Assembly (NCBI GenBank): GCA_951406725.2
Contig: OX597833.1
Span: 24,180,001 to 24,244,000, forward strand
DNA: 64,000 nucleotides
Direction: 5' to 3'
From: Octopus vulgaris
Lineage: Eukaryota
In this document: positions 1-64,000 of the stretch, piece after piece
How the letters are laid out: every line of letters begins with the position of its first letter
Position numbering within the stretch: position 1 is the first letter of the stretch
Program-made: the position numbers and the translations under genes
The notes under the pieces: model-generated
What the model was told of the DNA's origin: nothing
The model's input: only the letters and a program-made list of their open reading frames with translations
Databases searched by the model: none

Positions 1-321
1 GGTCATGAATGCACTTACAGTTACCCTCTGAGACACAAGTCTGGGCAAGGTTGTTTATGGAAGACCAGTAGTTGCTCATACATACTGGCCTCCCATCTTC
101 ACGCTACCAATGTTATTCATGGGAAAGGCAAAGGTTAATACAGCTTGGCACCAGTGACATTGTAACTCGTTTCTACAGCTGAGCAAACTGAAGCAACGTG
201 AAATAAAGTGCCTTGCTCAAGAGCACAACACACAGCCCTGTCCTGGAATCAAACTACCTCATAATTGTGAGCCTGATGGTCTAACCACTGAGCCATATGC
301 CTTCGTGTGTGTGTGTGTGTG

Positions 322-378
<57 letters not shown>

Positions 379-2168
379 ATGTAAATATATGTGCATATAA
401 ATATGTTTGAGTGTATGTAGCGTGTGTGTGTCTCCTGCTCTTGACATTGTGAAATAGTTGAAAATGAGTGTCACCGACATGCAAGTAGATGTTTCTCATT
501 TTCAACTTTCATTAGAAACATATTTGGCCATAGAGAACAAAATACCTTGCCTGGAAACAGGTGAGGATTGGCGTAAGGAATAGCATCCGACTCTCTCAAT
601 AGAATCCATCTGTGTTGCGCAGACATAGAAAAGTGGACATCAAAAAGATGATAGTGGAGGCACATGGCCTCAAAGTTAGAGCAGCAGACTTACAGTTGAG
701 GGATCGCAGGTTTGAATCTCAAACCAGGTGATGTGTGTATTTATGAGTGAAACATGTAAACACCATGCAGCTCCAGCTGAAGGTAATGGCAAACTTCTGC
801 TGACTCTTTCGCCACAACTTTCTCTCACTCTTTCCCCCTGCATCTAGCATCTCACTTGTGACAAATCGATATCCCATCCAGGTGGGGAATCTATATGCCA
901 ATGAAATCGGGAAACCGGCCCTTATGAACCAGGTATGGCTCAAAAAGGAACAAACAACAACAAAAGGATGATAATGATGATTTATATCAACTTAAATAGT
1001 TCTGATAGTCATATAATACAGTGTTAACATCTTTAGTTTCACATTCAAGGGTTTTCAAGCTGTTACTCAATAACAGATTGATTTGACCTGTTATGTACAA
1101 TAGCATGTCCATAAGTTTTTTTAAATGTGTTTATCACTTTAAACAAATCATAAGAAATCATCATTCAATATTTAATATTGATTTAGAGAATCTTTATATT
1201 TCGTTATGCATTCTAGTTCTAATTCACGTGACTTGGTAATGTGATATCTGGACTTAAGGTGGTGAGTTGGCAAAATAGTTACCTTACTGGGAAAAATGCT
1301 TAGCAGCATTTCTTTCGACCTAACGTTTTGAGTGCATATACTCCGGAGTCACCCTTACTTTTCATCCTTTTGAGGTTGATGAAATAAATACCAGTTGAGC
1401 ACTTGTGTCAATGTAATTGACTTACTCTTTTCCCCAAATCGCTGGCCTTGCGCCAAAATTTGAAACCAATATGATATCTGGGCTTTTAATCTTGATGTTA
1501 TTATTCACTAATAATATATGTAACATTTTTACTATCTGAGGATGAATGTAAAATACACATCCCAGAATGGCATCAAAGTAGCAATCAAAGAAAAACCTTC
1601 CTCTTACACCTTCATAAAACAAAAGCAGCTAAACAAAAGCTATAAAGAAACCACTTAAGGTATTGTGATTAATATTAACACTAAGTTGCGATCTGTTACA
1701 TGAACCAACATTTATTGTTCCATCGCTGACACTAATGCCATAATATATTAGCATACGTATGAATGACAATATTAGAGGTGTTTTATCTTAGCTATATATG
1801 TCTTGCAAACAACTTGCACATGCTACCAGTTAAAAGCTCCGTATACCGGAAGCTAGCAAGTGTATGGGGTCATCAGGAGAGAATGCGTGCCGTTTCGGGG
1901 CCTACCTCTCGACGGCATCAATGCTCACTGATATGAGGCCCCGCTTGCTAGATCAGCTGGTTATGAAGAACTCAATATACTTCTAGCCATCACTCATCGT
2001 CTCTTTTTAGCCAAATCTAGTGGCTAGCCTTCACCACTGTAGATTGGATATCAGTCATGGTGGTATTGACTTTACAATGAGTTAGGCCTAGCGATAACAA
2101 CAGTCGTCTCACGCTGTGTCCAATAAACCCACTACATCTGACTTCAATATATATATATATATATAAGC

Positions 2169-2945
2169 AATAATAAATTTCTGAACGAGATGTAAACAGG
2201 AACTCCATGACAATGTAAGGTATACTAGCCATCTCAATATGATTAACCACTAAGGGTGGGTGTTAGTGTAGCTTGTAGCCCCAGGAGATCATCGTCTCCA
2301 GCTGGCTTTAGGCATACACTTTCCGTGCCCTTATGGTATTTGCAAAGGGAGGTCATCTTTGCAAATACCATAAGGGCACAGAAAGTGTGCCTAAAGCCAG
2401 CTGGAGACGATGATCTCCTGGGGCTACAAGCTACAGTAACACCCACCCTTATTGGTTAGCCATATTGAGATGGCAAGTATACCTTATATATATACATACA
2501 TATATACATATATATACATACATATATATATATATATATATAAATATATAGGTGTAGGAGGTGTAGGAGGCGTATAGGTGTAGGGGTGGCTGTGTGGTAA
2601 GTAGCTTGCTTACCAACCACATAGTCCCGGGTTCAGTCCCACTGCATGGCACCTTGGGCAAGTGTCTTCTACTATAGCCTCGGGCCGACATATATATGTA
2701 TATATATATGTATGTATGTGTGTGTATATGTTTGTGTTTGTGTTTGTCGCCCTAGCATTGCTTGACAACCGATGCTGGTGTGTTTATGTCCCCGTTACTT
2801 AGTGGTTCGGCAAAAGAAACCGATAGAATAAGTACTGGGCTTACAAAAGAATAAGTCCCAGGGTCGAGTTGCTTGATTAAAGGCGGTGATCCAGCATGGC
2901 TGCAGTCAAATGACTGAAACAAGTAAAAGAATAAAAGAATAAAAA

Positions 2946-3037
<92 letters not shown>

Positions 3038-3355
3038 GTATGTATATATACATATATATTGCATACAGGTCTTCCTTTTCATCGTAAACCGGTGATTACC
3101 GCCCGTTGACAAGAGGCAACTACCTCGAAACTGCAGTCCGTGCATATCCCTTAGGCTTACGAGAGAGGGATGACCTCCCTTTGCAAATACCATAAGGGCA
3201 CAGATAGTGTGCCTAAAGCCAGCTGGAGACGATGATCTCTTGGGGCTAAAAGCTACAGTAACACCCACCCTTTGTGGTTAGCCATATTGAGATGGCTATT
3301 ATACTTTACATTGTCGAGCAGTTACTGTTTACATCTCGTTCAGAGATTTATTATT
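2169..3355. mobile_element. Fold-back Penelope-like terminus composite (hairpin 2216..2486 plus inverted copy 3166..3355), interrupted by a SINE and (TA)n
   Basis: ~130-bp near-perfect arms 2216..2347 / 2357..2486; 2169..2357 is inverted at 3166..3355; hammerhead at 3101; flanked by (TA)n. Confidence 0.7.
3101..3143 (+). ncRNA. Decayed hammerhead, same family as 34761..34830
   Basis: GCCCG-UUGACAA-GAGG(CAACUA)CCUC-GAAA-CUGCAG-UC-CGUGC; two core substitutions. Confidence 0.7.
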
Positions 3356-3359
3356 AAAT

Positions 3360-3720
<361 letters not shown>

Positions 3721-4565
3721 TGTGAGGTAGTGAGTTTGATTCCCAGACTGGGCTCTGAGTTGAGTTCTTGAGTGCAAGACACTTTATTTCACGTTGCTCC
3801 AGTTACCTCAGCTGTAGAAATGAATTGCAACATCACATGTGCCAAGCTGTATCAGCCTTTACCTTTCCCTTGGATAACATCAATGGGCAACTGCTAATCT
3901 TCCATAAACAAAATTGCTTAACTTGAGACTCAGAAGGTAACTTTCTAGGTGCAATCCCATGGTCATTCATCCCTCTGTCATACCCTCACCTCTCATCACC
4001 AGGCACAAGGCCACCTCTTCTGATGACCTTCGCCCCTTTTTAAAGGACCTTTGTCTTGCAAGTTACTTGGTGACCTCGTCAGTGCTAGTGCCATGTAAAA
4101 AGCATCCACTCCACACTGCAAAGTGGTTGGCGTTTGAAAGGACATCTAACTGTAAAAACCATAGCAAAACAGACCTTATCAGTGCTGGTGCTATGTAAAA
4201 AGCATTCAGTCCACTCTGTAGGGTATTAGGAAGGGTCTCCAGCTGTAAAACCCATGCCAAAACAGACAGTGAAACCTGGTACAGTCTTCTGCCTAGCCAG
4301 CTCCTATCAAATCCTCCAACCCATACCAGTTTGGGAAATGGCTGTTAAATGATGATGATGATGATGACTATGATGATATATATATATATATGTGCACACA
4401 TGTATGAATGTATGTCTATATATATGCATGCACATATGTGTATAGATCAGATGTGTAAATGGTGAAAGATCCTGCTCAGACTGAATGTGATGTGGGGATG
4501 AAACAGCTTCATAGATAGAGTCATAAAAGTTGAGACAATCTTGGGAAAACTAGACAGAAGACTGT

Positions 4566-4957
4566 ATCAAGTTGGCAACTAAGTTCCCACTGTTTTTTTA
4601 ATGCCAATATGACTGAGGAAGCCATTCAGATGCATGGCTGGGAAGTGCTGCCACACCCGCCGTACTCTCCTGATTTGGCACCAATGGATTTCCACCTCCT
4701 TCAATCTCTTTCAATTGCTATGCACGGAGTTTCGTTCAATACTGATGCAGAATTGAGAGCTTGGTTGGATCAAATTTTCGAGTCAAAATTGGGTGATTTC
4801 TACCAACAAGGTATTGAAAATCTTGTTGAACATTGGGAAGAAGTTGTAAACAACAAGGGTAAATACATTATTGATTAATTAGTTGTTATTTTTTATTAAA
4901 CCTTTTAAAAAATTTTGATTTAAAAAAAATGGCAGGAACTTAGTTGCCAACCTAATA
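4566..4957 (+). mobile_element. Internally deleted mariner element
   Basis: TIRs gttggcaactaagttcc / ggaacttagttgccaac; ORF 4609..4878 has WEVLPHPPYSPDLAPMDFHL. Confidence 0.9.
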
Positions 4958-4999
4958 GAAGAGGATCTAGATGCCAATTATACTTAACTCAGGGAGAAA

Positions 5000-5950
5000 C
5001 AGGAAGGAAGATTTTTATCCATATTCTACGATGTGAATACTAGAAGCATGAGGTGTTCCAGATTGCAAGGATTCTATCAGAGAGAACCAAAAAATCATTT
5101 GGTAGATGTGTATCCAGACTCACGTCTTATGGAATGAAGGATACATGGAAATGCTAGTATAGGAGGTTGTTGAATAAGAAAAATGTAAGAGAAAGAGAGG
5201 GCCTGCCACATCTAGCAGAAGAATCACTGATTCAAGTTGACACGAGACAATTAATGATATGAAGGTAGGGAAAACTGCTGGTCCATCAGGAATAGTTGAT
5301 AAGATATTTTAAAATATTTAACGAAGGTGGGTACTGGCATGTACTGATGAATTAATCAGTTAATAACAGAAACGTGTTATACCCAATGATTGGTGTCACA
5401 GTATCATTACCACAAGGGCAAAGATGTATTAGAGGAAGGAAACTAAAAAGGATGCAAACTCTTGGAGAAGTAGAGGTACTTGTTTCGTGGTAGATGTGGG
5501 TTGGAAGAAGTTTGGAGAGTTTTTACCTCTGCTGACAACAAAAGTTTTCTCCTTCAGCATGAAGGATAGACTGCATGGTACTTCTGTGATACTGCATGGT
5601 TGTAAAGCAGAGGCCTTGAATGTAGAAGACTTGTGAAGGCTAGAAAGTAGTGAAGCAAGCATGCTACACCGGATGTGTAATATTAGTATACATAAATATA
5701 AATATCAGAGTGCAAATGAGCTGAGAGAAAGGTCTGGGTATGAGAGGATTCAGATATTTATGTGCAAGCAAGAAAGAGAAACTTTTGCTGTCATGGATAT
5801 GTGACACATGTGTTGAATGACTGCTGCATAAACAGCGAAGATGCTGCATCTCAAAGAGGAGATGATACAGGACAATTCTGATTGGCATTGAAGATTGTGG
5901 AGAAGATCTGACCATCCCTGCATGCAAGGCAAAAAGACGTTAAAACGAGG
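5000..5950 (+). mobile_element. Highly decayed RTE-like LINE fragments
   Basis: Fragments such as GPSGIV and RLESSEASMLHRMCNISI in broken frames. Confidence 0.55.
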
Positions 5951-6076
5951 CTAGTGATGGAGAGTATGGATCTATGTTTGTGTGTATGTACATATTCGTG
6001 TGTGTGTGTGTGTGTAGGGGGTGGTGGTGCGCACAAATGTATATAGATATGTATACATACACACACATACAAACAC

Positions 6077-6120
<44 letters not shown>

Positions 6121-7109
6121 CTAATCCTACAACTAGTGCCTGCTGCTGCATTCTTTGAATCCCATTCATCTGCTCAGCATCCTGTTTCTCTTTCACTCTT
6201 CTCCATCACATCACTCATCTTGCTATCATTTATATCCCTCAATCACTCATCTATCCACCAACCTATACTGCTTGTATAAACACATATGGTATGGGTGGGT
6301 GAGGGTTATCCTGTTATGTCATTTTTACTACTGTGCTCATCACTACTTCCTTCACTCATCACAACACCTAAGCACGAGAGACTGCAGCAGACCATTTTTA
6401 TTCAATAAAACACCCTTTCTGTAATTGCCAGACATCACACACACACACACACACTCTCTCTCTCTTCTATTTCCCTCCTCAGTCACATTATCTTGAGCAA
6501 ACATCCACCCTTAGGGTTGTGAGTGCTCTTAGTATAAAGGGCAATCCTGCTTGTGCAGGCACCTTGGCAAAAGGCACTACCGCATCATACATTCTAGAGT
6601 GATTAGTAAGCAAGCAAAAGGAAAGAGGTCTCTTTAGCTGTGTCTTGCTGAGGGTTTAACGGTTTAACCGTTTTAGTGCTTGTGCCATGGAAAAATGCAC
6701 CCAGTGCACACTGTAAAGTGGTTGGAAAATTAATGGGAAAAGGTGCAAAGTGAGAAAGGACTATTTAGTCTGGTGTTAGTAATATGACAACCTCTTTAGC
6801 GCTGTTGTCATGAGAAAATGCAGCCCTACATGCTATAAAGTGGTTGTTGTTAAGAAGAACAACCTGCTATAGAAACCAAGCCAAACTGGAATATATAAGA
6901 ATCAATCTATGAGAGTGGTTGCTTCCAGCAAGAACACCACACAGACTGTGAGGATCAATTCGAGTCATGTCAACATGAAAGTGGATGTAAAATGATGATA
7001 ATGATGATGATTAGGAGGATGACACTCATATATATAGGTCTTACTCATATATATATATATAGGTCTTATATATATATCTTTTATCTCTCACTTGTTTCAG
7101 TCATTTGAG

Positions 7110-7665
7110 TGGACTGTTTATCAATGCCAGATCAGAAAATCGGAAGCATTCCATATCAGATTGCTCAGATGTATTCTCGATTTCATGTGGAAGGACAAGG
7201 TGCCTCACACAGAGATCTTCCTGAGGACAGGGATCTGCAGTGCCACAGCTTGCATCCTTCATCATCTTCTCTGCTGGTTGGCCATGTAATTTGGATGCCG
7301 GGTAACTGGCTCCCAAAGATGGTCCCCTTCAGTGAGATCGAGACTGGAAGTAGACCCTCTGGATGTCCAAAACTTCAATTTCATGACCATTTCAAACTGT
7401 CTTTCATTTTATGTGGTGTCCCACTCAATTAGTTGTAGCCCCAGATTGTTAATTGGAAAGCATAGAAGTGCATGTGTGATGCTGGAGTAGAGCTGCTTGA
7501 AACTGAATGCAGGAGACTGCATGAAGAGAGGAGGAAACATCATCAACACTCTGTGGCTTTTGTTTGGGGTCACTTTCAGTGCCTTCAGTGCCACAGGATC
7601 TGTCTGCCTGGAATTGGTATTGTCAGCCACCTCCACTCCCATGAGAAACAATACGTTGGAGGTAG
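7110..7665 (+). mobile_element. RTE-clade LINE 3' remnant
   Basis: EAFHIRLLRCIL..WKDKVPHTEIF, GHVIWMP..LPK and terminal CLQCHRIC..IGIVSHLHSH zinc finger across frames. Confidence 0.85.
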
Positions 7666-8182
7666 AGAAGGACGAATGTCTTGGATTGACATTGTCATCA
7701 CATGACAGGCTGTCATGAGCAAGTAAGCATGTATATGTATGTGTGTAGGTGTGTCTATGTATGTATGTATGTATGTATGTATGTATCTATCTATCTATCT
7801 ATCTATAGGAAAAATATTACTATGTGAATTGAATAGTTTTGTGTGTATGTAGTCGTGTACACACATAAGTATGCACTCACTCATGCATGCATACACACAT
7901 ACACACACGTAAATGCATACACACACAGTCAGATAGTGACACATCAGGACATAAATGATAAAAGTAGTTGTGTCACATCTAAAAATGAACCAGCAAAACC
8001 ACATAATTTATATTTTTTTAAAAAGATATCTTCTTTTATCTGTCTTTATCATGGTTGGAATATCTGATAAAAATATCATATTCGTCATATTTTTCCCCCT
8101 ACACCTCCCAAGCAACAAACTCCCACTTCTAGAGGAATGTAAAGATGACTAGTAATATATATTTACATATACATACATACAT

Positions 8183-8277
<95 letters not shown>

Positions 8278-8531
8278 AATACAGTGTACATTTAAACACA
8301 TAAGAGGTATCCTTCATAGGATTCCTTTCACGCTAGAAGGAACAGCTGAAATCCAAACTACTATTAGGGAAAAACTCAAGGGGTATGAAAAATACACTGT
8401 AATTATATGGATAATACATAGTTTATTGACTAATTTTTCTACACGCTAGGCCACAGGTATTAAAAATTTCTAAAATTTTTATTACCCTCATATTATTAAT
8501 TATATATATATATATACTCCTTTCACAACCT

Positions 8532-8575
8532 GGGACCTTGAAGACTGCTATAATGCATGAAAGTATACTAGTCCC
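8532..8575 (+). ncRNA. Minimal hammerhead-like motif with 1-nt core insertion
   Basis: GGGAC-CUUGAAGA-CUGC(UAUAAU)GCAU-GAAA-GUAUAC-UA-GUCCC; palindromic helix III. Confidence 0.55.
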
Positions 8576-8776
8576 TTAATATTTTATATTCAACATTTCA
8601 TCTCTTCAATAAGACAATCAATACTTCATTTCATTTTGCTATATATATATTATTTATACTATATATTCTATATTCTACATTAATATTATAATGAATATAA
8701 ATAAAACATAAGAAACAGACAGACCTGGAATTTCTTTGAATAATATATATCCCTCAATACACAATCATACAAACCC

Positions 8777-8850
<74 letters not shown>

Positions 8851-9825
8851 GACAGGCTTCTTTCAGTTTCCAAATCTACTCACAAGGCTTTGGTGGGCCC
8901 AAGGCTATAGTAGAAAACATTTGGCCAAGGTGCCACGCAGAGGGACTGAACCTAGAATCATGTGGTTGGTAAGCAAGCTACTTGCCACACAACCACTCTT
9001 GCGCCTACTCTCTCTCTCTCTCTCTCTGTATATATATATATATATATATACAATTAAAAACAAAGGTGTAGTAAATAAACTTATGACTAGCTGACCAGCT
9101 GCAAATTCTATCTTTCCTTTCTCCATCCTTCAAAATATTTTCTAAGCGTAAACCACTATTCTCATCTCCTTGGCCCCAAGGTCGTATTTAGTTTGACTAT
9201 ATGTCTTTGTTCCCCGTCCTAAATCAGATTCTGTGTCGTTTTGCTTGTTTGTTTCGTTTTGTTTGCATTTGTCTCTAATTCTACGCAAGCAAAAATTTTT
9301 TGCGTGCACTGCCAATTGAGAAGCACTGAGTCTTATTGTTAAAGCTGTGAAACAGAACAGTACCATTGGTCGATAACTGATGAAAAGTTATGGGCTTTTT
9401 GTTTGTCTCCCGTTCGTTTTTACATTCAGTATACGTTATGTCGTTTGTTTATACATATTTTTCATTTATCAAATAATGGAACGCAACACACACCAAATTT
9501 ATATATATACGTATACTCACACCCACACACATACGCATATACACACACATCAACATCGTCATTATTTTATCACCCAATTTTCCTTGCTTGCAAGGAGTTT
9601 AGTGAGACAGAATTTTTTACAGCCAGATGCTCTTCCTGTTGCCAACCCTCACCTGATTCCAAATTAGATAATATTTGTTTATGGACAGACATGCCTTTTT
9701 AGAATACCCAACATAAATAACACTGCTTATGTGAAGGTGACACTCATTTCCAACCACCATACGGTATCAAGACAAGGACACACACACATACACAAATGCA
9801 TGCAGGCATAGATGCATATATATGA

Positions 9826-9865
<40 letters not shown>

Positions 9866-10141
9866 CACAAATGATCATAGGCGCACCTAAGAGGTTTCAC
9901 TCCTAGGTACCTGTCTGGGCAGAAAGTTGCCTAGGGTTGTTTTTATAGAAGACCAGCAGTCGCCAATGCATATCAGCCTCCCCTGACCGTGCCACCGATG
10001 TTATCCAAGGGAAAGGCAATGGCTGATACAGCTGAGTGAAATGGAGCAATGTGAAATAAAGTGTCTTGCAACTTGGTCTAGGAATCAAAATCACAACCTC
10101 ACGATTGCAAGCTCGATGCTCTAACCACTGAGCCATGCACC

Positions 10142-10179
<38 letters not shown>

Positions 10180-10871
10180 AATGTGTATATATATGTATAT
10201 TTAAATATGTATGTATGTATATATGTGTGTATGTGTGTGTGTGTACCTGAAGCTGATGAGTCATTCTCCATAACTAGAGTGAATCATCAACTTTGAATAA
10301 GTAAATAAAAAGTATTACAGTCAATGTGTACTTTTAATTCTATCTCGTTATGCGTGTGTGTATGTGTGTGTGTGTGTGTGGGTGTACAAATGCATGGCAT
10401 TTATATATGTCTATAGATGTGTCCTTAATTAATAAGGAATTTCATAATTAATAAGGAATTCATCTAAAGACAGCCCTGTATTAATACTGTGTTACACATT
10501 CTTGGAGAAATTTATCCAATTGATGTTTGAAATATTTAACGGGAATCATTGCTACATTTCATTTTTGTATTTGGTTTGCATGATTCTTGATGTGAATCTT
10601 GATATATTGGAAAATATTTTGTAACTTGGGAGGGTCATAATGCCAAAAATAAATACATGTACTGATTCTATTTCACTTCTTTCTTGTTATTAGTCAATTG
10701 GACTATCATTTAAGCAATCAATCGATTCTTTGATTAATCATTTGCTCAGACAATTACCTTTCATTCACAATCTCATCAATGAAATGCTGTGGTGAAAGGA
10801 CTGTCAAACCTAGCTGATTGATTGACTAACTGAATGATTAATGAAAGAAGTGATTAGTTAATTTGTTAAAT

Positions 10872-11152
10872 CAGTGGTTCCCAAAGTGGGCATTATTGCC
10901 CTCTCTTCCAGGGATGGGCCTGATGGAAAGATCCAGGCACGGTTTGAAGAAAAGTGTGGTGATAATAGAGTGGCCAAAGGGGCGGGGAGCGATGTATATG
11001 AAAGCAATAAAATAATGGAGTTAATTAGGTTTAGTTTTATTTCTGAAATACAGTTGTCCTGAATTTGCTGCTAAAAGTGGTGGTGGTGGGTACTAGGAAT
11101 GTGATCTGAGTGCCAAGGGGGTGGCAGCCTCAAAACTCTTGGGAACTAGTTG
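10872..11152. mobile_element. hAT-like MITE (second copy 14165..14426)
   Basis: cagtggttcccaa... / ...ttgggaactagttg termini typical of CAG-ended hAT MITEs. Confidence 0.55.
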
Positions 11153-11236
11153 ACAAATGAAATTAAAGAAGTGAAATATAACTAGTGGATGTGTTTATTA
11201 CTTGTATAAAGGCCCTTCCAAGATACAAAAATTCAT

Positions 11237-12539
11237 TCTGACTACATATGTAGAAAATCGGTGTGTGTTTGTTTGTGGTGTTGTTATCTAACTTCTCCTA
11301 CATAGTTTTATTGATTTTGATGAAACTGACACATGAGTAGAACTCATATCTGGAAACTTCGTGACATACTTAGATAGTTGAAAAATCGATAATACAGTCC
11401 CTGGAAGAGACCTTTATATCTGCCTCATATAATTATTTTTTTAACACCCAAGGGAAATAACTCATAGCACCTGCATAACATCTTTTTAAACACTCAAGGG
11501 AAATAACCCATTTCATTGTTTAGGTTTGATTACTTTGAATATTGATATTTTGTGTGTTCAATTTCTAATTTTTGCAGACAATATCACTTTTATACTTTAT
11601 TTAACATGTGAGTAGAACTCATGTCTGGAAACCTTGTGACATACTTAGATTGTCGAAAAATATCGATAATGGATCCTTCTATCTACTGCATATTATTTAT
11701 ATTTTATTTAAACAACCTAAGGAAAATAACCCATACCACCTGCAGTTTTTAGTGAAGTGATCAATATTTGATTCTCACGATCAGCCAATCTAATTCTGGA
11801 TTTCACTACTCACAGTTTTGAACTGCTACACATTATTATTGCACTTCCTTAATTTGAATCTTAAACATTAAAGACTTCATTCATACATTTCTATACATAC
11901 ATACTTTTTTGAATGCCCAATTTACTCTGACAATTTTGCATTTTACAGTTACACTTTTTCCATGACAGTTGATAAATTTTTTATCCCACAACGTATTTGT
12001 AGTGGCTTCATGCAGGCATAGCATGGATTCGATCCTCGATTGCCAAATTTCACTTAACACTTCAACAGTGCTTTTCTCACGGTAAAACAATTCTGTGAAT
12101 GACAGCAGTTATACATTACCCAGATGCCTTCACTAAGCAGAATGCTTTGCCACTTAACCCTTCTTACTTCTTCTAGGCCACCAGGGGCTGAAATGGAGAT
12201 AACAGACCGCCAACAAAATCATTTGCTCTCAACAATATGTCTATCCCTCTGGCTGCTTTTTGATAGTTATAAAAACAAGAACTCTGTAAGCTAAAGTCAG
12301 TTACTGAGAGTGACCATCAGTGCGTGTGAACATTATTATTGCAGTTTCTTCAAACATTTCATTCATATATTTATATACATACAATCTCTCTCTCCTCCAG
12401 CTGACGGTTTTTTGTACTTTTTCATGATGGAAAATACACCTTTTGTGACAGTTATAACGAAATTGATTTCTTATATCAGAGAAATAAGGCGTTTCAATAC
12501 AACATTTTTACCCTGGAAATTACCGGACACACCAGCTAG
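11237..12539 (+). mobile_element. Non-autonomous Helitron-like element (second copy 14508..15761)
   Basis: TC start followed by a (GTTT)n microsatellite; internal duplicated block (catgagtagaactcat..gtgacatacttagat..aagggaaataac); 3' weak GC hairpin then CTAG|T. Confidence 0.55.
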
Positions 12540-15500
12540 TATATATCATATATACGTACACACAGAAACACATGAACAAGTACACCTACAAACAACTAAC
12601 AAACAAATACACTTTTCAGACAGTCCCATTCATTCACACATACATACACACTAATCCAAGCTCCGAATGCTTCAGTTTTCAGCACTGATCCTGGTATATC
12701 TAGAAAAAGTGATTTGTTGGTTGTGCCTTGTAATGTCATGTTTGTTCCTTCTCAAGCCACACTTGGCTCATAAGGGCTGGTTTCCTGATTTCCTTGGATG
12801 GGACGCCGGTTCATCACAGGTGAGCTGCTATATGCAGGAGGAAAGAGTTGGGGAAAGTTGTGGTGAAAGTGTCAGCAGAAGTTCACCATTACATTCTGCC
12901 AGAGCCACATGGAGCTTAGGTATTTCGCTAGTAAACACATACATTGCCTGGTCTGAGATTCAAACCTGCGATCCCTTGACTGTGAGTCCGTTTCTCTAAC
13001 CACGAGGCCATGTGCCTCCACTTGTAATGTCACAGGCCTGCTCAATCAAAATTTATCTCTAGCTACACAACAAAAATTCTATTCTAATGATTGGACCCAT
13101 TCCCTAGAGCTTGGGTTACTGTGAATTTGAAATATATTCTAATTTCTGTGCCATAGATTGTAACCCTTACTGAATTAGATTTCTGCCACAAATTGTCTTT
13201 CTACTACTAACTCTCTTCCTGTTTCCTGCTGAATTGTCAGACAAAAAAAAGTATAGAAGACCAGCAGTCGCCAATGCATATCAGCCTCCCCTGACCGTGC
13301 CACCAATGTTATCCAAGGGAAAGGCAAAGGCTGATACAGCTGAGTGAACTGGAGCAATGTGAAATAAAGTGTCTTGCTCAAGAACACAACATGCAGCTTG
13401 GTCTAGGAATCAAACTCACAACCTCACGATTGCGTGCTCGATGCTCTAACCACTGAGCCATGCACCTTCACACACACACACATATAAATGTGTATATATA
13501 TGTATATTTAAATATGTATGTATATATGTATGTATGTATGTATGTGTGTGTGTGTGTGTACCTGAAGCTGATGAGTCATTCTCCATAATTAGAGCGAATC
13601 ATCAACTTTGAATAAGTAAATAAAAAGTATTACAGTCAATGTGTACTTTTAATTCTATCTCGTTATGCGTGTGTGTATGTGTGTGTGTTGATGTATAAAT
13701 GCATGGCATTTATATATATCTATAGATGTGTCCTTAATTAATAAGGAATTTCATAATTAATAAGGAATTCATCTAAAGACAGCCCTGTATTAATACTGTG
13801 TTACACATTCTTGGAGAAATTTATCCAATTGATGTTTGAAATATTTAACGGGAATCATTGCTACATTTCATTTTTGTATTTGGTTTGCAAGATTCTTGAT
13901 GTGAATCTTGATATATTGGAAAATATTTTGTAACTTGGGAGGGTCATAATGCCAAAAATAAATACATGTACTGATTCTATTTCACTTCTTTCTTGTTATT
14001 AGTCAATTGGACTATCATTTAAGCAATCAATCGATTCTTTGATTAATCATTTGCTCAGATAATTACCTTTCATTCATGATCTCATCAATGAAATGCCACG
14101 GTGAAAGGACTGTCAAACCTAGCTGATTGATTAATGAAAGAAGTGATTAGTTAATTTGTTAAATCAGTGGTTCCCAAAGTGGGCATTACTGCCCTCTCTT
14201 CCAGATCTAGGCACGGTTTGAAGAAAAGTGAGGTGATAACAGAGTGACCAAAGGAGGGGGGAGCGATGTATATAAAAGCAATAAAATAATGGAGTTAATT
14301 AGGTTAAGTTTTATTTGTGAAATACAGTTGTCCTGAATTTGTTGCTAAAAGTGGTGGTGGTGGGTACTAGGAATGTGGTCTGAGTGCCAAGGGAGTGGCA
14401 GCCTCAAAACTCTTCAGAACCAGTTGACAAATGAAAATAAAGAAGTGAAATATAACTAGTGGATGTGTTTATTACTTGTATAAATACCCTTCCAAGATAC
14501 AATTCATTCTGACTACATATGTAGAAAATTGGTGTTTGTTTGTTTGTAGCATTGTTAGCTAACTCTTCCTACATAGTTTTATTGATTTTGATGAAACTGA
14601 CACATGAGTAGAACTCATATCTGGAAACCTCGTGACATACTTAGATAGTTGAAAAATCGATAATACGGTCCCTGGAAGAGACCTTTATATCTGCCTCATA
14701 TAACTATTTTTTTAACAGCCAAGGGAAATAACTCATAGCACCTGCATAGCATCTTTTTGTGTGTTCAATTTCTAATTTTTGCAGACAATATCACTTTTAT
14801 ACTTTATTTTGACGTGTGAGTAAAACTCATGTCTGGAAACCTTGTGACATACTTAGATTGTTGAAAAATATCGATAACAGGGCCCCTCCAACGGATCCTT
14901 CTATCTACTGCATATTATTTATATTTTATTTAAACAACCTAAGGAAAATAACACATACCACCTGCAGTTTTTAGTGAAGTGATCAATATTTGATTCTCAC
15001 GATCAACCGACCTAATTCTGGATTTCACTACTCACAGTTTTGAACTGCTACACATTATTATTGCACTTCCTTAATTTGAATCTTAAACATTAAAGACTTC
15101 ATTCATACATTTCTATACATACATACTTTTTTGAATACCCAATTACTCTGATAATTCTGCATTTTACAGTTACACTTTTTCCATGACAGTTGATAAATTT
15201 TTTATCCCACAACGTATTTGTAGTGGCTTCATGCAGGCATAGCATGGATTTGATCCTCGATTGCCAAATTTCACTTAACACTTCAATGGTGCTTTTCTCA
15301 CAGTAAAACAATTCCGTGAATGACAGCAGTTATACATTACCCAGATGCCTTCACTAAGCAGAGTGTCTTTGCCACTTAACCCTTCTTACCTCTCCCAGGC
15401 CACCAGGTGCTGGACTGGAGATAACAGACCGCCAACAAAATCATTTGCTCTCAACAATATGTCTATCCCTCTGGCTGCTTTTTGATAGTTATAAAAACAA

Positions 15501-16570
15501 GAACTCTGTAAGCTAAATTCAGTTACTGAGAGTGACCATCAGTGCGTGTGAACATTATTATTGCAGTTTCTTCAAACATTTCATTTATATATTTATATAC
15601 ATACAATCTCTCTCTCCTCCAGCTGACGGTTTTTTGTACTTTTTCATGATGGAAAATACACCTTTTGTGACAGTTATAACGAAATTGATTTCTTATATCA
15701 GAGAAATAAGGCGTTTCAATACAACATTTTTACCCTGGAAATTACCGGACACACCAGCTAGTATATATCATATATACGTACACACAGAAACACATGAACA
15801 AGTACACCTACAAACAACTAACAAACAAATACACTTTTCAGACAGTCCCATTCATTCACACATACATACACACTAATCCAAGCTCCGAATGCTTCAGTTT
15901 TCAGCACTGATCCTGGTATATCTAGAAAAAGTGATTTGTTGGTTGTGCCTTGTAATGTCATGTTTGTTCCTTCTCAAGCCACACTTGGCTCATAAGGGCT
16001 GGTTTCCTGATTTCCTTGGATGGGACGCCGGTTCATCACAGGTGAGCTGCTATATGCAGGAGGAAAGAATTGGGGAAAGTTGTGGTGAAAGTGTCAGCAG
16101 AAGTTCACCATTACATTCTGCCAGAGCCACATGGAGCTTAGGTATTTCGCTAGTAAACACATACATTGCCTGGTCTGAGATTCAAACCTGCGATCCCTTG
16201 ACTGTGAGTCCGCTTCTCTAACCACGAGGCCATGTGCCTCCACTTGTAATGTCACAGGCCTGCTCAATCAAAATTTATCTCTAGCTACACAACAAAAATT
16301 CTATTCTAATGATTGGACCCATTCCCTAGAGCTTATATTCTAATTTCTGTGCCATAGATTGTAACCCTTACTGAATTAGATTTCTGCCACAAATTGTCTT
16401 TCTACTACTAACTCTCTTCCTGTTTCCTGCTGAATTGTCAGACAAGAAAAAAAAAAAAAACTTGTTTGCAGAGAACTCATTAAATAATTATGTAACAAGC
16501 TTGTAAAGTGTCAGGGTTGAAATTTGAAGTATAATTACTTCTGTGTAGATATGGAATTCTTTTTGTAACC

Positions 16571-16637
<67 letters not shown>

Positions 16638-16931
16638 GCATCACAGAGGCAATGACCAAGAGCTTTGACATTATGTTGTGCTTGAGAAGAAGACTCATCA
16701 AGATGTGCAAAATTGCTGTTGTGGCTGATACTGGTGTCATGCAAATTGGCACCCATGCCAGTGGAATGTAAAAGCACCCCATTATGCTCTTGGAGCGATT
16801 GACGTTTGGAAGGGCATCCACCTGCAGAAAACCATACCAAATCAGATAGGAGTTTGGTGCAACCTTACAAAGTGGCAGCCCAATCAAAGTGTCCAACCCA
16901 TGGCAGCATGGACAACGGACGTTAAATGATG

Positions 16932-16988
<57 letters not shown>

Positions 16989-17011
16989 ATATACATATAC
17001 ATATATATATA

Positions 17012-17072
<61 letters not shown>

Positions 17073-17165
17073 GGGAAGGTTTACGAAAATAAACAAAAGA
17101 CGAAGGCAGGTGGAGTACAAACAAACAATGTATTAGTATGCCGCTCAGGAATAGAAATAAAACAA

Positions 17166-17205
17166 ATCTTTTACGTTTCGAACCTATGCTCTTCGACAGA
17201 AAGAT
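17166..17205 (-). ncRNA. Minimal hammerhead-like motif (A6U variant)
   Basis: AUCUUU-CUGUCGA-AGAGC(AUAG)GUUC-GAAA-CG-UA-AAAGAU. Confidence 0.6.
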
Positions 17206-17244
17206 ACACAGAAAAGAAACAAGGAGAGAAACAAGGAGAGAAAA

Positions 17245-17285
<41 letters not shown>

Positions 17286-17607
17286 TATATATACATATAC
17301 ACACATATATGTCATCATCATCATCATTTTATGTTTGTTTTCCATGCTTGCATGGGTTGGACGGTTTGACTGAGGTTTGGAGAGCCAGCGGCTGCCCCAG
17401 GCTCCAATCTGATCTTGCAATGTTTCTACAGCTGGATGTCCTTCCTAATGCCAACCACTCCAAAAGTGTAGTGGAGGCTTTTCACATACCACCGGCACAG
17501 GAGCCAGTCAGGTGGGACTGGTATCGATCATGTTTGGATAGTGCTCTGTATGTGCCACCAGCATGGGGGCCAGTCAGGGGCTACTGGCATATGTATATAT
17601 GTACAAA

Positions 17608-18382
17608 TTATAAATCTTCAAGTGAAGATGATTCAGCTTCTAAGATGACAGGTGAAGAATCAAAGGTCTTTGAGGTTGTAGGTTGGGGCCCCAGTTGAGG
17701 TTCACTTGAAGCTGTCTGGTTGAGCTTTGAAAAATTGTCTTTTAGTTTCTGTTGTTTCAAATACTCCAGTTTTTCTTTAATGAAAACTTGGATTTTGTAC
17801 ATCCACATTAGATACTGCTCTGTGATGAAAGATTTTTGCTCCATTCCCTGAATTAACTCCTCCATCAGGCTGATGAACCTGTCTGTAGACACTCTCTCCT
17901 CTTCTTTCAGTATACTGTCACCATCATCATCACTACTCTCATCTAATTTGTTCTTATCAGCAGTCATCACTACAGTAGACATACAAACACCATATTCCTC
18001 ACACAAAATCCATGCTGAAGCACCTTTATTGAGTTTCTTAAGTAACTCCACTTTCTTCGCTATGCTGGACATTAAATGTTTTCATTTTGGGTTTCCACGA
18101 GCAAGCAAGCTGCCTGTGTGCTGGCCTTTTAGACATGGTAATAAATAAAAATTATAATAAATTAAGACAAATAACTACTTAACTGTGAGAGGAGAGCATC
18201 CACAAAGCAGCAGTCATGTAAGAACTCATGTCGTGTGGCACATATGCCATAGACACTAAAAAAAACTGGCTGCACGGAGAACTACTACAGCCCATGGATT
18301 TCAAAGCTAGCCAACTTCAAAAATAGCCAGATTTCTGGTAATTCTGGATTTCTGAATTCTGGATAAGTGGTTCAGTAACTGT
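17608..18382 (-). mobile_element. Deleted pogo/Tigger-like transposon (CENP-B-type HTH fragment fused to acidic C-terminal part)
   Basis: SIAKKVELLKKLNKGAS..LCEEYGVCMSTV resembles the pogo/TIGD HTH; terminus-like ttctggataagtggttcagtaactgtg near 18356..18383. Confidence 0.6.
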
Positions 18383-19413
18383 GTATGACAGGCTTCCAAA
18401 GAGTTCCCATCCACCAGTTCCTCTCACAAAGCTTTGGTCAGTCCCAAGGTTATAACAGAAGATACTCACCCAAAGAGTCACTCAGTAAGATAGAACTGAA
18501 AATCCCATGTTTACAAAATGGATTCCATATCCATACAGAAGTAATTATATTTCAAGTTCCAAGCCAATTACATAATTATTTAATGAGTTCTTGGCAAACA
18601 AGTGTTTTTAATTTATATATATAGAATTATATGTTTGCACTGAATAGAGGTTTTGATGGGGATGTTCCACTAGTTTTCCATGTGTTGATATGCATGTATT
18701 CAATAGCAGAGGTGTTATGAATGTATGTATATAAATATATGTATGTGAATGTTTCATTGTGACATTGTTACAATGTGAATAATTAGAGCAGTAACATGAT
18801 AAAATAAGTTGAAGGAGAAAGTAGAACTGTGTGGGTAATGTTCAAAACATTTGGTGTATTTTTCAGCTGCAATTTTGTTTACATATATATTGAAATGTAT
18901 ATCTATTTCTACCTTATCATCATCATCGTTTAACGTCCGTTTTCCATGCTGGTATGGGTTGGACGGTTTGACTGGGGACTGGCAAGCCAGGAGATCACAC
19001 CAAGCTCCAGTCTGATCTGGTAATATTTCTACAGCTGGATACCCTTCCCAATGCCAACCACTCCGAGAGTGTAGTGGCTGCTTTTTACATGCCACTGGCA
19101 CAGGAACCAGTCAGGTGGCACTGGCACTGGCCACATTCGGATGGTGCTTTTTACATGTATCCAATATCATGTAAGTCCTTACATTATGTATGATGCCTTG
19201 ATATGCCATGTCATTTACTGTTGCATTTATTACAAGATGTTTTTCTCTTTTCAATTTCATGTTCACTTCTACTAACTTGAGACTACTAAACCTTGTTATG
19301 TGTAATAAAATAGTAGTTTCAGTGTCTTGAGAGAAAAAAGCTTACAATTTTGGTTTTGGAACTAGTTGGAATTCCTAAAAGCACACTGCTTTTATGAAAA
19401 ATGTGCTATTACT

Positions 19414-19980
19414 TTGGGTTGTCTGGAAAGTTTGTGCCGATTATTAAAAGAAAGAATAAGATCAATAAATACTTGCCATTACATTTTTAATCAACCAAAC
19501 ATGAATCATTTTGTTGCATAATGCATCTCCATCTTTCCTTTAACTTGAAAATACCCTCTTCCCAGAATTGAGGTGGTTTCATGGCAAAGAATTCATCAAG
19601 GTATCTTTTTATGTCATCCAAGGAATTAAAGTTTCTACCATTAAGACTATTCTGCAGAGACCTGAATAAGTGGAAATCCGAAGTAGCAATATCTGGTGAA
19701 TATGGGGGGGGTGGGTAACACATCCCAGCCGAGCTGCAGTAATTTTTGTCTGGTTCTCAAAGCATCAAGTGCCGAAAATGATCTTTCTTATCTTCCATTT
19801 AAAAGGGTTACAGAATTAACACAGGTTATAGGAACATAAACCTTCTTCCATGAAAAGATAGCTTAAACTGTGCTCTAAATGGAGGTGTAGTCAAATCCTA
19901 TTTTATGGACTCAACCATGTTCTAAAATAAGTCAAACGGTAAGCTACTATAAATCGGCACGAACTTTCCGGACAACCCAA
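19414..19980 (-). mobile_element. Internally deleted mariner element
   Basis: TIRs ttgggttgtctggaaagtttgtgccgatt / aatcggcacgaactttccggacaacccaa; PYSPDIATSDFHLFRSLQN. Confidence 0.9.
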
Positions 19981-21101
19981 TAATTCTTTTGCTTGTTTTG
20001 ATCATTGGACTGTGATCATGCCTTGAAGAGTTTTAGTTGATCATATTGACTCAGTGATCTAAGATCTTTTAAGCAAGTAATCCCAAGACTCTTTCCCTAC
20101 CTATCTTCCCAACAAATACATAAAATTGACTGGATTACAAAGGAACAGGAAGTATGTATTCAAATTCATTAATTTACAGCTGTTTCTTCCATAAGAAACA
20201 GTGCATTTAGAGCTGAGTGCTTCTTATAACAGAAACAGTTGTAACCTAATAGAGGTGACTGCATCATTCCTGTTCTTTTGTCATTCATTGATATTACACT
20301 CTGTACTTGCCTAATGCTATATTCTAAAGCATATGTATATTGAGTTCTAAAGTTTTAACAACTGTTTTTTCAGTCTTCTAAGGGTTAATACCCAATTTTT
20401 TTGTGGTTGTTTTCACATGGATATATACCCTTAGAAGATGGAAAAATTTGTATTCTGGCAACTTTTCTTTCAAGAGTAAATACTCAGTTTTTCTTGACTG
20501 TTTTCACAGCTATACTGCATTCAAAATTTACATTCATGCCTATAAAATATCAACACACTCAATGCTTATAAAGCTTGTTTATAAAATCTTCCCACATTCC
20601 AAAAAGCTATTAGCATTAAAATTGATGGTAATTGTTCGTCAGGAACTGCTTAGCTTAATGGTACAGAACACTCAGCTAGTATCTGAGAGGCACAGGGTTC
20701 ATAGCTGCCTGCTAGCAACTTTTTTTTCCATCTTCTAAGAGTAAATACCAAATCTTTTTCAACTCTTTTCACAGTTATACTGCATTCAAAATTTACTGCC
20801 TTGTATATATATGTTCCTGTGTTTGTATGTATATATATGCATACACACACACCCACACACATACATACATGTGTTTGTAGCATTCATACCTGAAACAGAA
20901 TATATTTTCATTACTCTTTGAAAACTATTTTCCAAAATAATTAAGTTTTTATTAACCAAAAATACTCTGACACAAGGAATTTTATGTAATTTTTCAAGTA
21001 CAAAATTTTTACATTCCAAATAAAAAAACTTGGCTATTATCCCAAATTATCCAAATGGTTTATAAAATTTTTCTGCCTTCTAGAAATTATTTGCATTTTT
21101 G

Positions 21102-21845
21102 TTTATTCAGCTGCAATCTCAAATTATTAACTGGTTTGATAACTTTAGGCATCACTTGTAAAAATCCTTAATAAATGATTTTGATTAAAATCTTTTTTCC
21201 ATCATCCTTAGAAGCAATTGAAAACTGATACTTATCTAGCTGTTGGCTTTAACCATGATCTGGATAAAAACCATATTTTATTCTACTTTAGGTCTCACAT
21301 ATAATCTAGTTTAGAAATCTAAAAGATCACCCAAAGATCATTTATGATAACCTAGTTTTAAAAAACTTCACTGCATCACATTTAGAAACCAGTTCAATTT
21401 AATTATATTCAGCTAAGGACTTAAATCAAATTCTAATTTTAAAATTTTATAGTTCACCATTAAAAAGTCATTCACAAGTAAACTTTTATTCAGCTAGAAC
21501 ATCACGTTTGAATGTTTAAATTATTTTTTTGAATTCCTCACTCATAAACTTTTAGAAATTGTCTACAATAAATCTTTATTCGACTTGAGATGCAAATCGT
21601 AATCTAAACTGAATACTTTAAATATCACACTAGCATATCCTTAACAATTAACTATTATTCAACTGGAGATCTGATACATAATTTAGCTTGAATAACTTTT
21701 ATTTTAAATTGAGTGTCCAAACCAAAGAACTGTTTATTCAGCTGAAGATCTTATTTATAATCTTATTTAAAAATTCTATTCATCATATTTACAAATCATT
21801 TACAATTTACTTTTATTCAGTTGGAGACCAAAGTCATAATCTGGG
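21102..21845 (-). repeat. Degenerate repeat of the GST C-terminal codons/AATAAA motif through the 3' UTR
   Basis: Plus-strand motif TTTATTCAGCTGGAGATC...ATAATCT at 21812, 21733, 21654, 21575 (79-bp period), then about 21485, 21404, 21278, 21232, 21102. Confidence 0.7.
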
Positions 21846-22062
21846 TCTCCATTGGCAAAACTTTTGATGAATGCAGCATAGTACTGGGGATTAAGTCTTG
21901 TGGCCTTCACCTCTGGCAGCAGCAACATATTCTCATTCCATTGGCATAGAAATGGGTATTCTTTGGTGATGAATTGGTCTATAGTTTGGTCTGTCACTAC
22001 TTTTGCTTTAATTTTCTCAAACCATGGCCAAAGATTGAAGTCAACCATACTGACTTGTTTTC
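21800..22062 (-). CDS. GSTO1: GST omega terminal coding exon (GKQVSMVDFNLWPWFEKI...DPDYDFGLQLNKSKL*)
   Basis: SMxD..lWPWFE and C-terminal DYDFGL omega motifs; ctcag| acceptor phase 1; spliced CDS totals 750 nt = 249 aa + stop. Confidence 0.93.
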
Positions 22063-22331
22063 CTGAGAAGAAACCAACAAATATATGAATTAGTTATATA
22101 TAATGTTTCAAATTATGGTGCAAGGCCAGCAGTTTTAGGGAAGGAGTGAAGTTGATTAAATCAACATCAGTGCTCAACTGGTATTTATTTCATCAACACT
22201 AAAAAGATGAAAGCAAAGCAATTCTCAGCAGAATTTGAACTCAAAATATAAAAAGCTGGAAGAGATGCTGCTAAACATTTTCTAAACATGCTAACAATTC
22301 TGTCAGCTCACTACCATAATAATAATAATAA

Positions 22332-22604
22332 TAACATGGGTGTTTCATTCAACATCCTTAAACAAACCTTATTCAGGGACCTTTTGAGCGGGATGGGTTA
22401 CTCGACCAGAAGAAAATTCTAACTGGGCCCCACCTGCAAGGTCATGTGCTGTTTATCTTGATATGGGATCACCATGTCATGCACATATGGTTGTGATGCA
22501 TGTACCTGGTGTATCCTTATCAGACGGGTAGTCATGATGGGTATACTGGGCTTCGTATATTTTACCCCAGTGTCACTTTGATGGCATACACTGCTCTTTC
22601 ACTC

Positions 22605-22666
<62 letters not shown>

Positions 22667-23143
22667 TGATAATAATAATAATAGGGCTACAGCAAATATT
22701 CTGCTCAATACCACAGATTTGCTTGTCAGTTGTTTGACCATAACCAGTTGAGCATGTCTCTTAGTGGCTGACAATATATGCATCTCTAATCACAAGCAGA
22801 AGTAGTGGGGGAGCATCATAGCCATGTGTTGAGAGGGATTCTTTGGGGTTTGAATAATTCGCTTCTGGAAACATGGGTGTTTCATTCAACATCCTTAAAC
22901 AACCCTTATTCAGGGACCTTTTGAGTGGGATAGGTTACTCAACCAGAAGAAAATTCTAACTGGGCCCCACCTGCAAGGTCATGCGCTGTTTATCTTGATA
23001 TGAGATCACCATGTTGTGCACATATGGTTGTGATGCATGTGCCTGGTGTACCCTTATCAGACGGGTAGTCATGATGGATATACTGGGCTTCGTATATTTT
23101 ACCCCTGTGTCACTTTGATGGCATGCACTGCTCTCTCACTCAA
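22332..23143 (+). mobile_element. Two tandem copies (5'-truncated 22332..22605; longer 22684..23143) of an (AAT)n-tailed non-autonomous retroposon
   Basis: Highly similar 270-bp 3' parts, each ending ctctcactc(AAT)n-like, nested in (AAT)n. Confidence 0.7.
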
Positions 23144-23369
23144 TAATAATAATAATAATAATATTAATAACAAGCACGTAAAAAGCACTCACTACACTCT
23201 CAGAGTGGTTGGCATTAGGAAGGGCATCCAGCTGTAGAAACTCTGCCAAATCAAGATTGGAGACTGGTGCAACCATCTGGTTCGCCAGCCCTCAGTCAAA
23301 ATCGTCCAACCCATACCAGCATGGAAAGCGGACGTTAAACGATGATGATGATGAATAATAATGATAATC

Positions 23370-24408
23370 TTTTGTACTATATGCACAAGGCCTGAAACAT
23401 TGGGGGAGGAGGCTAAGTTGATTACATTGACCTTAGTGCTTAACTAGTACTTATTTTACCAACTCTGAAAGGCAAAGCTGGCCACAGCAGAATGTAAAGC
23501 TGAAAGAAATGCCATGAAGTATTTTAGCTTGCCTCCTTACATTTAATAATAATAATAATAATTGTTTGTAACAGAGACATAAGTTTTGCAATTTTGGAGG
23601 AGAGGTGGGATTGGCTGATTAAATTGACCCAGATTTTGATGGGTTCTTTATTTTATCAGCCTTGGAAGGAGGAGAAGCAAAATTGAACTCAGAGTGTAAA
23701 GTACCAGAACAAATATTGCGAAGATTTTTTTCTGAGGTTTATGCACAAGGCCAGTAGTTTTGAAGGGAGGAGAGCTAGACAGTACCATCAACTACAGTAC
23801 TTGACTGATAATTGACTCTAGAGGGATAAAAGGCAGAGCTGACCTTGAAGGATTTGAACTGGGAATGTAGAGAGTCAGATGAAATACTACAAGGTATTCT
23901 TGTCCAGTACTTTAATGACTCTGCAATTCCACCATCCTTTGTAACAGCTCTTTCTATTATAAGCACAAGGCCTGAAATTTTGGAGGAGGTGGCTCATCAA
24001 TTACATCAACCCCAGAACCCAACTGGTACTCATTTCATTGACCCCAAAAGGATGAAAAGTTAAGTCGAGCTCAGTGGGATTTGAACTCAGAATATAAAGA
24101 CTGACAAAATACTGCTAAACATTTCGTCTAGCAAGCCAATGATTCTGCCAGCTCACCGCTTTACCATCCTCTTATAATAACAATAATAATAGTGGTATAA
24201 TTTAGGTATAGGGCCAGCAATTTTGAGGAGAAGGTTAGTCAACACCATCACCTCCAATACTTGATTGATACTTTAGTTTAGTGACCTAAGATGAATGAAA
24301 GCAAAGTTGACCTCAGCAGGATTTGAACCCAGAATATAAAGACTTAGAACAATTGTTGCAAGGTAGTTTTGTCTGATTCTCTTATGACTCTAATAGTCCA
24401 CTAACCTA

Positions 24409-24477
<69 letters not shown>

Positions 24478-25158
24478 CCCTACTATGGGCACAAGGCCTG
24501 AAACTTTGGGGTTAGGGGGCTAGTGACTTACATCGACCCCAGTGCATGACTGATACTTATTTCATTGACCACGAAAGGATGAAAGGCAAAGTCAATCTTG
24601 GTGGAATTTGAACTTAGAACATATAGACAAATGAAATGATAATTTCGAGCATTTTGCCAGCTTGTTGCCTTAATAATGATAATAATAATAATAATAATAA
24701 GAAGAAGAATTCTTTCTACTATAGGCACAAGGCCTAAAATTTTGAGGGAGGGGGCCAGTCGATTAGATTGACTCCAGTATGCAACTGGTACTTAATTTAT
24801 TGATCTTGAGAGGAGGAAAAGCAAAGTTGACCTTGGCGGAATTTGAACTCAGAACGTAGCAACAGGCAAAATGCCGCTAAGCATTTTGCCTGGCATGCTA
24901 ACAGTTCTACCAGCTTGTTAACTTAGTAATAATAATAACGATAATCCTTTCTACAATAGGCACAGGGCCTGAAATTTGGAGGGAGGGGGCTAGTGGATTA
25001 TATCGACCCCAGTGTATGACTGGTACTTAATTTATTGAACCCCAAAAGGATGAAAGGTAAAGTCAATCTCAGTGGAATTTGAACTTAGAAGGTAGTGATG
25101 GGCGAAATGCACCTAATTATTTTGCCTGGTGTGCTAACAATTTTGTCAGCTTGCCACC

Positions 25159-25160
<2 letters not shown>
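23370..25160 (-). mobile_element. Cluster of ~7 same-orientation family A SINEs separated by (AAT)n
   Basis: Repeated ggcacaaggcctgaaat..actggtactta..gaaaggcaaagt..gaatttgaactcagaa units. Confidence 0.8.
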
Positions 25161-25192
<32 letters not shown>

Positions 25193-25193
25193 T

Positions 25194-25564
25194 AACAAGA
25201 GCACTCAGAGAGTGCAAACCTCCACCAAGGCCACACCAATGTCCTCTCAATGATTAGCCGAAGATGATATTTAAAACGAGAATATCTGAAATAAAATTGA
25301 CCGCTCTCACAAATGAGAATAATAAAAATGAACCCGACTGCTCTCAAAAGTTAAGTAAAAAACCCCAGGAAAGTAACCCAGAATCCGTATCTGGTACTGG
25401 ATCAATCCCAAAATCTAACCAGTTCGTGCAAGTTATGAGGCCAAACATCCCTGAAAGTTTAATTCAAATCCATCCAGCAATTCTTGAGATATCTTGTCCA
25501 TGGACTAACAAACAAACAATTACAACTGTAAACAATACCTCTGCCTTCCCTAAGGCAGAAGTAA
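25194..25564 (-). mobile_element. HINE/DINE-1-like (Helentron-associated) element in (AAT)n
   Basis: On minus: terminal hairpin tctgcctt-aggg-aaggcaga, (TTTG)n, core, subterminal repeat gccttggtggaggt, 3' stem-loop gcactc-tct-gagtgc then TT. Confidence 0.7.
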
Positions 25565-25692
25565 TAATAATTGTTTCTACTATAGGCACAAAGCTCAAAA
25601 TTATATGGAAATACTATACCATTTGAGCTTAAGTAAGATATCCTATGCCATCTTCATCAACACCACCTTGCTATTCCAAAAATAATCCTTAC

Positions 25693-25825
25693 CGCCAAAG
25701 AAGGGTCCACCACGTTGTTTGAGTTCCTCTTCAAAATAACGAAGCTGGATTACCATCTTATTTATCAAAGTATCGGTTTCATCACCTTTGTGTCTTCCAG
25801 CTACCTTCCTAAAGATTTTTAATAG
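25693..25825 (-). CDS. GSTO1: GST omega exon 4 (LLKIFRKVAGRHKGDETDTLINKMVIQLRYFEEELKQRGGPFFG-G)
   Basis: Within ORF 25643..25858; ttgcag| acceptor after a pyrimidine tract, G|gtaag donor; EEEL..R..PFFGG motif; 133 bp, phase 0 to 1. Confidence 0.9.
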
Positions 25826-26215
25826 CTGCAATGTTGAATAGTAATGAGATGTAGGCATGGAAAAAGTGGAAAGAGAGGATTTAGTGCAAAATTTTGGACA
25901 TTCAGCTTATTTTGTCAACGGTAACTTTTGGTACTGGAAGCAAACACATTCACACATGTATGCACAAATATACACATATATAGGCAGAAAGAGTGAGAGA
26001 GGGAGAGGGGGAGATAGAGAGAGAATGAAAGACACATAAAGACAAAAAATCATTATAATGTCTGATGTCAGGTAAGTGTGCATTGAATCAGCGATATCAA
26101 ACAAGTGATGCCAGAACAGCAAAACCTGGATGGAGATGGTCAACAAAAGAGGACTGTAGAAGTGTTGTATGGAGGACAGAGAAATACATAACATGGAAAG
26201 AAGGTAATTTATTTA

Positions 26216-26710
26216 CTGTAAATCCTCAAGTATAATACGCAGGGGATTTTTAGGAGGCTGTACCTCTGAAAAACCTAAACTTTGTGTATAATACACACCT
26301 CTTCTCTAACTTAAGTCAAGGAGGTCTATATAACGTCCTTGGTTTGTAAAAATGTATACGGTAATGTTCTTTATTATTATTGTATATATAACATAATGCA
26401 AACACGTAGCTTTTTTGGGCATTTTGTTTGCAGAAAATAAAGAAATAACAGTAATAACGTTTAATAAATGTTGCTTACTGCAAGTTATAGATGATTCTTT
26501 TATGACTTCATTGCTTTCAGGCTTAACTTAAGGTATTTTCGCACCCGACATAACAAAATGCATCTGAATAAACATTGCCAGACAGCAAATAGAGACTTGG
26601 ACATTGCTTAGAAAATAATTTTCATTTTTAACCTCGTATATAGTATGTACTAGGGATTTTGACCTTTAAATTTTGGGAAAAAAATGCAGATTATACTCGA
26701 GGATTTACGG
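26216..26710. mobile_element. pogo/Tc1-type MITE
   Basis: TIRs ctgtaaatcctcaagtataat / attatactcgaggatttacgg with TA flanks. Confidence 0.8.
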
Positions 26711-27615
26711 TATCTTTATTTATTTATGATTTTGCTTAGTCAGAAGAAAATGTGCAACACTTTTACAGAGTTTTAATAATCAAAGTTAACATCAAAACAC
26801 TAATTCGAAATCACCTCACAGAAATGCACATTGTAGTAGTAATTGAAATAAAAGTGTTTCAAATATAATGTTTGCAATGTTCTTTCTCCCACCCTCTCTC
26901 TCTTTCTTTCTTTCTTTCTCTCTCTCTCACATACACACACACACTACAAAGCTTAGAGATAGGCTGCTGAAATGAAATCGCTATCTTGCTTTGTGGGGAA
27001 GGTAAATCTTGACAAACTACTTCTCCCTCTGTTGTTGGACTACAGTGGTGTTTGTTTAAGAAAGAGAGATTATGACTGTAATAAAATAATGAAAGTAATA
27101 TTTACTAAGCAAGTGAGCACTATTATACAAAGAAATAATTAGTCATGGAATATAATAATTATTAGAATTGGGAATCAAATGTGAAAATATTATCAAGGGT
27201 CTTGCAGGAAACTACCCAGAGGTTGGTCTTTCTACTAGTATATACTATTTATTAAAGCCCCACCAAAATCTTCACAAACTGTTACTCAGAGTTTCACATT
27301 ACCAATCGTTGGATGGTTTTGTTTTTAAAATATTATTACAACTACCTGACAAAAGGTAGGGGGAAACTCTGAGTAACAGCTTGTGGAGATATTTACAGCT
27401 TTAATAAATCACATATTACATACATGTATAAAACCATTTAAGTATAGAGTTTAACAACAGAAAGTAGTGGAAGGAGCTAAGGTGCTGAATTCTCTTATAA
27501 TTCTTTAGTTACATTAAAACTTTATGAAACAACTTGTTTTTGAGTGATTTCCTGAAATATAAATGAGACAAGAGTCAAATATTTTAAAGCGAAGCACAAA
27601 AAGGGCTGCACTTAC

Positions 27616-27835
27616 CTTGTCCATAAGGCTGACTAACATCTGATCCTTTGCCTGACTATAAGGGTCAGTGGGAGTTAATGGTGGATTGGGAAAGATTTTC
27701 TCTAGATATTCATTGCAGATTATAGACTCGTAGATAATCTTGGAATCATGTTCAATGACAGGTACTCGACCTATAGGAGTTTTTTCGAGGAACCAATCTG
27801 GTTTGTGTTTGAGATTGATGTTCACTATCTCATGC
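27616..27835 (-). CDS. GSTO1: GST omega exon 3 (HEIVNINLKHKPDWFLEKTPIGRVPVIEHDSKIIYESIICNEYLEKIFPNPPLTPTDPYSQAKDQMLVSLMDK)
   Basis: Within ORF 27514..28074; NINL..KP.W, VP and YES..ICEYL GST N-domain motifs; tgtag| acceptor and AAG|gtaag donor; 220 bp, phase 2 to 0. Confidence 0.95.
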
Positions 27836-29338
27836 CTACATTTTAAACAATAGATTACAATAAATGGTAGACATGAAAATATAACATGATTATATATATA
27901 TATATTTATATCTGCATGCACACAAATATGTATATACATGTACACACAGATATGTATATACACATATATATGTATGAAGCATTGTCTGATATAGATAAAT
28001 GCTTTCATATTATTTTTTAAAGCCAAAACAATGCAAGTTAAAAGTAAAATCCATTCTACTATAGGCACAATCACTGAAATTATGTGGGAAGGGGTTTAAT
28101 CAATTACATCAACTCCAGTGCTCAACTGGCCCTTATTTTATCAGTTCTGAAAGGATGAAAGGTAAAGTCAACCTTGGTTGCATTTGAACAAATTACAAGA
28201 AATAACACAAGTCAATGGTTTGTATTGTTAATTTATATTTCAACTGTTCAGCATTAGGACCCTTTCTCGGGGGAATCTTGTACAGTATAGAGTAGTCAGC
28301 TCATAATACCACATCTCTGAAGATTTCCTGAAGAAAGGGTCCAAACCCCAAACTACTGAAATACAAGGTCAAAGTACAAACCATCAATCAATATGATATC
28401 TTATAACTTGTTCAAATGCTGCTACGGTTGACTTTAGCTTTAATCCTTTCAGGGTTGATAGAATAAGTACCAGTAGTGTATTGGGGGTTGTTGTAACAGA
28501 TTAAAACTCCCCACCACTCAAAATTTCTGGTCATGTGCCTACAATGCAAAGGATTATTTCTTACAACTTGCATTGTTTTGACTTCAAAAAAAAATTAAAA
28601 ACATTTAAATGCATATATGCATCTATGTGTGTATATAAATATATGTATGCATGTATGTAGGCAGAAGGAGACTGTGGTTATGAAGTTTGCATTGCAACTA
28701 CACAGTTTTGGATTCAGTCCCATTACATGGAATCTCGCACTTTGTGTTAGTCAATCTAAGGTTACAATTAGAAACACTTGCTCAAGGTGGAGCATGGTGG
28801 GATTGAACATGGAAACATGGTTGCAAAATAAACTAATTAATTACACAATCATGCAGAGATCTATATATAATCAGGCACATATTGTACCTGATTGTATATC
28901 ACAGGCAGGCACAGAAGACATATGGCTTAGTGGTTAGTGTATCCGGCTCACACTTGTAAGGTTGTGAGTTCGTTTCCTGGTGGTGATTTGTCTCCTTGAG
29001 CAAGACACTTTATTTCATGCTGTTCCACTCCACTCAGCTGGCAAAACTGAGTTGTACCTATATTTCATGCTGAATATCCATGAGAACTACACAAAGGCTA
29101 TGTGTATCTGTGGAGGGTTCACCTGTTTCAATATTAATTTCATGAGATGGCTGTTCCATTGATCGGATGAACAAGAACTATTCATTATCATAACCAACAG
29201 GGTGTCAGTTTAACACATGCACATATGGACACAAACTTACAAATATACATCAACATGTAGTTATACACACATATACACAATTTTCCTTTTGCACTCACTA
29301 TATACATTACCTAGGTATGAAACACAGCCTCACTCTCT

Positions 29339-29388
<50 letters not shown>

Positions 29389-29514
29389 GAATAAGATTCT
29401 TTATTCAATTAATATAAGATTGTTGATTTTGTTTAGGTTAATTAGGGTGTGACATTTGTAGGAGGTGAAGTAGATGGATATGGTTGAGAAAATAGTTCAC
29501 CACTTCTTTCACAC

Positions 29515-29568
<54 letters not shown>

Positions 29569-30897
29569 ATAGAGAAAATTGAAAATGCAAATCTTAAGCA
29601 GTCAAACAGATTAAACACATTAGGGTGTGACATTTGTCAAAGTAGGTGAAGTAGATGGATATTTATACACACCAACATAGTTCACCACATGTACAGGTAT
29701 GAAGATTCTCCAAGGGTATAAAGAATAAAACCAAACATACATAAAATTATAGCAGAAATATAAAAATATTTAAAAATACATATAAAATTACATAAAAATA
29801 AAGATTACATGTAAAGAGTTATGCGTGATAAATATAGGAGGTGCAAAATGAATGAGAGTTTGAATCATATATTTATACACACCAACATAAATCACACATG
29901 TACAGGTATGAAGATTCTTTTTGCCGAACCACTAAGTGATGGGGACGTAAACACACCAGCATCGATTGTCAAGCAATGCTAGGGGGACAAACACAGACAC
30001 ACAAACACACACACACACACACATATATATATACATATATACGACAGGCTTTTCAGTTTCCGTCACAATCCACCACAAGGCATTGGTCGGCCGGGCTAGC
30101 AGAAGTGCCCAAGATTGATAAATCACTACCCACAGCCACTCCTAGGAGTAAAAGCGTCAATTTTTAAAATGGCAAACCATCTCTGAATTGTCTAAGAATC
30201 GTGGCTGTGTGGTAAGTAGCTTGCTTATGAACCACATGTTTCTGGGTTCAGCCCTACTGTATGGCACCTTGGGCAAGTGTCTTCTACTATAGCCACGGGC
30301 TGACCAATGCTTTGTGAGTGGATTTGGTAGATGGAAATGAAAGAAGCCCGTCATATATATGTATATATATATATATGTATGTGTGTGCATATATGTTTGT
30401 GTGTCTGTGTTTGTCCTCCCAACATCGTTTGACAACCAATGTTGGTGTGTTTACATCCCCGTAACTTAGTGGTTTGGCAAAAGAGACCAATAGAATAAGT
30501 ACTAGGCTTACAAAGAATGAGTCATGGGGTCGATTTGCTTGACTAAAGGTGGTGCTCCAGCATGGCCACAATCAAATGACTGAAACAAGTAAAAGAGTAA
30601 AGAGAGTATATATTTATATACATTTATATTTTTTCTATATTTTTATTCTTTATACCCTTGGAGAAACTTAATACAGGTACATGCATCATTTATGTTGATG
30701 TGTATAAATATATATGATTTACTTTGATTGAATGTTTTCATTTATGCATTCGGGAATCTGTTTGACTGCTTAAGATTTGCATTTTCAATTTTCTCTACTT
30801 TATATTTTTTCACATTGGCTCTCTGTAAGCACTCTGTAAATAGCCCATACATTTTAAAACATATTTAATATTATACTCACACACACATATATATATA

Positions 30898-30937
<40 letters not shown>

Positions 30938-30941
<4 letters not shown>

Positions 30942-32211
30942 GTTGGCAAGAAAGTAATTTTGTTTTTCACAAATAGATAGAGTTACGATATTTTTGAATG
31001 GCTTTTCTTAATGTTATGATTTTTTTTTCCTTTTGACATTTGATTGTTGCTACCTTTAGCTTACTTCAGAAGCAAATTTTGCGTAATTTTGTTTACAATT
31101 GTTAGCTCAGTGTCAATTTTAAAATGGAGTAGCAAAAATGAACATTTTCACCATATTTTCCTTTTTATTTCTGTAAAGGTAAGAAAGTTGCAGAGGCTCA
31201 CAAAGAGATATGTGAAGTTTATGGCATTGATTGCTTAACAGAACGCACATGTCAAAAATGGTTTTAAAAAATCCGTTTTGGGGATTTTTTACTCAAAGAT
31301 GACCAACTAAAGTTGATGATGGCTGAATCAAAGCCATAACTGAATCTGATTGTCATACAACTGCGTGAGAGATTGAAGAGAGAGATTAAATGAATCACAC
31401 ACAACAATTGAAAATCACTTAAAATGTCTTGGACTTGTTAAGAAGCTCAATATTTGGGTTTCACATAAATTGAAAGAGATTCACTTAATACAATATATCA
31501 ATATTTGTGATATACATCTCAAACACAATAAAATTGATCTTATTTTGAAATGAAACATCACTGGTGATGAAGAATGGATTGTCTACAATAACATCAATCA
31601 AAAAGGATTATGGTCCAAGCATAATGAACGAGCACAAACCACATCGAAAGCTGAATTACATAAAAAAGTCATGCTGTCAATTTGGTGGGATTACAAAAGT
31701 GTTGTGTATTTTGAGCTGCTTCCAAGGAACCAAACAATCAGTTCAGATGTTTAGTGTTAACAATTAATGAAACTGGAGGAAGCAATCAAAGAAAAACGGC
31801 CAGAATTGGCAAATCATAAAGGAATTGTTTTCCACCATGATAACACTAGAACCACACATATCTTTGGTAACTCATGGAAAAGTATTGGAGCTTGGTTGGG
31901 AAGTGATACCACATTCACTACATAGCCCTGATCTTGCACCATCAGATTACCATTAATTTCAAAGTTTACAAAATTCTTTGACTGGTAAAACTTTTAATAA
32001 TGATGATGACCTGAAATCGCACTTGCTTCAATTTTTGGTTGATAAGGACCAGAAGTTCTATGAATGTGGTATCATGAAGTTGTCAGAAAGATGGCAAAAG
32101 AACATCAAACAAAATGCAAAAATATATAATTGATTAAAGTTCATTCTTTGTATGAAAAGAAAATGACTTTTATTTCACACTTAAAAGCTGAAATTACTTT
32201 CCTGCCAACCC

Positions 32212-32212
<1 letters not shown>
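30938..32212 (+). mobile_element. Full-length decayed mariner transposon in (TA)n
   Basis: TIRs ttgggttggcaagaaagtaattt / aaattactttcctgccaaccca; ITGDEEWIVY and SPDLAPSDYH motifs with stops and frameshifts; ~1.27 kb. Confidence 0.92.
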
Positions 32213-32246
<34 letters not shown>

Positions 32247-32284
32247 CACACACACACATATATATATATACACATATATATAGG

Positions 32285-32632
32285 CAAATTTATAGACACC
32301 ACCAAAGTGACAGAGGTGCAAAGTGGTACCACCATTGCTAGAAATAAGAGTCAAAATGACTCATTAGCCACAAAAGCACTATCTCCCTACGGTCGCAGAT
32401 ATAGCCATATCACATAATTTCAAATTTTGATGCAGAGCATATTAATTTTCGTCAGTGGCTAAGATGCTCAGCATCAAAATTTAAAATCGCGTGATATGGC
32501 TATATCTGTGTAGGGTGCTTTGTCTCCCTTGTCAATGTAGAAAGATAGTGTTTCTGTGGCTAACGTGTCATTTTGACTCTTATTTCTACAAGTGTCTTTG
32601 TACCCTCTGAAACTTTAATAACATCTATAAAT
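32285..32632. mobile_element. Fold-back element with hammerhead near its centre
   Basis: Diverged inverted arms, e.g. tagaaataagagtcaaaatgac / gtcattttgactcttatttcta and cagatatagccatatcac / gtgatatggctatatctg. Confidence 0.65.
32402..32461 (-). ncRNA. Type I hammerhead ribozyme motif, intact core, on the GST pre-mRNA strand
   Basis: UAGCCA-CUGACGA-AAAUU..AUGC(UCU)GCAU..AAUUU-GAAA-UUAUGUGA-UA-UGGCUA; helix I 6 bp perfect, AUA cleavage triplet. Confidence 0.75.
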
Positions 32633-32765
32633 ATCTCTTTAGGTTTTTAAATTGCTAATAAGCCACCCACATTATTTATATCTGCCTATATATATGTAAT
32701 GTATGCATGTATGTGTATATATATATATATATATATCTGTGTGTGTGTGTGTGTGTGTGTGTGCG

Positions 32766-32807
<42 letters not shown>

Positions 32808-33029
32808 ATTGTTAAAGAGGACAACAAACATTAAGACAAGGCAAACATCTCAAGTCGTATACAATATTATTATTGGAAAAATTCAAAGTCATATAGCTGT
32901 TTCAGGGATATCCCTGAGTATGAGATATTACCAGTGAGTGTGTTAAATTATAAGGCACAAAAAGAAAATGACTCTCCCCAGACACAGAAAGTGGATTTGG
33001 TAGACAGAAACTGAAAGAACCCTGTTGTG

Positions 33030-33064
<35 letters not shown>

Positions 33065-33274
33065 TTGTCTGTGCGTCTTTGTATCTGTGTTTGTCCCCCC
33101 AATCATCACTTGACAACTGATGTTGGTGTGTTTATGTAACATAAACACACATATGCATAGTGTATATAAACAGATGAGAGTGTGTGTGTGCGTGCGTGTT
33201 GGTGTTTCTATTTTTCTTAGTTTATAAACAAGTATATTTGATCCACACCTTTTCAAAGAACAAATAGCTTTCAC

Positions 33275-33326
<52 letters not shown>

Positions 33327-34209
33327 AGGCGTTCATGTTTATATCATTAAAGAATAAACAGCTTTCATCTATATATGTGTGTGTGTATATCATTATGTAA
33401 ATGATCAGGTATACATTAAACGATGATGATGATGATAATATATCCTTATACATAAACTTGCACATACACACATACATACATGTATACAGACACACACGCA
33501 CACACGCATCATATGTTTTCACATAAATGTGTGAAGCCATACTTTTATGTCACATAAAAGTAATACTTGAAACACACAGGCAATGGAAGCACATTGACAA
33601 TGAACCATACTTTAATAAACTGTGAATTTGCATAATAATAACAAGCATTTCTGATATAAGCAAGGCACAATGGGGAGAGTAATGGTTGAGTGCAAAAGTT
33701 TACTTTGAAGTTACATAGTCCTGTGTTGAATCCCCATAATTGGCACTTTGGGCATGGGCCTTCTTCAATAGCCTTGGGTTGATCAATATCTTGTGAGTGG
33801 AATCTGATTAATGGAAACTCTCTCCTTTACTTGTTTCAGTCATTGGATTGTGGCCATGCTGGGGCACCACCTTGACAAATTTGTAGTCAAGTGAATCACA
33901 CTCAGTACTAATTTTTTCTTTTTAGGGGTGGGATTTATTGTTTCAGTCAGTTTTGCCAAACTGCTAAGTTGCAAAGATGCAAACAAACTTTATCTGGTTG
34001 TCAAGCAGTAGTGGGACACACATATACACAAATAGATAACAGGCTTCTTTCAGTTTTCTTCTACCAAATCCACACACAAGGCTTTGGTCAGCCCAAAATA
34101 TTGTAGTGGACACTTGTCCAAGGTGGTGAGTAGTGGGACAGAACTCAGAACTATATGGTTGGGAAGCAAACTTCTTACCACAAGCCATGCCAGCACCTGT
34201 AAAGTTAGA

Positions 34210-34251
<42 letters not shown>

Positions 34252-34679
34252 TGGCTGTGTGGTAAGTAGCTTGCTAACCAACCACATGGTTTCGGGTTCA
34301 GTCCCACTGCATGGCATCTTGGGCAAGTGTCTTCTGCTATAGCCCCGGGCCGACCAAAGCCTTGTGAATGGATTTGGTAGACGGAAACTGAAAGAAGCCT
34401 GTCGTATATATGTATATATATGTATGTGTGTCTATATGTTTGTGTGTCTGTGTTTGTCCCCCCAACATCGCTTGACAACCGATGCTGGTGTGTTTACATC
34501 TCCGTCACTTAGCGGTTCGGCAAAAGAGACCGATAGAATAAGTACTGGGTTTACAAAGAATAAGTCTCGGGGTCGATTTGCTTGACTAAAGGCAGTGCTC
34601 CAGCATGGCTGCAATATATATATATATATATATAATGATAAATATCAAAGTGAGTTATATACAGTAGCGGTAACACATT

Positions 34680-34964
34680 GTGACGTATTTTTGCCATTTC
34701 AATATGGCTAACCCCTAAGGGTGGATGCTACTGTAGTGAAGGAAATCTAATTCTCGGCGACAACTATGATTGTCACACGCTGACGAGAGGTCAATACCTC
34801 GAAACTCGAGTCCGTGTGTATCATAAGTTGAAGACGGGAAGGATGACTTCCCTTTGCAAATACTGACAGGACACAGATAGTGTGTCTATGGCCTCCTGGG
34901 GCTAAAAACTACAGTAGCATCCACCCTTAGGGGTTAGCCATATTGAAATGGCAAAAATACGTCA

Positions 34965-34965
<1 letters not shown>
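34680..34965. mobile_element. Fold-back Penelope-like terminus carrying the intact hammerhead
   Basis: Perfect 58-bp inverted repeat 34680..34737 / 34908..34965; homologous to 2169..3355; between (TA)n tracts. Confidence 0.75.
34761..34830 (+). ncRNA. Type I hammerhead ribozyme, intact core, extended bulged helix I
   Basis: CACACG-CUGACGA-GAGG(UCAAUA)CCUC-GAAA-CUCGAG-UC-CGUGUG; helix I continues CAAC-UAUGAU/AUCAUA-A-GUUG beyond an internal bulge; predicted cleavage after C34812 (GUC). Confidence 0.9.
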
Positions 34966-35004
<39 letters not shown>

Positions 35005-35116
35005 TCTTTTACTTGTTTCAGTCATTTGACTGTGACCATGCTGGAGCACCGCCTTTAGTCGAGCAAATCGACCCCGGGACTTATTCTTTGTAAGCCCAGT
35101 ACTTGTATATATATAT

Positions 35117-35139
<23 letters not shown>

Positions 35140-35155
<16 letters not shown>

Positions 35156-35360
35156 TACATACATATATATATAAATATACATACATATATATATAAATAT
35201 ACATACATATATATATAAATATACATACATATATATATAAATATACATACATATATATATAAATATACATATATATATATAAATATACATATATATATAT
35301 ATAAATATACATATATATATATAAATATACATATATATATATATATAAATATACATATAT
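35140..35360. repeat. ~20-22 bp AT-rich minisatellite (ataaatatacatacatatatat)n
   Basis: About 10 tandem units visible. Confidence 0.85.
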
Positions 35361-35407
35361 ATATTATATATATACTTTATTTAAAAGCAGCAAAAATATA
35401 ACAAAAG

Positions 35408-35445
35408 CTGTTACTCAGAGTTTCACGTTCCTGTTCGTTAGACAG
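35408..35445 (-). ncRNA. Minimal hammerhead-like motif, one core substitution
   Basis: CUGU-CUAACGA-ACAGGAACGU-GAAA-CUCUGAG-UA-ACAG; the same GAAACUCUGAGUAACAG half recurs twice, inverted, at 27279..27379. Confidence 0.6.
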
Positions 35446-38400
35446 TTTTGTTAAAATAGAACAGAAATAATGATATGATCAAAACTAGTTAAAGGATACA
35501 CCCTTAAAAATGGATTTGTTCCATTGGTCCTTTCAAATAACGGTCTTAGGCATGTGATAAACAAAATAAATGAATTCAATATAAATTCAACCTATTATGA
35601 AAAAAATCGAGGAAAAAACCTTAAATCGAAGAGTGTATTCAAAATACATATTGTCAATAATTATGAAATATAATTCGATTAATACAATTAATACATTAAA
35701 AATTAAAATATTTTACAACAGTATATACACATACTAAACCATCAATATACATATATACATCAAAATACACAGATGGATATACAGACCACATACATATGCA
35801 GACATATATATGAAAGATGTAAATATATGGTTGTGCCCCAGCGGTGGTGCCCCAGCATGGCCACAGCCTTCGTGCTAAAACATTTTTAAGGATTTAAGGA
35901 TTTATACACACAAATACACATATACATATGTATACATATGTACGCAATCTTCCCCGTACGCAAAAACTACTTGGTGTATACATATAGACTAGAAGTAAAA
36001 TGCAGAGAGGGGAAAAAAAAGAAAAAGAAAAGGTAAGGATCTTATAAGCAACAGTTAGCTAAAGAAGTAAGAGAAGGGGAGGGGCACGTAAAGTTAAAGG
36101 ACTCTATACAAGTAACAAATAGGTGGAGAAAAAATACTTTTCTGTAAGGAAGGAAAGGAAGAAGGAAAGAAGGCAGAATATGCATAACGAACGTACACAA
36201 AATAAAATTATGTATACATGTGTGTATAAAAGAGTATATTAGCAATAAATACACATATAAGAACACATATGTAAATATATGGAAATAAGTGCGTAAATAC
36301 ACATCCACACAAATTCAAGTGAAATACATGCATACATATGCATCCATGTATGTATGTGCGTAAATATAAACATACATGCTTACTTATACATATACATAGG
36401 CGCATACATATGAAAACATATCCATGCCAACAATACAAACATCCACATAAAAACATGTCTAGGTCCTGATGTATATACAAACAAAATTATTTAAAAAAAT
36501 TGCTGAGTGTATAATAATAAAATATGGATAAAAGACATGCAAAATAGAACACCCTATATTGAATTATCTATAAATAAAACAATTAAAATAGGTTTATAAA
36601 ATGAAATAAAATAAAAGCAGAATCTTAAGCAAGAAAAGATTTTCTTTTTTAAGATTCTGCTTGAACCAAGTGAAATTGTAGTTGTGGCCAATGCCAGTGC
36701 TGCTTGACTGGCACCCATGCCGGTGGCATGCAAAATGCATTATTTGAGCATGGCCGATTCCAGTGTCACCTGACTGGTACTCATGTCAGTGGCATGTAAA
36801 AAGCACCATTCAAGCATGGCTGATGCCAGTGCTGGTGGCACATAAAAAGCACCATTCAAGCATGACTGATGCCAGTGCTGCCTGACTGGCACCCATGCTT
36901 TGACACGTAAAAACACCCACTACACTCTCAGAGTGGTTGGTGTTAGGAAGGGCATCCAGCTGCCATGGGAGGAGGAGGAGAGATGAGTGAGTGAGGAGTG
37001 CCTGTATAGAGTCAGCACAAGATCAGTAAACTCTGAGGAGCACAGTGGTTATTATTGTTGTGGAAGAAAAAACAAAGGGAGGATAGAGAGAGAGCATACC
37101 CGAGGGTCAGAGACCGAATGACATAAAAGCTGTGAGTGACTTAATAGCAATCTGCCAAGTGGCCTTTCTCTGGAAGCAGCCTGGGATGCTTGGGTGTGCA
37201 ATAGTAGCAATGCTATGTCCTAAAAGTGGGAGCAATACTTGATTGTGGACCAAACCCAAACTGTGTAGATTGTCAGTGATTGTGGGGCGGGAGGTGGGCG
37301 CTGAAGTATTTTCCAGTTTGTAATATAGTGAATTGGAAAAACTTCAATCGTTGACAAAATTTCTCTCTCAGAGTTAAGCGTGTTTTAAACTCTCAAGGCA
37401 CAAAGCAAGGGAGGTAACTCTAAAGAAATGATTTCTAAGTACTAAGCATAAATAGGTACAGTATAGCTGAATGGTTAAGGAATTCCTTTAGCAGCCGCAT
37501 GCAGTTGGGTTCAATTCTGTTGTGTGGCATGTTGGGCAAATGTCGCTTCCTATAGCTTTGTGTTGACCTTTATGTAGAGAGTGAAATTCGGTAGATGGAA
37601 AGTGTATAGAAAGATTGTTGAGAGGATTGTACTTGTATTTCAAAAGTACAACTTTGTTACACAGCTACTTACACATTAACTGAAGAGGAGGTAATTCAGT
37701 TGACCGACAGAGATGGACTAAATAAATCTCGGATTTGGGGAGAGGAATTAATCATTTAAATCCACCCCCTCTACTTGACTGATACTTTATCAATCCCAGA
37801 TGGTTGAAAGGCAAAGTTGACTGTGGAATTTGAACTCAGAATGTGAAGAGCATAATCTTATAAGATTTTAGGGAAATGTAAAGAATGCAATTAAGAGTGG
37901 GTCTTGTTACATTTAAAGCAAATATTCCCAGTGATTGACTACCAACACCTCCAGTCTTGGGTTCCAATACCCTAAGTTAAGGAAGCCTGCTCCATGCAGC
38001 CACTTGGTTTGCTTGAAAACAGCAAAAGAAATCTCTTTCAGAGTCTTATTTTAAAATGTTAAAAAATATAATAAAATAAAAATATATTGTTAAAAAAATA
38101 TAAAATGAAATAAAAAAAAAAAGGAAAAGGAACAACTCTATTGCTGGTCAAAAATTAGACAATTCAACTATGACCACCCAATCAGCATGGTGAACATGTG
38201 AAGTCTTCTGTAGGGTAATGGTAGGAAATATCTGGAGAAGTCAGACCTAGAGGTTTCACCAGTTTTCTACTTTCTGTCACTGTATATTTGCCATTATATG
38301 TCAAGGAACCCAATAAGGAGCTTCTATGCAAGAAACAGCAGTTAAATCATCCTCAGATCACATCCTATTGTCTTTAAAAAATACTGGATAAATACACAAT

Positions 38401-40035
38401 TTGATTAAATAACTGGTAAGTCAGTAGTGTTTGTTTTTCATACTAAACTTTACTATAAATTTCAGCCTTCACTTCATATGTAAACTAATTTAAACCAATT
38501 AGACACATTGAATGACCATCATGTGTATAAAAATTTGACTGTGGACAGAAAAAGGGGAGGTCAATATGTTTATATTCTCGTCAGTAATTATTGAATTCAC
38601 TCTTACCTAACAATTATGAAATTGTGTTTAAAGCCATAATTATTAGATAAATTATTAGTCATAGAAACCAAGCCAAAAAGGCGGTGAACTGGCAGAAACG
38701 TTAGCACGCTGGGCAAAATGCTTTACGGTATTTCGTCTGCCATTACGTTCTGAGTACAAATTCCGCCAAGGTCAACTTTGCCTTTCATCCTTTCGGGGTT
38801 GATTAAATAAGTACCAGTTACGCACTGGAGTCGATATAATTGACGTAATCCGTTTGTCTGTCCTTGTTTGTCCCCTCTATGTTTAGCCCCTTGTGGGCAA
38901 TAAAGAAATAAGAATCCAAGCCAAATCAGACTGGAGCTTTGTGCAGCTCTCCAGCTTACCAGCTCCAGTTAAACCATCTAACCAATGCCAGAATGGACAG
39001 TGGCTGTTGAATGATGATGATGATGATTTTTCTTCTAAAGCAGGTAGACCAATCAAAATATTTGACATACTTTTGGCTGTCAATTTAATTAAATAAATTA
39101 CTGATATGTCACATGGTTTTAAATACATTTGCATAGGCTTCAGTTAAGAGTTGGGAGATGAGAATGTAAAAATGTTTGACAGTATAGTCTACTTGATTCT
39201 TTTCTTTCTGTCTATAAGTACAACAGCCATTTATGACTGACCAGTGTATCTGATAAATTTAATTAATTTTATAAATGCAGTGACAGCAAAAACCTAAGGA
39301 TTTTTGTGAAGTTTAGTATGTAGAGGATGGTCATACCTGGAACACATTTGGTGCTGGGTCTGTTTGATCATTATTAACCTAGGGTTGAATAGCTCTAATA
39401 GCAATGTGCTACATAATTGTTAAGCAGGGTCAACCAGTTTAGAAGAGAGTAAGTGGTATCTACATGACCACAACAACAGCTTCCACAACAATAACGAGAA
39501 CAATAGCTGCAACAACAATAAGAACAACAGTAACAGCTACAGAAATAAGAACAACAGTAAACAGCTGCAACAACAATAACAAAATTTTCCACACTGACAA
39601 CAATAACAACAGCCATAAGTATACAATTATCAACAACAACAACAATACTGGATCTACAAGGGCGACAAAAATTCAATCATGATGCACACATGTGTCACCC
39701 TCTCTCTTTCTCTCTTACACACATACACACACAAATAGATATTCAGACACATGACAAAGCTTCTATTTATCAGCTGGCTGGCTAGATATAACAGCCATTC
39801 TCTCAAATCAGAACATATGGAATAAGGCAGTCCTTGGTGCACTGTGTCTGAACAAAAAAAAAAAAACCCAACAAAAAACAAGCCAAAGGATTTACAATAC
39901 AGGAATACCATTTAGTGCAGGTCTGCTCAATGTGGGCTGAACTGGAGAGGGAGACGGAGGAAGAAGAGAAGAAGAACAACAATCACACACACATGTATAC
40001 ACAAGATTAACAATGAAGATAAGTTTTCTACTCAC

Positions 40036-40141
40036 GGAATACGTTTATGTTGCAAAACCAGTCTGGTTCTTTCAGCAAAAGGACAGAACCTCATACTGTA
40101 GAGACGCAAAGTACCTGTCTCTAGTTTAGGACATTTGCTTC
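40036..40141 (-). CDS. GSTO1: GST omega exon 2 ([36 protein letters not shown]), catalytic Cys codon at 40083..40085
   Basis: Manual translation gives the omega signature [16 protein letters not shown]; ccag| acceptor and |gtgag donor; 106 bp, phase 1 to 2; missed by the ORF track. Confidence 0.95.
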
Positions 40142-40617
40142 CTGGTTTGGAGTAGAAGAAAACAATAGAGATTACACTTCGTTCTTGTATTTAGTTTGCA
40201 AGATTCTCGATGTGAGTTCATGTGTTGAAACAAATTGTGTCTTGGGAGAGGCATTACACCAATAATAATGGCTTCATATTTTAACACAAGGCCAGTAATT
40301 TCGGGGGAGGGGTTAAGCTAACTACATCGAGCCTAGTGTCCAACTGGTACTTATTTTATCGACTCTGAAAGCATGAAAGGAAAGTTGGCCTCAGCAGAAT
40401 TTGAACTCAGAACATAAAGACAGATGAAATGCTGCTAAGCATTTTGGCCACTGTGCTAACGATTCTGTCAAGCTCACCACCTTAATTACACCAATAATAA
40501 CACATGCACTGGTTCAATACCACTTCTTTATTGTTAGTTAATTGGATTGTGACCCTTTCAATGACATAGTGTCTGAGTGAGAGAGTATGTCACCGAGTCA
40601 CTGAAAAGATAATAAAC

Positions 40618-41012
40618 AGCAGGAGTGGCTGTGTGGTAAGTAGCTTGCTTATGAACCACATGGTTCTGGGTTCAGTCCCACTGCATGGCACTTTGGGCAA
40701 GTGTCTTCTACTATAGCCTCAGGCCGACCAAAGCCTTGTGAGTGGATTTGGTAGACGGAAACTGAAAGAAGCCCATCGTATATATGTATATGTATATATA
40801 TGTGTGTGTGTTTGTCCCTCCACCATCACTTGACAACTGATGCTGGTGTGTTTACGTCCCTGTAACTTCGCAGTTAGGCAAAAGAGTCCAAGAGAATAAG
40901 TACTAGGCTTACAAAGAATAAGTCCTGGGGTTGATTTGCTTGACTAAAGGCGGTGCTCCAGCATGGCCACAGTCAAATGACTGAAACAAGTAAAAGAGTG
41001 AAAGAGTAAAAG
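40618..41012 (+). mobile_element. tRNA-derived SINE family B, full copy (others at 2575, 30200, 34250 on +; 8850, 29915, 33825, 35003 on -)
   Basis: gagtggctgtgtggtaagtagcttgc..gggttcagtccc head, internal (TA)/(TG) tract, 3' gactgaaacaagtaaaagag tail. Confidence 0.85.
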
Positions 41013-42883
41013 AGCAATGAAGGAACTTTGATGAACAAATAACCGATTTATTGGTTAAACAGTGCATTGAACAAACAATTGATTAGTTAGTTGGTAAGAT
41101 ATTTAACCAATTAACTGACAATACAGAAATGGAATTGATAATAAAAACTAATAATAACAGACATGGGTGCATGTTATTATTATTGGCTTAACCATTTAGT
41201 GCAGGTCTGCTTAATGTGGGCTGAACATTGAGCAGACCTGCACTAAATAGAGATTATACATACACACCTATATCATTATCATCTAACATCTATTTATCCA
41301 TGCTTGCACAGGTCAGTCAGAATTTGTTGAAGTAGATTTTTAATGGTTGAATGATCTTCCTGCCATCAAGTTTTATCTGTTTGTAAGTAATGTAATATTT
41401 CCCCATGGAAGACAGGAAATGATCAAGATTGTTTGTGTGATGCTGATACTCATTTACAATCATCACACGTCAAAACAAGGGTACACACAAACACACACAT
41501 ATGTACATATATGATGAGTTCATTTCAGTCTCTTCCAACCAAATCCACTCATATTGTTTTGTTTGGCTTAGGGCTATAGTAGAAGACACACAGGAGTACT
41601 GGGATGGAACCCAAGACCATCTGGTTGTGAAGCAAGATTCTTAATTACATAGCCAGGATTGTACCTCACACACACACCAATACCATCATCCTTTTATCAT
41701 CTTTTCATTTTAATGACTGCTTTTCCATGCTTGCATGGGTTGAATAGAGTCAAGTGAGGCAGATTTTCTATCGTTGGATGCCCTTCCTGTAGCCAACCTT
41801 AATCTGTTTCCAATGACTAGACCTGTTACACACAGGAAATGAATGACACAGGTTGTATGACAGTGACAATCATTTACAAATACATGACATCAAGACAAGG
41901 AGACACAAATGTGTGCACACACATGATGGGCTTCTTTCAGTTTCCATCCATCAAATCTATTCACAATACTGTGATCAGCCCTATAGTAAAATATACATGC
42001 CCAAGGAACCAAGGTGTATATGGCACCTTGGCCTAGTGTCTTCCACTATAATCCCAGGTTGACCAAAGCCTTCTTACTGGATTTGGTAGAAGGAAACTCA
42101 AAGAAGCCCATGTGTGTACATGTGTGTGTGTGTGTGTTTGAGTGTTCCCTAGTCTTCATATCATGTGGTAGTCATAAATGAAGGCCACATGAGAAAATGT
42201 AAGCTGTTTCAATAAACTCTGCCTGACTCATGCAGACATGGAGAAGTGGAGGTTAAAATGACAATTATGATGATCAACATCATATATATATATATATATA
42301 TGCGTGTGTGTGTGTGTGTGTGTAGATAGATATAGATATATATATATACAAATATTATAAATACATGTATAATATCCATATAACATATATAATACATATG
42401 TATATATATTATATTGTATCTATATAATATATCATCATCATCATATCATTTAACATCTGTTTTTCATGCTAGCATGGGTTGGATGGTTTGACAGAAGGCT
42501 GCATTCAACCACAGTCGTAGGTGTAGGCATGGTTTCAACAGCTGGATGCTCTTCCTAACACCAACCATTTTACAGACTGCCCTAGTAGCATTTTATGTGG
42601 TGCCAGTTTGGGTGCTTATTATGTGGCACCAGTATGAGTGCTTTTATATGTGGAGCCAGGATGGGTGCCTTTTACATATGATATACACGTGTGTGTATAC
42701 ATACATTCATACATGTATATTCAAACATACAATAATGATAAATGAAAATATCACAAATACCATTTGTGATAGATATTATCAATTTATTGAAATTATTTTC
42801 TCTTCAGAGAAAACCAAACAAATGCCTGATGGTAAACAGCCACCAACTCACTCCAAAAAAAGAAAGTGAAATAATCTCAGCAC

Positions 42884-43310
42884 CATCCGAGTGTGATCGT
42901 TGGCAGAGCAGCTAACTGGCTTCCGTGCTGGTGGTATGTAAAAAGCACCATTTGAGCGTGAACGTTGCCAGTGTTGCCTACTGGCACTTGTGCTGGTGGC
43001 ATGTGAAAAAAAACATTCGAGTGAGGTTGTTGCCAGTTTCACTGAGACTGGCTCCTGTGCAGGTGGCACGTATAAAAACACCATTTGAGCGTGGCCGTTG
43101 CCAGTACCGCCTGACTGGCCCTTATGCCGGTGGCATGTAAAATCACCCACTAAACTCTCAGGGTGGTTGGCGTTAGGAAGGGCATTAAGCTGTAGAAACT
43201 CTGCCAGATCAAGATTGGAGCCTGGTGCAGCCATCTGGTTCGTCAGTCCTCAGTCAAATGGTCCAACCCATGCTAGAATGGAAAGCAGATGTTAAACAAT
43301 GATGATGATG
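42884..43310 (+). mobile_element. SINE-like element with RTE-type 3' end, (GAT)n tail and internal ~55-60 bp tandem units (others at 4070, 16635, 17310, 18917, 23180, 36680)
   Basis: ggttggcgttaggaagggcat..ccaacccatgc..gttaaac(gat)n; internal repeats gccagt..actggc..gtggcatgtaaaa. Confidence 0.75.
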
Positions 43311-43991
43311 ATTATGAATCAAAAATTCACTAAAGTTGACATGCCATTAAGGAAAAGACAGGTTGGTGATCTAGAGACAAGATGACAGCTATGCACATGT
43401 TTCTGCCTCAGTGGGCAGCATCTGCACAGTAGTTGCTTATTGTTCTTTCAATGGAAAAATAATTTCAAGAAATCTAGAATTTATCTTGCATGGTATTTGA
43501 TATTCTTATATTAGTTTCTCTTGTTCATATTCATTGTCACTGGCGACTATGAAACATTTCTCTGAGTTCATTATCACTTGAAATATGCAAATTAACCAAG
43601 GTCATAAAAGTTTTCAATTTTTTTTTGTTTATGTTTAAGTATTTTGTTTGCTGGATTGAATATAGAACAACTGGTGAACTGATGATCCCTATATAGGTAG
43701 AAACATGTGCCCACAGATAGCCTCTTATCTTCTTTGTGGCATGTCTATTTCAGAGAATTTTTGATTCTTAAATGATGCTGATATACAAATGTGTGTGTAT
43801 GTGTGAGCATATATATGTACATTAATACAAGGTGTGTAAGATATTTGAGGACATTTATGTTCATAAAAACGGATATATGATAACAGATAATAACTTTATT
43901 TATCAAAAAATGCTATGAAGATAAAAATAAACTTTTTTTTCTATAGTGTTATTCAAGAAAGTCTCTAAACTGAACAATTACCCCTTCCTTT

Positions 43992-44382
43992 GGATCTTTT
44001 CGGTTTGAACGGCAGTTTTTAAAAATAATTTCCACGTAACTAAACACTTTTAAACTTCGTATACTGGTAGAATGTGTTTATAAAACATCTTTTTCTCTTG
44101 GCTTTATTGAGAAAATTCTATAGTTTGTAAGATATTTGTTGTTTTTTTCTTCAATTTCAACCAATCAATGACGTCTGTTGAGGTGAAAACATTCTGTGCC
44201 GTATGAATATGTCCCCCGTTTAAGAAACAGATTGGGTTTATTTACATTTCTGAAGAAAAAAATACCTTTCCCCCACCCCTAAAACAGATGAAATGCAATA
44301 GATCGATACTAGGGTCATAATTATGGGTGACAATTCCATATGACACCGCTAGAAAAAACTGCCGTTCAAACCGAAAAGATCC
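43992..44382. mobile_element. MITE with 29-bp perfect TIRs and probable 8-bp TSD
   Basis: ggatcttttcggtttgaacggcagttttt / aaaaactgccgttcaaaccgaaaagatcc; flanks cttccttt / cttccctt (1 mismatch). Confidence 0.85.
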
Positions 44383-45656
44383 CTTCCCTTTTCTAAAGGA
44401 AGAGAGCTAGTGAGGTTTGACAACTGATTCTAACAGATTGAACATTAAACTGTGAAGGCTTAGAACGACTTTAATAAGTTTGTTTGAATAGAGCGATCGA
44501 CAGGGTCACACAACCTGGAGGGAATAGCAACCGAATCTTTTTTCAAATAATGCTCTAACGGCTTGTAAAATGTATAATGTAGTCCTAGATACTCTATGTC
44601 TGAAAGAAAAAAGAAGGAAGGTCAGTGTTAGAATGTCTTTGATCAGAGCTCTGTTGGATCAGTTTTGAAAACAAAACAAAAAAGAAACTGGCAAATTGTA
44701 TCGTGGATGACACACGCCAGTCGATCTGTTAGAAATAGAAGCTAAATTTCCCCCCATCAAAACCTACCGAAGATTCTTAAAACAATGGATAACGTAGTCC
44801 TCTGCACTATATCTAAAAAGGAAAAGAGAAAAAGAGAAAACACTGGATAGTTACGGCTGGAACGCGTTTGATCAAAGATCAGCTCGCTTAAATCTGACCT
44901 GGGGTTAAATAGTAAGAAGGGCAACCATTGTATTGCAGAAGTAATGATGGTTACATTACGTGGTTGCTCGAGCTGCATGAAATAGCAGCTAAATATCGCT
45001 CAAATTACAACCTACTATCTTGAAATAAAAGATAAATACATTGGTTAAGGTAATCCTACTGACTACACACCGGCTAAAATGGGAACCTCTTAATGCTCAT
45101 TCGAAATGTTAGAAATATCAGCCAAATCTTTCTGAAATAAAGAACATAGTTATTGTTAGAGAGGGTAGGGTGGAACTTTGTAACGCCGACAAAAATTATG
45201 AACGACACCGCTCCCCTACAACCGGTGATTGCTCTAGAATACATACATACATACATATATCACGTGACCGACCAGACCATCAGATGTTGTTACACATCGC
45301 TGGTCACAATGCGTTCGCATTGTTTTAGCCTTTGAATGACGCCACCCCGCTGGCTAAGCGAGCAGGCCACATACATACATATATATATAGTAGGTTAAGC
45401 CTGTAATACGTTGGTTAACAACGTCCTTATTTACAAAATAGAGGTGCGCATATTAGAAATGTGTCAAACTCCACGAATAAAGTATTATGCGTAGAATCCC
45501 AGAATGTTTTCTGGTTAATTAATTCAGCTTACTTAATCTTACTAGTTACTTACCTAAAATTACTTATATGTAAATTGGGCGGATGTAACGTTTCTATTTT
45601 ACGTACATATTCGACAAAATAATCTCTCTCTCTCTCCACACACATAATATATATAT

Positions 45657-45726
<70 letters not shown>

Positions 45727-45744
45727 TTGTATTTAATTCCCTAC

Positions 45745-45772
45745 CTTTTGTATAAGCCTGCTCGGTTACCAT
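45745..45772 (-). CDS. GSTO1: Omega-class glutathione S-transferase, coding exon 1 (MVTEQAYTK-G); in-frame upstream ATG at 45859 adds 29 aa
   Basis: gcaagcATGG Kozak context; donor AAG|GTAGGG is phase 1 and matches the phase-1 acceptor of exon 2 (G|GA = Gly); short first exon ending K-G resembles GSTO N-termini. Confidence 0.75.
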
Positions 45773-46300
45773 GCTTGCGTATGTTGACAACTTGCGTAGA
45801 GCTTCCCTGGCAGTAAACTGCAAGCCTGACTTAAAACAAGCTTGATTTTGCGCGAACATTTTACTTGTTTATACCAGCCACTAATAACAGCTCAATTACT
45901 TTTAACTCCTTCCCGATCGTTAATAACCTGGGCGACAATAATGTCGTTGAGACATATGGAATTACGAGAGTGCTAACTACTACTACTACTACCACTACCA
46001 CTACTATCATATGGAGGGTGCAAAGTTCATCTAAGACATAATGTCGGCAGTTTCGACATGTTGTTTAGCCGTAGGCCAACTTCAATCGAGATCTGTAACA
46101 AAAGATGTATCCTCTTGTGGCCACCACGCCAGTTCCTTCTTGAGTATGTATATGTGTGTGTGTGACTACATTAACCAATGACCACTTGCCCTATTTACAA
46201 CAGAAAAGTGTAATTTGAGGGAGATTTGACTATCTTAAGCTGGTGAAGTGGCCACATATGGACGCTACCTAATTAGCTCGCCAATACTAGTTTAATTTAA

Positions 46301-46690
46301 GGCGGTGAGCTGGCAGAATCGTTAGCACGCCGGACGAAATGCTAAGCGGTTTTTCGTCTGCCGTTACGTTCTAAGTTCAAATTCCGCCGTGGTCGACTTT
46401 GCCTTGGGGTCGATTGAATAAGTTCCAGTTGCGTACTGGAGTCGATCTAATCAGCTGCCCACCTCCCTCCAAATTTCAGGCCTTGTGCCTAGAGTAGAAA
46501 AGAATTGTTAGCACGCTGGGCAAAATGCTGGCGTTGCATTCGTCTTTGAGTTCAAATTCCACCGAGGTCGATTTTACCTTTCATCCCTTTCGGCGTCGAT
46601 AAAATAAAAATACCAGTTGAACACTGGGGTCGATATAATCGACTTAGCGCATACCCCCAAAATGCTGGCCTATTTCCAAAACTTGAAACT
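46301..46690 (+). mobile_element. tRNA-derived SINE family A, two tandem copies
   Basis: ggcggtgagctggcagaatcgttagc..gttcaaattcc A/B-box-like head; many dispersed copies (1256, 22100, 38681, 40280, 54670). Confidence 0.8.
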
Positions 46691-47719
46691 AATCTTTCTT
46701 GTTTATTTACGTGAGCTGGTTATTTAATTCCTGCTTAATGGATCAGACCTTTGATAAAATGCATTCCAGCCCTGATTATCACGTCTTTTATTCAAACACA
46801 ATGTATTTAATGTGTCCCTTATTTTATAAGACGGTATGGAACGATGTGAGTATGATTTGTTTACTATTTCTAGCAAGCTGAACGACCACATAAATGCTTC
46901 CCTTGTTATCTCTCGCTGCTTATCTCACGTCAACCTAGTTCTCTAGGCTTATCACGGATTGATCTGTGATAATACGGGTCGGCGATGAGTCGAAGATTCT
47001 GTTTCTACTGTAAAAAGTGAACTCCAGCGTCCACACATGCTGCTCAGCTACCTAGAAAGCCCTCACTATTGTTTATGTTCACAAGGCTGTTCCACAAGGT
47101 AGTTTTAAACGGATTTACGCACTCTCACCCATCAATACAGAACCAGAGAACAACGACGACGACGAAGAAGAAAAAGAAGAAGAAGAAACGGAAGTGCCTG
47201 GTCCTTGATCAAGAAAGAACGTGAGGGTAAAGCTTCGTAACTGTGGGCCGCTAGTTTAATTCCAAAGAATCTAACATTCGTTCTGTTTACGAAGTGAGTG
47301 GAAACGATTCATTTATCATTGTGTTTTTTTGGTAACGAAATCTCCGTGATAAACGAGGATAGATGTACTGCCTCGTTGAAAATTACTCTGGGCACTCCAA
47401 CATACTGTGTTTGTCAATGTTGTTGTCTAGCCCCTAAACCAATCTTGACTGAAAAAAGGTAAACAGGAACAACTAACCAAAGGCATTTGAACCGTGACTA
47501 TCATTTAAGCGAGGAGCTCGATGGGATCTGTTCATCCCCGAGTGACGTTTTATGGGGTAAACACTCTTGGGTCTGCTGTTTCAGCCTGTATAGGCTGTCT
47601 TAGCCCGCCCGTCCGCCCGCCCGCCCGTCCGTCCGTCCGTCCATCCATCCATCCATCCATCCATCCATCCATCCATCCATCCATCCATCCACCCACCCAC
47701 CCAGCCAGCCAGCCATCTT

Positions 47720-48050
47720 CAACTACTATACATGGGATGGTTGTAGGGGATGTATCTCCAGAAGCAACTGTCATTACATTTTGCGACTGGATTCCCAAAT
47801 GAGATTATGGATATCACCCAAACATCTCGTTCTTGGTCTACCCTAGGATCTCCTGTCGGTTGACTCGAGTTGAAGAAACCGTCTTGCTGTTCTCTCTCGC
47901 GACATTCTTATCACATGTCCGTACTACCGGAGCTGTGACCTCTCAATGCGGAAAAGTAGCCGCTTGCCCTGAAGAGCTTGACCTGATTTCTGAGCTGCTT
48001 ACCCTGTTGAGTAACATTACGTTGATACAGCATGAGAATTATATTGAGGC
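47720..48050 (-). mobile_element. RTE-clade LINE 3' remnant
   Basis: Frameshifted LLNRVSSSEIR..FRIERSQLR*YGHVIRMSRERTARR...GRPRTR. Confidence 0.75.
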
Positions 48051-49629
48051 TACAAGTGTTTGTGGCGTGTTCAGCCACGTATAAAATAATTCAGTCATCG
48101 AACGACAGAGAGCCATCAATACAATTCTTTCTTCGTTATGGAAAACATGGATTTTATCAAACATTGTTATTTGTCTGCTTCCTTTTCAATCCTTATCGAC
48201 CAACTGATGAGAACCACTAATCTAATGTTGGTTTGAGGAAACTCATCTTCCATTTCAAGTAGAGGCTCTTGCAGTGGTTTATCGGATGGGAGTCAGTCAA
48301 GGTACATATTTCTTCTAACCAGTCTGTCTGTATGTCAGTCTGTTTGCCTGCCTGCCCTGCCTGTCTGCCTGCCTGCCTGCCTGTCTGTCTGTCTGTCTGT
48401 CTGTATGTTGTTTTTAACCCCAGATCAGGCCTGATCGAGTAGACGTATGATCGAAGGAACTCTAGCGGTGACCAGAGACTTCGAGACAACACTTTGAACA
48501 ACACTCCTATCAGAAGTTGGGGAACCTCTGATTCCAACGGGTCTATTTTATTTATTTATTTGTTTATTTTTAAATTAGGACCTGTCAGATATTCACGGGT
48601 CACTCCTTGACTCTCCAGGCCACTCACTGATTCACAAGCGGAGCATCCCACTTTCAGTGTCTAGCCGTGATATTTATTGGACATTTTTGACAGTGTTTAC
48701 CTTATCCTGTTTCTTTTGAAAAGCTTGCGGGATGATTTAAGAGAATTCTGCAACTATTTCTTGAAGGGCAAACAAGAGATTTAACTGCTATTTTTAGCAC
48801 TTCCTGAGTGCCTGCAGTTTTTCCGCAGTGGTCGCAAGGGAGATAAGCAAGCTGAACTTGTTCATTGAGCAGGGCAGGTTCAGTTCTACAGTCAATCTAA
48901 GTAGCGTAATATCTTAGAAAACCGATACAATGAGAATGATGGCAGTACTGTGGTTCATTAGTAGTGGAGAAAGGAGAAGGGTAACGATAGGGAACAGCAA
49001 AATTGTAGGTGCAGAATGACTGAATGGTTAGAGAGTTCGTTTCGAAGTCCAGAGTTCGATCCAACCTGTGGCATTTTGGGCAAATATTTTGATGTAATTT
49101 CTGTTCGACTCAAAGCGTTTGTGCTGTTAAAAACTGAGAGGAAGCCGGTCGGATGGGTTGTTGATCCTTTCATTCAAAGGCACTGCCTTGTCATACATTG
49201 CGTGTGGAAGTTACGTTATGGATACTGATACCAGCGGAATACTCAGCCATTTACACACTGATTCAATGAGCAAGAAGTTCAGGTGATCGAACAACTGAAC
49301 ACACATCATTCAAGCCGTTTCGGCTCTCCCATCAACGACTCGCATCATATACATACATATGAAGGTGTACTACAAAATAACAGGAAATGTTCTCTGTGGG
49401 ACAAGCCCGTCGTAGTTCGGGCTTCCGCTATTAGAAGCCACTTGATGCAATCCTCAGGCATCAGTCGGCCCACTTTCGACGTTGGGTGAAGTTATACTGC
49501 CACGAGTATAAATGACACATATTGCTGTTAAATCCGGCGATGAATTAAGCCTACCACACAGCATGAACGGTCGACCCTATGCACTTCCACACACACACAC
49601 ACATATATATAATATATATACATATACTA

Positions 49630-49695
<66 letters not shown>

Positions 49696-49749
49696 TATAT
49701 AGATATATATACACACACATAAATATATATATATATATACATGTGTATG

Positions 49750-49787
<38 letters not shown>

Positions 49788-49837
49788 TATATAGATATAT
49801 ATACACACACATAAATATATATATACATGTGTATGTA

Positions 49838-49948
<111 letters not shown>

Positions 49949-50212
49949 GTACATATAATACACATATATACACACATACACACATATATAATACACACAC
50001 ACACACACACATAAATTAATACAAAAAAAAAAAACTAGGCGCAATGTGATACTATAAAGTAAAAATTCAATCCGCACTAAGAGTGCCCACGCATCTACGT
50101 TGCTAGAAATAAGAGTTAAAATAGACTTAATGCTGTAAGAAGACCGCAGTTACAGACATAGTGACCGGAGAGACAAATATACATATGTATGTGAGCAAGC
50201 GCGTGTGTGTAT

Positions 50213-50408
50213 ACGAGGGGTGCAGGAAACTTCCTTACCATAATGGTGTGGCCAAAGGCCTGACGAGCGGCCCAGCCTTCCGAGTTCTTTTACAGGGCTG
50301 CAATAAGTGTGTGAATCTGAGAGGGGAAATACGTTGGATAAAATCATAATTAACTGATTCCCCTGTATTTTCTTTTACTCAAAGCTAGAAACTTTTCAGC
50401 ACCCTTTG
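50213..50408. mobile_element. Short mariner-type MITE
   Basis: Imperfect TIRs cgaggggtgcaggaaacttcc / agaaacttttcagcaccctttg. Confidence 0.45.
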
Positions 50409-50421
50409 CAATCGCGCGCGC

Positions 50422-50528
<107 letters not shown>

Positions 50529-50622
50529 TATATGTACATATATGTATATATGTATATCTATCTATCACATATATATATATATATACGATATATATATATA
50601 TGTGTGTTGTTTTATATATATA

Positions 50623-50669
<47 letters not shown>

Positions 50670-51011
50670 AGACAGCTTGAAAAGTAGCGTGGTGTGAAAT
50701 TGTACCGTAGTTTTGCAGATGTCCTGTGCGTATTGAATACGGAAAACGATTAGGTATTTTAGAGTTATCTCCCTTACACTGTTAAAATTTATGATGTCCT
50801 ACACCTTAATGATTACAAAGCACATACCAATGTTACGGCTACATGTGTTGCCCCTAAAATACTTATCTCTCTCTTCAAACCTGATATTCAGAGTGAATGG
50901 ACTTAGATTTTGTTGTGTCATTGCATTGTCCAAGCACATATCCTTGAAATAATTATATAAAAATATGTGTGTGTGTGTTTGTATTTCTATGTATATATAT
51001 GTATAATAAGC

Positions 51012-51044
<33 letters not shown>

Positions 51045-51102
51045 TGTATGTATGTATGTATGTATGTATGTATGTATGTATGTATGTATGTATGTATGTA
51101 TG

Positions 51103-51187
<85 letters not shown>

Positions 51188-51659
51188 GCCTGTCTCTCTG
51201 TCTCTCTATCTCCCTGTCTCTTCTCTCTCTCTGTATCTATTTATCTAGCAATCTTTCTATCTAGCTATAAAAACCTGCGTACATACATGACATGCATACA
51301 CGCATATTACATTCATAAGCGCACATTATATCGATGAACTACATATATTTAAACTCGAATATGGATCCATTCATCTGTCTATCCATCCACACATAAGCAC
51401 ATATATATGTGTGTGTGTGGGTGTGTGTCTTTGTGTGTGTAAGTATACGTATGCACATCTGTACATATATATATAGACGATACCCACTGAAATCCTGGGA
51501 CACGCAAACTGACTGGAGAGTGGTATAAGGGAGACAATCCATAGCACTTGACCTTGCTTTGTATGTTTGAAAATTAGCCAGAAGGCCTTTTCTTCCTCCA
51601 ATTTGAGGCTATAGGCCACCGGCCATTAGGGTCTCTCTCTCTCTCTGACTTTATATATA

Positions 51660-51710
<51 letters not shown>

Positions 51711-52750
51711 CTGAAAGATAAAATTAATCAAAGGATATATTAAGTATGTCTACCTGCTGGAAATAACAGTAAAAACTCTTATTTAAATCGTGGTCCGGTT
51801 TCTGTACTGGCAAAATAAAATTGCCTTAAGGTCATCACCACGTGTTGCCATGAAAAGAGACCCAAAACTATTCGTATTGAAGTCTGCGCTGCAAGTGATT
51901 CGTTTTGCACCGAAATCAAATTCCGGCCACCAGTGAAAAAGATGCCCTCTATACAAGGGCAAAAAATTTGCGAGAAAATATATAGTTCTCGAAAATTAAT
52001 AAGCTAAGATATTATTGATTTTGTTATCATCTGGAATGACTAGTTTAAAAAAATGATAATAACAGAATCTACTTCGGTTGATTTCTGTAGTTATCATCAG
52101 TGTAATTTTGGCGATTTAAATAAGAGCTTTGACTGTTATTTCCAGCAGGTTGACATACTTAGTATGTCCTTTGATGAATTTTAATTTTAATCCTTCAGCT
52201 ATTAAATGCTTTTCTTGGGCCAGCGATCACCTATATTATTAATTCTGTTATTATCATTTTTTAAAATAGTCATTCGAGATGATAACAAATTTGATAATAT
52301 CAGCAAATTAATTTTGAGAATTATATTTTTTCTCGCGGTTGGCCTGGTGGAAACTGCGGGTTGGTAGATGATATGCAGTTTTTCGCGGAGGCACAGCTGG
52401 CAATTAAGGGCGCTAGGTGAAAATGGTGGCGCCCTGTCGATAATAGTCTACTTGATGCTGGATATTTCGTCTCGGGGGTTACGGAGTCTCCAGAGAAAGT
52501 GTGATAGGGAAGTGAAGTTCTCTCTGTCCCTGGATCTAAATGAATGCAAATGCTGGGAATAACATCCCTTGAAGTCATTGGCTGTCATGGCCGTGTAGTG
52601 CCTAGTAATGCCATTGGATGGTGTAAGGGTGGCTCTGTATACTACAACCCTTGAGAGACAGGGTCCTGATAGAGGGCAGGTAGTAGGGTTTCGAATGTTG
52701 AAAGTTGGGGTTGTGATGTTTCCGGCAACAAGTCTGCTCCTCAATGACAA
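51711..52750 (-). mobile_element. Penelope-like retroelement 3' remnant: degenerate GIY-YIG endonuclease plus inverted terminal segments
   Basis: CPLSGPCLSRVVVYRAT..RHYTAMTANDFK..YSQHLHSFR..TSLSHFLW.., then past a TAG stop NCQLCLREKLHII, matching PLE GIY-YIG C-termini; inverted repeats 51711..51790/52112..52201 and 51971..52048/52242..52335. Confidence 0.8.
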
Positions 52751-53668
52751 ACTGATGGAAACTTCTTGTTTAAGCTCAGAAACAGTCAGATGATGAGAGA
52801 CCCACGAAGTTTAAACACCTTTCCTTGTTCTTGAAGTTGTTTTATGAATGAAGTGTTTCGCTAATTCTCGTGTAGTTTGTGGTTTATTTTCCTCAACTAT
52901 GGTTTCAGAAGCTCAATATAGATAGAACTCTGCCGTCCAGCTTGAAGGGAATCTGGAAGAGAAAAATTTCCTGGCTAAGCTTTCGTTACTATGTTCGGAG
53001 GCTTCGTACCATTTCCATTGCTGAAAAGCCTTTTTTGAATTCCTACAGCATGCAGTATATGTTATAGATCTGTTCTAACATGGTGTAAAGTAATCTGTTG
53101 AGAAACATAAAAATCAAAAGAAAGAAACAAATATAACACCATTAGGCTGTGGAAATTACTGTTTATTTTACCGAAAGTATTGAAAAAGTACCCTATAAGT
53201 GATCATGTCAAAAATGCGACAAAATTATCTTTCCACCTTAATATCCATCTATCTATCCATCTATCTGTTCCCCTCCCCTCCCCCACAAACTTGTATTATA
53301 TCACACAGATACTCTAACTTGGAGTAGTTTCTTATATTAGACTCGAGTCGAAAATTTTAGTACCGTACACCGCTCCTTAGCGTAAAACGATTTATATATA
53401 TATATATAAATAATTTTTTTTCCGTAATGAGATAAAAAACCAAGGCTGTGTAGATTTTAGAATATTTATAAATGTTTTAAAATCTACACAGTCTTGGTTG
53501 TTTATCTCATTATGGAAAAAAATTTATACACACACTAATATATGCCCTACGTTGGACCCCTTATTCGCATAATCACCGAATCTGGAACTCAAGTATAATC
53601 TGTCCATAGCACTTATTCAGTATTACCTGACACCTTTGGGTCTCACTGACACCATTACCTCTGATAAC

Positions 53669-53767
<99 letters not shown>

Positions 53768-53854
53768 TATATTAAACTATGTGAAACGAAGGCATTTCTC
53801 TTGTACTTTTTATGTTTTCCACATATTTTCAAATATATATATTCATATATATAC

Positions 53855-53931
<77 letters not shown>

Positions 53932-55119
53932 TATACATACATATAGTCAAGTCAAGGATGTCATATCCTCATTAGGGATTAATAAATCCAGAATTTCACT
54001 GGTTTAATCTCCATCACATTAGAAGGAAATCCCCCCCCAGATGTCTTATGGATTATTTATTGTAGGTAAAATTAATAAGGTATGAAACTGGAGAGTTGAG
54101 GATGTTTCGTTAATTTATATGTATCATAGTTTGTTGTTAAGATTTAAATGCAAATAAATTTCTAAAAAACACAATAGAAAATTAAAAAATCCTACATATG
54201 TTTCGATTCTGGCCCCTTAATAATGGCTAATTCAAAGCATTTGGGTTAAATCCTATGTTAAGAATTTGTTATCATTTTAAGCTCTAGTGGGTAGGATCTC
54301 TTCAGTTTTTTTTGTTGTAATAAAACGGTTACATATTTAAAATTTTATTTCTTAGATAGTGTGTATGTATTTATTTACATATATACATATCTATCTATCT
54401 GTCTGTCTGTCTGTCTGCTGTATGTATGTATGTATGTATGTATGTATGTATGTATGTATGTATGTATGTATGTATGTATGTATGTATGTATGTATGTATG
54501 TACGTACGTACGTACGTGCATATGTATATAAATGTGTATATATGTATCTATGCATGTATGTATGGATGATTGTTAAATATTTTAAGCATTTCTGTTTTTA
54601 GTATGCTCATTGTTGATTCGTTTTAGTTTTATTTTATGGAATTCTTTGTTATATTTCCCAGTGGAGATTCAAGCAGGGCAAAAATGCTTAACGACATTTC
54701 GTCCGTCTTTAACGTTCTGAGCTCAAACCGTGTTCCATCGATAAAATAAGTACCAGTCGTGCACTGGGGTCGATAAAATAAGTACTAGTTAAGCACTGTG
54801 GTCGTTGTAATCGACTTATCGCCTTCCTCTAAATTACTGGCCTTTTGTCAAAACTTTAAACCAGTGTTTAATGGTGGAGAAACTAAGCGATCTTCTGTAT
54901 AGGAATTTCACCACTGATCTTGCATACTCGCGTCCAATGTCATTACCATCGTCTTATGTTCCCCTGGCCTATGATATTCAATCCGTTAAGCATTCTGTCA
55001 ATCGACATCTTTTAAATTTGTAGGTCCCCTTCTTTTCCGTCTTTGCACTCCCTTAAGCTGTAGTAGTCCCAAGCATCGTTTAGAACAAATTCATATTAAG
55101 AAAAATACATATATTGGTT

Positions 55120-55982
55120 TCAAATTATGGCACAGGGCCAGCAGCTTCAGGGGAGGTGTAAGACGATTACATCGATCCCAGTGCCCAACTGGTACTTATT
55201 TTATTGCTCTCGAAAGGCTGAAAAGCAAAGTCGTCCTCGGCGGAATTTGAACTCAGAACATAAAGACAGACAAAATACCTATTTCTTTACTACCCACAAG
55301 GGGCTAAACACAGAGAGGACAAAGAAGGACAGACAAACGGATTAAGTCGATTATATCGGCCCCAGTGCGTAACTGGTACTTATTTAATCGACCCCGAAAG
55401 GATGAAAGGCAAAGTCGATCTCGGCGGAGTTTGAACTCAGAACGTAGCGGCAGACGAAATACCGCTAAGCATTTCGCTCGGCGTGCTAACGTTTCTGCCT
55501 TTATCAATTCTGTTGTGCTGTCACTTTCAGATTATCAAAACAATATTGAGTTCTCTAATACGGGCTTCAAATTCTGACACAAGCCCAGCAAGTACCGGGA
55601 GGGAGGTGGGTTAAGTCAATTACATTGACTCCAGAGCTCAACTGGTACTTATTTTATCGACCCCAAAAGAATGAAAGGCAAAGTTGACCTCAGCGGAATT
55701 TGAACTCAGGATGTAAAGACGGACGAAATGTCGCTAAACATTTTGCCCAGTGTGATAACGATTCTGCCAGCTTGCTGCCCTGTTGATTTCTCTGATATTC
55801 TTTTCTACTCTAGGCACAAAACCAGAAATTTTTGGGGAAGGGCCGTCAATTAGATCGACCCCAGTACGCAACTGGTACTTAATTTATCGACTCCGAAAGG
55901 TAAAATCGACCTCGGTGGAATTTGAACTCAGAACGTAATGACAGACGAAATACTGCTAGCGTTTCTGTCAGCTCGACGCCTT
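55120..55982 (-). mobile_element. Cluster of 4 family A SINEs
   Basis: Same unit as above, with CpGs largely retained. Confidence 0.8.
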
Positions 55983-57032
55983 GATTTCGCTAATATTAAG
56001 ATGTCACATAAGCAAGTTCTCTACCCCTACCCGTAACTTGACATTCAATCGCCATATGTCTAAAAAGAGGTAAAAAATTATTCAAGGTTCAAAAACTATA
56101 ATCAAAAGTTGTAGAAGAAGAATTACAAAAAATAAAAAATAAAAAAGAAAAAAACTGAAGAAAAGATCTCTAAAACACTATGATACATATATTTTTCGCC
56201 TCAAATCAAATAATATTGAAAAGGTTTAACATAAGCGGGAAAGAAACGAACTGATTTATCTGACATCCCAATATTAACTGCAGTCTCACGAATTTAGGGT
56301 GAATAGTATTTGCCTATTACCTGAAACTTTTTATAAAACTCGGAAAGGATGGGAAGCAAAGTTGATCCCACTTTTATTTAAATAAATACATCGAAAAATT
56401 AAAACAAAATCCAAGGCATGTGTTACCAGCGAGTTAACTATTGTGCCATTCACCGCCCTCACCTAATTAAAAATAATAATGATTCGATGGTTCCTTCAAC
56501 ATTTCGACATTTTCCATGTCTAAAACATGACTTTAAAACACAGGAAGTCTTAGACGATTCGCTTTCCGGTTTAGTCTAAATGTCATCTGGATTATGTTTG
56601 CTTGAAAGTTTGAAGCAGTAAAAGTCCACCCTACAGAATATAACATTATACTTTGGCAAAAAGGAAAGGAAAATGTTTATAATAAACTGGCGAGCTCGTG
56701 CCATTCAAAACTGACTCAACGAAAGAGCTTACGGTGGTTGTTGACCGGCTAGAAATAGCGACCAAATCTCCCGTAAAGTACACTCCAAGAAAGGATGTAT
56801 TAATGTAGCTATGTTTGAAAGCAAAGACTGACTGGTCACTAGTGGAACGTCTTTGAACTTAAGTCTGCAATATGAGATCTGACCTGGGGTTTCAGCAAAA
56901 TAAAACCGCAGCAATAATGATAATCACAGAAACCTGATAAATTAGCATCCAAATCTCCAAAGCGGTCCCCACCTTCATAAACGGTGAATATATTTGATAA
57001 TGCATCAAATCTGAAAATAAAACAGAATGGTT

Positions 57033-57098
<66 letters not shown>

Positions 57099-57121
57099 GC
57101 AGCAACAACAATAATAATAAT

Positions 57122-57930
57122 TGCTCATTCCTCAGGTTGACCCTCCAGTTCCTGGCCAAAGCTTGGTCCTGCGCTGCCAGTATAGTGCTCTCAGTCTCTC
57201 TTTCTTTTTTAGGGTTCCTTTCATCAGCCAATCCCACATTTTTTTCCAGCAACTTCCACAATCAATTCCATGTAGCCGCTACAGAAGTTACTGGAAAATA
57301 AGTGGGATTGGCTGATGAAAGGAACCCTAAAAAAGAGATCGAGAGCAGCGCAGGACCAAGCTTTGACTACGAACTGGAGGGTCAACCTTAGGAATAAGAA
57401 AGTTTCTCCACTGTGCCGTATCTGCAATTGCCCATATCACGAACAAATGCTTTAAACTTGCCCCAAACCATTAAAAGTTGTCGCGACACACCAGATAGCG
57501 AAAGTGCTACACTGGAAAGTGTGCGAAAAGAGGGGGCGAGAAAGAGGCAAGACGTGGTATGAACACAAACCGCAGAGAGTGGCGGAGTCGGACACTAGCA
57601 AAATCCTCTTAGATTTCCCAATCTAAACAGATCAGTTGCTTGAGCATAACATCTCGGATCTAGTGGTGGTGGTCAAGGTGCACCACATATGTTATATAGT
57701 GGATGTTGCATGCCCCTTTAACTCACGAATAGTCAAGAAGGAAGGCGAAAAGATAGATACAACCCTCTTCAGTACAAAAAAGCCGGGCTATGGAAAATGA
57801 AGAAAGTAAAGATAGTGCCAATTATTGTTGGTTACTTGGAAACAGTATCAGAAAGCATCAAGAAGAATATAAAGGAAACTGGAATAGAGTGCCCAGTAAA
57901 ACCGTGACAAAAGGTTTGCCTCCTTCGCAC
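57122..57930 (+). mobile_element. R4/Dong-like RLE LINE 3' fragment with 5' inverted duplicate
   Basis: CRIC..H..C knuckle, RH.QIAKVLHWKVC, WYEHKPQRV, DLVVV..IVDVACP; 57124..57238 is an inverted copy of 57300..57398; abuts (AAC)n(AAT)n. Confidence 0.8.
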
Positions 57931-57959
57931 AGCTTTTTGTTTTCTGCATGATACCTCTG

Positions 57960-59295
57960 ATCTTGGTAGTTAGGAAAATGAACCTGGAGTACGAACTAAA
58001 GGAAAAATCTCAAACAATCAACCACTTCCTCTTCATGGATGATTTGAAACTGCATGGCAAGATGAAATACGAGTTCCTTGGTGAACATGGTCCACTCTTT
58101 TAGTACTGATATTAGAATAGAATTTGGACTCAAGAATTGCGGAATAATCTACATAAAAAGAGGCAAACTGCAGCCCCTAGCAGGGATAAAATTACCGATT
58201 AGAGACTTGATTAAACAAATTGAAACAAGAGTTCAACGAAATAATGGGAAAGGAAATGAACGAGTTACTGAGGATGGAGTATTTCCGAAAACTGAGGTTG
58301 GTGTTGCGCTCAAAACTGAGTTGATTGAATAAAATCCAAGCAGTAAATAAGTGGGCGATAGCATCACTTCGATATGGAGCAGGAATTATAAAATAGCAAA
58401 AGAAAGAAATAACGAAAATGGATACCAAGACCAGAAAAATGTTGATAGTACACGGAGCCTTCCACATTAAGAGTGGCACCGATAGGCAGTACTTGTCCAG
58501 AAGAGAGAATCGGAGAGGTTTGATCAGTTGCCAGGACAGTATCGAAGCAGAAGAAAACAGCCTAAAGAAAACTAAAGAAAAAATTAAACACGAAATGAAC
58601 AAAAAAAAAAGAAAGAAAAGAAAAAGCACGGAAAGAAAAGAAAATGCACGGTCAGTTTGCAAGAAATGTGAACGCCAAGACAGATATAGAGGACTGGTGG
58701 CTATGGATGAGGAGGAGTGACCTGAAGATAGAGACAGCAGCACTCATATGCGCAGCTCAGGAACAAGCATTAAAGACCAACTATATGAAATGCAGAATAG
58801 ACAACACTACCGATAACGACAAAACAGAATGTATGGCACATCTTTAGCGAATGACCGAGATTGACACAACGCGAATACAAAAGGCGCCATGACAATGTGG
58901 TAAGAATGATCTATTGGGAGCTCTGTAGAAATCACGGCCTACAAAGAGCAAAGAGAAAACTCCAGAATATGGTATGAGAAAACTCCAGAATAATTACAAA
59001 ATCTTGTGGGATGCAATAATCCAGTGCGATCACCCGACTAAAGATTGAAAACCGGACATTGTTGTGGTGAATAAAAAATAAAAAAACATTCATGATAATT
59101 GACATAGCATGCCCCGGTGACAACAGGATCAATGTGAAAGAAGAAGAAAAATAAACAACTATGACAATTTGACGTGGGAAATACGAAGGTTGTGGTCGAT
59201 GAAGAAAGAAGACATGATACCAATAGTAATTGGTACACTTGGAAGTATCAGCACTCACCTACCACATGGCTGAAAAATATCGGTGCACGTGTGAA
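57960..59295 (+). mobile_element. R4/Dong-like RLE LINE remnant (RT C-half to endonuclease)
   Basis: INHFLFMDDLKL, DIRIEFGLKNC, ICAAQEQALKTN, KPDIVVV..IIDIACP with stops and frameshifts. Confidence 0.85.
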
Positions 59296-59920
59296 GGTCT
59301 TCATGATATAGGAGAACCTCCAGCCAGGGCCATCTGAGGAAACTCACAGATCCAGGATCACCCTGACCACTAAGAGTACAAGCCCTCCCCCAAATGTTAT
59401 TCTCCAATCTACAGGCGCAGCTCATTCCTCGAGTAAGTCCATTCTTCCCATAAATCCCTATATACTCTGAAGCCACAACATCTAAGCAGTATTTGTCGAA
59501 AATTATGTTAAAAGGTATCCATTTTTCAGGATGTCATGAGGCAACAAAATTGGGGGTGTGTACATCTGTAGTAATGCCCTTTTATTTATACGATATTTTC
59601 ATTTTATGTTTATTTCATTCATTGTTTGCAAAGTTCTCTCTCCTCCCTCTCTCTATCTCACGCACATTGCAAAGTTTACAGATGGGCTGCTGAATTGAAA
59701 TCTCTATGTTGATTTGAGGGGAAGGTAAAACTTGACAAACTGCTTCTTCCTCTGTTGTTGGACTACCGTGGTGTTTGCTTAAAAATAGAGATTATGACTG
59801 TGATAAAATAATGAAAGAAATATTTACTAAGCGGAGGGTAGCCTTTCTGCTAGTATATAAAATGTATGCATGTATATAATCATATACACACATGCATACA
59901 TGTTTACATAACTACATATA

Positions 59921-61151
59921 CTGGGTCATCCCATAAATAAAAAAATACTTCTTTTATTTTTCAAAATTAAGATAAAGTTCTTTTTAAATCTAAAATATGC
60001 TCTTCCATCTATCTGGTAAACTTGCAAGGTCCCTCTTTCAAAATTCACTTGTCTGTGACGAAAAGTATTCTCCAGTACTGTTCTGACCTCGTCTACAGAA
60101 TTCATATTTTTTCCGTCCAAATGATTTTGAAGACTGCGGAATAAATGATAATCAGATGGGGCAATGTCCGGCAAATATGGTGGGTGGGGAATCGTTTCCC
60201 ATTCAGACTGATCCAGCCTTTGGAATGTGATCCTCGTTGTATGTAGCCGAGCATTATCCTGATGGCAGTATACCTTTCGTCTTCAAACCAAAATTGGTCG
60301 ATTTTCATCTAATGTTGACTTAAGCCGCTCAAGCTGCTCACTGTAGATCTCCAGTGTTATCGTTTGGTTTGGGTTTAAATATTCAAAGTGGACTAAACCT
60401 TTCATATCCCACCAAACAGATAACAGCACCTTACGTGAGTGAAGACCTTCTTTAGCCTGGGTTGCCGGTGTTTCTCCTTTCCCTACCCACTGTCTTTGAC
60501 GCTTCACAATTTTATAGAGAACCCATTTCTCGTCACCAGTCTCTGTTCGGTCCAAAAAAGGTTCATTAGTGAGGCGTGACAGCAAAGAAGAGCACACGTT
60601 CATTCTCTGAGTGCGATTAGACACGAAAAGTTTGTGAGGGACCCTTTGGCTCAATTTCCAGGTGTCCGTGTTGAAAGACCAAATCCAAGCTTCTCTGCTA
60701 GTTCCTCAACAGTTACGATGGGATTTTGTTCTATCAGGGTTTGCAGGACGTCCTCGTCGAGCTCTACAGATCTTCCAGGACGAGGCTCGTCTTCGAGGCT
60801 TAAGTTTCCGGCTCAGAATTTTTGAAACCACCGTTAACACTGATTTACGCTTATTGTTCGATCGCTATACACTATGTTAATATTCCTCGCATTTTCCGTT
60901 GCGTTGTTACCTTTATTGAACTCATAAAACAAAATATGCCGAATATGCTCCTTTGTCACTTCTATTATAGCTTTGAAAAAAATAGTTGTTAAAAATCGAA
61001 CTGCACTTTTCTAAACTTGAACTAAGAATAAGGCCCAGGTAAAATTACTACCTGCTTTTATAGCAAGTTGATGCAGGTACTTTATCCTGTCCCTCACTGA
61101 CTTTTAGTTCATGCAATTGAAAAAACCCGCATCATTTATGGGATAACCCAA
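59921..61151 (-). mobile_element. Full-length decayed mariner transposon
   Basis: TIRs tgggtcatcccataaat / atttatgggataaccca, TA flanks; VPHKL, TGDEKWVLY and PDIAPSDYHLFRSLQN in broken frames. Confidence 0.92.
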
Positions 61152-61639
61152 TATAAGCACAACATATACATACCTACAACAGCATGTTACGAAAACAGTT
61201 TCTAGAGCGTATAGAGTTATACAAATACAATTACATAAACAAGAGAGAAGGGATGAAGCAAGATGTTTATACTATATATGTAAGGACATTAAATATTTGC
61301 TATAAATAAATACATAGAATAAATACACACACGTAAGAAAAACTAAACTAAGGAAAACAAGTAAAATGTATATACAATGAATATATATATTTATAATGCA
61401 TGTATATTAGAACGTAATTGTTAACTTGACTACTTTGCTATTATTTTAATCTTTCAGCCCAACTTTGGATGTTATTACGGTAACAATAATTTCTATCCAG
61501 GCAATTAGAATGTTCTAATAAGAATAAGAAAAGCAATGTTGTATGGTTTAATATTCCATTTTCGTTGAGCATGAAACCTAATACAGATAAAAAGTTTGTC
61601 AACAGGTGTTATTGAACCGGCTAATGAAAGACATTTGTC

Positions 61640-62340
61640 TTTCAGTGCTACTCGAAACATAATCGATTTTTCAGATCCGATAGGGTCCTGTGAACATTAT
61701 TTTATCTGCGAGACAATTTTAAGAAATATGTATTGAGCTGCAGGTGTCTCTATATCCGCCTTTTTTGTTTTTTAACTTAATGAAAAACCTTGGTACTTTT
61801 AACAGAGACGCATTCTATGTAATTTTTGGATAATTGGGCTGTTCATCAATTTTGTAAACATATTTAAAGAACTACATTGTGACAGGAAAGCACGAGTCAC
61901 ACTCAAATGGTTACTCTCTAATGATATTGTGGTAGAAAATCGAGTTAAACTGGGCGATGTCCTAGTTCCTGCTTTGTTCTCTGTAATTTTACTGCATTTC
62001 TTACTTAAGCTTTTCTTCGATAAAATGTGTTCATAAAATTGATATCCATCTGCAATTTAGAATAACAGAATAAGGGTTGATTCAGCTGCAAGTCTTAGAC
62101 ATTTAAAACTTTGGTTAAAGAACTGTTTTTATAGATAATGCTGATTTTGTTGCTCCTACTGAAAATAACATGCAGCTCACAATGGCCTGATTCTCAGCTG
62201 CACGTATTGTTTTTGGTCTCACAATAAGCTTAGAGAATTAAATGGTAATATTGGCAATAACGTCAACTGAGCCCTATATTAAACGAAAAAGTTTCGTAAA
62301 TGGCAAAAAATTGAAGGCTCTGGACATATTTTTATATCTC
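61640..62340 (+). mobile_element. Decayed RTE reverse-transcriptase fragment
   Basis: VKLGDVLVPALFS, DNADFVA..ENNMQL and FGLTISL resemble LINE RT motifs. Confidence 0.6.
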
Positions 62341-63300
62341 GTTGAAAACCATGAGAGACGTAAGAAGATTCATTCTTTTATGAAGGAGAGCAAAAAATTT
62401 GCTAGTGAGTTTACGTATAATACCCAGGTTGAACAGCATGATGGAAGCGTAGCAACTGTAGTTGCAAAGAAGGTAAAATCAGTAGGAAAGCAAAATGTGT
62501 CCGAACAATTGGCTGATACGTGGGAACAAAAACCTCTGCATGGCAAATATGTGACCTGTAGGAAACAAGCTGATGTAGGCCAGAAGCGCACCCACCAGTG
62601 GTTACGGAGCTCAGGGCTAAAGGCAGAAAGTGAAAGCTTCATCTTGACTGCTCAAGATCAGAGCTTATTGACCCGGAACTATCAAGCCAATGTGATCAAA
62701 AAGGGAGCTGACCCAAAGTGCTGATACTGCAACGATGGAATTGAAACAGTGGATCGCTTAATCTCTGGGCATAAGGTTTTAGCACATGTAGAGTACAAAT
62801 CAAGGCATGGCAGAGTTGGCCAATATGTACATTGGATAGTGTGTCAGTATTATAAAATCAAAACTGGTGACAAATGGTACAAGTACCACCCTGAGGCTGT
62901 AACTAAGGGAGAAAATGTAACCATTCTTTGGGACTTTCCTGTAGACCTGACCATCAAAACAAATAAACTAGATATTGTTATGAAAGATCAAAACAATAAA
63001 GTCTGTTTATTGATTGACATGAGCATACCCTGTGACCATAATATCTCGGCAAAAGAATTTGATAAACTCAGAAAATATAAAGATTTGCTAATCGAAATCG
63101 AAAAGATGTGGCATCTCAAGATGGTTACAATACCTGGGATTGTAGGAGCACTTGGAATGATAAAAAAAGAAGCTGAAAATTATTTAAGAATGATCCCTAG
63201 CTTACCATCCATGCAGAAAGTGCAGAAGATTGTCTTAACTGGTACGTCACACGTATTGAGAAGAGCATTATCGCTGTGAACTTTCTTTCCTTTTTTCCCT
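62340..63300 (+). mobile_element. R4/Dong-like RLE LINE 3' remnant
   Basis: WEQKPLHGKY, LTAQDQSLLTRNY, WYKYHPEAV, ILWDF, DIV..CLLIDMSIP..KEFDKLRKYKDL..IVGALG. Confidence 0.88.
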
Positions 63301-63913
63301 TTATTTTTTTTGCTTACATTTTTTTCCTTTTTCTCTCTGTCATTCTTCCCCCTGTTTTCCATCATATGACTTTGTAAATGAACAATCTGGGGTGTTTCTT
63401 TTAATGCCCTACCGATGCATACAGTGCGTTTCTCTGCCTTAGGAGTCAGGAAAACACTCGGCAAGAAATGGAAACAGAATTGAAAGATGATAATGAAAAT
63501 AAGGATAATAATATAAACAACACCAGCAACAACAACAGTAATATGAATATCTTTATTAATAATAATATAATGGAAAAACTATCCAAATATAAAGTCCTGG
63601 AAATAGAAATATCCAGAATGTGGGGATTGCAAACTGGAACAATCCCAAACAACAATAGATGCCTTGGGAATGATAAAAGGAGAGGCAGGCATATACATAC
63701 ATACATACATACATACATACATACATACATACATACATACATACATACATACATACATACATACATGCACACATACATACAAACATGCAGGCATGCTTAC
63801 ATATACACTCATACATACGTACACACACACACGCGCATATATATATATGTATGTATGTGTGTGTTTATATATATATGTGCATGTGTGTATATATATATAT
63901 GTATAAATATATA

Positions 63914-63949
<36 letters not shown>

Positions 63950-64000
63950 TGTATGTATGTATGTATGTATGTGTGTGTGTGTGTATAGTTCTAGTATCAC

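Follow-up and report, generated by a model that had tools for sequence, protein, structure and literature searches.

The type I hammerhead motif at 32402..32461 on the minus strand of the Octopus vulgaris stretch analyzed here (64,000 nucleotides of contig OX597833.1, referred to below as the window) very probably belongs to a decaying, head-to-head inverted pair of truncated hammerhead repeat copies, which is predicted to be trapped in a duplex and most likely does not cleave. The pair occupies an intron of an omega-class GST gene, where the motif lies on the sense strand.

The hammerhead and its inverted arms in the GST intron

Translation located four minus-strand exons of the GST gene, near 40.1, 27.8, 25.8 and 22.0 kb. 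Pfam GST N- and C-terminal domains were found in three of these four exons, and the closest solved relatives of the product are omega-class GSTs (E 5e-20). The host intron spans 27836..40035 on the same strand, with a GT at 40035, an AG at 27836, a length of 12,200 nt and phase 2. The first-pass annotation, made from the sequence alone, had described a 12.2 kb GST intron with the hammerhead in sense orientation; exon translation together with the GT/AG sites bears out both the length and the orientation, and the motif would therefore be transcribed with the pre-mRNA.

The letters of the motif were likewise borne out on re-reading, as minus-strand positions 32461..32402 give UAGCCA CUGACGA AAAUU-AAU-AUGC-UCU-GCAU-CAA-AAUUU GAAA UUAUGUGA UA UGGCUA. 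Its parts, all on the minus strand, are helix I (32461-32456/32407-32402), the core box CUGACGA (32455-32449), helix II with an A-U closing pair (32448-32422), the core box GAAA (32421-32418) and helix III, a degenerate palindrome (32418-32409), with the predicted cut site between 32408 and 32407. A strict type I descriptor returned two matches in the window, namely this motif and the one at 34.8 kb described below, and none in 60 order-2 Markov simulations of 64 kb, so the motif is not a product of chance. No Rfam hammerhead family appeared among the best 150 of 182 matches at E<=1, these matches being microsatellite-driven miRNA.

The motif had been called intact, a description that holds for the core, where CUGANGA, GAAA and UH are all present, but not for the stems. 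Its closing pair is A-U rather than the G10.1-C11.1 found in 27 of 45 aligned family copies and highly conserved in hammerheads (PMC4209133); in addition, one helix II pair is broken and two palindrome letters are altered. The A10.1-U11.1 change re-establishes pairing and is unique among the 45 copies. Helices I (6 bp) and II (5+4 bp) can form, with pair probabilities of 0.96 and 0.48/0.88 in the isolated motif and a predicted 0.00 within the full hairpin, and the sixth pair of helix I derives from the inversion junction, not from the element. Folded by itself, the motif does no better than shuffled sequences (z -0.24). Helix III is not stable, with a monomer pairing probability of 0.006 and a palindrome self-duplex of -4.2 kcal/mol, compared with -12.9 and -16.0 kcal/mol in two other copies. 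Retention of all core letters, a full helix I and a palindrome that still pairs throughout (Watson-Crick plus G-U), as seen in this copy, is a minority state in the family.

The hammerhead lies whole within a 5'-truncated copy of a 348-bp unit at 32279..32460 on the minus strand, which runs from -54 to +157 of the unit, counted from the cut site, and has a 23-bp deletion by comparison with the opposite arm. The opposite arm, at 32460..32675 on the plus strand, is an inverted 5'-truncated copy (unit -38 to +191, including a one-sided tail) that holds only the 3' half of a hammerhead and has lost G12. The two arms, 32460-32279 (-) and 32460-32675 (+), join head to head and are bounded by a (TA)n/(CA)n microsatellite at 32209..32282 on the left and a (TA)n/(TG)n microsatellite at 32690..32805 on the right. 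The inverted arm proposed in the first-pass annotation is thus present (120 of 144 aligned columns identical), and the end at 32632 that had been given for the region falls short, since the element reaches about 32675. The hairpin formed by the arms folds at -174 kcal/mol (z -15). No second family copy was found on the hammerhead's strand within the window.

Several other features of the window were recorded. Segments that we take, from an SPDLAP motif, to be Mariner-like transposase remnants lie at 31800-32210 (+), 19756-19490 (-) and 4534-4875 (+), the first of them adjoining the left microsatellite of the element. An apparent direct duplication of about 2.5 kb, with 3.2 kb spacing and near-identical translations, occupies about 10540-13050 and 13850-16270, and a further long hairpin of about 140 nt at 57200-57339 gave a sub-threshold miRNA-like match in Rfam. 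The second type I hammerhead, at 34774-34818 (+) within about 34667-34966, is antisense to GST and shows the perfect palindrome ACUCGAGU, a self-duplex of -10.7 kcal/mol and a G-C closing pair. As had been claimed, it shares no similarity with the GST sense-strand motif outside the core (best match 9 nt, E 0.76). The 34.8 kb family adjoins an endonuclease fragment of a Penelope-like element (PLE) in one of 30 endonuclease loci (L081), which suggests that this family is a PLE pseudo-LTR.

The dispersed 348-bp repeat family and its spread

Genome searches yielded 467 and 476 first-look candidates, of which 40 were scored in each, and similarity and motif searches together define a repeat family of at least 55 distinct loci. 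Copies were gathered by similarity, and nine loci through an exact motif that includes the core; the tallies that follow thus do not describe a random sample. The period of 348 bp was read from a natural direct-tandem copy (L032). The unit is non-coding, its longest stop-free frame being 70 codons in 461 nt, and the hammerhead region is repeated on the same strand in two further loci (L047 and L067).

PLE insertions are marked by an inverted 5'-truncated copy and a one-sided tail of 30-40 bp, as described in 10.1101/2021.04.23.441226. Both marks were observed in the family. Copies in both orientations, arranged as head-to-head inverted arms, occur in 21 of the 55 loci, and in 16 of these 21 the two arms stop at different distances from the cut site, one at +137..157 and its partner at +185..196, which leaves a one-sided extension of about 40 bp; family ends at +191 coincide with the end of the query, but in three loci traced by way of the upstream unit the end falls at +193..196. 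Outer 3' ends pass into (TA)3+ in 39 of 76 cases. The 5' breakpoints seemed to cluster, but this pattern was discounted as a bias of the queries.

Long inverted arms and TA-rich flanks are also what a palindromic MITE or fold-back DNA transposon would show, with the hammerhead as its passenger. We regard that origin as exceedingly improbable, given that the inner arm ends vary freely from locus to locus, that 34 of the 55 loci contain a single orientation, that the two outer ends are mostly offset by about 40 bp, and that the unit occurs as a direct tandem; together these features argue for retrotransposition and not for fixed terminal inverted repeats. Judged from the sequence marks, the family was likely spread by Penelope-type retrotransposon enzymes. 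In the history we propose, a Penelope-type RT/endonuclease would have copied the RNA into a (TA)n tract, which would leave a pair of 5'-truncated arms, one end carrying a tail.

The family alignment comprises 45 copies from 58 region matches, after 13 partial ones were dropped. The usual form combines the G10.1-C11.1 pair with a helix III whose palindrome measures 10 or 12 nt, and alternative palindrome centres are CG, CUAG and CCGG. The ancestral palindrome guessed in the first-pass annotation, AUCACGUGAU, persists unchanged in 3 of the 45 copies, with 12-nt versions in others. Eight of the 45 copies retain an intact core, and a single one of the 45 combines core, G-C pair, stems and a perfect palindrome. 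Non-CpG core cells depart from the commonest letter in 40 of 445 cases (9.0%), compared with 246 of 2473 (9.9%) at other positions (Fisher p 0.60); the core varies as much as other positions, and there is thus no sign of selection after insertion. The divergence of the copy at 32402..32461 is 0.11, which equals the family median.

By analogy, the palindromic helix III of the usual form points to dimer action in the active ancestors, a mode known for hammerheads in metazoan and PLE elements (PMC4209133; PMC7229834). The once-active parent would then have worked as a dimer, by way of the palindromic helix III shared between tandem units. An array with two intact tandem hammerheads was not encountered in the 55 loci, the search being non-exhaustive, and no same-strand pair one period apart was present among 63 exact 15-mer matches. 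These 63 matches are not usable as a copy number: they overcount the 348-bp family, as they take in a locus of a different family (L100, G000:C22:33843100-33845100). This locus, considered as a longer element of the 348-bp family and rejected, carries a third hammerhead family with the palindrome AAUCGAUU, in a head-to-head inverted pair 1.8 kb apart whose two ends pass into (TA)n.

The unit shares with non-LTR retrozymes a non-coding length within 170-400 nt, one type I hammerhead and direct tandem arrangement. From its sequence, the family appears to behave as a non-LTR retrozyme or as a PLE pseudo-LTR. The broken ORF at 52810-52205 (-), which we take from its motifs to be a Penelope-type GIY-YIG endonuclease, had no match in Pfam. 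This putative endonuclease returned 9515 first-look candidates in the genome, and the window's fragment had no match in any of the 55 family loci. Conversely, the 348-bp unit was found in none of 30 PLE-endonuclease loci examined out of 150 scored, with one endonuclease family probed. Near position 143 (+) of one locus (L092), a minimal hammerhead with a 2-nt insert in helix III was seen beside a PLE endonuclease fragment. No description of the family was met in the titles and abstract openings listed for the hammerhead-octopus and hammerhead-Penelope-dimer literature; it may already be catalogued, as repeat libraries (e.g. Repbase and Dfam) and bioRxiv supplements lie outside this comparison.

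Predicted masking, candidate editing and proposed cleavage in the GST pre-mRNA

The order of transcription bears directly on whether the motif could act. Minus-strand transcription makes the complement of the plus arm before the hammerhead, whose 5' half falls in the hairpin loop and whose 3' half is complementary to RNA already made. In folding of the growing transcript, 36 of the 40 nt of the hammerhead 3' half are paired to the upstream arm once the motif is complete. Forcing the hammerhead fold is predicted to cost 37 kcal/mol in the nascent RNA and 45 kcal/mol in the full hairpin, and even in the isolated monomer it costs a predicted 4.2 kcal/mol, for a probability of about 1e-3. All of these energies are model predictions, and the duplex would lose stability if edited. 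The suggestion in the first-pass annotation that the opposite arm could mask the ribozyme is borne out by this predicted capture. In the sequence of events we envisage, RNA polymerase would make the masking arm first, the 3' half of the hammerhead would zip onto it, and the resulting duplex would probably be edited by ADAR and then removed with the intron. With the masking arm made first and the hairpin predicted to be far more stable, the hammerhead is most likely not cutting GST RNA.

A working cis ribozyme would have the opposite consequence, cutting the GST intron during transcription and tuning GST splicing or output, as reported for CPEB3. In its favour, the sense strand carries the complete set of core letters together with helices I and II, a precedent exists in the intronic ribozyme of CPEB3 (PMC10919898), and the insertion is nearly invariant among sequencing runs, as contigs from two guessed-DNA runs and one run of unclear kind, bearing three organism labels and covering about 32383-32678, show 0, 0 and 1 differences. 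We nonetheless consider such a ribozyme extremely unlikely: the hairpin is favoured over the hammerhead fold by a predicted 37-45 kcal/mol, transcription reaches the masking arm before the motif, helix III hardly pairs in the monomer and finds no same-strand dimer partner in the window, the divergence of the copy sits at the family median, and a contig of a run guessed to be RNA crosses the cut site. Published assays tend in the same direction, since no cleavage could be detected for a single PLE minimal hammerhead (PMC4209133) and 8 of 9 tested retrozyme dimers were inactive (10.64898/2026.07.22.740005). Upstream competing structures are also known to have blocked ribozyme assembly in a self-cleavage system, in vitro and in vivo (PMC2817708). 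The first-pass annotation had proposed that cleavage would cut the intron co-transcriptionally; given the early masking arm, the poor monomer fold, the lack of a same-strand partner in the window, the lack of selection on the core and the one probable-RNA contig across the cut site, this is unlikely.

That contig comes from a run (X8) whose RNA nature is guessed. Its depth is 2.7, and its span of 32283-32548 includes both the cut site and the arm junction. It contains 8 differences; every one of the 6 listed is a plus-strand T>C, equivalent to A>G on the GST strand. These define six candidate A-to-I editing sites on the minus strand, at 32380, 32425, 32480, 32492, 32495 and 32503, in one contig of low depth from a run guessed to be RNA; 32380 is ambiguous, as paralogous DNA contigs vary there too. 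In the predicted hairpin every one of the six is paired, and four lie in the masking arm. Six differences would fall in one transition class with a chance of about 2e-4 under a 2:1 transition model, while a 5' G was found at 0 of 6 sites, which is not significant alone (p 0.21). The cluster agrees with editing of the hairpin by ADAR, which inverted repeats commonly undergo and which is very frequent in octopus (PMC5625713). If the A>G changes do reflect ADAR editing, GST-sense transcription passes through the region, the RNA there forms a double strand, and at least some of the time it stays uncut.

Editing might instead act as a gate, with the hairpin holding the ribozyme off until ADAR loosens the duplex, after which a fraction would refold and cleave. 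Such a mechanism could draw on the six candidate A>G sites, all within the duplex and four within the masking arm. A gap of about 40 kcal/mol is nevertheless unlikely to be closed by six I-U pairs, the freed monomer would still be poorly folded (about 1e-3), and the family shows no sign of selection. This alternative is therefore very unlikely in our estimate, and we retain the reading of a decaying pair held in its own duplex.

Significance and comparison with known systems

The motif at 32402..32461 is one fossil of a hammerhead retroelement family and matters little in itself. The family has broader relevance, as a 348-bp hammerhead repeat with Penelope-type scars supports, in an invertebrate, the idea that Penelope enzymes serve non-LTR retrozymes, which 10.64898/2026.07.22.740005 argues mainly from vertebrates. 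Penelope-type inversions also give ready-made intronic double-stranded RNA and are a plausible source of the heavy non-coding editing reported for octopus. A more speculative idea, which we hold to be quite unlikely, is that the Penelope-made inverted arm is a built-in off switch: sense-strand intronic hammerheads would be tolerated mainly if an upstream arm masks them, and ADAR editing could gate residual cleavage of the GST pre-mRNA. If it is true that masking decides the survival of sense-strand intronic hammerheads, this would explain how a genome tolerates many self-cleaving motifs.

Metazoan non-LTR retrozymes, as described in PMC7229834 and 10.64898/2026.07.22.740005, resemble the family in having a non-coding unit (348 bp here, inside the published range of 170-400 nt), a single type I hammerhead in each unit, a short palindromic helix III fit for dimers, and both tandem and solo copies. 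The copy at 32279..32675 differs from them in being a truncated inverted pair rather than a tandem, and no tandem array with two intact hammerheads was found in the 55 loci. The main text of PMC7229834 makes no mention of cephalopods.

With PLE pseudo-LTR hammerheads the family shares a long helix II, a palindromic helix III and G10.1-C11.1 in most copies (PMC4209133), as well as an inverted 5'-truncated neighbour, a one-sided tail and microsatellite flanks, and the motifs in both are mostly single and dispersed, with some close opposite-strand pairs (PMC4209133; 10.1101/2021.04.23.441226). In contrast to the PLE hammerheads, the family lacks an extra base between positions 9 and 10.1 (PMC4209133), and no RT or endonuclease ORF was found linked to the 348-bp unit in the 55 family loci or the 30 endonuclease loci.

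CPEB3 and the amniote intronic hammerheads likewise place a self-cleaving motif on the sense strand of an intron, and they are described as highly conserved, with CPEB3 active in cis (PMC10919898; PMC7761336). The motif at 32402..32461, however, is a repeat copy of median divergence, with a weak helix III and buried in a duplex. With the inverted or palindromic repeats that ADAR hyper-edits, it shares a long, repeat-derived intramolecular duplex and clustered A>G changes on the transcribed strand (PMC5625713); it differs from them in that the changes come from a single low-depth contig and in that its duplex contains a hammerhead.

Follow-up and report, generated by a model that had tools for sequence, protein, structure and literature searches.

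Metazoan non-LTR retrozymes, described in coral, mussel and axolotl, are non-coding tandem repeats with units of about 350 nt (within 150-450 bp), GC contents below 50% and stable predicted circular forms, and each unit carries one canonical type I hammerhead with a 2-bp helix III and a tetraloop (Cervera and de la Pena, 2020; PMC7229834, in its available portion). According to a 2020 review, retrozyme repeats carry no motif indicating a partner (PMC7761336). The available text on Xenopus retrozymes concludes, from co-occurrence and pLTR similarity, that Penelope-like elements (PLEs) mobilise retrozymes; it suggests local tandem expansion, and reports cleavage in only one of nine dimers (bioRxiv 10.64898/2026.07.22.740005). 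According to the portions available of three PLE studies, elements of the Neptune and Hydra clades show 5' truncation, partial tandems, an inverted 5'-truncated copy, a tail at one end, (TA)n targets and a hammerhead upstream of two fixed ends (PMC8557442, PMC3846280, PMC11167929), so that the tail, often at one insertion end, and the inverted copy are already in print (PMC8557442, PMC3846280). The anole PLE, as far as the accessible text describes it, nicks both strands of AT-rich DNA in vitro and initiates reverse transcription at a pair of internal positions delimiting the tail, with no strand difference between them; a dimer is predicted, hammerhead cleavage is dispensable and unprocessed RNA is the main substrate (PMC11167929). 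For cleavage, the hammerhead of the anole PLE required the PLE protein.

We analysed a 64,000-nt stretch of Octopus vulgaris contig OX597833.1 (the window), which contains a hammerhead motif in an intron of a glutathione S-transferase (GST) gene. Very probably, the element carrying it belongs to a young family of non-LTR retrozymes (family A), as a 5'-truncated copy that was likely inserted in trans by the reverse transcriptase/endonuclease of a PLE. Positions in the family A monomer are numbered q1-353 from core G8, with the cleavage site between q28 and q29. The features are:

34774-34818, + strand: type I hammerhead core with helices I, II and III (Rfam match and motif inspection; predicted cleavage after C34812)
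34761-34830, + strand: hammerhead plus distal helix I beyond a UGU/U internal loop
34634-34968: entire family A fold-back insertion, 335 bp, two 5'-truncated arms head to head with 3' ends outward
34634-34737, - strand: inverted arm, q142-245, terminating at the long end, with a single substitution at q200
34634-34676, - strand: 43-nt tail, q203-245, confined to the inverted arm
34736-34968, + strand: direct arm, q305-353 then q1-202, terminating at the short end
34680-34737, - strand: left copy of the exact 58-bp inverted repeat (q142-199)
34908-34965, + strand: right copy of the exact 58-bp inverted repeat
34614-34633: left (TA)n target tract
34969-35001: right (TA)n target tract (target-site duplication unreadable)
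40035-27836, - strand: host intron of the GST-omega gene, about 12 kb, between exons 40141-40036 and 27835 onward
3070-3337, + strand: older subfamily B copy with a U3-A8 hammerhead core and the long end
2210-2482: older subfamily B fold-back without a hammerhead

All parts of the hammerhead that the first-pass annotation had claimed are present: the core segments CUGACGA (34780-86) and GAAA (34801-04), helix I formed by CACACG (34774-79) and CGUGUG (34813-18), helix II (GAGG/CCUC, with the loop UCAAUA), a palindromic helix III (ACUCGAGU, 34804-11) and a distal helix I (strands 34761-70 and 34820-30). The Rfam check proposed there aligned model RF00163 over its full length to 34774-34818 (32.2 bits, E 2.9e-6, search in 451 nt), though below the gathering score of 34 bits; because the score falls just below this cut-off, a gathering-threshold scan of the whole window returned no hammerhead. 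A hammerhead descriptor matched once in the window versus not at all in 100 Markov-simulated windows. Loop II is 6 nt long and ends in AAUA, like the Rfam consensus, and the helix I bulge lies 6 bp away from the core and is retained in every subfamily; in hammerheads, loop II and a helix I bulge can form a tertiary contact. The predicted energy of helix III is -10.7 kcal/mol as an 8-bp intermolecular duplex versus +2.9 kcal/mol as a cis hairpin, in line with the earlier suggestion that the palindrome is suited to dimers. Against the ribozyme, equilibrium folding gives helix II a pairing probability of just 0.3. The annotation had inferred an active ribozyme; we take the motif to be real and self-cleavage to be a prediction: the ribozyme would likely cut multimers into monomers able to circularise, best as a dimer via the palindromic helix III.

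The annotation had placed the element at 34680-34965, enclosed by a perfect inverted repeat. The true insertion is larger (34634-34968), with the inverted arm reaching 34634; the 58-bp repeat is indeed exact but does not delimit the element, since it is the inner part of the 104-bp inverted arm, of which 61 bp pair with one mismatch and the 43-nt tail is unpartnered. This repeat is the overlap of two outward-pointing 5'-truncated arms, a by-product of integration, and not a terminal inverted repeat. The arms share 2 nt at 34736-37, and the direct arm has an 18-nt deletion between 34893 and 34894, inside a conserved hairpin. The (TA)n tracts on both flanks mask any target-site duplication longer than 4 bp. 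With one ribozyme and without q246-304, the window copy cannot produce a full circle and, given the deletion as well, is probably a dead end. Two facing pieces of an abundant SINE-like repeat (34250-34612 and 35004-35095) flank the (TA)n tract of the insertion.

The family A unit is 353 nt long, non-coding and arranged head to tail, with one type I hammerhead per unit; arrays have a 353-bp period and reach about 6 units per arm, and at least two tandem hammerheads occur in 30 of 118 insertions. The GC content is 0.42 and the fold of the circular monomer has a z-score of -7.1 (-4.6 for subfamily B). The longest ATG frame noted is 38 aa, without a homologue, and no tRNA was found. A search of the octopus's own 2.8-Gb genome gave 43 matches at 96-100% identity among 40 candidates scored of 2107, and we place the copy number at no less than a few hundred. 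This genome-wide search, which the first-pass annotation had called for, thus revealed a dispersed young family. Copies diverge from the column majority at 275 of 68838 sites (0.4%); it is this divergence that bears out the claimed recent insertion, and not the perfect inverted repeat from which the annotation had concluded it.

The 3' ends of family A fall at two places only, q199-202 (short end) and q244-248 (long end). Searches with exact junction patterns returned, for the short end, 97 rows in forward and 166 in reverse orientation; for the long end the numbers were 59 and 176, and backward control patterns returned none. We estimate about 190 short and 120 long end sites rather than using the raw rows, because reverse rows repeat sites and are mostly doubled. 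A 383-nt contig from run X1 consists of one monomer plus 30 nt and includes the head-to-tail joint, which was present in all four runs inspected; these runs are contigs, from which a circle and a tandem are indistinguishable, and are not on record as RNA. Monomer words at 92-100% identity also occur in runs of eight organism labels, which may reflect relatives, mixed samples or recent transfer. Repbase, Dfam and published supplements may already contain family A; within the part of the literature covered we found no description of it or of twin priming by PLEs.

Loci retrieved through the hammerhead or through either of the two ends were pooled; most lie on contigs C1-C8, and the sample is drawn through end patterns and best hits. 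The resulting 118 insertions or fragments comprise 59 fold-backs, 43 direct short-end copies, 15 direct long-end copies and one fragment, a few of those called direct being in fact fold-backs, complex or decayed, that the script had divided (L242, L265). The fold-backs have long/short ends in 53 cases, long/long in one, short/short in none and long/other in five. Thus, where both ends are canonical, 53 of 54 combine a long with a short end, the second arm stopping 43-49 nt later to give the tail; this rule (P about 1e-8 against a 2/3 null) is present in each ascertainment class. No pairing between subtypes of the short and long ends was found. A (TA)n tract adjoins 168 of 177 3' ends. The 5' ends are scattered, overlaps at the arm junction are mostly 0-6 nt and arms measure 27 to 2125 bp. 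The cleavage site leaves little trace among 5' ends: 73 of 106 arms extend through it, and three of 177 simple 5' ends lie in q24-34 versus about 5.5 expected. Three further internal junctions fall in this interval, and an exact cleavage-site start is seen in L252 only (nine 5' ends at 'q1' are mostly artefacts of the monomer cut point). Internal jumps (e.g., q315 to q31) bypass structured parts of the unit in some copies (L218, L232, L240, L253).

Family A therefore resembles the coral, mussel and axolotl retrozymes in its approximately 350-nt non-coding tandem unit, its single canonical hammerhead with 2-bp helix III and tetraloop, its low GC content (42%) and its stable predicted circle. 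Circular RNA and cleavage, demonstrated for those retrozymes, are predicted for family A, whose twin fixed 3' ends, tail, inverted second arms and (TA)n targeting are not described in the available portion of that report (PMC7229834). These features are those of PLEs: 3' ends adjoining (TA)n, 5' truncation, partial tandems and an inverted 5'-truncated copy are all found in family A, as are the tail at one end and the hammerhead upstream of two fixed ends. The tail, 43-49 nt long, agrees with the tail of about 30-40 bp at one end of PLEs. Unlike PLEs, family A lacks an ORF, its hammerhead is canonical where theirs is minimal, and its ends lie 170-220 nt past the cleavage site. The non-coding Penelope-related or retrozyme-like family suggested at first pass is therefore what we find, with a 353-nt tandem unit, PLE-type ends and (TA)n targets. 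The conclusion agrees with that drawn for Xenopus, but the evidence is integration anatomy, without pLTR similarity, and the arrays lie scattered, delimited by PLE-type ends, rather than locally expanded (as suggested in the accessible text of that preprint, bioRxiv 10.64898/2026.07.22.740005). The element is of a known kind, the non-LTR retrozyme, and retrozymes as PLE derivatives are already in print; family A adds unusually clear signatures of Penelope integration.

The hammerhead itself is ordinary, as thousands occur in animal retrozymes, and the value of the locus lies in family A. Which enzyme moves metazoan retrozymes, and how the inverted copies and tails of Penelope elements originate, are open questions that the family addresses. 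A young, short element leaves countable footprints (a short and a long end, a single haplotype), and these are repeated by three intact PLE families.

Two related subfamilies terminate at the same positions as family A: subfamily B (355 nt, 70% identical to A, 3567 candidates) and subfamily C (about 82% identical, 3452 candidates). For covariation we used 54 hammerheads from A, B and C, leaving out one of the 55 extracted (L054, insertion-shifted); as only sequences whose distal helix and 3' core were almost intact could be extracted, the set is biased towards pairing. In this set 89% of cells pair, versus 82% when shuffled and at most 52% when slid, and both sides change in 10 of 21 hammerhead pairs, a number reached by 27 of 500 shuffles. 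At core pair 3-8, 27 of the 54 have C-G and 23 have U-A; U3-A8 is a known variant of PLE hammerheads (PMC4209133, available part). Helix III is built from three different palindromes across the subfamilies and is self-complementary in 94% of cells. Mismatches include C.A at the base of helix II in subfamily C (26 of 54 cells unpaired) and C.U in helix I of many subfamily B copies. Because the three subfamilies are kin, their covariation amounts to no more than a handful of events. That the helices, the 3-8 core pair and the helix III palindrome covary suggests that function has been under selection in the lineage. Within young family A, conservation of the core is not significant (changes at 3 of 1752 sites versus 210 of 56978), as is expected of neutrally decaying copies. 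The preferential conservation that the first-pass annotation had set as a test is thus seen as covariation between subfamilies and not as significant sparing of the core within family A. A near-homogeneous array of about 9-10 subfamily B units was noted at 13.62 Mb of C4 (L044-L056), and eight of nine subfamily B units seen in L051 have a one-base insertion in loop II.

The two arms of an insertion share a haplotype. At a column that is polymorphic at 49:50 the arms agree in 38 of 39 fold-backs, the common polymorphic column is uniform within 61 of 62 insertions, and 14 rare variants are common to both arms, although shared variants could stem partly from gene conversion or assembly polishing between arms. 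Where at least two units cover a rare variant, it is confined to a single unit in 143 cases, present in all units in 18 (12 spanning both arms) and present in some units in three. Since the arms share variants and extend through the cleavage site, each insertion would derive from one template that is longer than a cleaved monomer, either an uncleaved multimer or a circle.

In looking for a partner we identified three intact PLE families. H1 is a young Hydra-type element reached from a window remnant via public proteins (L127-L156, e.g., L136:1453-3633), with a 727-aa frame free of stops in 61 of 63 scored matches, a minimal hammerhead in the pseudo-LTR and a 70-nt tail; most of 30 copies are more than 99% identical to one copy. 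N1 and N2 (L312-L327, L349-L362) are young Neptune-type elements found via the Pfam GIY-YIG domain, encoding 781 aa in 16 of 16 loci chosen for long frames and 784 aa in 10 of 14 loci fetched, respectively. Both have U3-A8 hammerhead-like cores, with GCAA instead of GAAA in N2. Clade names follow linker motifs as given in the available part of PMC8557442, not a tree. All three carry a hammerhead-like motif and target (TA)n. Their two fixed ends are spaced by 70 nt in H1, 34 in N1 and 36 in N2 versus 43-49 in family A, and all nine PLE fold-backs examined follow the short/long rule (four of four in H1, one of one in N1, four of four in N2).

We found no similarity between family A and H1, N1, N2, 30 GIY-YIG loci or the old Hydra remnant (blastn, in part also nhmmer), and no sequence common to subfamily B and H1, N1 or N2. 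Flanks of family A insertions contact H1 or N1 only across (TA)n, and folds around the ends have nothing obvious in common. The partner PLE is left unnamed because no intact family tested matches family A in sequence; further PLE families exist in the genome. Several leads were discarded. The 3' UTR of the window's Hydra-type remnant proved unrelated, a loose end traced in public contigs gave just one old subfamily C copy, and a short ATG frame over both ends, considered as the relic start of a PLE ORF, has no homologue and reads GTG in subfamily C copies. The remnant itself (52205-52810, - strand) is a decayed PLE GIY-YIG endonuclease with a Hydra-type linker, and has 9797 candidates in the genome, all 150 of those scored being diverged. 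In a family A fold-back at 97.80 Mb of C5 (L270), the right arm alternates about six times with pieces of the N2 3' UTR. The A and N2 sequences progress in parallel, for comparable distances and with frequent small indels. A consensus in which two alleles are mixed is therefore no less probable than template switching, and the locus is excluded from the evidence.

Because the fold-back shape, the two fixed ends and the (TA)n targets are as in intact PLEs, a Penelope enzyme likely copies family A. We propose that source arrays would be transcribed and that a PLE protein, probably dimeric, would nick both strands of a (TA)n tract. Its two active sites would prime at different RNA sites, one at the short and one at the long. 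Each cDNA would end prematurely, and 0-6 nt of microhomology would join the pair into a fold-back; a single cDNA would give a direct copy. The template would be an uncleaved multimer or a circle, and in fold-backs the long/short rule suggests that the two start sites are used one per strand. In twin priming by LINE-1, two cDNAs are primed from the two target strands and joined through microhomology, which inverts the 5' part. On our proposal family A is alike in its two cDNAs and inverted part; it differs in the constant position of the second priming and in having one and the same part of the unit in both arms. The partner and template can be tested in the existing in vitro PLE assay, for which there are three candidate proteins, a 353-nt RNA and predicted start sites. 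The fullest version of this proposal, with a PLE dimer priming once per fixed RNA site and strand, an uncleaved multimer from a single locus as template and N2 as the donor (on account of the L270 mosaic), is one that we hold only tentatively and think rather unlikely to be right in every part. If true, the dimer/multimer reading would make family A a genome-wide in vivo record of Penelope integration.

The same element and enzyme could instead always use a monomeric circular RNA, with rolling-circle reverse transcription as in the retrozyme model already in print and both primings on one circle, which we regard as a serious possibility, if short of an even one. Uniform units at the common polymorphic column and arrays such as L276, with two private variants in every unit, suit a monomer bottleneck such as a circle, and long arrays need such a bottleneck to persist; the stable circular fold (z -7.1) is likewise favourable. 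Two insertions point the other way (L256, L162; n=2): they have a rare variant in some units, and its order matches between the arms, a pattern better explained by a heterogeneous multimer than by one circle. Nor are changes in excess at the ligation site (3 of 669 versus 0.36% overall), and in the accessible account of the anole PLE cleavage is dispensable and unprocessed RNA is the main substrate (PMC11167929). The fold-backs may also have arisen without two primings, through snap-back of a single cDNA, later inversion or assembly error. Identical arm haplotypes would fit this origin, as would the indel-rich arms of L242, L164 and L270, which are common for palindromes in long-read assemblies. 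We consider it improbable, as the window copy and at least nine short fold-backs (L116, L230 and L255 among them) have sequence in each arm that the other lacks, so that neither arm was copied from the other; moreover, the flanks differ between sides and the long/short rule is common to three unrelated PLE families.

The exact 58-bp inverted repeat and the TA flanks might suggest a miniature DNA transposon (MITE or fold-back element) with terminal inverted repeats and a hammerhead present by chance. This is the least credible explanation of those weighed, since 59 of the 118 insertions or fragments lack an inverted arm, arm length varies between 27 and 2125 bp, the long/short rule makes the two ends unequal, and head-to-tail arrays and variable 5' truncation occur. 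Mirrored terminal inverted repeats of fixed length are absent, and the arm and end statistics refute a DNA transposon. The intact motif within an intron likewise invites the idea that the hammerhead regulates the GST gene, as domesticated intronic hammerheads do. We judge this very unlikely for an insertion that is antisense, very recent, near-identical to hundreds of dispersed copies and adjoined by a deletion.

The host gene encodes an omega-class GST and lies on the minus strand. The motif is on the plus strand, so the hammerhead is antisense to the gene, as annotated, and would leave the GST pre-mRNA uncut. An effect of the window copy on GST is improbable. The exon upstream of the host intron opens at a splice acceptor and the first exon was not located; the intron, named as intron 2 in the annotation, is indeed a GST intron and is at least the second.

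Elsewhere in the genome, an Rfam search found six unrelated hammerheads among 73 candidates scored. Three loci belong to another hammerhead family, unrelated to A, with a very long loop II (L092, L093, L096; L092 in inverted arrangement), and three more are additional unrelated type I hammerheads above the Rfam cut-off (L091, L094, L095). The window also contains fragments at 31549-32130 (+ strand) and 19490-19790 (- strand) that we take, from their motifs, to be decayed and mariner transposase-like. The GST pre-mRNA would contain a perfect 58-bp hairpin at 34680-34965 (- strand), a possible substrate for A-to-I editing.
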